A DNA stretch of 55,949 bases, the filler included, from Sphacelaria rigidula (Eukaryota), in NCBI GenBank assembly GCA_964200075.2. It is 4 parts of 4 records of this genome, joined end to end, with 100 filler letters (N's around TTAATTAATTAA, not from the genome) between each part and the next. Parts side by side here need not be neighbours in the genome. Positions count along the whole stretch, not along the records: positions 42,040 to 55,949 come from CAXNAA020002595.1; 3 more parts are not named here. One strand, 5' to 3'. The translations under genes and the position numbers were made by a program. Under the pieces are notes generated by a model. The model was given only the letters and a program-made list of their open reading frames with translations. It did not search any database and had not been told where the DNA came from. Shown here piece by piece: positions 1 to 55,949 of the stretch (its first letter is position 1; each line of letters starts with the position of its first letter).

Positions 1-784
1 AACTTAGGGGGTCTCGAATGCAACGACATGCGGTTGATCGTAGAGCAATCTTGTCTATCCTCCCAAGTTGCAATAATAGCCCATGACCTCCTGACATCGG
101 AATAATTATTACTTATGGGAATGTACTCGTATTACTGTACCGAGCTGTTCAGCGTGTGCTGGTTGCGGCATGGGCTGACGCCTATGCGCCACGCTAGCAA
201 CAGTCAGGTCACCACCATAGGTATCTTTTTTCACTCCGCATGTCAAATAGGTTTCTACAAGTGTTTGATCTCTCATACACCCCCCTCAACTGGCGTGTGA
301 CATGCGCTTCTGCTCGGGCGCCCTTTGTGGACGTCAGCGAAACTCAACGATGAATGACACCCCCTAAGTTCAAATTGGATCGATCTGTTATTGCCGCAGC
401 ACCGTCCTTGCTGGCATGTGTGTGGCAGAGAACAGTAGTAACGGTAACGGGAACATTGCCCTATTTTCTCAACATGGTTTTCAGCGCACAGAGGCACGTC
501 CTGTCCAAAAGGAGAGGCAGAGAGGAATCTATGTTCGCGTTGGCGACAGGAAAGAAGAGGCGACGGAATCTCTACGCACGTCGATGCTCTGGCATGTGAA
601 AAAATTGGCATATGCTGGTATGATCAAGGATGCCAGTCTCTCGAGAGTTTGGTAATCGCCAAGCGGGGACACACAGAGGGCACGGGCGAGGAGCTTCGTC
701 TCTGTCGTTGCTTCTCTCTCTGGTGATATTGTTATCGACACGCGTGTACACCGCATTTCGTTGGGTGCATCTAGCCAGAGTTGC

Positions 785-894
785 TTAACCCTTGGACCGC
801 GGTGCCCGTAGTCCATCTGGAGCACGTGTACTTTTATCAAGTGAACATTGGTGCCGATTCAGCAGGTGACCCACTCTCGTGGTCTAACGGCTAA
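785..894. mobile_element. piggyBac-type MITE (~100 bp), diverged copy
   Basis: TTAA-CCCTTGGACCGCG...GGTCTAACGG-CTAA; aligns by eye with the intact copy at 41526-41631. Confidence 0.7.
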
Positions 895-1619
895 CTCCTG
901 CTGCGGAGGTTTGGGGAGGAAGATACTTTCGCTCTGTGTTACTCTTTCGCATCTTCCCTGCAATAGAGAAATGGGACTTCAACCTCAATTTTTGTTTCAA
1001 CCCCAAAATGTGAGATCGGCTGTTATTTATTTATCGCCCAATCTCGACGTTTGGCGAGTTTGTTATTGAATAATAAGTGCGTTCGCAGTGCACAGTGTAC
1101 TCGCAGTGCGCAGAGCCGAGGTAAATTCTCAAATTCGATAGAAACACGACGAAATAGTGGCCGCAGAATATACTTTGGTATATCATGGCGTGAACAACAC
1201 ACTATCTGTCGTCATCATAAATCACGCCTCGAGTTGTGATCAACTATTAATACCTCTTTTGCGACTTGCCCCTTGCACGATGAACCATTTTTGTCAAACC
1301 GAAGAATCACGCCGCGTGTTGTGCCGCCACTTCGATGATGTCAGATAACAAATAACAAATCACACACTGGTGCTTCCGTATACCTTCATATAATTAGGCG
1401 TGCACCCACTCCGGGTGAGGTTACTAGTGCCAGTGTAGTACCGTGAGGTCTTGCAAGCTGTGTTCCCACCGAAACAGTCGTACCGTATCGTATCGAGTAT
1501 CAGTATCGGGTATCGATACGTATCGGGTCATTAATCGCGTATCGAAAACAATATCGGTATCGACGCCTTGAGGTCGATACGTTGAAAATATCGTATCAAA
1601 CTTTTTTTTCCGTTCGGTA

Positions 1620-1951
1620 TTGTCTTTTCCTGTGTCCAAAAACTACTATCCAACCATCCATCCATCCAACCATCCATCCTCAATCGACCTTCAATTTATT
1701 TAATAATCCCCCCGTTGTCTTCCCCTCTGTCCAAAAAATACTATCCAACCATACAACCATACAACCATACAATCGCCCATCCTCAATCAACCTTTCAATA
1801 ATGAATTTGTTTTTTAATTAATTAATTAATTAAGCGATATAACAAATATCAAATCATTAATTAATTAATTGCAAGATGATTGAGGATGGATGGTTGGATG
1901 GTTGGATGGTTGAATGGATGGATTGTATCTTTTGGACAGAGGGGAAGACAA
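1620..1951. repeat. Foldback/MITE-like element with (CCAT/CCAA)n subrepeats and an AT-rich centre
   Basis: TTGTCTTCCCCTCTGTCCAAAA (1715) and a variant at 1620 are inverted relative to TTTTGGACAGAGGGGAAGACAA (~1930-1951); central TTAATTAA runs; preceded by a (GTATCG)-rich tract at 1480-1600. Confidence 0.6.
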
Positions 1952-2460
1952 TATATTCAACACTGGTACTCATTGATTGATAAATCATGGTCTCACATTT
2001 GCTGATTGCAACAATTCAGCCCGTGGTCAGGAGCAGCAACAAAAAAAGTGAAAGATCGGAGCGTACGAGCTGGGCCGGCAGTAAATCCCACATTCTCTCT
2101 CCTCACCACAACTTCTCAAGTTTCCCAAATCAGCGCGACTTGAGCATATCGCTGCGAACTGCAGGCTAACCTTGTAACACACGGCACTGCTGCTGCTTGA
2201 TTTGCTCAATTTTGGCGATGATGTTATTGCACTACTGGATTGAGTACCGGGCACGTCTCTTGCTGTTGCGTCACAGCATGTCTGGAGACGTTTCGTTTCA
2301 CGAAATGCGGTGGAATTACGATAGACCGTTGCGACGCATAGGCACACGCACACGGACATGCGCAACCAGTTTGCTCTTGCTTGAGTAAGAGCAAACTGGT
2401 AGTGCTGCAATATGGCATCAAGCTCGTCATAAGCTCCATCATGGGAGAGAACCTCCGCGC

Positions 2461-2680
2461 TATAGCCTCTGCCAGACGATCTGGACAAGAGGGCTATTCA
2501 GTGAGGGGCTTCTCCAGAATCCACATGCCTCACGCTCGATAAGCACTTCGCCCAGAGCTTTCATTCACGAAGTAAGCAACAGCAGCCCACTGGCTACACA
2601 TCAAAGGCTACCCTGTCACATAATCATCATCCAGTATCCTACACGTTAAACGTAACGGCTTGGCACCATTTTGGGCTACA
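2461..2680 (-). repeat. 3' LTR of Gypsy element (220 bp)
   Basis: Minus strand TGTAGCCC...GGCTATA; ~14 mismatches plus a 28-bp indel versus 7899-8146 (hand alignment). Confidence 0.95.
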
Positions 2681-2761
2681 GCACCCCCGAAGCGAGTTCA
2701 AGACAAACGAACGAGCTTGAGAACCAACAAAAATCACCAAGCCGAATGTGCATGCGCCAAA

Positions 2762-4392
2762 TCACAAATAAAGACCATACTCCGACGCTAATTTACTGGT
2801 CAACGCCCGAGTCAACCGCAGTTTACGCAATTCCTTGACAACAGATTCGGGCTTCGAAGAATGAATTTTCCGAAGAGACTCCCACGTACGTTCTTCAGAA
2901 TCGAAGCCATCCCAGTCGACCAGAACTATGACATTTCCATCATCGTCTTCTGCGACGTGCACCAAAGCATCTATTCGACACTCCCCCTGGGCATACGAAT
3001 GCTGAAATACATCTTTGAGTTCCGCAGTGATGTGCAACTGTGAGTCAGTATAATAACGTAAACGAGCGACATGAGCCGAGTGCACGGCGCCAGAAACAAT
3101 ATTCTGCACCGAATACAGGTGAGCGTGATCGGCTCCGACCACTCGCCACGGACCTGTCCATGTGGACATCACTTTTGGCGTCACACCTTGCCCACGAACA
3201 CGAGCTTACAAAACAAAATCACCAACCGCAAATTTGGGCAACACAGCTTGGCCCTGAGCAAGCTTACGTTTAGTTTCTCAGGACACCGCAACAGCTGCTT
3301 GCACTTCTTTGCAAAACCTCACTTGCTCTTCAACGACGTTCTTAACCTTGTCACGCAACGCGTCAGCATTCATGACATCAATTTCCCACTCGCCGTCTGC
3401 GCCAGAAACCAACGCTGAAAACGCGGTACGCGGCGCCCGTCCAAAATCACACAGTATGGAGTATTGCGGTATCGTTCACGAAAAGACGTATTCAGCGCCC
3501 ACTGAACTGCCGGTAGAACATTAACCCAATCCGATATCGATCGTCTCTGTTCTGATAAAATAGACCTCAGCGCACGAATAACCTCCTTCACCATACGTTC
3601 ACATGCACCGTTTGACCATGGGGTGTATGCAACAGCAAATTGTTGCTTCACCTGGAGCGCGTCGCTCAGATGCGCTATCACTCGATTTTTGAAATGCGAA
3701 GCTGTATCGCTCACCCACACCCGTGGCACCCTCAAAGTCTTACACCACTGCAACAAATGTTGAGCCGTGACCTCGGCTGTACAAGCTCCGGTCGGCTCCA
3801 GACAAACGCAACTAGAAAAATCATCTATTGTGACTAGTACGTATCGAAAACCATCGTCCTCAGGCAAACCATCATCACCTTCAGGCCCGCTACTCGCGGC
3901 GTAAAGAAAGTCAAAGTGAACCACCTCACCTGGCGCAGTACCATGCACAGCATCGCCAAACGGGCGAGGTACAATTTCACCAGCACGAGTGTCTACACAG
4001 TGTAAACACTGGCGAACAAACTCGCGAACCTGAGAATCCATGTGCGGCCACACACAGTATTCTTTCAGACGAAACAAAGTCAGCGCCACACCACGGTGCC
4101 CAGCCGATCTCATGTGAGCGCACACCATAATAAGACAGTTTTTCAGAGTCTCATCCTCTGGCGGAATCCACAAAACATCACGACTGCCAACATGCACCCG
4201 AAACAAACCATCATCAGCCAAGCTAGCTTGACCGAAGGTTGTGGGAAAAGAAGTTACACCGTCGCCGACTGTTTTCCGCTGAGCATTGCGACTTGCATCT
4301 AACGAGGGCAGCGAATCATCAGCATCACACGGGCTGTACACAGCAACGGAACGAATAGGTACGGTAGGGACCTGTACCCAACGAGACAACAA
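2762..4392 (-). pseudogene. Gypsy integrase plus C-terminal chromodomain (frameshifted)
   Basis: AH...GHRG and CLHC zinc finger; VHFDF, VSDTASHF and NGACER core; W.GPWRVV (GPY/F motif); VLVDWDGFDSEERTWES chromodomain. Confidence 0.9.
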
Positions 4393-6748
4393 ATCTCCCC
4401 AACAATGTTTTCTCCCGTGATGGGTTCAATTGTGTATCGGTACTGACCTAGCACATATTTCCAATTCTCCAGTCTCTGTGCCATGGCTTTTGTGACCGAG
4501 GTGGCACACTCCTCAGGGTTGAAAATATACTTCAGATTCCGATGATCATTGAAGATACGAACACCACCCCAGAGCAAATACTCGAGTCTTCGGAATGTGT
4601 TCACAATCGCGAAACCTTCCTCATCCACTGTCGCCCACCGCAAAATGAACCCTTGAAACTATCACTCAGCAACCCCAGAGGTCCGTGTGACATATTTTCC
4701 AACGCCATGCCAATGTTAGACTCTGTGACAGGCACCTGCGTCAGAAAAGACTCCCAGTGAAGGTCACGTGCATCGGGAAACATTAATACAACGCACCCAG
4801 GACGAGAATGATACAGTGGGACCGCTTGCGCCACCAAATCCTGCGCTGCACGCCATGCCCGCACCCGATCCTCCGCCCAGGCGTCCTCCGGAATGACACG
4901 ACTTCGCGCCACCTGCTTGGTCCTACGTGACGCCCCTGCCATCAGTTGTTCTAAAAACGCACGAAGCGGCGCTACTACTTCTGCCATGCGAGGTAGCGAA
5001 GCTCGCAATCAACAGACCGCCTGCAGAAACTGCATCAGCTCACTTGTATTTTGAGGACGTCGCATTGTACTCAGCCCTTGAATGCGTACAGGATCATGAG
5101 ACACAGTTCCGTGCGAGTACACCTTGCCACACCAAACTATTTCTCGAGAAAAAACCGTGCACTTGTGAGCTGCGACGAACAGACCAACGATTCCCAAACG
5201 TCCGAGAATCTCGTCTAAGAACGTCAGCAACGCTTCTTCTAAATCGGCGAAATAAGAAACATCATCGACCCACACTTTGCAGTCCAATCCTTGCAAAAGA
5301 TCAGTCATCACACCTTGGAAACAGGATGTAGCTTTCAGCACACCCTGAGGAACACGAGTTGGCGTAAACAGACCTTCTGGTGTGACGATCGTGAAGAATT
5401 CTTGTGCGTCCGGTGCCAGCGGCATTTGCCAATACCCCTGGAGCGAGTCCAATTTGCCAAAGCATTGCGCTCCCAGTAACTCCCGCATGCCCTCCTGACT
5501 CGGCATTACCCCCGGAGACTGCTCTATCTGCGCGTTCATCGCTTGGTAGTCACTGACCAAACAGAAATTATCTCTCTTCGTCACCGCCATCGCCGGACTC
5601 GCCCACACCGCTTGTATGTTCCTCACCACCAAACCAAACGCCACCAACGCTGCTATGCATGCAGCCAGCCACCCGGTTTTCACCGGGTCGTATCGCCTTG
5701 GCTTGGCCTTTACAACCTTCGCCTGCGGCTTGAGTTGCACGCGCATCGGCTCTACGCGCGCTGGCGGATCACCGCACAGCGCACGTCGAAATTTATCCAC
5801 GCGACGAGACAAAATATCGCGCAGACGATGAGTGCCCTCGGCGCTCAAGCCCTGCTGTTCGGCCTGTCGTACGCTATCTGCCAACGCGCGATCTCTCCCC
5901 TCCTTCTCTTCTGCAGGGTCCAGAAACATGTCCGAGCCCCGGTCCACCAATCGCTCCACTGCCTCATCCGCAGGAGTTTCTTTTACACACTCGGTTTGAA
6001 CCGCATCGACAGAGATGGCCACCCGCCTAGCTGCTAGATGACTAGAGGTTTCGACGTCCGTCTGAACCGGCACGGCATGGGGGCGTAACTTCTTCAACGC
6101 CAGAGGACACAAACCAATGCCGATCTGCTTTATCGTTGCCATGCCGGAGAGAATGATATCATCCCTGCCGGGCATAATAGCGAAGGTGATGGGTGGCATC
6201 TGCACAGCCCCCCACGGAGTACGTACACTTACGCAGATTGGGATCGTCTTGTGCGTTACCGTCACGGGCTCTTCCGTAGCGGTGTGAGCGGTTTGGCGAC
6301 CGTTCTGGAACGGCAACTGTAATTGAGCGTTGCCGCAGAGCGAAGACGACCGGGCCAGTAAACCCACGCCGATAGCCGTAAGCGCGGACCCAGAGTCCAG
6401 AATAACTCGTGCCATCAATGATCCTACCGTACCTGGCAAAGAAAGGTCAACACGGAGGCATCGTGCAGTGCGATCGACAGGCACTACACCTGTCGGGGGG
6501 AAAGCTTGATTGTTGGCTACAGTCACCTGTCGCCAAGGCTGCGCTCCAGAAAGTGACATTGTCGACACCGAATCGGTGTTCCACCCCAACCAAGATTCCG
6601 TACATGTAGACGGCGCCGTTGCCGCCGTCGCAGTAGCGGGAGCGATACCAGACACGGATCCTGCCTGGCCGGTGGTTTGCCAGCTGTCCGCTCTAGCACC
6701 ACCCATCGAAGTACTACTCCCTCCTACATAAACTGCCCGCCCCGGCAT
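4299..6748 (-). pseudogene. Gypsy protease, reverse transcriptase and RNase H (frameshifted)
   Basis: ILDSGSA protease; LDSLQGYWQ, PQGV and VWVDDV RT motifs; FPDA, WATVDEEGFAIV and NDHRNL RNase H motifs. Confidence 0.9.
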
Positions 6749-7860
6749 GGACGGGCCAGAAGAGCCTGAGGCAGGTTATGAAGATGCAGCCGAAGATATT
6801 GTAGTGGAGGATCCACCATCCGTCGCCTCTCGATTGCTGCCGCGGCCACCGCGCCCCCGCATCCACCATGACCTCTACCTCTTCCTCCATGACGACCGCC
6901 GCTGGATACTGACTGATCTTGCGGACTATTTTGATTGGCGCCCTTGACGCGAGGCTTGGGACAATCCTTCAGAAGACGTCCATGGTCGCCACAGCTATAG
7001 CATGCGCGAATGGATGTCCCTCGCGCAGACGGCTGCTGCTGATGTTGTTTGCGGTGAGATCCAACCGTACTTGCCCCACGGCATTCTACAGATTCTACAA
7101 GCTTCCACTTGTCAGCAGCCTCAAATATCGTCTTCATCACTAAAGTCGAGTTTCGTTTCCAACCTTCCTCGGACATCAAGAGAGTCTTGACATGAGCCTT
7201 AAACGCCGGAGGCGCAATGCCGTCCACCACGGCAATGGAAACTGACTCTGCCGGACCTGGCAGCCAGCTTCTCTCTTGTGCCCTGTACATGTTTTTGAAA
7301 AATACTGTTCCAACATTGAAGTGACTGTCATTGCCCTATCCCGTACCGACAATGATCCGTCTTGGGCCATCCTGAGAATGCGCTTGATATCAGCCGCAGG
7401 CCGAGTTTTATCCTCTCGGCCACCGTTGGTTTTATACCCAGCATGCTGCTTTACAGCATCTACGAGCTCCGCTGCGGTCATTGTTCGTCCTTCTACGTGC
7501 AGGATTACGAAACATTGACGAATGTATGCAGGAATCAACTGCCCAACGGCACTTGCGCGTGTGTCACCCTTCCTTCTTCATGAGCGATTCGCAACCGCTG
7601 TTCCTAATCGAGATAGGCCCCAAAACATTTGCGACTAGCTGCTTCGTTCCACTCTTTACCATAATGCGGCGGATGTGACGTCTCACCCAATACCAGTGGT
7701 GTTGCTGTCGCTCGAGCCATGCCTGACTTGAGTGTCGCCAGCGGAGCTTTCTCCGAACGCTAGTCTTACGGCAAGCTGCTCCTCTCGTTTGAACCAAGTG
7801 CTTTCAGCACTACTCCTTGGGCACAAATCGTACCGGCTGCCCGTCTCGTACCTCAGCCCA
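6724..7860 (-). pseudogene. Gypsy gag (fragmented)
   Basis: Overlapping ORF fragments ending in the knuckle CYSCGDHGRLLKDC, upstream of the protease. Confidence 0.75.
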
Positions 7861-7898
7861 AACTCCTCCAAATAGAGTGGCGAGAAATGTCTAGATAT

Positions 7899-8146
7899 TA
7901 TAGCCTCTGCCAGACGATCTGGACAAGAGGGCAATTCAGTGAGGGGCTTCTCCAGAATCCACTGGTCTCACGCTCGATAAGAACTTCTCTCAGAGCTTCC
8001 ACTCACGAAGTAAGCAACAGCAGCCCATTGGCCACACATCAAAGGCTACACGGTAAGGGTCATCATCCACATTGTACCCTGTCACATAACCATCATCCAG
8101 TGTCCTACACGTTAAACGCAACGGCTTGGCACCATTTTGGGCTACA
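7899..8146 (-). repeat. 5' LTR of Gypsy element (248 bp)
   Basis: Direct repeat of 2461-2680. Confidence 0.95.
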
Positions 8147-8342
8147 GAGCCAACTGTCATATATCACCGCACGAGGGACAAGTAACAGTGGATTCTCGAA
8201 AATAGGGATGAAAAATAAATGAGGTTCATCTCAAGAGCCGTGCTTTTCCTGACCTAAAATCATGACAAATGATTCTCATATGGACCACCCCATCCCTCCC
8301 GACCTCCCAAAAACTATTTCGGGGGATTTACAGCCTTCCATT

Positions 8343-8679
8343 TGTTAGAAAAGTGTCGCGATGACCCCCTCGACGTGATCGCTAGAGTTGGCGCAATGGC
8401 ACTCAAGCCAAGCAAGCAGACAAGCTGCTTGGGAGTGTAGACAGAAGATGATGTTCAAGGTGCCTCTTGCGGGCAAGACGGTCCAAACAACCCACCGTGT
8501 TGAACGATCAACCGAGGAGAGTGCTTCATCATGTATCACAGCTGCTATCCCACATTCTACGCCCCCACATCAGACCAAACCTTCGTGGCCGGTACCTGCG
8601 ATCCCAACACTACATATATAAAAAGTCAATACCATACGAAGCGTTGAAGAGCATGGCTACACAGCCTCATTTTCTAACG
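8343..8679 (-). repeat. Copia 3' LTR with adjacent polypurine tract
   Basis: Terminal inverted ends TGTTAGAAAA...TTTTCTAAC(G); PPT TTGAGGGGGAG on minus strand at 8680-8690. Confidence 0.85.
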
Positions 8680-9884
8680 CTCCCCCTCAACGCAAGTATT
8701 ACTCTTAACCCTTCACACTCCCCCTTAATGCAAATACGTAGTAGTTTCAAACATCCACACCAGTACAACCGTCCCTGCACTCGAGGACGAAATATGATGT
8801 CAAAGCTACAACCAGGCTGTACTCACATTTTGAATGTGCTGATCAGCTTGACGAGATGGCGGTGCTTGTGTTTGCTGAGGTACTTGGTCCCTATGTCTGT
8901 GAGTTGGTCTTCGGTCTTGACGTATCGAATGCCGATCCTTCCCCCCTTGACTGATACCTGAGTGAAGAAGCGCCGAAGAGCTACGTGCTTGACTCTCGAG
9001 CTGTAAGTTCGGTTGCCTGCGACGTGGAGACTAAAGTGTTGTCGATGTAGACCAGAATGGAGTCAAAGCGTGTGCCAAATCCCATCTCCCGCATCATATT
9101 CGAGCAAAATATGCATCCATTCATGGTGAGCGCAGCGGCCACGAGTTCTGCTTCCATAGTCGATTGCGCCATTAATCCTTGTAGTCCTACCTTGAAACTG
9201 ACGAAGCCATTCGAGCGAAAGATAAGATATTATGATGTTGATTTTCCGTTGTCGGGGTTGTTGCCCCAGTTCGCCTCTGAAAAAGCCGTCAATTGGAAAC
9301 CACCCTGGTTGTAGGTGATGTCATGGCCCGTAATGCCGGCCAAATATCGAAGTGTTTTGCAGCTGCCACATACGCCTTCGACGGTTTGGACATCGCCCGT
9401 GCCAGTTGATTCACGCCGTATCCGATGTCGTAGCGGGTCACTCGAGCGAGATACATCACTCTGCCTGTGATGGGCTGGAAGTGCTGTTTGTCTTCCTCGT
9501 AGAGTATTTTGTCTCTCGGCTGGTCCAGTGACAGTCCTTGTCCCGCCCCAGAAGTGCACACCGGGTTGCAGTTCGCTATCTCGTATCGTTCCTGGAAAGA
9601 TTTGTTGTAATTTGTGTGGCTCGCGTTGACTATCTTGCTATTACGGTCACGAACAGCCTCCATTCCCAGCACTAACAATACATGTCTCATGCCCGTCATA
9701 AAAAAACGTCCCATTAGTTTATGTTTGATTCTTTCCAGCACCTTGTTGTCAGTCTGCCACCGCTCGAGGTTGTACCCCCAAACTATTACCGACATCATGC
9801 GGATACGCTGAATCCTGCAGATCGGAATAACTCACGCAACCAAAACCGGGAACTTGTTTCCAGCCCAGCACACTGACTCGAACC

Positions 9885-10017
9885 TTGTAGCAGCAGCAGC
9901 AGCAGTAGCAACAGTAGTAGTAGTCGTCGCTGTTGCTGTTAATGATGATGATGATGGTGATGTTGCTGATGCTGATAATGATAGTGATGTTGATGTTGTT
10001 GTTGTTGATGGTGTTGC

Positions 10018-10061
<44 letters not shown>
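9885..10061. repeat. Compound trinucleotide microsatellite (GCA/GTA/GAT/GTT)n inside the Copia IN-RT region
   Basis: Direct reading. Confidence 0.95.
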
Positions 10062-12404
10062 CCTGTAGTTGTGGGTTGCCATGCGTTCACACGTCACCAT
10101 GGAGTGAGTGTCGATGATAATGGGTTAGCGATGGTTCTGCGAGCCGTGTCACGGTGTGTTCGCCAAATCTGTCTCGTGGGTGTGTCACGAGTTGCTCCGG
10201 CAGTGTACCACCCTGCGGAGGACCATCGTGCGGAAGCGTCCCTCCACGAGTCGGTGCACCGGCGTGCACATCTCGCCTGGTGATGACGCCGATTCTCGCC
10301 AGAAGCTCGCCTCCTGTGAATGTTTAGCGCCCCCGCTAACCAATTGTCCTCCGACTGGCTCGGGAGATAGTTCTTGAGTGCCCTCATTGGTGTGGACGAA
10401 CGCCTTGGTCTCAATGACTCGAGGATGTCTTTGATCTAGTTTTCTCCGCTGCAGCATCTTGTGCGGACACTGCATTCTTAGCCCGGAGTGAGGTGCCCTG
10501 TTTGCAACGTAGGATGTCCTGAGGATTGATTCGCCCCAGGGAAAGGTCGGCAAACCGCTGTCGGCACGCATGCACCGGACCATGGCTGCAAGCGTTCCCC
10601 CTACGCGTTCTGACAGGTCGATTCATCGAGGTGTATTGGTGCTCGCAAACTCTAGCAATATGCCTGTCTGCCGGCAGTACGTTCCGAAATCGTTGCCAAT
10701 AAACTCACCCCCTTTGTCTGCCCTGAGTCGTTCGAGCCGAACGCCGCCGGTCCCACCCATGATCATGCCCAGTTGCAAGGTGCGTTGCACTTTGTTGTTG
10801 GCTGTCTTCGGATGGAATAGTTGATGGCTTTTCTCAACAACACGAATATTCCAGTCTGGGACAGATCCACCGAAGTCCACCCCGTTACTTTCGACGGTTT
10901 TGAGAAGGTTCAAATTGTTGCTGTTCAAGTGCCCCATCCGCCGATGCCACAGCGTTACGGCATCTGCAGCTTGCATAGTCAGTCCAGACGCGTCGTTGCC
11001 GCTGCTTACTTCTAGAGAAAAGAAGTACAGGTCACTCTCCAGCTCCTGCAGCGGAACGGTCGGTGAAGGTGTGTGTCTCCAGTCTTGGGTTGTTTATTTC
11101 GAAAATAGACACAACTCCGTTGCGTGTCGCCTGCTTGACGGATAACAGATTCCGTTCGAAGCCAAACATCAACCAAACGTACTGAACTACGGCTATTACG
11201 GCCAGCGCACGGACTATTGGGGAGAGTGCCTCCTTGATTCCCCCAAATATGTTGTGACTCCTGCGCCGGAACTTCAGACCCCCGGCCTCCTCGGTCCCAT
11301 CCGTCCCTTCGAAGGCACCGAAAAGTCCACTACTGTCAAATGAAGAAACGGGTTGGTTTGTTGGAGCAAACGACCAAAGGTTGTCCGTTCCACGGGGATC
11401 TTGTGTTCTGGGCGCCTCTAAGGCATTGAAGGAAATGGCCGGGATCTACTCCCTTGCATCAGTGACTGGTGGGTAACCTGACCATTGCGCGAGATTTGCT
11501 GCCTGCTGGTTGTTTGCTGCCTGCTGGTTGCGCTGTTGCAAGAAACGGCACTCTTCGTCGCTGTGGGCTGTTGACATGTGGAAGGAGCACCACTTGCCTT
11601 CTGTCCCCTTGTTCTTGTCTCCCCCTGTCAGTGCTTGGGCCGCGTTTCGAGTGGGGCAATTTTGTTTGACGTGGCCTCGCTTTCCGCAGCGGAAACACAC
11701 TGTGCGATTTCTTCTGCTATCACGACTTCCACTGGCCTGCATGGCGCCCCGCGACCTGCGACCAAGTTGATGGCCTCTGGGCGAGAGAGATAGTCGGTAT
11801 ACATTTTGCTGACCATGTATCGGAGATCCGCCAAATTAAAATCACGACTCTCGCAGCTAGCAACACAAACCCTTTCGTACTCGGCAGGCAGGGCTCGGAG
11901 GATAATGTCCTCGTACCGCTCGTCGGGTGTACCTTGTCCCATCTCATCTAGCCGATCACGGTAGCCGTCCATGATAAACCGGAAGTCTTCCGGATCATCT
12001 CCGGACTGCATCTTTGTGTTGTGGAGTTTGTCATGGAACTCTCTTCGTGCCTCTTTGCTGTTGCCGTCAAATTTGTTGTGCAGCGCTGCCCACGCTGGTT
12101 GACCGTTCCCAATCCCATCCTGTGGGGTTTTCCCCACGTGACGTCTGACGGTATTGTTCGCTGATTTTTCCGTGCTAAAAAACAGAACACTAAACAAATC
12201 ATTGTTTGCCAGGTCCCACGCCACTGAAGTTGTCGTATCCCGAGGAAGGGGAGGGGTTCAAAGTGTGAGGAAAAAAGAAAGAGGACGTGCTGCACAGGGT
12301 TCTTCACAGTTTTGTGAAGAATCTTGCACTGCACTTGCAACCCCTGGTACCTCTGCCATTTTGCACAGCGTTTTTGTCGAAACCCAGCAAGCAACCCTGT
12401 GAAG

Positions 12405-12830
12405 AGGCCCTCCCAATTTTGAAATTTCCTATTTATTTTGGGACAAAATCTGCAAATTTATTTTTTTCGCATAGCTTCTCCTGCTGTTCGAGATAAATCC
12501 TCGTTCACCCGATTGAAATCGGGCGAAGGGGAATTCATCTCGGACAGCAGGAGAAGCTATTCAAAACATATTTTTTTTTCGCCCAATTAAATTGGGCGAA
12601 TAAATTATGTAGTTCAAACAGCAGAAGAAGCTGTATTCAAAATAGATCCTTTTTTCGCCTAATTGGGCAAAAAAGGACCTATTTCAACACAGCTTCTTCT
12701 GCTCTACAAATCCCATGCACACTGGCAGATTTTGAATTCGAGTAGCAGAAGAAGCTCGAAATAAATCCTCACGTTGCCCGCCAATTCACCCGGAAATTGG
12801 GCAAAAAGAGGATTATTGCGAACAGCATCA
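12405..12830. repeat. MITE-like cluster of direct and inverted AGCTTCTyCTGCT / AAATTGGGC modules
   Basis: agcttctcctgctg (12473) versus cagcaggagaagct (12545), repeated at ~12620, 12690 and 12743. Confidence 0.6.
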
Positions 12831-13915
12831 GCTGTGCAGATCCCGCATACTGCACCGTTATCAGCGGATGGGATCCGAGACAGAGAAAACTGTCGAAAAT
12901 AATTTATCCTCTTGGCCCCCAGTTCATGCATCAATTGAGCTAAAGGATGAATGCTCAACAGCTTTTTATGAATCGAAATCCCACACACTGCTTACAAGTG
13001 TATATTCACACGCCTGTGCTTCGAAGCGACGCTTTCACTACAGACGTGGTAAAGATGCCGGGTGTACGGTATATACCTAGCATATGAATGCACATAGCTT
13101 ATGAAAAACCTGCCGTCCAGTCCCTACCGAGAAAAAACAAATGATTTTCTGCAAAAACTCGAAAAACAAATGATCGCGGTATGCATGTATGTATTTTGAT
13201 GGGGACGATAAATTACTAACCGACCTCCCAGCAGGGGTCCAGCCGTGGCCTATGTAATCACAACAATGAACTGTATAATAAATACCATGCAGGGCAGTGC
13301 AATACCGCGTGCTTATACGTCAGGTGCTATATACTACAGAGCGAGCGCGGCAAATGCGCTACGTATGGCCATACAATGTGGATATATGCTGCAGTTTATA
13401 TTTTGATATACGGGGGTGTTATACACCGTCAGGGATAACTACAGAGTTCACACAGCACCCGCACGCCAGTGCAGCACGCAGTGAGCAGGTTATGGAAAGG
13501 AAGCGGGAAAAAGGCCGTACAGACAGCGCATGACTGTATATGTTCTCTGCCTACACTGCGACGGGAAAAGGACTTGAACAACGTGCAGCTTTGTACTGGC
13601 GATGCCTGTGCCCATGCATCAACGATATGCGGTGAGTACGTGCTATATATACCCCGCGTGCATATGGCGGTTCGATCCGTCGCCATGCGCTGCCGCGCGA
13701 CCATGAAAGAAGATGCTCAAGTTTATATGCACCAACAAGAAATACCTCATACTCAACCACGGCAGTGTGTATCTATATCCCTGTGCCCAACTCGTGCTCT
13801 TTCCTACAGACAGTATATAAGGTTGTGCGGTATAGCTGGGAACAAAAGTGCTATTAACAACAAATTGTGAGAATTGAGGTTTAACTTCGAGATGAGGCTC
13901 AAGCCCAAAACAGTG

Positions 13916-14015
13916 NNNNNNNNNNNNNNNNNNNNNNNNNNNNNNNNNNNNNNNNNNNNTTAATTAATTAANNNNNNNNNNNNNNNNNNNNNNNNNNNNN
14001 NNNNNNNNNNNNNNN
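13916..14015. other. Assembly gap/linker (100 nt, central TTAATTAATTAA)
   Basis: N44-TTAATTAATTAA-N44. Confidence 0.98.
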
Positions 14016-17000
14016 CAGGCTCGCACTCAATCACCAAGCGCGAAGCGCCGTGGTGTGTTCGGCGAGTCGCATGAAGGGGGGAGGGGGGGGGGGGTACTCA
14101 TAATCTTGCATGCCATAGTCACACGACCATTGACCTGGTATCCCTACAAAGCCGGGACGGAGCACGCCCGTTATTCGCCAGACCAGGCTCGCAACTAATC
14201 ACCAAACGCGAAGCGCCGTGATTTTTTCGGCGAGTCGCATGAAGGGTGAGCTGCATCCTGCTAACATGGTTCGGTCCGAAGCGTACTAATTAGCTTGCGT
14301 TTAAATGACAGCCTCCAATGAGCTGCTTCATTTTCTGGTATCGCCACTTCCAGAGACAGTCACAGCTTGCACATTGCCTCATGGGTGTCTCACTATCTAA
14401 ACACTACGTAGTACGATCATCTCCTTTGCGCGGAGTTGAGGTTCCTCCACCCCGCACGATAGGATCTAGCTCGACCACTATCACGGTTAGCGCGAAAAAA
14501 AGCAAGCGCGCGAAAAGATCGTCAACCTGGTTGCCCAGCTTCCGCAGTGAGTGGCGTGTTTTACAGCGTAATCGCCTACCGACGCCAACCCCATAGGGGG
14601 CCCGCCCCTACAAAGCCGGAACGGAGCACGCCGGGTTTTCGCCGGACCAAGCTAAGGGCAGAGGGGGAGGGGGTTAGGAAATAGAGATCATGATAACAGA
14701 GGACAGAAGAACGGTACTCACATGTCCACGAAGGAGACTTTGAGCCATCGACCAAGCAAGGGGCACGGCTGTCCCGGGGTCGGAGCGAACACATCGCTCG
14801 CCAGTGCTGCTCTCGGTCGTCCTGACCTCACCATCTCTTCCACCTCTGGGGGTCGGTTTCTCGCAGCCTTTGCGCTGATGGCAGATTCTACCTGCGCCAC
14901 AAGTCATTGTATTTTCCTCGATTGGGGGTCCCACAGGGAACGTGAAAGCGCTCATACTATGTCGCTGAAGACTCTCGTAAGAGGAACACACGGCTTTATT
15001 GTCACTAGCTAGCGGAGGAGTTCTTGACACTAGGTAGGTGAGAAAAATAGGCCGTCCTCGCTTGTTGGCTATACACAAGTCAGAATCGAGCGCTCACCCG
15101 CGCTTTGAGTGACGTTTCAAAACATCACATGACAAAATCATCGCCACGCGGCCCCAACCTCTGGGCAGAACTCCCGGAGTTTAATTTCTGGAATCCCGAG
15201 TAAGGAATGATATACACCCGAAGTAATTGCGCGCGGTAAAATGACAGCACCAAGCAGAGACTGGGAGAGAAATGGTGATACAATACTACCGCAATGCGGA
15301 GGTCCTTCCGGAGTTGTCGCCTGCATCCGTCGTGGTCTTCATCGACACGGGATGATTCACTCAAAGGTGCGGGTGTCGCATATGAGGTTATGCATTCCCA
15401 GCGATCAATTTTGAGCGGTTGTTGACCGAGTGAATACATCACACGGAGGGTGTTCATGCCTTCGTCTACCAGTGCCCTCGTCCCCTTCCGAGATATTTCG
15501 TCGTAATCGCGCGGGCCTTGTGTGCAACTCCAATGATGATACGGTGACAAATCTCAAGAGTTAACGTCCAGGTAATCCTACGGTTTGATCTAACTTCCTC
15601 CCAGTTGGCCAAAAAAAGTTCACCAGACAATCAACTGGCCCCAAAATTCAATCTACGGACTAAATCCACCCTATACAGGGGTGAACTTCGGCACGATCCT
15701 GACTTCTACGCATCTCTGTTGACGCGTATAGATGTTCTTCGTATGGGTCTTAGTATGCCGACCAGAGTTATTTAGCATTTGTCATACCTTGAGTCCCCCC
15801 CCCGCCCCCCCCCGTTCGGCAGGATGAGACGGTAGGCGCAATGGATCAACTCATCTCGTCCCCCGTACAGTACTATGCTTACCTTGCAGTTAGCGATCGA
15901 TACATGAATCAGCCCTCTTGCAGCTCGTCGACTTCCATCACACCTTCTCTTAAATATGCGCTCTCACGCTTTGCGCGACGGAAACCGATGGAATAAACAA
16001 ACTGTCGGGAATACAAACCCGCCACTCCACCCTGCACCACCGGGACCCGTATAGACTACGCACAGGTGTACTACGTCATGGGAGCTTTCCAGGCAGCGGA
16101 GAATTTGTCGACGGATTCCAGGTTAAGAAAACATCCCTTGGGTAAACGTTTTGCGCTCGCATGGTGTACCGTTTACTACAGCGATGAAGAGAGCATGTAC
16201 TCGGTGTGACATTTTTTCACCTTGTGAACTGAGCCACAGAGCATCTACTGCGCGCCCACTGCGAATCATGTAGTGAACACCTAGAAAGTACTAGGTTACT
16301 TGAGGATAGGATCAGACGCCATCAAGTAGAGCAGGGGGGAAGAGATAAGATCAGGGATTGCTTGTGATGCGTCCCGCGGGAGTTCACATTCAAGGCTACC
16401 CACAATAGGGTATCCACTCATGTTCTCGGAACGACTGATGGGCATTGCAACGTCACGGCAGGCGAAGAGGTCTCGATCGTAGGCGGGAGGTGAGATACAG
16501 GCGATGATACAAGGCAGAGAAGAGGGGGACAACACTGGTCGGGGATGCTAAGGGAGGTTGGGAACAAGATTCATGACTTGCTTCGAGTTATCTACCGACA
16601 TTTTCAGCGATTTGCATTAAGGTAATGCGCTTTCTTATCTGCGACAAATCATCGTTTTTCAAGAAAAACGACTTGTGAGTGGTCGCTGGGATACCACCCT
16701 TGAAGACAAGGTGCAGCAAAACCGTACTTGAAAAACGTTTCTCCAACACGTCGAGAAGCTCCGTCGACGTCCGTGAATTGGTGAATCTCGTCGACGCATG
16801 GCGTTACATGTTAGATACCGTCGCCTTCGAGTCACTCTCGGTCAGGTCTATTCATACGCTCGCTCATATGTTCCAGTGAGCGGGTGATCGCCTCGAACCG
16901 TGCAGCAATTGCTGAATGCTGGAGAGATTGAACCAAGGGCTTGCCTACGCTACCGCCTCATGAACTCATGCTGGAGTTCACGTATTCCTTCCCCTTGACC

Positions 17001-17650
17001 TTGATCTGTAGAAAATCACACCACATCAATGCTTATCATCTCTCCCTCAAACACCGCAGCTAAATCTAGTCGTACACGGCGGCCAGCCAGTCGGCCTTGA
17101 ATAGGCAGGTACCCTCCATTGCACAGCCTCGCCGTGAAAGTTACTTCTTGTTCAAGCTGGTATACCACGTCGGAGCTGAAAATAACGCAAGCCCGACGCC
17201 GATTTCCCGCCTCGCACCTCCTTTCTGTCGTATGAAATAGACGGCCGTAAACCCGGAGTGGCAACCCGTGAACTTAAAGATGTATCAATATCTTCCGCGA
17301 CTGGAGCTTGCCGGTCCTCTTGAGTCACACAAAGGCGATTGCTCGGGCTCTGTCACGTGATCGGCGTCCCTTTCGTGATATTTCCCCAAACCCCTACCGC
17401 CCAAGTACAGGCGGTACCGTTGATGGTGGAGGAGCTACACTTGTAGATTGTGTAGACGTCGGTCCTCCTGCAGATGCTGCTGTTGCCTGTGGCTCAGTCA
17501 ATGCCGCTTGATATGTCGCTACCTGCCCTGGCGCAGATCGCTTTTGCACGTCTTGAAGTGCCCAACCCGCCGCCTTGTGCTGTGTTTAACATTCAGCATA
17601 GTACTGTATTGTCTTTTGCATTGAGCGTCGCTGGCTGCCCACTTGCTGTT
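14016..17650 (-). mobile_element. Highly degenerate LTR-retrotransposon (Gypsy-like) remnant
   Basis: RT-like TQGMTNA (~15775-15795); integrase C-terminal-like YHSLLG (~15195-15215); direct repeats 14016/14185 and 14142/14606; many stops. Confidence 0.45.
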
Positions 17651-18121
17651 GCGCTCCTGGGTTGGTATGATCTTCTTCAACGCTAGATGCATATGTCATG
17701 TTGACGATAGCACGTACTGTACAGTAATAACAATGCAGTGGAGTTGGAACCGTAGTGCGGGGTCCACGACAGTGAGGTCACCCGAGGACGGCAATTCACC
17801 ACACTATGCTATGGTGGGACTCCCCTCACGCCTGTGTACTGTACTGTACAGCATGGTGGGTGATAGAGGTCCTTCAATGGATGCCTATCGTAGCTTCGCG
17901 CAATGAACTATTTCTGGTGTGCACAGGGATGTGGTGATACAGGTGATTGACAATTGCAGCCTTGTTGAGTACGCGGTCTATTTCTCGATCCACACCACGC
18001 CTAAAACATCTTCACCCGGCGGTCATAACCTCCCCGGTGTGAGCTGAGGTGCTCACATACACGCGAACTCACGGAGAACCGACGCGGCTTGTCTCCTACA
18101 CGTGTTTTGAGTGGGTGACAC

Positions 18122-18370
18122 TCAAGGTTTCCCAATCGTCTTTGTGTGTGCCAGCTTCAGCGCCTTCTCGAGCGCTCCCGTCACACGATTCTTGGAATGC
18201 GATGCAGTATCGCTGACCCATACTTCCGGCGGCCCCAGTGTCTTGCACCACGACAATGGATGCTTCCCGTTGTCGCTGCTACACATGACTCCGCGGGCTC
18301 TCTCCACACGAAGTTGCTCAGATCTCCCATCACACCAAAATATACTTGAAACTGTCGCCTTCATCCAATC
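18122..18370 (-). pseudogene. Gypsy integrase fragment related to the 2461-8146 element
   Basis: LSWCKTLGPPEVWVSDTASHSKNRV versus LQWCKTLRVPRVWVSDTASHFKNRV at ~3680-3760. Confidence 0.85.
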
Positions 18371-18379
18371 CACTCTCTC

Positions 18380-21300
18380 TCTCAAGGGACCACTTTCTCC
18401 AACGTGAAGAAAATTAGAATGCGGAGCTGTGGGAGTGTGGTAGAGAATACCACCTCCAGTACACGTGCATGTGCATGATACGCTGTTGATACACCCGTTT
18501 GGATATGAGTTACATGAGATTGGGTCATTGCATACTCTGGAGTATGACTGTGGAGGCTTGACATGTGCTGTATGTAGAGGAGGTGCTGCTGGCCATTTCC
18601 GATAGCGAAGACTCTGTGTTGATGGACAACATCTGCCTGGCAGTCCCCAAACCCTAGTGAGGGACGAAGCCCTCTCGGCAGTCCTGTGGCCTTGTTTTGA
18701 GTCCAGGAGGGTCTATAGGTTCTCTTACGGATGAGGCCCAGGTGCTTGCTCACGAGCATTTAGGCCAGTGGAAAGTAGTACAGCACATGCCACCTAGCGC
18801 TTACTGTCCTGCTAGTGCTGGGATGGCATGAGGCCTCCTGCCACCGTTGATGCCCTCACCGAAACATCTCACGGTGCTAGCGGCCTCGCGTACACTCTAA
18901 TTTTCTGGGGTATATGTCTTGACCTCGCCTGCTCGTCTCGCATTCAGCATTATTTCATATGTCTCTTCGCTTGTGAAGGGGTCCAAGGCAAGCAAAAAAA
19001 TGAGAACCTCCCCCCCTCCCCCCCTCCCCCCCTCCGCCCGCCCGCCCCTCAGCCCCAAAGCGTCTCCGGGCGCTCTACCGATAGAATAATACATACGGCA
19101 GGGCTCGTACCCAGATCCGCAAAGTTACTGTAGTCGTGGAACTTGTCCAGCTGCTTCGTGTCTGGTAGTGGTTCTGCATGAAGTTGAATCTGAATACAAG
19201 TGTGCACCGCCCCCACATCTCTCCCTATGAGTCGAACCAAGTTCAACACTCATGGGCGACGGTCTCTGGCGTACCCTGCCGTGCAGTATGCCTGCACAAA
19301 TAACATATAAGATACCCTCAGCACTCTCCGTGTCCCCTACCTCACCCACTACTACATAAATTCCCGATGCTCTCCACTCAAAGGATTGTCGCTCTCGCCC
19401 CCCAAGTACACCCGCCACGGATCCTTGTTACGCTGCCGCCTCATACCAACTCAGCAATACGCCTTCGCCCCTTGCTAGTGGTCAGACACCGCAGTACCTG
19501 CCTCTAAACTCTCTCTCCTCCTTCTTCGCGCATAACCCTGCACTCACCTTTGCTATCGCTGTCTTCTCATCATGCCTTGCCCCTTTTCCAATAACGTGTA
19601 CATGGCGTTATCCACGGACCCTTTCTCCACTATGTTCCACCTGCGCACAGGCGCTCCCTGCCCCTTCATATAAGTCTCCACATACCCGCATTCCCTTCCC
19701 GCCCCCCGCCCCCCCCCCGTTGCTGTCATGGGGCCAACGATTTCCCGGTGCTACCCTGCCCATTTTTCGCGTCAGAGCATGCCACTCATTCATCGGACAT
19801 GACTACAAGGTAATATACATAAATACATGTGCGCCCCGTTCGTACATCTCCGCTCGTTCCTGAGTCACCCCATTCGATATGCACGGCAGCTAACGTATAC
19901 ATGCGTTGATATGAAGATATTTGTGCTCTCCTACCCATTTCCTCTCCCGCACCTTGTCGCCATTTCATGCACCCGCCGGGGTATTGACGTCATGCACCAG
20001 GTCGGTGTTGGCGACATGAGACTGCGAATTAATTCACACGCTCTAATTTCGAAGCACCCGCCACGACGATTTAAGCCCTTGTTGCCCACTCGTGTACACA
20101 TTATCACTCAAATGAATCCTGCTCTGCATCCCTACCAACCATCCCCATCCTTGCTAGCATATCCAACACATACCAAATGCGCGATACTCTGCGTGTCCTT
20201 GACTGCGCGCCTCGCCCACCACATGACTTATACCCTGCGCGCACAAACCATCCAAAAGGCCCGCATACCGCACCCGCTAGAACCCTGCTCAATCACCCAC
20301 CGCGCGCTCGCCACGCACTGCACCGTCTCGTACGCGATACTCTGTGTGCAATAGACGGCGTGCCTCGTTCCCCCCATGATATATATTATGTGTACGTTTG
20401 ATCCTGCGTCACGCCCCCTGCCTGCTGCGTCATTGCTGTGCCTCCACTGCCCAGTCCGCCTGCTACTAGTGCGGAATATTCATCCGTTGTTTCATGCCAT
20501 GCCCATCTGCAACTGCTTGCCCCCAATTCGCCCGATCACGAGTTCAAACCACCGCACCCGCCTCATGCTTGCACTCGAAGAAACTCGCTGCACACCCGCC
20601 CTGGAAATGACGTATACTGCGGCCCTACCACCCTTGCGAGCTTCACCGCCTTTGTTGCATCCCTCTGCTGACCCTCCTCAAGCCATCGCAGTGTGAAGTT
20701 GTGTATCTCAGGTACTTGAGTGCCCGTGAACACATCCTTGTCCCGCAGCTCGACTTACCCTTAACCTTTTGGGGATCGGACTCCCAGAAACGTATTGTTT
20801 GCGCTCAGGGTCCTTTTCGTGAATCGGCATCATTTTCAGTCCTTTTCATGAAAAAATGATGTCGATTCACAAAAAGGCCGCTGCGTGCAAACACCGTGTT
20901 TCTGGGAGTCTGGCCCCAAAAGAGTTGATGCTATCTTACCGCCGTGTAAGGTTTCGGGTCAGCTGCTCATACCTATGCTGAAACGGTCAAATCTCTGCCC
21001 GACAATTCGCCGATTTGCTACCTTTTCCTCTCTCGACCGCTTCTTTACCTTGCGTACAACGCTTCCCCCTTTTGCCCGCTTGACTGATCTCCTTCGGCAT
21101 CGCGGTTCCGCTCAAGTCTACGTACCCTTGAATATAATAATCTTTAGCACGTAGCTGCTGTCGTCGTCCTCCAGACGCTTTCTCTTGCGCACGCCCCCGC
21201 GCTGGTCCGCCCCCCCCTCCGCATCGTCAGTAAAATCTTCCAGTATTTTGCCTGCCGTATGCCTACGGCTGCCACTCTGCCTGCCTGTGGATTCCTCCCC

Positions 21301-22235
21301 TGCTGCCGACTCGATTCCCCAATCTGCCTCGCCCTCTCTGGGGCGTCTTTTTTCCTCCGGCAGGATCACGTACTCGGCCCCCCGGACCGCTATCGCCATT
21401 AAATCCGCCAGGCGCGTAGCCGGCACGGTCTCCGCCATGGCCTTGCCGGCCGACAGCTGCCGATTAGCTAATGACGCGTCGAGCCGTGTCGCAGCGATGT
21501 CTTGCACATGTTACCTGAACGTGTATATATATATATATATTGTGGAAGACTCGTCTTTGCAGTGACACATCTGAGATTGATGCCACACATGTATGAAGAA
21601 CCAGCGCATGCAGGTACATCGTAGGAACGGTCCGAAAGGATCAGATTACCGGGAGCCTGTGATGTCAACGATATTAGACAACTCGGGGTGATGCCAGGAA
21701 GAGCCTGATATCAGGACGGCCCAACATCCCCCGAGGTATTGAACACCCTCCGGTGACGACTCATGTCTGGCCCACTTGTTACCTACATAGCACAAAAGGA
21801 AATCGCCAGCCTCGGGGCTCCTTCGGCATCAGGACGACATCTCCAACGACAGTCTCCCCCGTAGGTCTCTAGCTACCCTAGCGATACGCCTTCCTCACAT
21901 GTATACATTTGTCGGCGTTCCGCACAAGGGGGACAAGGGCACCCCTAACATTATTGCTTCCCCCGCGTGCGCCGCGAGAGAGACTCCTGTGCGGAACAGC
22001 ATCCGCGCTAAGTTCACCACTTTCCCGCTGCCCACCGAGCCGTGTATCGTGCACCGCAGTCCTTGCACCGATGTTTCAGCCCGAAAAACCTCACCGGCGT
22101 CCGCTTCACGGAGTCGAAACGGGATATGCGGGAGCTGGGGCCTCGCTCCCACCTTAGTATTGCTACTGCTGCCCCCGTCTGCTGCGGTAATGACATTCGG
22201 GGATGCCCTGGTCCCACTCATGCGGACCGTCGACA
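18380..22235 (-). mobile_element. Degenerate non-LTR retrotransposon (LINE): ORF1-like, AP endonuclease and RT N-terminus remnants
   Basis: WLEEG / GGRAAVYV endonuclease-like segments (~20610-20690); frameshifted PSNYRPxAL-like segment (~18790-18825); LYI..MSS RT-like segment (~18555-18580); bounded by a (TA)n tract at 22235. Confidence 0.5.
20761..20928. mobile_element. MITE with ~30-bp TIRs at a TTAA-like site (second piggyBac-like family)
   Basis: TTAA-CCTTTTGGGGATCGGACTCCCAGAAAC ... GTTTCTGGGAGTCTGGCCCCAAAAGAG-TTGA. Confidence 0.7.
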
Positions 22236-22765
22236 TATATATATATATATATGAATATGGGTGTTCAGGTTACATGCGCCTACAGGGGCAGCAGTCACCG
22301 ATCTTTTCTTGATACTTCGGCGTGATCCCGACATGCTTACACCATGAATCCAATAATTTAGACAAACACTGCACTTTGTACTATATTATGAAAAAATATG
22401 ACAGTTTTCCACGACGGGAAGACTTCGCACACGATTTATGAAAATGATATCACTACACTTGATCGTAATAGGCTGAAGGATCGGCATTATGCTAGCATCG
22501 CAGCGAAAATATTAATATGAATACTACTGTACACAAACCTCTCATTCATCAACTGCCGACAACACGGATGAACACTCGAGACACGAACATGCGGTCGATG
22601 GGACGATCTATAGAAGTCAACATGCAACTTTTCGTGGTGCACATTCATGCACGTTTTTTCTACACATCTAATCTCTTCAAACTCTACACAACTTTAGAAA
22701 ATCATATTCGACGGGTGCGATAAAATAACTGCGGGTCTTGCGGCAATCCCCCAAACGTCCGTCAC

Positions 22766-22978
22766 CTTTTCGAAAGAGATATACACTCTGGACCACGCGA
22801 GATTGGGGCACTCCAGCCGCTCCACAGTCCCGTAGGCTTCAAACACTCTTCTCAGCGTTTCAAGGTCTACCCCGACGGCAGGTCCCGTGTTGTACACGAC
22901 CAGGTGCCGGGTTTGCAGGCTGGGGTCTTTCGTGAGGGAATAAACCACCTCTACCCCGTCCGGAGGACTGCTTGAACG
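22766..22978 (-). CDS. Internal exon encoding an ALKBH8/TRM9-like RRM N-terminal region (other exons not located)
   Basis: cacacAG acceptor, AAG|GTGACG donor, 213 nt phase 0-0; TRHLVVYNTGPAVGVDLETLRRVFEAYGTVE...SRVYISF resembles the ALKBH8 RRM (recalled similarity). Confidence 0.65.
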
Positions 22979-23252
22979 CTGTGTGTGGTACAGACGACAA
23001 ACAAACAAGGAGCGTCAATGGATTAATCGACCGGAGGTCTGACATCAACCAATCCGTTGTTGAGTTGTCCTGCCAGGCGCAGTCGAAATATAGAAATACG
23101 TAACCAAGGGGTAAACACACGAAACATTCAAGCGCGAGAAGAAACTCCAGCCTAGGAAGCACAAGGCGAAGGAAATGTGAAAACCGAACGAGGAGACAGG
23201 TGTGGCTCACTTCTTCCAATCACTTAGGCAAGAACAGGACCAAACACAATAA

Positions 23253-25269
23253 TGGGCGCGCCTGACCCCCCAAAATGACCCTAAAAAGTGTCACCGACCA
23301 AAAGCACCAACAGACCGGAGATCTCGTTCATCCCCTGACTATGCACGCCGTAAAACCCTTCAAAGTACTTTTGATTTGAGTAGGGTTTCCATTTCACGGT
23401 TTCAAAGGTTTCTCGTTCCGGAGTACGAACCACGGCGTGGCTCGGCTACTCACCGGCGTGTTTTTGTCCAAGCTACAATCGGACCGGATGGTTTTCCCAA
23501 AGAAGTTACGGTGATCGAGAAAATTCCACAAAAAAACATGTTTGTTCCACTTAATTCGTTATGAAACTCGCATCCTGATGGAATAAAAAAAAATCATCCG
23601 GTACAATTGTAGCTGTCGTCTTGGCGCAGATGATGCAAAAAGTCGCATCTCAATCGATGGCCGTGGCGATGAGTATTTTCTGAGACAGATTGTGTTATAA
23701 TCGCGAACACGCGCCTCCAACCCTCGCCGGTCTCCACAAAACGCAAAAACCTCACCCCTGTCTATCGACCTCAGAATGCATGACACCCATGAATGACTCT
23801 ACGATAGTGCAGATGGGTGATGCATCAGATTGTGCAATGTTCGACAGGTGTAGAATTTGAACCTTCGACCGAACCCCCAGAAGCTACAATCATCTTCGCG
23901 ACCTCGCAGCAGCGGAGAGCACAAATTTTAACACTGGCCCTAACCCTAACCACGACGAAGGCATACCGAGAACCCTCGGGCAAGGGGGGTGCAACGTGCT
24001 GCCTAGGCAAAGGATGTGTTGCCAGAGCTCAAATCGGCGCCCCAGGCGCCGATTTGGTCTAAAACGCGTTCTGGGCATGCTAGGAGCACAGCCAGCCCCC
24101 ATGGAAGATCCGGATTTCGGTTTCCAGACTAAGATCAAGATGATCCAACTTACTCCCCCCGAATGGTAAAGTATACTACGTCAAGACGACCCAAAAGACA
24201 GCATAAAGTCGTCCGCCCACTTTCGCTGAAGCCACATGGCACCGAAGCTGCATTCATGTCTTCCAGTGGACCCACCCGTCCTAAGACACGCATCTGTTGT
24301 ATCGATACTTGGGGGTAACGGACAACGATTTGTTTTCATTCCCCCTTGCAACACAATATACTTGGAGTCTAGACCGCGAGGGTAGTCCATCTGGACCATG
24401 CATACTTTTTTCCAGTGAAAAATGATGCCGATTCAACCTGTGACCAACCGCCGCGTTGTGCAAGTGTATATTCATCAAATGAAAAGCCATGCCCACGGAA
24501 CAACAAATACACTTGCACAACGCGAGTCATTTATCCGACAAAAGCTGTGGAATGATGGCAGCCGATAAATCAAGCTCCTCAAAAAATGACGAGGTGGTAG
24601 ACCGACATCCGCCCAGCCCACATTACACACCCGGTGACTAGTTGTACTCCACTCGTCTGTGTAAGAGCCGTCCTCGTTGAAGTTCATCAGTACATATGGC
24701 TTTGTCGCACGTTGAGCACATCATGTTGACCCAACTTTGATCCGCATCCCCCGCAAAAAATGGTTCATGGTTGATATTACTTGATTTGAATGCGTACAAC
24801 GAGAATCGGAATTCTAGTAGGGCTGACGGTCCCTGTGCTCCTCGGCTGCGCACAGCGCGGTTTCGCTGAAACCGGTGCCACAGGCGCCGATTTGGGGTCT
24901 ACCAAGGCCTCACTTTCTGCAGGGAATATATGTACCGCCCTTGTCCGAGTGTTCTCGTTGTGCGTTGGGTTTGTTCAACCCAACCAGCCTCCTTGCATGC
25001 CAGGGGATCGCAAGCGCGGACGAAAAGCGATCCAGTGGCATATAATGTATGAGGGACGACAACGGAAATAAAGGTAGGGTTCTGATTTTTGAGTGCAGTA
25101 CACTCTTTCTCGATATGAATTTTCGACCCATCCCGTTCTCTTCCGATGACGTGAGGCACATTTTACTCCACGAACCTGGATAAGCTCCTGAAGTCGGCCT
25201 GTTCGTGTTTGTTCGTGCTTTTGGTCGGTGGCACTTTTGTTGCCCATTTTGGGGGGTCAGGCGCGCCCA
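23253..25269. mobile_element. Non-autonomous PIF/Harbinger DNA transposon (~2.0 kb)
   Basis: TIR TGGGCGCGCCTGACCCCCCAAAATG (imperfectly extending ~55 bp) at both ends; TAA target duplication at 23250-23252 and 25270-25272; no transposase ORF. Confidence 0.9.
24369..24460. mobile_element. piggyBac-type MITE, end-eroded copy nested in the Harbinger element
   Basis: TAGACCGCGAGGGTAGTCCATC...GATGCCGATTCAAC matches the 41530-41627 family. Confidence 0.7.
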
Positions 25270-25272
25270 TAA

Positions 25273-26422
25273 CAGTGGTGCTTCCCTGTGTGAATTTGGG
25301 TAGATTGGGTACGGCCTCGATACTCTACCCAAATTTTGGGTGCATTGGGTACGACCTCACATACTCTACCCAAAGTTTGGGTAGATTGAGTACGACCTCA
25401 AATACTCTACCCAATTTTGGGCAAGTCATCTCAGTAATACTTGGGTGTAGAGTATCACTCGGGTATGATGAATAACCGTGATCGTTGACGACTTCGTGAC
25501 GTCACTTCACAGACCAAGTCGAATATGTGGGCGAACGGTGGCCATCAATGACGTGAGTGACGTGACGTCATAGGCTACAATGAGTATGAGCGAACGGTGG
25601 GTATCAAAAACCAAAAAAGCGTGCATGTGCATGAACCTACGTGCCCCACCCCTAGCAATACATACCCATACCCATACTTTATAGTTCGCATCCTCTTTGA
25701 TATCAGTTTCAGTACAAAGCGCTACTCATCATCATTGGGTAATCGAGTACACGCGTAGTCGGGTAGGTATTGCGAAAATGAGCGACTCCACCAGCCGCAC
25801 ATCTGACTCCTCTATGGGAGACCCAGCGGTGGAAACGGTGGAAGATGTGAGAACGCCACAACCGTCGCGAGGGGAAACAACAGAAAAAGGCGCGACGGGT
25901 CAGGAGTGATAGACTTGACCCCAAAAGAGGCCTCGGTGGTCCGTGTTGTACAGGCGGCTTGGGTTATCTTGGGTACAAAGTTGAAAACTAAAGTTGTACC
26001 CAAGGTTTTGGTATATTGGGTCCGGCCTCAGATCTTCTGCCCAACGTTTGGGTAGATTGGGTACGACCTCAAATACTCCACCCAAATTTTGGGTAGATTG
26101 GGTAGGACGTCAAATACTTTACCCGATATTGGGTAAGCACTCTTGGCAATACCTGGGTATAGAGTATCACTTGGATACGGCCTCAATACTCTACGTAAAC
26201 TTCGGGTAGATTGAGTCCGACCTTCAATACTCTTCCCAATATTGGGTAAGTGCTCTCAGCAATAATTGAGTGTAGAGTACCACTTGGGTATGACCTCAAT
26301 ACTCTACCGAAATTTGGGTAGATTGAGTGCGACCTACAATACTCTACCGAAGTTATGGTTACCAAGAGTATGAGTTTTCAAAAATACCGAGTATTGGGTA
26401 TACCTTACCCGACTTGCCCCTG
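25273..26422. mobile_element. Probable non-autonomous DNA transposon with two blocks of ~40-bp tandem repeats
   Basis: Unit TTGGGTAGATTGGGTACGACCTCAATACTCTACCCAAA repeated at 25295-25470 and 26040-26410; weak CAGTGG/CAGGGG ends; no TSD found. Confidence 0.5.
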
Positions 26423-27834
26423 ATCTCTTGCTAACGGAATGCGGAGTAACAAGGGGCAAATATGGCAGGCACAGGTGGACGTTTGCCGTAGGATTCCGCC
26501 ACTCCACCGCCACCTATCCTCAGAACGCTTGATATTGCACAGGCAGGGGGTGAGATCAAATGTTTCTGGCACAACACGCCTACATACGCGCTCAGCTAGA
26601 TGTGTCGGAGAACCTCTGTCGGCGTAGCCGGTAAATCAGTGAAATTTTGATCATGTATGATACCAACATCAACAGTGCAGACCGTGCTTGACCATTCTGT
26701 ATGAATACCACACTGCACAACGCCATGTCCATACTCACTTTTGTTCTATCGACGGCTAGATGCAACTGTGTAGTACGTCATCGCTCCTCACTGCGCATCG
26801 TCCCCATCGTTTCTGGGTTTGCGCGCTCAGTGCCATGATGTGCTCAGTGCAGCTCTTTCGACAGTACTAGAGGAGGCATGTGCGCCAAAAGATTGTTCTT
26901 ATATGCACTTCATGAATTTTCATCCGCTGTCTCAAAAAAATGATTAAAGTGTCTCTGCCGCCAGTAGGCAATACTAAGCCATTGGTGACAGGACATAGCT
27001 AATCGTTGTGCTGCTTTTGATTGGTCAGAGGACCCGCCCTTCTTGGCTACGAGCTAGATCTGACGTCTTTCGTCCCTCCAACCATTTCCTGGAAACACGC
27101 GTTATCGACTTTGGAAGCGCTTCGGCTGATTTGGGAACCCGCACACCGCTTGGAATTCCACATCCACGTGCGGAAGGAGTTATGTCAAAACTTTCCGGCA
27201 GCACATACGTGATCGGAGTCTCCATTCTCATGCTATTCGCACTCTACTGATACACCTTCGAGCCCGAGGTTTCCGCAGTCACTTGGGCGCGAGGCCCTCT
27301 TTAAGAACAATATTACCTGTCGATAGTCCAAAGACATAGAGCGCAGGGGAGTGGGGGGGGGTTGGAGGGGGGCGCTGTGCCTAACGGTATGAAATTCCTT
27401 GCCGGTCGGGCTGGCCATACTGTTCGCTATACCTTCGCGAAATTTCAAGTGAAGACATGGTACTTGAGTGAACTAGTCATTGGTGGTGAGCAGTTTTGTT
27501 TCTCGCCATGTCAACAGAGAGCAAAACACCCCGACTTCTTGCGGACCATACGAGTAGCCAAGGGTTGCACCGTGGACCGCGGACATTCAGCACAAGGAAT
27601 ACCATTCTGCTCTGCTGCTTTGCTTGTTACTGAACATGTAGACACAATTCAAGTAACCAAGGAACGGAATTTCCACAACGACTTGAGCAAAGCTTGCCGC
27701 ATGTTTAGGGACGAAACTGCGACGTCCAAATCATGACTGATGGCAATAAATGGAATCTGCTGAAAGGGGGAGATCGGCGGTGTGGGCTCTTGCCCTCTGG
27801 TAGTCTCGTGCCCATCCCTCATCTTGTAGGTGAT

Positions 27835-27869
<35 letters not shown>

Positions 27870-27928
27870 GTGTTTGTGTTGCTCTGAGATTTACCCCTCA
27901 CTCTCCCACCACACCCCAAGCGAAAAGG

Positions 27929-28028
27929 NNNNNNNNNNNNNNNNNNNNNNNNNNNNNNNNNNNNNNNNNNNNTTAATTAATTAANNNNNNNNNNNNNNNN
28001 NNNNNNNNNNNNNNNNNNNNNNNNNNNN
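27929..28028. other. Assembly gap/linker
   Basis: 100 nt N with central TTAATTAATTAA; poly-G and poly-C tracts nearby. Confidence 0.98.
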
Positions 28029-28624
28029 GTGCTCCCCCTGTCTTTTCGCCCCCCCTTTTTTCCCATCCCGTGTTTATTAATTTCGTTCCCCGATTCCCCC
28101 CCCCCCCCCCCGATTTTGAAAAATTCGAGATTCGTGTCTGTCAGAGAAGTGGGTCTTGGGATGTGTTCGGAAGGGTATGAGAGTTTTTACAAACCTTACA
28201 GAAGTGACGAGTACCGGGAAGAAGTTCATACTTCGAGAAGTATAAATATTCCAATTTCACAAGAGAGGCATAGTAGTGGAGGATCGGGGCGTAGCGGGAT
28301 TTGAGGGTTGATGTATCCTCTGTCCGGGCAAAACTTCACATGACCCGATTTAAGTTCGCTTGTAGTAGGGTTGGTAGCGAAGAGTGAACGTCCCTACCGC
28401 CCTCGTACTTTCGATGAGGGGAACCCGCACGCTCGCCGTTTGTCGACATGTAAACCGAGATTAGTTCAGACAAATCGCGTGCCCGATAGCCGATGGCTCG
28501 ATCACGTACTTCAAAACCCCCTCCCACCTCAGCCGCGGACGGCGTCGGCACGCACAAGCGAAGACAACGAAGAAAGCAGCAATGAAGCTGACACACGCGG
28601 CCATTTGGCTATACGGACACCTTC

Positions 28625-28845
28625 AATCCCTCTCGAGGAAACCAAACTCTACCGACGACCCGGAGGGTCGCGCACCCCTCCGGAGGAATTTGGGGGGTAT
28701 GCGCGGCCCTCCAGAGGCAAAAATAAGCCTCCGGGGGGGTGTAATCCCTCTGGTGGAGACCAAAAAGTCTCCTCTGGAGGGCCACGCATCCCTCCGGGGG
28801 CGTTTAATTCCTCCAGAGACTCGGAAAGTGTACCCACCTGGAGGA
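28625..28845. repeat. Degenerate tandem repeats (CCCTCyrGAGG modules)
   Basis: Recurring ccctccggagg / ccctccagagg / cctctggagg motifs; higher-order period ~110 bp. Confidence 0.5.
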
Positions 28846-31317
28846 ATTTTGGTGGTGGCCAAATGGCCACGTGTGGAACCTTCTTGAGGGTGTTTAAACT
28901 GATTCGGAGAGCCGGTTGTTGCGTGTGATGCCTCCAACCTCCAAGGGTGCTTTGTTTGAAGTTGCAACAGTCAAGTCTGAGAACTTTAATCAAGACTCGC
29001 TCTTATCTAAAGGGGTCGAAGTGGGGGTGTTCTCGAGTGCGCCCAGAGACAGAAGCGAAACACAACGCCATGAGCACCAAAAAAGCCGAGAATTGTTGAG
29101 GGCGTCTCGATTGATGTTACAAGAGCGACGGGATGGTTTTTTCGCGCAGCGCAGCTCCTAATCAATGCGGGGGAAAAAGTGCGTGATTCGGAGCTTCACA
29201 ATAAGGCCCGGACGGACAGGACAGGACAGGACTAGATTTGTTGGATTTTGCGTTCAGCAAAAGCCTTTTCAGCCCCAAGGGCCTCATAGGAACGTGTTTA
29301 CAAAAATCCAAGACGACTGCTTTTTCATCGTTTCAACACGCGGTGAGAAAGTGGCATCAGCCTTTAACGAATTAGATCGAAAAAAATGTGTAACAGTCAC
29401 AACCACGAACAAAGTCGAAGCTCTTCGTTCAAAGTGATCGACTCGTCTTGGTTCAAGGCCGTGTCTTATCCGGACAAAAAGAGAAGCAAAAAATGAGAAA
29501 AGCATCCGAAAGCAGCATGTTCGACTATAGTAGTCGCCATAACCATAGATTCGCCCTGCGATCGATCAACCAGCTGATCTCGGACGCTTGCTTCGTTTAT
29601 CGCTTCTCATGACCAGGCAAGCCACGGCTTGCGAGGGTCTGTTCATACTTCGGGTACGTCCAACTTCTTGCGACCGCTAGATCAGTCAAAGATCCGTTCA
29701 TGTGCAAGCGATCAATAATAACTATTCCACAATTTCAAGTGTCGCTTATCGCGCAACGACTCCAGACTCACTCACTGAGTGTTCGACGGAGCGTGCTGCA
29801 CCGGCCCTCTTGATATCCTCAACACTAGTATGTTTCGTACAGTCAAGGTCAACACGTTACACCCATTGCAGGGTACCAGGCGCTGGACTGCGCGTATCAA
29901 ACGTAGCGGACAGCGCAAACGCGAATGAATAAATACTCTATGAACCATTAATCTACAGAAAATTTGAGAGCTAGGCCATCAAGTACAAAAAATTATACGC
30001 GATTGCAAACAAGATAAAAGGTGAAAACACAGCACAAAAGAATTCATATGGACGACTCTGTGCACGTAACCATCAAGACAGGTGAGCAAGCCCCCGTTGG
30101 AGGGACGTGAGCTTCAAGTCATGCTACGCATACACCTATTGGTTGTTCACACATATTGCCAAGGAAAAGAGTCCTCATCCTTCCTCAAAATACCAAAAAC
30201 CCACAACACACACCCAAACAAGCTATTAGCCCCATGTTCGGGTGTTTGCGAATGTACAGGTTTGTGCAGGTTGGGGTTCTTCATCAGAAACCCCCACTCA
30301 GTGTTCAGCAAACAAAAAACAGGGGAAAGACAACAGTGAAAGTCACTAGGGTCCGCCCACACAGTGTCATGTATACGGCAAAGAGTTACAAGTATAGGGT
30401 TTGGCCGGTCGACTCGACGCACGATTCCATGTCCCGAACGAGAGGAATATCGAAATTCATTCCCCCCACCCCTACAATCTACTCGATCTATCTATCATTT
30501 TCGAAAAACAAACACAAGACGAGACACGCATCACACGCGACCACAGCACACCACTTCAACGCAGCAGCACAGCTCAGTAGCCCAACAACACCCTTTGTTC
30601 CCGTCACCATTTGGCGCAGTAAGCGGGAGTCGAGAGACCAGCCGTAAAAAGTACCGCTTCGCCATCCGTGAAACATTTTCGTTCCCCAAGGCAGCCCGTC
30701 CCGTCAGCGATCTACAAAAGAGGCATAGGTATCAGTCAGTCGGTGTACGATGCCACAAACGGACAATTTACTAATTCTTTCCCGCTGGCACGATGGTTTA
30801 GCCGGCATCCCATATGTGTGCCTCTGACCTGCACGTTCAAAACCAATCGCACATCACACACACCGTACGAAACTGGAAGTCCTACCCGAACGTCGAATAC
30901 CACCCCTACAAAGCACCCTTAGATGATGATTTTTCGGTTTTTTGCCGCCATGACGCCACCATGCCGGCACCCACGGTTCTAGGTCAAAGGTATGTAGTAC
31001 ATCAACCCAAGTGCGCTGGGGCCCCAAAAATGTACTTATTCGGGGGGTGGTGGTATAAACCATACTCTAGAAGGCACGAGCAATAGATGACCAGAACACA
31101 CAACAGGAGCACGCCACAGGACATTCAAGTGTGCATGATACCCAACGCCGCCCTACCGACGGCAATGTTCACCCGTTCCGGGCGGATACTACGAAAACAG
31201 AGCGAAAGTAAAACACTTATGCTTTGTAGCACTACTGCACTGTCACACGCACATCAACACGGACGGAACACCTCGATTTGAACTAATCGCAGCAAACGTA
31301 GTATCACTAAACGCTGT

Positions 31318-34300
31318 TCACCATCCCCTCACGAGCATATGAACTTTAGCTAAATCATACATGTAGTCGCCCGAAGCACCATAGGCTGAGCGCACCGCAG
31401 TGGAAATGTCTGCGAGAGAGACGGATGCGAAAACAACACACGGTAATCAAAAGTGAGGCCTCGTACCTATTTGAGCAGTAGGGTGATGAAGTAGAGTCAT
31501 TCCGGACCAGGTTTTTCAGTGCATCTCTTCGCAGTACAGCCAGTACAGCTCTTCGTGGTCGTGCTGTAGTGGCACAATATTTTGTCCAAAAAGCCTTTAC
31601 AACGAATGCATATATTATAGTGAGTGTAGAGAAGCAACCTTCACGAACAGCTGCTGGCTGCACGTGTGGCGACGCATATACCAGGGTGAATATATGAGCA
31701 AATCCTCGCAATTATTTCCATGGCCAGCCCCCTCCACATCCCCGGAGCACCGCTAGTGGCAAGATCGCACGCGGTACATGCATTCCTTCATGGTTCGGAC
31801 AAAAAATCGTGATCTGTCCCACATCCAATGTTTATACGGAGTCGATCATTCGGATCGAGAACCGTAGATGATTTGTGCTCGTGATTCGTGCAAAACCCCT
31901 CGTAGTGTACACATTCCCAGTTCGTGATTCGTGCGGTACATCGTCGAAGGTACGTGTTCCCACCCGCCACACCCTGGACAAAATATACCGAAAACAGTTG
32001 CAACAGACCTATTCTTCACACAGCACACTTTTTGTCCACGGCAACTACTGACCATACATTGTTCAGGTGTGCTACCTTTCATTTATTCAGCATGGATCAT
32101 AGGTACACGTTTCCGACCTTCCATTCACATGACGCGAATCAAGCCAGCATATATTCCAATTTCCGTCCACGCAGCATGAATCATCCGTACATATTCCCCA
32201 CCTTCTTTTCATCCAACATGGATCAAGTGTACATGTTCTCCATTCGTGATTCATGCAACATGATTCAAGTGAACATGTTTCCCACTGGCGGCTAGTACAG
32301 GAAGTGTGATTCGTATATTTTCTGCATTTTTCCATTCGTGTTCCACTACTTGGGACTGTACACATCCCGACTTCGTCATTCGTGTTCCACTACTTGGGAC
32401 TGTACACATCCCGACTTCGTCATTCGTGCTCTAGGACCTTGAACGTTCAACTTCATCACCCATGACTCATACCGGATGACTCTTTGGTACATGATTTGTA
32501 CTCAACACTCATGGGAAGTTAACCCGTACGTATTTAAATTTGTCCAAACCGTGCAACTTTCCGACATTTTTCATGCGTCATTCTGTTCCATGACATGACT
32601 CACATTTTCGTGCAAGCGGCGCATCTCCGCGGGCCTCAGCGTACAGACCCAGGTACAAGTTGGCATAAAAGTACGGCGCAATAGTTGCCGGCTTGCTGCC
32701 GCTGCTCCCGCCTGCTGCCCCCGGCTTCGAAGAGGAGCCGGTCTCCATCTGTCTTGCCAGGTCTTCCGCGTTGCCGTATCCGGAAAACAGAGCATACGCC
32801 GCTCGCATGTACGGACGTCGATCACTGCGTATCGAGTACCGGTTTCCACGTTGCGATTGGGGGTTTTCAATAAATTACCGGCTGGAGAGGCATTCATGTT
32901 CACGTTGAGCAATTTTTTGTCACGCGTTGACGACTAAACATGAACCGTCTCTCGCTTGACCTAAACCTGCTGGACCGTTGTAGTCTTCCGCTTCAACGGT
33001 ATCGTTCCGGCCTGATCTGTGTGGTGCCACGTTTTTAGGCGGCCGCTTTTCATGCCTCCCCAACTAGCGCTGACGATATTCAAGTATGTTGATCACACTT
33101 CTATTCCATTTTGGAATGTGAGTTCTCCAGAAGCGGAGAAAGCTTGTACTGTCTCACCACGGACGGACGTGAAGTCAACATGAAACGTCCGTCACGAGTG
33201 ACGTTAAGTCCTGTCATACTTTCGGGGGATAGCGTCACGACACAGCGCGTGCACGCAGTTGCCTCCAGGCGCTCTATCTCACTCAACTAATGCCAGCGAC
33301 CGTTCGCCGTGCGACTTCAAATCAAGCTATAAAGGCGAGGCACAAAACGCCCACGATACCCAAACATTAACGACATTTCAGTATATCCCAACGGCGTTTC
33401 AATCATCAGGCACCAGATGCTACAGATCGACGTTGCAAACACTCCCGTCTGTGAAAGGATGATCTAGATAAGCCAGGCAGGCGCTGAGCAGCACGGGACA
33501 CACAGTACGCGGTCATCGGCAGCGGTGCTGCTCGCAAACGAAAGGAGCTATCGAGTCATACTGCTCAGGGTACACCGTGTACAGTTAAGGCCAGTCGGCG
33601 GTACTGTTACTATTCCGAACGTAGGTGTGGCACCGAGTGTAGATCGCTGTACTCACGCGCCAGCCGGTAGCATTCGTCGTCGCGCAGCGTCGAAGCCGAT
33701 TCCCTCCATCCTCGCCTCGCACATGAACGCCCATATTGCCTCTTCCATGTCGTTGGGGTTCACATCCCTGTTGAGTCAGTCCACCAAAGCAGAGGACAGG
33801 AGCGCTTCGTTAGGTTGAGCGACACATCCTTTGCTGATTCAGGACACCAACCGAAGGGGGTACAAGAGATTCGACGCTGGGGGTGTACGTCCTCATACAG
33901 TTGCGTTCTACAAACTCCGAATATGGGGTGCTGTGAGCACCGCTGCGAACTATGCTGTCGTAACGGAGCAGAACGTGAAAAATAGAGCACCTGCACATTA
34001 AAGCACTTACATGGGTACGAGCACTCGACAATCACGGCCCACTCATCAACTGACGATGATATCGATTAACCAGATGGAAAGCCTGCGTGTCTAACGGGTT
34101 GGCCCCCGTGACGGCAAATATTCCTGATCTTCGATGCAGGCACTGACTGATCAATCCTCTGAGCGCCAGTCAGGTGAATCGGAGGTTGACAAATATAAAA
34201 ATGTGAAAAAAAATATGTCCTAAAATGAAAGCACCACATTACATGAGTCAGGAGTTGTGGTCTTGAAGCGTCTCTGGCCGTAGTTCAGGTGGTCTGGGAT

Positions 34301-37300
34301 TCTCCGAAGGCCTTCGGTCGGGTTAGGACCAAACCTTCTTGCTCCATTTGTTTCAATTGTTATGGCCATCATTCCAGCGAGCCATCAACGGGTGACGGCC
34401 CCAGACTCGGCACGACCTCACCCGAGGGTGCTTCGTGGCGGGGTGCTATCCCAGGCCAGGATGAGTAGCATGGGGTTCCATACCTGTTGCGCCGAAACAA
34501 AGCCCCCGCCAATGCCAAGCGAACGAGCGAAACCCGATGCTACCCATGCTGGTCTGGCGGAGCACCCCGCCCCAAAGCGCCCTCGGGTGTGGTCGTGTCA
34601 AGTCTGTGGCCACAGGCCCACCCACAGTTCGCTGGAAGGATAGCCGTAACAATGGAAACAAGTGGGGCAAGAAGGTTTTCTCCGTGGCTGCAGGACTTCG
34701 GAGCATCCTAGACTACGCGAACTACAACCAGAGATGCTCCAAGACCTGAGAGTGTGATGAGGTGGCTATTTTCTATTTCACATTTAACTGCGTTTCCGTG
34801 ATATTGAGAGTGGCTTCGATCATTCGCTTTACTTGGTCAATTTTTCGTTCCGTCGGTGGCTCTCTTGCCTGTATCCCTGGCGTGTGCTTACAGCTACACA
34901 TCGATATCGTACTCGGGGATATCAAGGGCTTCAGTAGCAAGCTGGCCCAGAAAGCATATCGGGCCTCATGGAGGGGTATTTCGGAACTGAAACATTTTTT
35001 TTTCATTCACTGACCGCTTCCCTCTCTCCATCTTGTCCTCTCATTTATAGCAAGAGTCAGGTGTGTACATGTGCAATAGACGCTTACAACAGCAGTGGGT
35101 GACCATGTAATGTGTTGTGTGTTGTTGTCTCATTTATTTTGGACGCCGGTCTACACCTTTCGGCATATGCGGGCGCATCAGCCGGGGTCACACGGGAGGA
35201 AGGTCAACACAGGAGTTCTTTATTTGTTTGTTTGTTAGTACTCCACCTTCGTTCTGCGGTGCTTGTTTTTATTCTTCATCGCGAGAGGGTTTTGGCAGTC
35301 CCTTTCCCTCGTCGACCGTTGAGTCGAATTTTGTGTACCTACGACATAGTCGCTCTCCACTATTGGGCATTTTGTGAAAATAAATCCCAGATTGCTCCGA
35401 GACTCAAACCCGCGACCCAACCGTCAGAAGGTTTCGGGGTCACAAACTGAGCCACCGGCGCGGCCATGTAGTGGGCAAAATTCGTGGTCAGTTGCTCCTT
35501 CAATTCTTGCCAGAAGTACAGATGAATCCACTTGAAAACATGTGAATTACCTGGCGGCGAAGACGTTCACTTTGTACATGCTGAAAAAAACTTCTGTAAG
35601 TTTTATTATTGAAAAATCCGATCGTTGCTTCCTTGATTTTGTGAAGCAAGCAGGGTCACGTGTGTGCGTTTAGAATATATACAATAGTGGGAATTGATCA
35701 TTTACGGGGAAATATTTGTGGTCAGTTGCTTCCTAACTTCGTGAAAATAATCAAAATGGGGCCCCTTGGAGACATGAAAATATACATGGCAACAAAAATA
35801 TTCACCTTGCATGCTAACTGCTGCACAGTAGTTCCTATTACTGCAAAATGACCTGAATGGACAGACAATCATGTGTTGATGTTTCACCTGTAGTATGTAT
35901 AAATCATATGGAACCACGGTCATCATCGATATTTACTTGCAGAGGTATCTCGAACTCGGGGATTTCCGGTATACTTCACAATAATTTACAGTCAAATATA
36001 GACGTAGACGAAATCTCAAGTTTGAGATATCGCTATAAACCCTTGCATCACAACACAAGCCATCCAATGCACAGATCCAGTTTAAAATCGGAGCTGATTT
36101 CGACAGATGTAAGCTATCTCGTCGAGGAGAGGAGCAAGCAGCCTCGTTACGTCGGGATGTAAAAAATGATGCAGGTCCTGTGCTATCAGCGAAAAAAAAG
36201 TATTTCCAGTGTTTAGTACGGGCTTCGCCCGCTAATTCAATTGCCCAAACTCTGTCCCGTAGATCGAAAATAGTCAAAGAGCCAAGCGCTTCTGAGGAGG
36301 GCAACCACTACAACGCTGTCACTGTACAGTCGGCCCCCCTCTAAGGACACTCCTGGTAAGGAAACTCCCCGTTTTGAGGACGACTTTTTATTTCTCATAC
36401 CAGGGAGCGCGACAGAAAGTACAACTACAGGTAGTAGGGTATGTACCATCTTCTTCTCTGCGGGTCCCCTTTTTTCACCCCTGGAGGGATGGTGAGCTAC
36501 CGTCCTTTTAAATTCAAGTACGAAACCCCGCTTCAAGGACGGCTTTTATTCACGAGAAACCATTTGCATCCTTAACGGGTCGACTGTACATAAAAAGCAC
36601 ATCAGCTGCTTCGACGATATCCGGCACACCAGCTGCCCTGCCCAGGACGCATACAACGTTGTCCGTAGCAAGCAGGACTTGTGGAACTTGAGATGCTGAT
36701 GGCCCGAAGCGAAGCGCGCGGAGCGGAATGAAGGAAACACTTGTAGCAGGCGTTCAACTTCTATTTTGCAGAAGCATGGGGTAACTTATGCAGCAACTCC
36801 GACGCACACAAACCCCGCTTGATGTGCAAAATGTTATCCTAATTTGCGCGCACACCATAAGTCATGAGACGGCTGCAGGTATTCGTGAAGAATCAAAACG
36901 CACCGCGCGTTGCTCGATACGAAACATTTATGCGGTAGCCGGGGGCACGACCCGTCGGCAAGACACTGTCGAGGGAGCGGGGTACACATCAACCTATATA
37001 CTGTTCAGTGACGATCACGGAGAAATTTGTGATGCGGGATATTTCGTGTATCACATGATCATAAGAACGTCGGGCGACAACAATGTCCGACCAGCAATTT
37101 CCTCACGACACTTCCATCAGGATATACATCGCGCAACACTTTGTTATGTTGTGTTGTCGTCCCACCTCTTCTGGGCGCCGGTCTACACCTTCCGGTGTAC
37201 GTCGGCGCACCAGCCGGGGTCACACAGGAGGAAGGTCAACACAGGAGCTTCTTTTCTATTTATTTCCAAGAGCCCACCTTCCTTCTGCGTTGCTCACTTT

Positions 37301-40300
37301 TATTTTTATTTTGTATCGCGAGCGGGGTTTAGCAGTCCCTTTCCCTCGTCGACCGTTAACCCTTAGACCGCGAGGGTAGTCCATCCGGATTGTGCATACA
37401 TTTTTCAGGTAGGATTGATGCTGATGCAACAGATGGCCTACTGTCTCCGTATAAGTATCAAGTCGAACTTTGTGCACCCACGACATATTCGCTCCCCACT
37501 GTTGCTGGGCATTGTGTGAGAAAAAATCCCAGATTGCTCCGAGACTCGAACCCAATACCCAACCATCAGAAGGTGTCGAGGTTGCCAAGTGAGCCACCGG
37601 GCGACCGGCTACGGCCCAAAATTACGACTAGACACGAAGGTTATCCTCATGTCTGCTTGTATACTAGGAGGTTTTATGCGCTTACTGCGGTACTAAAGAC
37701 GGACATGGAGGTTCCAGCGAGGCACTAGGATGGGGCTGCGTCCGTGAACCCTTGTCGAATCCGTTGACGATTTTTGTTTTGTGAATCGGCATCATTTTCA
37801 GTTATTTGGTCAGTTGTTCCACTGTGGAGTACTGATTATGATTAATTTGATTGATTGTCGCACTTCAACTGACCACCCATGGGTCCAGTCGTGGTCGCAT
37901 GATTAGTGTACTACTGTTGTACTCGTATTGCGTCTTGGTTGCCCGACCCAACATGAATCTCCTTCTTTTGAACATTCAAATTTGGGGCAATGCAGATCAA
38001 GAAAAGGGTGATGATCGCGGTTCAACAAGCCACGTCACGGGGCGGAAAGCCAAGAAGCACCAAGCAGTATGTGGGGACACCGCGGGATCTATCTGTAAAT
38101 GCCCTTCATGGGCTGTCATGAAAGCCAAAAAATGTCAACACTTCGGATGCATTGAAGCCTCACCTTCAAATACGGTAGACCTGCCCAAGTGATGCGGATG
38201 CGACAGACAACGCTACCGAGAATCCTTAATCGGAGACAGCCTACCCAAAACTGCGTACCGCGCTCCTTCGTTCGGACCATGTTGCTATATCAGAGGTCAT
38301 ACACCTATGCTGTGGTGTCCATAGGGGTCAGCTGAGAGGCATCACGCCTACTTGAGTCCAAGCGTCAGCCAGCGTTGGGACAACTATGAACGACGCTGAC
38401 TCTCAAATCTGCCTAGTAAATAATGTAGTCAACAACTAGCATCTGAAAAACGCCTTCGCGAAATTTGGAGGCACACAAGACTGGCTGTTTTGACCCTGTG
38501 ACGGCGATAGTAGGTCATCGGTTGAATTGGCATCAATTCCACTTGAAAAAAGTGTCCACGACCCAGATGGGGACTACTTGTCAAAAGATTCAACGATCAA
38601 AGATATCAAGCACTCACACATCTTGGCGGAACTGCTTGGCCCCTTCTTCGAAGCGACCAGCTGACAGTGAAGTACGCAGAGATAAATGCCGCGGAAAATC
38701 AGAGAAAAGCAGAGGAGCAAAGCATCCGGGGCGGGGATGGAGGGAATCGTGACAGTTTGCACACACAGTAGAATGATCAGAGGCGCAACAACGGATGCAG
38801 CACGAAGAAAATTAACAGTCCCACCGCCCGATCAGAAAATAAAAATTGCGATAACAGGTCAATCGAGGCTACGGGTGGCAAAAAAGTGGAGGGTGATACA
38901 GCAAGTGTGAATGAAGTAAATGGCAAAACCAAAGCACCGTTCTACTGCACATCGCCGTTGATCGAAAAAGGCCCAGCGATCACTCGCTTCGGATTGGTCT
39001 GTACACAATACGTCAAGTTGAATACACCGAGATCTAGCAGATGCAACTAGTGCAGAACGCAGCTCTGATTTCGTATCTCGTCGACACGAGGAAGAACGGT
39101 GTGCACGCAGCCCGGAAGAGAGGAGACCTGACGGGAGCACCACCGAAGCGCCCGAATATCGTCGTTAACCTGGAGCGTGATTTTAGAGGCCGTCAAAATG
39201 CTCACCATAGTAGAGCGACAGGCCTCGTTGCCACATGTATGGTCGGAGACGCGGCTGGAGCAGAAGAGCACGGTCGAAGTCTTGGATAGATTCGTCTACT
39301 CGCCCACTTCGAAACCGGGACATCCCCCTGTAGTTGTTTAGTCCGGCACGAAGTAAGCGCCACCCATGAACAGGAACCCATGCAGTGCGATGGACCGCAC
39401 AGAGCAAAACATTCAAAATAGGCAGCAGGCACCACAGACGAGAGTCAACAGTTGGTACGGCATCGATTCCAAGCGTGCAAGGCAGATGCTCGAACGAAGG
39501 GTCCACGTGTCTTGATAGCCAGTTTTGTGCAACCGAAAAAGACCGGCTCGAACGACAAGGACAGAAGGTGTCTGGTTTTTGCTGTTGCACAAGGTGAAGC
39601 ACTCCCGGATGTGACGAGGCAAAGACGTGGCAAACCTCGAAGCAAAAGAGGAATCGAAAATTTCGGGCATGGCGGACAAATATCAGGGTCCTGCCGGCGT
39701 ACGTACTGTCTTTGGGTTCACGCGATTCCACGAAGGAAGAGGGTTGCAAAAGAGTGCTCACGTGCGCCACTCGGACAGCATGAGGAGTTGCTACTCATCT
39801 ACCAGGTCAACTTCTATATTTGCTGCAGACGAAACAAAACGGGTGTGTGCAACGGGAAAACCTTTGATCACAAATAAAGGACCATACTGATACAATCTGC
39901 GTGCAATGATGCGCCTTATATAATTTCAGTTCAAAAAGGAGGTTGCTGACTTGACTTGAAGTGCGCATGAGAGACAATTTCACTCAGTGAACAAATCACG
40001 GTGTAGTGTACATAAGTGGTGAAGAATCTCCAATCCTTACACTTTCTCAAAACGCCAACAAAAAAACTGTGATGCTGCTCTGGGTGGAGCTCCAGTCGTC
40101 GACATAATATATAGCACACGCCACACCTGATCTGGAACACCTGCAAATAAGCTTACAGCAAGAGAGAGGAAATAAACGCCTCTGGTCAACCTGTTAGAGG
40201 TTGTTGCTCGGGGTACGTACACAACAGGCCAGAGCTCTCGGCACGATGGTGTGAAGAAAACGCCGTCGGAGAATGGGGACACACGGACACGAACAGCCCG

Positions 40301-40574
40301 CTGCAAGTATAGAGCCAGCTATGAATGAACGAGCGCACCTGCCCACGAAGACCGTATAGTCACCGCCTTGGTAGCTCTCGACTGTGTCTTGCGGAGACGA
40401 TGACGCCATAGCAATAGCAGTTGTGGACATTGCTCGCTGCTGCTGTCCTCGCTGTTTTTGTGTTCGACCTCCACCACAAGGAGCAATCGGAAGGAAACCC
40501 TCTGTGTGTAAGATTACTGCACAAACGACTGGTAGCACCAGGAGCACGTTGCTAGACCACGCCAGAACGGTCAT
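31318..40574 (-). CDS. TPR (NlpI-like) protein, 274 aa, predicted plastid-targeted; 6 exons: 40339-40574, 39206-39327, 38618-38660, 33657-33767, 32604-32824, 31318-31409
   Basis: All introns GT-AG with matching phases (825 nt). Protein: RGMSRFRSGRVDESIQDFDRAL..WQRGLSLYYAGRFEEGAKQFRQDVDVNPNDMEEAIWAFMCEA..DRRPYMRAAY..FYANLYLGLYAEA..DYMYDLAKVH..RGW*, resembling a conserved cyanobacterial/plant plastid TPR family; hydrophobic signal peptide followed by TEG-FL. Confidence 0.92.
32334..32428. repeat. Perfect 44-bp tandem duplication within a degenerate ~45-bp repeat region (32090-32430)
   Basis: ATTCGTG starts at 32334, 32378 and 32422. Confidence 0.9.
35111..35465 (-). mobile_element. tRNA-derived SINE, copy 1 (intronic)
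   Basis: Minus-strand head GGCCGCGCCGGTGGCTCAGTT (A box)...GGTTTGAGTC (B box); (CAA/CA)n tail; homologous to 37141-37608. Confidence 0.8.
37141..37608 (-). mobile_element. tRNA-derived SINE, copy 2, interrupted by a MITE
   Basis: GGTCGCCCGGTGGCTCACTTGG (A box)...GGTTCGAGTC (B box); body matches copy 1. Confidence 0.8.
37356..37461. mobile_element. piggyBac-type MITE inserted in SINE copy 2
   Basis: TTAA-CCCTTAGACC...-TCAA; absent at the homologous position of SINE copy 1. Confidence 0.8.
38491..38578. mobile_element. piggyBac-type MITE, truncated copy
   Basis: GTAGGTCATCGGTTGAATTGGCATCAATT...GAAAAAAGT matches 41530-41627. Confidence 0.7.
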
Positions 40575-41525
40575 TCACAGAAACTTGGAACGTCGATGTG
40601 CTTTGGTAATGAATCTTCGATAAGTGTGGTGATACTTTGGGGTATTGAGTGCGAGCATACGGTGCGGGCTAAACTTGACAGAAGGCCCTAAAATCTCCCA
40701 AGGACCTAAATGCTCGTGCTCAATTTCTTCTTGGTGACTCTGATTGGCTGACCCGAAAAAACGAAATCAATACTCGTAGATCAAAAGCTGAATAACCAGG
40801 AGGAAGCGGGAGGCTCGCCCCCCCCCGGTGAAGATTCATTTGAAAGATTCGAGACATCTCGAGATTCAAAATGTAACGGTTTACTGTATTTGAACTTTTG
40901 ACAGTAGGGTCGGCTCCGCGATCCAGAACAGAAACGTATTACCACTTCTGGGTGAACGCTGTCCTGTAGCTGTGGACAGATATCTAAGAAATTTTGTGGG
41001 GCGTGAGGAGACCCTTCCTCGCTGCCAGCGTGCATGTCATCCTGAGATATCGCTACGATACCCGACAGCTACTACCGCCTTATTACACTCGCTATCTACA
41101 TGTCTGGCTTGGCCGGGCGGTGGCTAGATTCGGTGAGCAAACCTCGAGGATTTATGCACTCTGCTCGAAGACATCTCGAAAAAGGGGAGGGGCAGTGCCA
41201 TGCATGTGTAGCATGACCTCGGCCAATCGGTAGGTACCCCTCGTTGACTCAATGTCTGTTGTTGCGGTTGTCTTCCTCCATGCCTGGATCGATCTCTATC
41301 CTGCAGACGTAGTCCTGGCCAAGTACTCGCCATCATACTCGTCATTCCACAGTCGGATGTTACCAGCTCGCCATGAAGGTGGCCGTACACATTGGTGGGC
41401 AAATCATGGAAATACCCTGCGGTCAAGGGAAACAGGTACTGTACAGGCTTTAGCTTCGTATGCGCGCATAAGGTTTAGCTTAATTTGGGCTTTTGGAGCT
41501 TGAAATAAGCCTTTTTTTCAAAAGC

Positions 41526-41631
41526 TTAACCCTTAGACGGCTACAGTAGGTCATCCGTTGAATTGGCATCAATTTCACTTGAAAAAGTATGCATGATCCA
41601 GGTAAGACTACCCTCGCGGTCTAAGGGTTAA
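41526..41631. mobile_element. Intact 98-bp piggyBac-type MITE with TTAA TSD
   Basis: TTAA-CCCTTAGAC...GTCTAAGGG-TTAA. Confidence 0.9.
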
Positions 41632-41939
41632 GGCGAGCATGACATTTCTGACGAGCTTATAATGTGCTTTAAACGAGCATAAAGTTGCGATAAAGTTTTA
41701 TGCGCCGCCTCCAGCGATCGCAGCAGCTGTCTGAAAGTGCCCCTTGTGGCCTACAGCGTGACGAGTGATTCGTCACCCGTCACCAGACAGGCTTCAATAC
41801 TCCAAACTGCCACGGTTGCGGGTCTGATCCAGAAACGTTTAGCTGTATATTTCTTATGCGTGATACTTTCAGGGTTAGGACAAATCATCACGACTCAAAA
41901 TCACCAAATTCACGATTTCTTCGGCCTGATTGCCCGAAA

Positions 41940-42039
41940 NNNNNNNNNNNNNNNNNNNNNNNNNNNNNNNNNNNNNNNNNNNNTTAATTAATTAANNNNN
42001 NNNNNNNNNNNNNNNNNNNNNNNNNNNNNNNNNNNNNNN
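41940..42039. other. Assembly gap/linker
   Basis: 100 nt N with central TTAATTAATTAA. Confidence 0.98.
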
Positions 42040-42903
42040 GAGTACGCCCGCCACCCCCCCCCCCCTCCCCCTCCCCCCTCCCCCTTCCCCCTCCCCCCTC
42101 CCCTCCCATCCGTCCCGGAGGGCAATGTTTTGAAGATTGTCGTGATTTTTCCATTTTTTTGTTGAAATTGTTTACAGAAATTGATAAACAAACACTGACA
42201 AAAACCGAAGAGTCCGGCGGGCTTTGCGAGGTTCGTATGTTTGCTTTCGCTCCTTGCCCACCCTGTCCCGATGACCTCGGATGCCGGCGACTCTCACACA
42301 CATCCATGTACAACACACGCGCACGGTAGCGACAGCCGGTAGCCAAAGTGGCAACATTATCTCACGCCTCGCCAAATTTGCCCGGACAAGTGGTAGGTAG
42401 TCGAGGCACACGACACAGAACATGATACCATAAATTCAATCATGGAGGAGCGGTGTGTCCGTCATCTCAGCGGTCTCCATGCCAAGGATCTCTGTACATG
42501 GCAGCTGAACGCATCCGCCAACGCCTCGGCGATGAACTAGGGGACAGCAGGCTGGGTGCCCCCCCCCTCAAAAAGTCGAATTTTCGATCTTGGGGTCAGC
42601 CTACGTCTCCCGAATTGTTTTTGTCAGACCCTTCGTTGGTGAGTCCCTGTTTTTGTGGAATTACACCCCCCTTATCGTAGCAACTTTGTTCAACGCCCGC
42701 ACGAAAGAGGCCCTTGCCACGCGCATGGCACGTCACATACTCTTCGCGCATACTATTGCGTTAACTTTGAACACACCGGCCGTCACACCAACCAACCGTC
42801 AGAGGAAATCGTTGCGCAAGTGCGCCGTGGCCTATACACGCATGGAACACGCTAAAGCGATCTATTTCACAGTATAACGGAGTATTGACTCAGGGAAGAG
42901 TCA

Positions 42904-43576
42904 TGCTTCGGTAGGGGTGCACAAATATTTTCTGAGGTTAGAATTGTTTGGAGCCCTTCGTCTCATGCAAATAAACACGACCTATGGAAATATGTGAAAG
43001 CACGCCAGGATTACTACTCCAATGTGCTGGGGATATCCCGAATGAAATTGCAAACGGGGATGCGCTGACGCATATTTTTGTGCATCTAGAATCGTTAGGA
43101 GCCCCTGAACTAGACATTATTTCGCGAAAAAAGTGCACCCCTACGGTAGCATTGCTCAGAAAAAGTGTGCAACTACCTCCGCCGAACCACGAGCTGGGCC
43201 AGCCCAAGAACGGATTTAAGCTCTCACACCAATATCTCATCGATTAAGAAGACGAATTGGGCTGAGATCCGCACATCTTGTTGAATGCTCAATGAAGGGG
43301 CAGATGCCGAGTGGTGCTACGGTAGGAGTGTACAAATATTTTCTGAGGTGAGACTTAATTGCCAGGAGCCCTGTATCTCATCCTCAACACCAGTTATGAA
43401 AATATTATGTGGAGTACGCCCGGAGTACTGTACCATTCCAATGTGCTGGGGATATCCCGAATGAAGTTGCAAACGGGTATGTCCTGACCCATTTACTTGC
43501 GCATCATGAATCGTTAGGAGCCCCTGAACCAGACAAAATTTCGCGCAAAATGTGCACCCCTACCGTAGCATTGCTC
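42904..43576. mobile_element. Two copies (42904-43157, 43315-43576) of a ~250-bp MITE-like element with TGCTACGGTAGGGGTGCAC inverted ends
   Basis: Inverted ends and shared internal CAATGTGCTGGGGATATCCCGAATGAA; further copies at 55482 and 55881. Confidence 0.8.
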
Positions 43577-43579
43577 TGC

Positions 43580-45590
43580 CCGTCTGCTCTACAACCTGGG
43601 GATTATTTCGTCGTTGGCTCAACGCCTTGTCACGTAAATCCTGTCACGTGCGGAAATATGGTGCATATCAAAGTCTGCACGGAACTCCGAACGATATGTA
43701 TAGCGGATGACATGATTTTTGGTGTGAACATTTCCTGGAGCACTGGAGTACGTGGAAAAGATGTATAGTCTCACCTCTACTTGACCTGTCATTCATCTGA
43801 GTATATGGTGCCAATAATATTCGGCACTAATTTCAATATATTACGAGCAGGGGCACGACATGCACTAATAATCTGGGGTTCTCGCCGCACTCTTGCACGC
43901 ATCGAACAACGAACCCATCATAAGTTGTGTGAATATTACTTCTTTACTAGCGTGTACTGAATCGGATCATGAGCTAGTTCATTCGTTCACTTCCCCCGTG
44001 TGCTCCCCGCCTACAACGCTGTATTATGGATATTTTGGTTGATACCCTTGCCGCATCAATCAGCAGCAGTTGCCCCGCATACGTTACATTCCAACAGATA
44101 CATGCGATCCACGATACACACAAGAGTAGTGCTACTAACATTGACTAGTACTGGACATGCACCAACATTTCCATAACACGCTGGACACCGAGAACGCGGA
44201 GTAGCGCAAAGGTGGAACCTGGACTGCTCGGACCCTGCTTTCGCGTATTCATTCAGTATTTGGACACGGGATCTGAGAGTCCTCTCCGATTCGTCAGTGA
44301 TTTGAGATGCTATTAGCAATTCGATGAACTAGGCGCTGAAATTTTGATAATGTGATTTTCATCATCGACTCGCGCAACATTATTTGGGGGTACAGAGGAT
44401 TAACGGGGGATGATAAAAAATTGTTTCAGCTCCGCAGTGATATTTACTTGTAAGTTCACAACGTTTCCGTGGGAAGTTTACTCTCTCTTGGCCCTCAACT
44501 TGGTGTCTCCGACTTTCTTGTGGAGCTGCCTTCAAATTTTAGTGTGGGGAATCTCAAGGGTATCAAAGAAGATAAAACCGGGTTGTCTGTGATTCCGTTC
44601 TCACGAGTCGACAATATCCTCGTGAAGAAGTCATCTTTGTTATGTTAGAACGTACTTCATTCCAGACAAGACATGACGCCACAGATTTTGTTGCACTTGT
44701 CCTTGCGACTCTCCACATTGGTTTGGAAGCACAAGTGCCCACACGTGGGACGGATGATCGGTTTGTCCATTGCTTTTCCCTAGTACCCTGATCCGCACCG
44801 TTTGACCCCCCCTCTACACCGCGGTATGCCGAACACGCATAGCGCAAAGATTGCGCTTTGAATTCTCCAATTCCGGTCACACATCTCATGTTTTTGGACC
44901 AGCGGATTCATTAGTTATTCCAGGATTATCATCGTGTGTTCGGCGCGTGCAGTCGGGTGTCAAAACTGGGCTGGTGAATAGTTTACGAACTCCAGGGATC
45001 TCATCTCAGTTCCGAGGATTGCAACTCGCAGTTCAATATGGAGAATCGATGGAGGTTTAGAGAGGACGTAATTCCCCACCAAAGTCCTTGTCCACGATCG
45101 ATCGGGTACATCATCTCAAAAACTGGATATTTCCGTGTCCTAGACTCGTGGAAAACCATGCATCAGTGCAGGAAATCTGCCTTCCGTGTTTCAACTCGAC
45201 GAGTTCTTCACCACTTCAATTGCAAATCTCGAAATAGAAGTGAGAAACATACTCCGACGTCAAGATCCGCTCGTAGCGACGGAAGTTTTGCTACTGCAGG
45301 CTCTTCGACTGAAACTTCGAGTGCTGCCTGCGCAGCTCGCTCCCCCCGCTGATCGTTCTTCTACTCTGAAGATAGTCCGAGCGCTCGCGCGACCGCCAGG
45401 TGACGAAAGCTCGGTAGCTTGGATCGATCAGCGTGCTCTGTCCAAGATCTTTGGTGTTTGCTGTTGCAGCAGCGTCGACTTGGTTCGGGCCAAACCACCA
45501 GAACTGAACCGCGAACGGTGCAGGTGTGAAGGGCTGGACTTGGATTGGAGGGCCATGACCAAGACCCTTCCGTGAATCCAACGGGCTCGA
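43580..45590 (-). mobile_element. Possible very old retroelement remnant
   Basis: Coding-like but stop-riddled sequence with vestigial Cys/His knuckle near 44690-44720; no firm motif. Confidence 0.25.
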
Positions 45591-45775
45591 GATTGTCGGG
45601 GGGGGGGGGGGGGGGGGGGGGGAGGCGCGGGGGGGGTATAAGAAGGGGGGGGGGGGGGGGGGGGGGGGGTTTTTCCAAAAAGGTGGGGAGAGATGNNNNN
45701 NNNNNGGGGGGGGGGTGGGGGGGGGGGCGGGGGTGGTGGGGGGCGGAGCGCGCCCCCCGAGGTCGCGGGGTGGGT

Positions 45776-45820
<45 letters not shown>

Positions 45821-46667
45821 ATATAGACGCTCGAGGATATATCAAGGGATCAGGGTGTGTGGGGCAGGGTATTTTCAACATCGATGTGAAGAGTCGTAAT
45901 TTGATGACTAAAATTTTGGTCGAGTAGTCAAATTGAACTCAATTTATCCGAAATTCGGGTGGAGTAATAAAAGAGCCCCCAAGTGATACTCGTACTCGAT
46001 ATTCGCCGGGGTGGCGCTGAGAGTACTTCAATTTCTGGGTGGAGCGGTGAGGTCATACTTCACACCCGAGTGTTGCTGAAAGTATTTGCTCAATGTTTGA
46101 GTGGAGAACTGGTATCATACCGGACTCTACCGAATAGTTGGATAGACTTTTGGCATGATACACAGCTTCATCCACTGTTGGGGGAGAGCATTAAACCATA
46201 CTGTACTCGAACTCAACCCAATATTCGAGTAGAGTATTTTGGGTCGTACACGATCTGCCCGGGACTTGGGCAGAGTACATACTCAGAAACCATCCCCGGG
46301 TGCTGAAGAAAAGAGTGTATACCCCACTCCATACCGCCCTTGGAAGTACACGCCAAGAACAAAGTGAACGCGAGGGTATGTCGGTGTGCGCATCTCATCG
46401 CATCACAGTCAAGAGTACATCGAGTCACGAGTCTCAAGCCAGTTTGATTGCATCACTACAGAGGCATCAGAGCATCTGCTTCAATCAGCACACAGTAGAA
46501 TCGCCCAGCCCACTACGAGTCCTACAGGTACAATACTGCAGGATCCCAGTGCACTAGCGGTGGGGGCAAGTATGGAGTGAGATGCCAGGCGCATAATGCA
46601 CCCCCAAACTAGCAGATCACTCTACCCCGCCGTTCCCGACTACATGCTAAAACAAAACACATGGGGT

Positions 46668-49600
46668 TTAATCGTCTCCGCGAACTACCGCGCCGGCGAT
46701 ACGGTCCAGATCCTGTTGGCCCACGCGAGTTACCTGCCGTCCCCCGTTCTCCATCTTTTCCACTACCTGTGGGTGTTGATCCCGTAGCGAAGACACGTAG
46801 AAACGCAGGAGGCGTGGCGAAGCGGGGAGGGGGGGGGGGTAGTTTCAACCAATTGAGTGCCAAATGCCGTTGATATGGTCTCATGTACTACTGGTCGTTT
46901 AGTGAACGTACACGATAATAGGATCGGACACCACGGATTTCACTCCTCACGACTGTACGTCGCCTTTGAGGAGAGAGGGAAAAAACTTCAGCCAGAGTCG
47001 GATATATTTTCATGCATGAAGATGGATGGCGGGAGCCATATGTTCAATCAGCACACATTCCTCTCGTGGTATAAGTGATCCATATGGACTACACTCGCGG
47101 TCTATGGGTCAAGATTAGTTCGTGACCTTGCTCACGAAGGCGGTGTAGAAGCTTGGGGGTTGGGAGCAATTTATAAGAACCTCGAGATGAGAGTAGGCAA
47201 CTGTTGACCAGCAGCGCACCGAGTCGCGACGACAGTTGGAAGATTACACGGTTAGGACAAATCATCATGACTGAAAATCACCAAATTCACGATTTCTTCG
47301 GCCTGATTACTCAAAAGGGAGAAAAAAGTTGATCGCTGGTCCGAGGTGTATCCACGCAGCTTTTGCGCCATACCACGTGTCTGGGGTGCGTCTACCTGGG
47401 TTACAACGCTGAATTAAAGCCTGGGGATTGATTCGTCACGAGTCGACTCATCATACCAGAACCGAGTAATTCTCAGACGAATCATTGTTTGTTTGACCCT
47501 TGGAAGATTACAAGCGACACACGGCGACTCATGGTTGTGGGCATGCAGTCAATGATTCCGCACTATGGCGTCAACAAGGTGTCAACGGCAGCATGGGTGA
47601 TTCTCGACTCTGGTCATCATCCCACCCGCTGGAAATTTCATTCGTGATGACTAATTTCGGATCACAAGTAGGTCCAAGTAACACGAATTGATGACAGTCA
47701 CGATTACAATAGGAAGAGCAGGCAGTCACCGTTACAAGTAATCGGCGTTTGGAAAAAGCCAACATCCAACATCGTTAGTTTACGCGACGCTTCCGACGAC
47801 ACTCAGAATGAGTAGGAGGTTATTGTTTCATAATCATTTCATGAGTCATACACCAGAAACTTCATCACAGCATAGTCGGAAGTGACGAGACCCACATTCG
47901 CATACCTAGCGTAAGCATACATTCACCAGATTTGGTCTCCACAGAGCATTATTTCGCGCTGAAAACGGTTTTTTGCAACAGAAACTAACGAATTCAATGT
48001 GAACAGTGATTTTCACGATCATGTATCAACAAAAAAACAGATTACAAGTTTGCACTACGGTTCCGAAGACGCTCAGAATGAGTAGGAGGTTCTTGTTTCA
48101 TAATCCTTTCATAGATCATACACCAGAAACTTCATCACAGCATAGTCGGAAGTGACGAGACCCACATTCGCATACCTAGCGTAAGCATAACTTCACCGGA
48201 TTTTTTCTCTACAAAGCATGATTTCGCGTTGGAAACGCTTTTTTGCAACAGAAACTAACGAAATCAATGTGAACAGTGATCTTCACGATCATGCATCAAC
48301 AAAAAAACTGATGACAAGTTTGCACTACGGTTCCGAAGACGCTCAGGATGAGTAGGAGGTTCTTGTTTCATAATCCTTTCATAGATCATACACCAGAAAC
48401 TTCGTCACAGCATGGTCAGAAATAACGAGAGACACCCGCATGTCATACTTGGTGCTACTCTTTGACAGGCCTAGGTCAGGAGAAATTGTACCCGTCATTA
48501 CTTATTTCGGTAGAAAAAGTACGTCTGCGTAACAGGATGTGATAACAATTCATGTCACAATAACACCAGCACTGTGTGGGCAGCAAGTTTTACAACCATT
48601 CGACACTGGGAAAAAGTCAACATCTAACATCGTCAGTTAGAGAAACGCTTCCTTTGACGATCAGAATGAGTAGGAGTCACCTGTTTTGCAATCCCATGTG
48701 ATCCAAGAGAAGACCTCATCGCAGCATAGTCGAGAGTGACAACACTTACATTTGCCATGCCCGGTGCGAGTCCAATCTCCCCGAAAGCTTTCTCCGCAAA
48801 CCATGATTTTGCGCCGAATACGCTCGTTTGTAACACTAACGTATCATCATGAAACAGTGCGATAAGTGACCTTCACAACCGTGCGACATGAGAAAAAATA
48901 AACAGATGACGAGTTTGCAATGCGCTTCCGACGACGCTCAGAATGAGTAGGAGGTTCTTGTTTCATAATCCTTTCATAGATCATACAACAGAAACTTCAT
49001 CACAGCATAGTCGAAAGTGATGGAAAACAATCGCACAAGTCATACTTGGTGCTCCTCCCTTACAGGCCTACTGTCGGGCCAAATGGCTCGCAACCGCCAA
49101 GTCCAGCAAAACTGGTGCGGAACCGCACTTGTCCAACTGGCTCGCCAGGACACCGCATCAACATGACATAATTTGCAGGGACCCCTACACACAGCGACGC
49201 ACTCACGCCACAGTAACTTTCCGAAATCGCTTGGAATGGGTTGAGGATTCTCGCTCGATGGTCCCCTGATGGACATCGATGCACCCACAAACTCCTTCAT
49301 AGCAAAACTTGTTTCGCATGTACAACAGAGCTCACCATTCGCCAGCAAGATCCAACACGACCCACGTGGAAAAGACCAAACCGACGACGAATGAGACGAC
49401 CGTACTCATTCCATCAGTATACCGTGCACGATTTCATTGCACCATGGTGACGTCTTCAGAAGCGCTCGGGATGAGCATGAGAAGAAAATACTTCAATGAT
49501 CCTTTCATGTCATACAAGAAGGAATGTTGTCCCAGCGCTGTGGAATAACTCGAGTTGACGTGTCCTAGACCATGTATATGTAGTTTTATATTCTGACGGG

Positions 49601-52600
49601 TGATATTTTCAATCCACCCTCCAAAACATCGAACCCAGAAAAAGATCTACTCGCCGTGTGCACTCGTCGGCAGATCCAGGACAAATAGACAACCCTACCC
49701 GTAGGTGACGTTCGAAGGAACTGTTACAGGTGAAGGCGTAGCTGTGCCAAGTCATCTCAAAATCAAGTTGAAATGAATGAAGGTTCATATTTCGCTTTTT
49801 TTTTTTCCAAATCATAAAAACAAAACATCACAGGACCACACGAAGAGAGAAAGTGAAGTAGACACGTCACCGAAAAATAACATGCATCCGGCCACCAACG
49901 CAAACACAGGACACAACTATTCGGGGGGGGGCGTACTCATTTGTTGCTTGCCTTGGTCGTGTGACCAGTGACAACTATTTGGGGGTGCACAGCGACAAAT
50001 TATAAGGTTCCGCCTTACAGCCGGCCAAAGAGGGTGCTCAGAATGAGTAGGAGGTTCTTATTTCTTAATCCTTTGGAGGTCATAGAAAACAGAACTTCAT
50101 CACTGCACCTCTATCGGCCGAAGTTCCCGCTCACACCTTGGCAGTGAAGTTTACAGGCTAGGAGTTCCATGCCCTCATGTTTTCGACACGGGCATTTCAA
50201 TCAATCGCTGAAATGAGGGATACCTCGGAACCCAGCACCACTGCAGTTTCCACTATGAGCGCAACACTATATCGAACAATCTTCACGACCCCAGTAAAAG
50301 TGGTCTTTCGATAGAGCAGTCACCGTCGCGCGATCGGACGGAAGGATATATACCACACAGAACCGAAGACCCGATCATCACCGACGGAAACCTATCACTA
50401 CAGTACCAGCACCGAAAAACATACCTTGAGCGACTCAAGCTGTTGGAGTACATGACGGATGATGCCGGTGGCCGCCGGCTTGTGGGTGTTGGTCATAGTC
50501 CCCCTGCGTGCCTTGGTGCCGAACGCCTTGCTCAATCCACCAACGCCGCGCCCCGGACGCAAGTACACCTTCCGCGCGATCGCCGCTGGACGGCAACAAA
50601 AACACGGAAAAAAATCGAAGTTGACGGTTGCTCTCAGAGACTCAAAGATGCGCTCTCACGACAAGGAGAGAAGATCAACGCTTCGAGTGGGAGGGCGTCT
50701 TTTTTTGTCCTGTATGCTCCCCTCCCCCGTGTTTTTTTTCCTCGGTGAATACTTGACCATGCGAAATGTAGATACTTCGGACGATTGCGGACTACGTTTT
50801 TTTACGAGAAGATCTGCCACGAGTCCCAACTATTCCGCGAAACATGGAGATAGGGTGAATGAGGGAACACTACAGCAGGACCCTCGGGCACAGTGACGCT
50901 TTTGCTCATGCTCAACCAACCATTAGACGACGAGCGTCGCCTCGGAACAGTTGTACATACTGACAGTCCAAAGACATCCGAGGTTTCCAAAGCTCGGACG
51001 GAAGGGGGGTGTCTTTCCGCGGAGCATCGGAGCTCACCGAGTCTAGGATGTGTGTTTGGGAGTTTCTCGCGGAGAATCATGAGCCGTGCCCGAGGCCCGA
51101 GAGGCGAGGGATGCCCATTCCTAGCAATCTCGGTCCTCGAAATGAGCACCCAAGTCCTGTTAGAGATGGACAGCTGGTAGACACCTTGACCGTCTACTCT
51201 CGAGTCTCCCTTTACTCATGTCATACATGAGCCACAGATTTCATCACCAAAAAACAGGTGTTCAAGCATCTTTGTTACACTGTCTGTTCAGTACTGCCTG
51301 AGCGTCCTACTAGCTTCACGGCTCCATCTGGTGCAAAACGTCGTGGCGCGGCACGGGGGCGGCGCGCACGAGTATCCTATGCACGTAGATGTAGGCGAGT
51401 ACTTCGACAGCGAGGCGACCGCCATCGACGAGCAATTGCTCCACGGTAGCCAGGGGCGTTCGCAGCGGTAAGTCATGGTGCGATATCCAAACGCTGTACT
51501 CGGCACGTTCAATACTGAAAGATCCAGTACGCTGCAGACCGTACTTGCAGCCGCGCCACGATCAACAACAGACTGCACGGCAAAAATATGCGGCGTAATG
51601 GTGGGGTGGTCGATAACCAAATCGCCGTCGTTGTTATGACTCTCACAACTATGTGCCTCTCATGCATCCCCGGTCCCTGCCGCAGTAGAGTAGGCGTTTT
51701 GGGCTGTGGCGAAGAAATGATTTCAAACTTCAAAAGTGGAGTGTCTACCTCAGTCTACATGCCGGCGGGGGACGCTGTCCAAGGGCCAACAATGAAATCA
51801 CAGCTTCGCAATATTTCCAACCAGCCGAGTTCGGGTTTTGTCTGAGTCTAGCGCGTGCTTGGGCAACGTTTATAATAAGCGTTTGTGCCCTGTACACGTT
51901 TCCATCTCGCTGGCTTTGCCGCTGACCAGCACAAAAGCGAGGTTGCGTACATGTCGGCGATTACACAAGAGCTACTTGTAAAGTGCGCAAACACCATGAG
52001 GAGATAGCACGAGCCGCATGCGTCGCGATTGCCCAGGGCTGCACTCTTTGGTACTCACAGAGGCCCTGCCGTTCCCGCCAAGACGGTTTTCAACCCCGAA
52101 AGGACGAAACATGAGGCTTACTGGTGTACAGGCGCGGGAGGAGCATTTCACAACTGCAATGCTACCTTCCGCAGTCACGATGTTGATAGTGTGTTGGTCA
52201 TCAAAACCCATCTCCGGCATTTCGGAAACGCTATGCAATGTGTCTCATGGATCACGATTTCCCCCTCCCCTCCACAGTTTTTACATGTTGACTACACGAT
52301 ATAGCGTATTTTCACAGCATCGAGGCAGCCACAGGTAGCACATTCAAGGCGTAAAACTGGCCTGCCGGCCGTGGTATTGCTGAGAATGATACAGCAAGGT
52401 GTGCTCGAAATATTTGGGGGAAACCACATCAGCAGCTTGCGCGTGAGACAACCGGTGATCGTGTTCACGATTCCTACGACGGCATTCCCACGTCACGTAC
52501 GATGCATATGCTCCGATTTCAAGAAAAGAGGCGATTTTACACATGAAAACACTTTGTCTCTTACCATCCACGGCTGCACCAGCGAAAGAATCACACGACG

Positions 52601-53119
52601 GAACAACGCGTCTACTCCGCGACCACTCGACAATCAAACTCGTGATATGATACGCCACATATCGTGAAAGGAAAAGGCAGTCACCGTCCCATAGTAAATT
52701 CATCTGCAAGCCCAGCGCATCGGTAGAGGGAGGGGGTGTTCTGCATCGTCACGCTGTCATGGGTCATTTCCTACGACCACACTGATTATTTTGTCGGGCT
52801 GAAACTCCCACGGGCAGATGAGCTCGGAGCAAAACCCTCAGCCACAACCAACCACAAACTGACGCGATCGTATGTCAAGATCAATGAAAACACAGTCCAA
52901 ACGCTCTAGAGCTAGGTACAATACATGCGTACCGGCACGGATGTAGTACCAGTCCTGATCGTACGGGCACATCTCCTTGTGGGGGGCCGTTTTGACGAGA
53001 TCGCACCAGGAGGGCAGCTCTACACGACCAGTGTTTTTGAGGTGCTCGGCGTACGCCTTGATGAAATCGGCCGCGGCGACATCGCGCACGGTGATGCCTC
53101 GGGGCTCGTAGTTCGCCAT
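46668..53119 (-). CDS. RPS19: 40S ribosomal protein S19 (eS19), 148 aa; coding exons 52933-53119, 50425-50585, 46668-46766
   Basis: [109 protein letters not shown] introns, phases 1 and 0, total 447 nt. Confidence 0.97.
47803..47868 (-). ncRNA. Box C/D snoRNA-like copy (array unit)
   Basis: GTGATGA...AACCTCCTACTCATT-CTGA; flanking stem CTTCCGAC/GTCGGAAG. Confidence 0.7.
48073..48138 (-). ncRNA. Box C/D snoRNA-like copy (array unit)
   Basis: Intact C box, guide and D box; 270 bp from the neighbouring copies. Confidence 0.72.
48343..48408 (-). ncRNA. Box C/D snoRNA-like copy with mutated C box (GTGACGA)
   Basis: Guide and CTGA retained. Confidence 0.55.
48661..48722 (-). ncRNA. Diverged box C/D snoRNA-like copy (C box GCGATGA)
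   Basis: Interior diverged but CTCCTACTCATT-CTGA retained. Confidence 0.5.
48938..49003 (-). ncRNA. Box C/D snoRNA-like copy (array unit)
   Basis: Intact C box, guide and D box, with flanking stem. Confidence 0.72.
49466..49535 (-). pseudogene. Decayed snoRNA-like copy
   Basis: Residual similarity (GCTCGGGATGAG..ATCCTTTCAT..CATAC); both boxes lost. Confidence 0.4.
50033..50109 (-). ncRNA. Box C/D snoRNA, candidate founder copy
   Basis: GGTGC-a-GTGATGA...AAGAACCTCCTACTCATT-CTGA-GCACC with a 5-bp terminal stem; host-sense, ~320 nt downstream of the exon donor at 50425. Confidence 0.8.
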
Positions 53120-53910
53120 GGTTGCCTGTTGTAGGGTACGATGAGGGTTTAAGATCAGTTGTGGTGTGTGTTATTGGACAGGACATTGTAGCCGGTAGAT
53201 AGAAGAAACTGCCGGGTGAAGCACTGTGGCCGGACATACCGTTGACAGCTGTAGCGCGCACACTACACCCTGTACTGACTGCAACTCCCCGTCACAGGAC
53301 CGTACTATACCATCGACACAATGCACTGTGTGAACAATCAGCGCAGACACCCGGGAAAAGTAATTTGTTTTGTTAACGGGTCAGGACCTCGTGCTGTACA
53401 CCGGCATTCCGGGCAGACTAGAGGCTGTCTGCAGCATCGCCTCGATCGAACAACTGGGAAGAGCACTCTTCATGTTATACCATAAATAGTGTGTACGTTT
53501 CACACCGCAGTGCTGCCAGTTTCATTACAGTACTTTACAGTACATTACAGTACGAATGTGAGCAATGGTGGCGAAACGGCCTCTCACCCAAGTACTAGCT
53601 ATCACGGCACATCAGACTGTGCATGCCTACTACAGAGCAGCTGAGAACGTGGGTTTCACAGTTGCAACACACCATGTGCTGCACAATATTTCCCGTGACC
53701 AATGCATCAGGCAAACATAGACCAACAACCCTGCTCTGTACCTCCGGCGTTCAGGTATGGACACAAATGGAGCACCATCAGCAGCACACATTCCCACACA
53801 AAGCTGCACCGATCTCATACTGAAACACGGAGTATAGTTCACGGTTCCCCAACGCAATCAAGTTCCCACTCATGCCACCGTCAACACTCGTAGCAACATC
53901 CCTCGCTTAC

Positions 53911-53975
53911 CTGGCTGCTCCTGGACTCTGAGCTGGGCCACAACCAACCGCAAGCAACCACACCACGATTTCATA
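53911..53975 (-). other. RPS19: Probable non-coding first exon of RPS19 (intron ~53126-53910)
   Basis: CAG|GTAAGC donor at 53910; caacAG acceptor 6 nt upstream of the ATG; 5' limit approximate. Confidence 0.6.
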
Positions 53976-54618
53976 GATGAGGCGGTTTTTCATCAAGAGG
54001 GGATAGGGGATAGTTCCACTGCGGGTCCGAAAATGCATGCTAATATCAATGAAAAAAATGGTGGACATACGGGCCGCAGTGCCGCGGTGGCGTACGAAAC
54101 ACGATAACCAAGAGGCAACCCCGACACCGAATCGCTGCCTGCGCTGGAATCGTGTGTAAAGTCTTCAATCCTGTCTTGAGTGCTAGCGGGGTGTTCACAC
54201 GATAACCGATACATAAAATGCCAAAACTGCACAGCAGGCCTGTTACCGACAGTACAGCGAGGACGTGGTTCGCTTGATTTCTTGCCTCTGAGCACCACGC
54301 CCTCCCCACCCGACGGCAATGTATGCCTCTCACTTTGACATTGCTAAGAAGTTGATACATATTTCCTCCACGAGCAGAAATATTACACTGGAGGACTTCA
54401 AGATTTATTAGTTTAATGGCGTGAGCACAGGTGCTGGCCCCGCTGTTCGAGTGTGCCCAGCATCATGCGGGTTATATATGACGTCACCTTCGCGGACAGA
54501 CTGAAACTGGACGATATGAAAAGTGACAGGTTATGCCGCTATCACTTTGTCCACAGTTACAAATAGTAGGGGCCGCGCAGGAACGTGGGTTCGCGCACGC
54601 ATTTGTAGCGCTTGTGAA

Positions 54619-55026
54619 ATGAGCTTAACGTGCCAGCTTTGTGGGTACCAGGCCAAACGCAGGAATGCATCAGATCCAAGATGCCCGGTTTGCGATCAAC
54701 CTTACTCTGCAGGTGACCGACATAGCACTACGAGCTCGGGTCCGGGTCAATGGTCGGATCCTGTGCGGTCATCTGCCTGCCTAGCTGGAACAGGACGAGG
54801 TGTAGGTAGCGTGAACAGCGCGACAGAGGGTGCACTATCGCCTGGTGGTCTCAATCCGGAGCTTGAATCTTTGCTGCGTCGATTGCCTCAGAAACGTGAC
54901 ATGCAACGTCGGCAGGATGAGATTTTGCGAGCTGCCGCCGTGCCTACTGCAGAAAGTGTTCAACGGGAAGATGAGGATGTCGTGTACATTCGCCCTCGTG
55001 TTGACCCGACAATGCGAGTTCTGAAG
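54619..55026 (+). CDS. First exon of an unknown protein with an N-terminal CxxC-x13-CxxC zinc-ribbon-like motif
   Basis: ATG at 54619; MSLTCQLCG...RCPVCDQP; 408 nt ending at AAG|GTGAAT; a further strong donor AAG|GTAAGT at 55257. Confidence 0.6.
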
Positions 55027-55481
55027 GTGAATGGGGGCCGATCATTCCGACCTGAGGGGGGCACTTGCCATCATCAAGTATACTAGTGTAGCGATAGAAG
55101 GCTGCTGCACTGTTGTTGTGTGGATCAAACGTTGGCGCGCAAACGTAGAATCCATTATCAAAGCACAGTCGACGCGGGCGGTCACGTCAGTACCGCAACA
55201 GAAAAACGGACGGAGCGATACTTGTAGGAGGCGTCGAGGTTTGAAGCCCACGCCAAGGTAAGTGTCAATGGGGGAGATGTACAACGATGTCAATGATGAA
55301 GTGAAGAGTGCGTTTTTCGTGGGTATTTAGTACATTTACTTTGCTGCAAATACTGCTCACTGCATCGCTAGACATTTCCTACCTGCATCTACGGTCCAGC
55401 CGAAGTCTCGTAACTGTGAACCCAACTGAAAAAATACCAGAGCAGCTTTCCCTCACGCGCACAGCCCGTCGTATTCGGTCG

Positions 55482-55949
55482 TGCTACGGTAGGGGTGCAC
55501 GAATGTTTTCCAGGTTTGAATTTTTTGGAGCCCACAATCTGATCCAAAAACGACTAATGAAACATGTGAACCCGCACAATTAACATTTCAATGAGCTAGG
55601 AATATCCTGACCCATTTTCTTGTGTAGCTCTCAAGTTTAGGAGCCCCTGAATGAGAAAGATTTGGGCCCGAATGTGCAACCCCTACCGTAGCATGGCTAT
55701 TGACAATGTATCGACACGGCGCTCTCACAATACTGATTCGCTACAAATCCAGCCATTGCTACGAGATCCAATTGATGTGTCGAAGTTGAATGAGCAGAGA
55801 CGCCCCGAAAATGTCAAAGCGAAGGCAACACATGCCGCCGCGCCCCAGTTGTCTAACTGATCAAACTGACACCAGTTACGGAGCAATGTTACGGTAGGGG
55901 TGCACTCTTTTCGCGAAATTTTGTCTGGTTCAGGGGCTCCTAACGATTC
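55482..55949. mobile_element. Two further copies of the TGCTACGGTAGGGGTGCAC MITE (55482-55693; 55881-window end, inverted)
   Basis: Same termini and GGAGCCCCTGAA internal motif as 42904-43576. Confidence 0.78.

Follow-up and report, generated by a model that had tools for sequence, protein, structure and literature searches.

The window analysed here, a 55,949-base stretch of DNA from the brown alga Sphacelaria rigidula, carries the RPS19 gene on its minus strand, and one intron of that gene holds an array of box C/D snoRNA units (Table 1). Pfam S19e matched three exon pieces, in agreement with the earlier note, which had named RPS19 as the host; the last exon taken alone scored under the curated cut-off, and the reading frame closes at 148 aa. 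The product of the spliced coding sequence is identical to P0003 at 143 of 148 residues, and comparison with the brown alga Choristocarpus tenellus gave 92% identity over exon 1 and 135/148 residues over the full length. A relative's RPS19 was not found when the exons were compared by tblastn with the fetched metagenome loci (one of three exon queries was in frame).

The intron boundaries were read from Logan contigs of runs X1, X4, X6 and X7, which are silent on the ends, strands and levels of small RNAs. The joint 46763|50422 was found in two contigs of X4 and one of X7, both spliced-cDNA runs, and is absent from the DNA runs X1 and X6; moving the cut by +3 gives CT..AC on the plus strand. 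The X7 joint 50585|52933 is accompanied by a loose end at 53128, and the exon with the ATG has another 5' joint at about that position (~53128). Contigs of X4 and X7 also cover the host intron in unspliced form across the units, and their coverage extends over the whole intron, beyond the array itself. Spliced joints in two runs thus bear out the placement of the units on the host strand, all in sense orientation, within one RPS19 intron, which makes the array an intronic snoRNA cluster. The upstream RPS19 intron yielded neither a unit nor an Rfam match in the unit scan and the Rfam search of the window; a few of its bins are without X4 and X7 coverage, to which we attach no meaning. The observation in the earlier note that an animal intron usually contains a single snoRNA is not applicable here; since the host is a brown alga and not an animal, several snoRNAs per intron are the expected layout.

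Table 1. Features of the RPS19 locus and its snoRNA array, in window positions.
Feature	Position	Strand	Details
RPS19 exon with ATG	52933..53128	-	Start codon 53119-53117; Pfam Ribosomal_S19e E=9e-21
RPS19 intron, snoRNA-free	50586..52932	-	2,347 nt, GT..AG; X7 contig links 50585 to 52933
RPS19 middle coding exon	50425..50585	-	Pfam S19e E=6.7e-16; spliced joints at both sides
RPS19 intron hosting the array	46767..50424	-	3,658 nt, GT..AG after resolving a 3-base joint ambiguity; spliced contigs
u50038, canonical box C/D	50038..50103	-	GTGATGA ... guide AACCTCCTACTCATT ... CTGA; snoZ105 40.9 bits; 7+8 bp external stem around ~50022-50120 (fold)
Decayed relic	49466..49531	-	Lacks a C box and the guide; D box CCGA; alignment
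u48938, canonical	48938..49003	-	snoZ105 40.1 bits; 8+5 bp external stem around ~48924-49017
u48661, damaged	48661..48727	-	C box GCGATGA; altered distal guide GTGACTCC; external stem missing; snoZ105 19.3 bits, E=7
u48343, variant	48343..48408	-	C box GTGACGA; T>C beside box D; snoZ105 30 bits; 6+5 bp external stem retained (fold)
u48073, canonical	48073..48138	-	snoZ105 38.5 bits; strict-scan match; external stem
u47803, canonical in this assembly	47803..47868	-	snoZ105 41.4 bits; 8+5 bp external stem
270-bp tandem repeat, youngest array part	47787..48430	.	2.4 copies, 92% matches, Tandem Repeats Finder score 1083
RPS19 last coding exon	46668..46766	-	Stop codon ends at 46668; Pfam S19e E=4.4e-05

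All seven unit positions proposed in the earlier note hold (six box D ends and the relic at ~49466), as do the spacings between them, 270, 270, 318 and 277, with 528 and 572 on the two sides of the relic. The core that it described, GTGATGA...CTGA, stood in part: CTGA is present in six of six units, but GTGATGA in four of six, with u48343 and u48661 carrying the exceptions. The box C/D architecture itself is real, being recovered both by Rfam search and by a strict scan (RTGATGA, CTGA 49-144 nt downstream and a terminal stem of 4 bp or more) of both strands of the window, which gave five matches, four of them the canonical units of the array. The copies are in graded states: besides four canonical ones there is one whose C box reads UGACGA, one with more damage and a relic. 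The variant, u48343, may still be working, and its TGACGA C box recurs in two metagenome relatives (L100 and L118). The relic aligned with a local score of 30 over 49492-49517, above the highest score of 100 shuffles (21), and is significant; two further candidates picked by eye near 49231 and 49785, where the period would place them, were rejected because their scores of 18 and 20 fell inside the shuffle range. As internal C'/D' boxes we found only degenerate candidates (ATGA; GGATTATGA), conserved between units, and a second guide is not evident.

In folds of the units, external stems of 11-15 bp enclose boxes C and D in five of the six, the exception being u48661, which folds without an enclosing stem (z = +1.16). 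The stem of u50038, the most diverged copy, differs in sequence from those of the other units, indicating that pairing was kept via compensatory change. The proposal of a tandem amplification was upheld by the 270-bp period (Tandem Repeats Finder, 92%) and by the repetition of units on one strand; a repeat search also placed families D1, D2 and D4 in 47787..48430. No further copy of the unit occurs elsewhere in the 56-kb window, and in X1 the array has a DNA depth of 65-118 (baseline ~67), the single-copy level. The possibility that the unit is a dispersed transposable-element repeat, which the earlier note had offered as a refutation, thus came out negative. True dispersed repeats do lie in the host intron, at 47266-47487 and 49923-49972, with depths of 10^5-10^6. 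Joints ending at 49922-49926 were considered as deletions of the array and rejected, as their short sides (21-24 nt) derive from the dispersed repeat and a poly-G run.

The Rfam family that best fits all six units is snoZ105 (RF00145; scores in Table 1), and in a search of the whole window the four canonical units matched it with E values of 0.0016-0.0067. The family's gathering cut-off of 45 bits was reached by no unit, the best score being 41.4, so the Rfam check suggested in the earlier note gave a consistent best family with every unit below its cut-off. What the units have in common with this curated family is an 18-nt 3' end (ACCUCCUACUCAUUCUGA, as in the snoZ105 consensus, comprising ACCUCCUACUCAUU-CUGA), a length of 66-72 nt, box C and the terminal stem. 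The guide ACCUCCUACUCAUU beside box D is identical in four units; u48343 departs from it by one change and u48661 by changes in the distal part. The array differs from snoZ105 in its lower scores and in its 5' half, where neither sequence nor any D' guide is conserved; moreover, snoZ105 is a plant family, whereas the host of the array is a stramenopile. Z105 is said to originate from a rice study. The identical 3' ends imply a shared predicted LSU target. Other C/D snoRNAs with this guide occur in metagenome contigs, among them a plant cluster (L004) that scores 60.8 bits against snoZ105. The guide of the units also forms the end of an Arabidopsis small RNA, given as snoR41Y in PMC3561390 Table 1, and PMC8583080 and PMC3561390 assign it to differently named snoRNAs. 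A full-text literature search for guide 12-mers returned this snoR41Y table entry alone, the other eight results appearing unrelated by their titles and abstracts; the guide and snoR7 are both absent from one supplement of PMC8583080.

The LSU motif given in the earlier note as the target, GAGUAGGAGG, proved correct, in that the guide complement matches the eukaryotic LSU consensus, and its D+5 prediction, the A that precedes GUAG in UGAGUAG, agrees with both that consensus and LSU fragments. Positions 1377-1391 of the Rfam LSU_rRNA_eukarya consensus read acGAGUAGGagGgcG, and the predicted A is position 1380; the complementarity amounts to 10 nt against this consensus, which may differ from the alga's own rRNA. 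One LSU fragment (L125) contains an exact AUGAGUAGGAGG. Among loci fetched with LR7, a published LSU primer, the motif lies 66-72 nt upstream of the primer site in 42 of 66; within these 42 the exact 12-mer occurs in 11 and the 10-mer in 20, while in 22 of these eukaryotic fragments the 10-mer is not intact. All LR7 loci tested (20/20) were LSU_rRNA_eukarya, and of the LR7 loci on viral contigs 2 of 11 were LSU. The exact 14-mer complement of the guide occurred in no rRNA among the matches listed, which covered at least 120 metagenome loci; most of these were chance matches, many of them Shine-Dalgarno-like, and about nine were snoRNA relatives. As far as the matches listed go, the full 14-mer is thus uncommon in LSU rRNA, and it is the inner 10-12 nt that match.

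The predicted A sits 70 nt upstream of the C in AGAUC, and the bases at +12 and +13 from that C are A and G, in agreement with Cm1447, Am1459 and Gm1460 (PMC8583080 Table 1). These offsets place the predicted A at Arabidopsis 25S Am1377, a correspondence that we infer from spacing, not from an Arabidopsis sequence. Am1377 has been mapped by RiboMethSeq in Arabidopsis, and no yeast or human counterpart is listed for it (PMC8583080); searches of PMC8351944 yielded nothing on the site. Judging from complementarity, the array snoRNA most likely guides methylation of one conserved LSU rRNA adenosine.

We consider it probable that the array consists of tandemly amplified genes of one box C/D snoRNA, lying in sense orientation within the 3.66-kb RPS19 intron and guiding methylation of this LSU adenosine. 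The working unit would be an RNA of ~66 nt that has GUGAUGA as box C, CUGA as box D and, directly upstream of the latter, a guide of 14-15 nt; the guide would pair with the conserved LSU segment (A)AUGAGUAGGAGG, and by the box D +5 rule fibrillarin would 2'-O-methylate the A that precedes GUAGG in GAGUAGG. The units are presumably co-transcribed with RPS19, each snoRNP assembling on its own external stem of 11-15 bp whatever its distance from the branch point. Release could then proceed as has been proposed for plant polycistronic snoRNAs, with spacers cut endonucleolytically and exonucleases trimming the products; by analogy with plant work, it is reasonable to suppose that endonucleolytic processing is needed.

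Birth and death of copies shape the array, in which at least one relic stands beside four canonical copies, a variant and a damaged one, and duplication is recent at its 3' end, where units 270 bp long are 90-92% alike. Cores across the array are 81-98% alike, while the flanks of the oldest copy match no better than random sequence, a contrast that points to selection on the core: u50038 is 81-85% identical to the other units in its core and 50-54% in its flanks (150 nt and 100 nt), compared with 0.49 +/- 0.025 for random 150-mers. One could ask whether a single copy works, such as the old and isolated u50038, with the 270-bp array being a neutral pseudogene satellite generated by unequal crossing-over and left unprocessed. 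We regard this as unlikely, and it is the rival that fares best. Listed differences between the assembly and strain X6 are as dense in the cores (4/396 nt) as in the array overall (26/2,320 nt), and since the cores are not poorer in such differences, individual copies are under weak constraint. In X6 the cores of u50038 and u48938 are unchanged, but u47803 differs at 47816 and 47822, with C>G in the guide; two or three copies are visibly decaying, and the three 3' units are so young that their intact boxes tell little about selection. Against the rival stands the comparison of u48938 with u48073, whose cores are 98% identical and whose flanks are 55% and 67% identical, indicating that at least two lineages within the array preserved the core while spacers diverged, together with the retention of external stems in five of six units.

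A second alternative holds that the units have promoters of their own within the intron, as an independent polycistronic gene or one gene per unit, and are not released from RPS19 pre-mRNA. Ribosomal-protein introns are classic snoRNA hosts, the units share the orientation of the gene, no promoter-like element was identified, and the spliced-cDNA contigs span the whole intron rather than the array only, all of which makes this improbable even though plant snoRNA clusters are mostly independent polycistronic units, as an excerpt of PMC2875012 has it. To read the units as a repeat that arose by chance or from a transposon, bearing box-like motifs but without snoRNA function, is scarcely credible, despite the lack of an Rfam match at gathering score and the high-copy repeats in the intron, given single-copy DNA depth, covarying stems, a 3' end in common with a curated snoRNA family and a guide that fits a conserved rRNA site.

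The amplified-guide reading that we prefer can be extended, tentatively and with more doubt than confidence, to a dosage-tuned "snoRNA satellite," in which unequal crossing-over would continually make and lose copies, so that strains differ in how many working guides they have for one LSU site, and the external stem would mark units for RNase III-like excision. A copy with a guide mutation exists in the second strain, X6. The long stem around every live unit would serve as the signal for snoRNP assembly, and units would leave the one intron independently of lariat trimming, at a long distance from its branch point. If this extension is true, a plant-type Am1377 guide would be common to land plants and stramenopiles.

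No experimental catalogue of brown-algal snoRNA genes turned up in literature searches, and the Ectocarpus loci given in an excerpt of PMC4513859 were predicted with CDseeker and ACAseeker only. The RPS19 array offers a clear, checkable brown-alga example, with proven host splice sites and a guide with a predicted rRNA target, and its live, variant and dead copies display snoRNA birth-and-death evolution at one site. If the target is true, the guide for an LSU methylation mapped so far in Arabidopsis extends to stramenopiles.

Repetition of a single box C/D snoRNA is familiar from the mammalian SNORD115 and SNORD116, which exist as repeats of tens of tandem copies, with every copy occupying a separate intron of a repeated non-coding host; these snoRNAs are orphans. 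In contrast, the copies of the algal array share one ribosomal-protein intron and carry what appears to be a canonical rRNA guide. Intronic snoRNA gene clusters were reportedly the subject of a Chlamydomonas study. Clustered snoRNAs, including intronic ones, are described for plants and Chlamydomonas in excerpts of PMC2875012 and PMC7671301, the former giving three snoR155 variants in one Arabidopsis intron. As far as these excerpts go, the plant and Chlamydomonas intronic clusters resemble the array in having several snoRNAs per spliceosomal intron of a protein-coding host, isoforms that arose by local duplication, and spacers that are cut for release (as we suppose for the array). The array differs from them in consisting of one box C/D species with a 270-bp period and decaying members, in a brown alga. 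Tandem multiplication of snoRNA genes into isoforms also characterizes the polycistronic clusters of plants and Euglena, which, according to an excerpt of PMC7671301, are mostly intergenic with their own promoters, whereas the array lies inside a proven spliced intron. Because intronic and polycistronic isoform clusters are established in plants and green algae, the picture of snoRNA organisation is unchanged, and the array is an ordinary-to-moderately interesting addition to an arrangement known from those lineages.

On the minus strand, the stretch 47790-50109 carries a ~66-nt element in six clear copies, each with a C-box-like heptamer at its start and a guide followed by CTGA at its end (see table). 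Alignment added a seventh, decayed copy at ~49466, whose similarity is significant (local score 30; highest score among 100 shuffles, 21). Two further candidates near 49231 and 49785, spotted by eye at the expected period, scored within the shuffles and were dropped. Tandem Repeats Finder reported a 270-bp period at 47787-48430 (2.4 copies, 92%), and a repeat search found a 39-nt guide segment recurring at spacings of 270, 270, 318 and 277. The earlier note had proposed approximately seven box C/D units at these positions. The array, with its six clear units and decayed copy, is confirmed by the strand reading, alignment and shuffles, and only four or five of the units are likely to be live.

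Units of the array, named by their D-box ends, and contigs of the spliced-cDNA run X4 that cover unspliced intron
Feature	Position	Strand	Character
u50038	D-box end 50038	-	canonical; most diverged of the copies
relic	~49466	-	decayed
u48938	D-box end 48938	-	canonical
u48661	D-box end 48661	-	C box GCGATGA; distal guide altered
u48343	D-box end 48343	-	C box GTGACGA; T>C adjoining box D
u48073	D-box end 48073	-	canonical
u47803	D-box end 47803	-	canonical in assembly; guide altered in strain X6
X4 intron contig	46739-47303		
X4 intron contig	47429-47875		
X4 intron contig	47890-48073		
X4 intron contig	48374-48962		
X4 intron contig	48958-49951		
X4 intron contig	49938-50451		

The host gene is RPS19: three pieces of ORF on the minus strand hit Pfam Ribosomal_S19e (E = 9e-21, 6.7e-16 and 4.4e-05). 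Its splicing was mapped over 46600-53250 with Logan contigs from four public runs. Two spliced joints are absent from the DNA runs X1 and X6: 46763|50422, present in runs X4 and X7, skips 3,658 nt and is bounded by CT..AC on the plus strand after resolution of a 3-base ambiguity, and 50585|52933, present in X7, skips 2,347 nt and is likewise bounded by CT..AC. The array-bearing intron therefore spans 46767-50424, GT..AG on the minus strand, with 321 nt separating its 5' splice site from the start of the first unit and 1,036 nt between the end of the last unit and its 3' splice site; a single RPS19 intron as host, as proposed previously, is thus borne out. Splicing in silico gives a 148-aa protein that has 143/148 residues in common with protein P0003 and 135/148 with that of Choristocarpus tenellus (P0005). 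For the exon-1 peptide, the closest named relative is a brown alga (92%), followed by Parmales, an oomycete and diatoms; judged from this peptide, the source is therefore a brown alga, or an organism very closely related to one, rather than the animal that had been assumed. An X7 contig departs from the genome at ~53126-53128, 9 nt 5' of the ATG of RPS19, which indicates a further 5' UTR intron. At 45583-45870, long poly-G tracts flanking a run of N (an assembly gap) produce spurious poly-Gly and poly-Pro ORFs.

A strict C/D search covering both strands of the entire 55,949-base window (RTGATGA, CTGA 49-144 nt later and a terminal stem of 4 bp or more) returned five matches, four of which are array units. 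The remaining one, at 7936-8066 (minus strand, 131 nt, GGATGATGA ... CTGA, 4-bp stem), had no Rfam match at E <= 0.05 and sits within a duplicated segment (2461-2681 / 7899-8147, 5.4 kb apart, 92-96% identity). At gathering thresholds, Rfam found nothing in the window. When the region was searched at E-value thresholds, the plant box C/D family snoZ105 (RF00145) ranked first for each of the six units, every one scoring below its 45-bit cut-off (41.4, 40.9, 40.1, 38.5, 30 and 19.3 bits), and the four canonical units matched it at E = 0.0016-0.0067 in the whole-window search. The 3' end of the snoZ105 consensus, ACCUCCUACUCAUUCUGA, is exactly common to the units. An inverted repeat at 1715-1951 (104-nt arms, 80% complementary, 29 nt apart), composed partly of CCAT/GGAT-type short repeats, matched Rfam MIR7723 on each strand, at scores short of its cut-off of 200 (61 and 52 bits).

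Conservation among the units is concentrated in the core. The 66-nt core of u50038 is 81-85% identical to the others, whereas its flanks (150 nt upstream, 100 nt downstream) are 50-54% identical, equal to the level for 150-mers drawn at random from the window (0.49 +/- 0.025); for u48938 and u48073, the core is 98% identical and the flanks 55% and 67%. Differences that tell u50038, u48938, u48073, u47803 and u48343 apart fall in the variable 5' half. Folding predicts an external stem of 11-15 bp joining boxes C and D in the four canonical units and u48343, with that of u50038 wholly unlike the others in sequence, and loss of this stem in u48661. A common guide, conservation specific to the core and stems kept by compensation are the features expected of a working box C/D gene family, and they support the snoRNA reading made earlier from the sequence.

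The earlier note had allowed that the unit might instead be a dispersed transposable element, an identity that is contradicted by single-copy depth in X1 (summed depth 65-118 over the array vs ~67 in flanking single-copy sequence) and by the finding of no further copy of the unit family within the window. The host intron does contain two dispersed repeats: a short one at 49923-49972 (X1 depth ~9.6e5 vs the ~67 baseline), which ends in a poly-C/G run, lies ~65 nt downstream of u50038 and has many loose ends and spurious joints terminating at 49922-49926, and a second at 47244-47487 (X1 depth ~3.6e5 over 47266-47487), of which 47244-47316 has a 90% copy at 41867-41939.

Run X6, a DNA run labelled algae metagenome, contains a version differing by about 1%, its arrangement unchanged in the pieces compared. 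Four of the 26 listed array differences fall in the six cores (396 nt), so over the short time separating X6 from the assembly no extra constraint is visible on single copies compared with the spacers. One core difference is a C>G in the guide of u47803, and a difference adjoining u50038 converts a stem G-C to G-U. This pattern is consistent with redundant copies and speaks somewhat against a need for each of them.

The exact 14-mer guide complement is not rRNA sequence: it matched at least 120 metagenome loci, and among the matches listed none was rRNA. About nine of those listed carry this guide in further C/D snoRNAs, including a plant cluster of SNOR75, snoZ105 (60.8 bits) and SNORD18 (L004), a cluster of snoZ101-like, Z105-like and SNORD36 RNAs (L008 and L035), and C/D snoRNAs at L016, L028, L111, L051, L100 and L118. 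The last three are related C/D-like RNAs with the same 14-nt guide and box D CCGA, and two of them have the TGACGA box C of the u48343 variant. We gathered eukaryotic LSU rRNA by scanning viral contigs and prokaryote assemblies for the LSU primer LR7; 2/11 loci on viral contigs and 20/20 tested from prokaryote assemblies were LSU_rRNA_eukarya. The target motif lies 66-72 nt upstream of the LR7 site in 42/66 loci, with the exact 12-mer in 11 and the 10-mer GAGTAGGAGG in 20 of these 42 and variation inside the 10-mer (e.g., GAGTAGGCAGG) in the other 22; the loci are non-independent contaminant fragments of unknown eukaryotes, and pairing was scored against them and the Rfam consensus. Model positions 1377-1391 of the LSU_rRNA_eukarya consensus are acGAGUAGGagGgcG, and one LSU fragment, L125, contains AUGAGUAGGAGG exactly.

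The fifth guide nucleotide upstream of box D is U and is predicted to pair with the first A of GAGUAGG, model position 1380, such that the D+5 target named previously, the A of TGAGTAG, agrees with the Rfam eukaryotic consensus. This A precedes the C of AGAUC (the C in AGAUCUUGG) by 70 nt, and A and G follow that C at +12 and +13, a pattern exactly matching Cm1447, Am1459 and Gm1460 in the Arabidopsis RiboMethSeq Table 1 of PMC8583080. The same table places Am1377 70 nt upstream of Cm1447, in a row that gives the mapped site and leaves the other columns blank, with human and yeast positions in neighbouring rows. Because the spacing to the AGAUC C matches that table, we infer, from spacing and not from Arabidopsis sequence, that the site targeted by the guide is the plant Am1377. 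Naming at this site is in conflict: an Arabidopsis small RNA printed as snoR41Y (PMC3561390 Table 1) has the same guide at its end, which by position fits 25S Am1377, and Tables 1-2 of PMC8583080 name AtsnoR7 for Am1377 and list different targets for At41Y.

Contigs from the spliced-cDNA runs X4 and X7 also cover unspliced intron across the units; intron sequence is therefore present in both libraries, in contigs that carry no mature ends, strand or abundance. The units lie in sense orientation in a spliced intron, with canonical boxes, a conserved guide and compensated external stems, and would be co-transcribed with RPS19. In mammalian intronic C/D snoRNAs far from the branch point, external stems allow splicing-independent assembly. 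Each algal snoRNP may assemble on its own external stem, and spacer cuts would be needed to release the units because trimming of the debranched lariat by exonucleases from its ends frees only the outermost ones. In plants, polycistronic snoRNA precursors are proposed to be cleaved by endonucleases and then trimmed by exonucleases (PMC2875012).

Our data support interpretation of the array as a snoRNA cluster, corrected for the brown-algal lineage and for four or five likely live units. Intronic snoRNA clusters have reportedly been the subject of publications in rice and Chlamydomonas. For brown algae, our literature search found no snoRNAs other than those predicted for Ectocarpus by CDseeker and ACAseeker (PMC4513859). 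Polycistronic clusters whose isoforms arose by duplication are already known from plants, Chlamydomonas and Euglena (PMC7671301; PMC2875012), and the RPS19 array is therefore a further case of a known arrangement. Particular to it are homogeneous periodic units in a ribosomal-protein intron and a visible birth-and-death series. Like the Arabidopsis intron that contains three snoR155 variants (PMC2875012), the algal RPS19 array holds several variants within a single intron.
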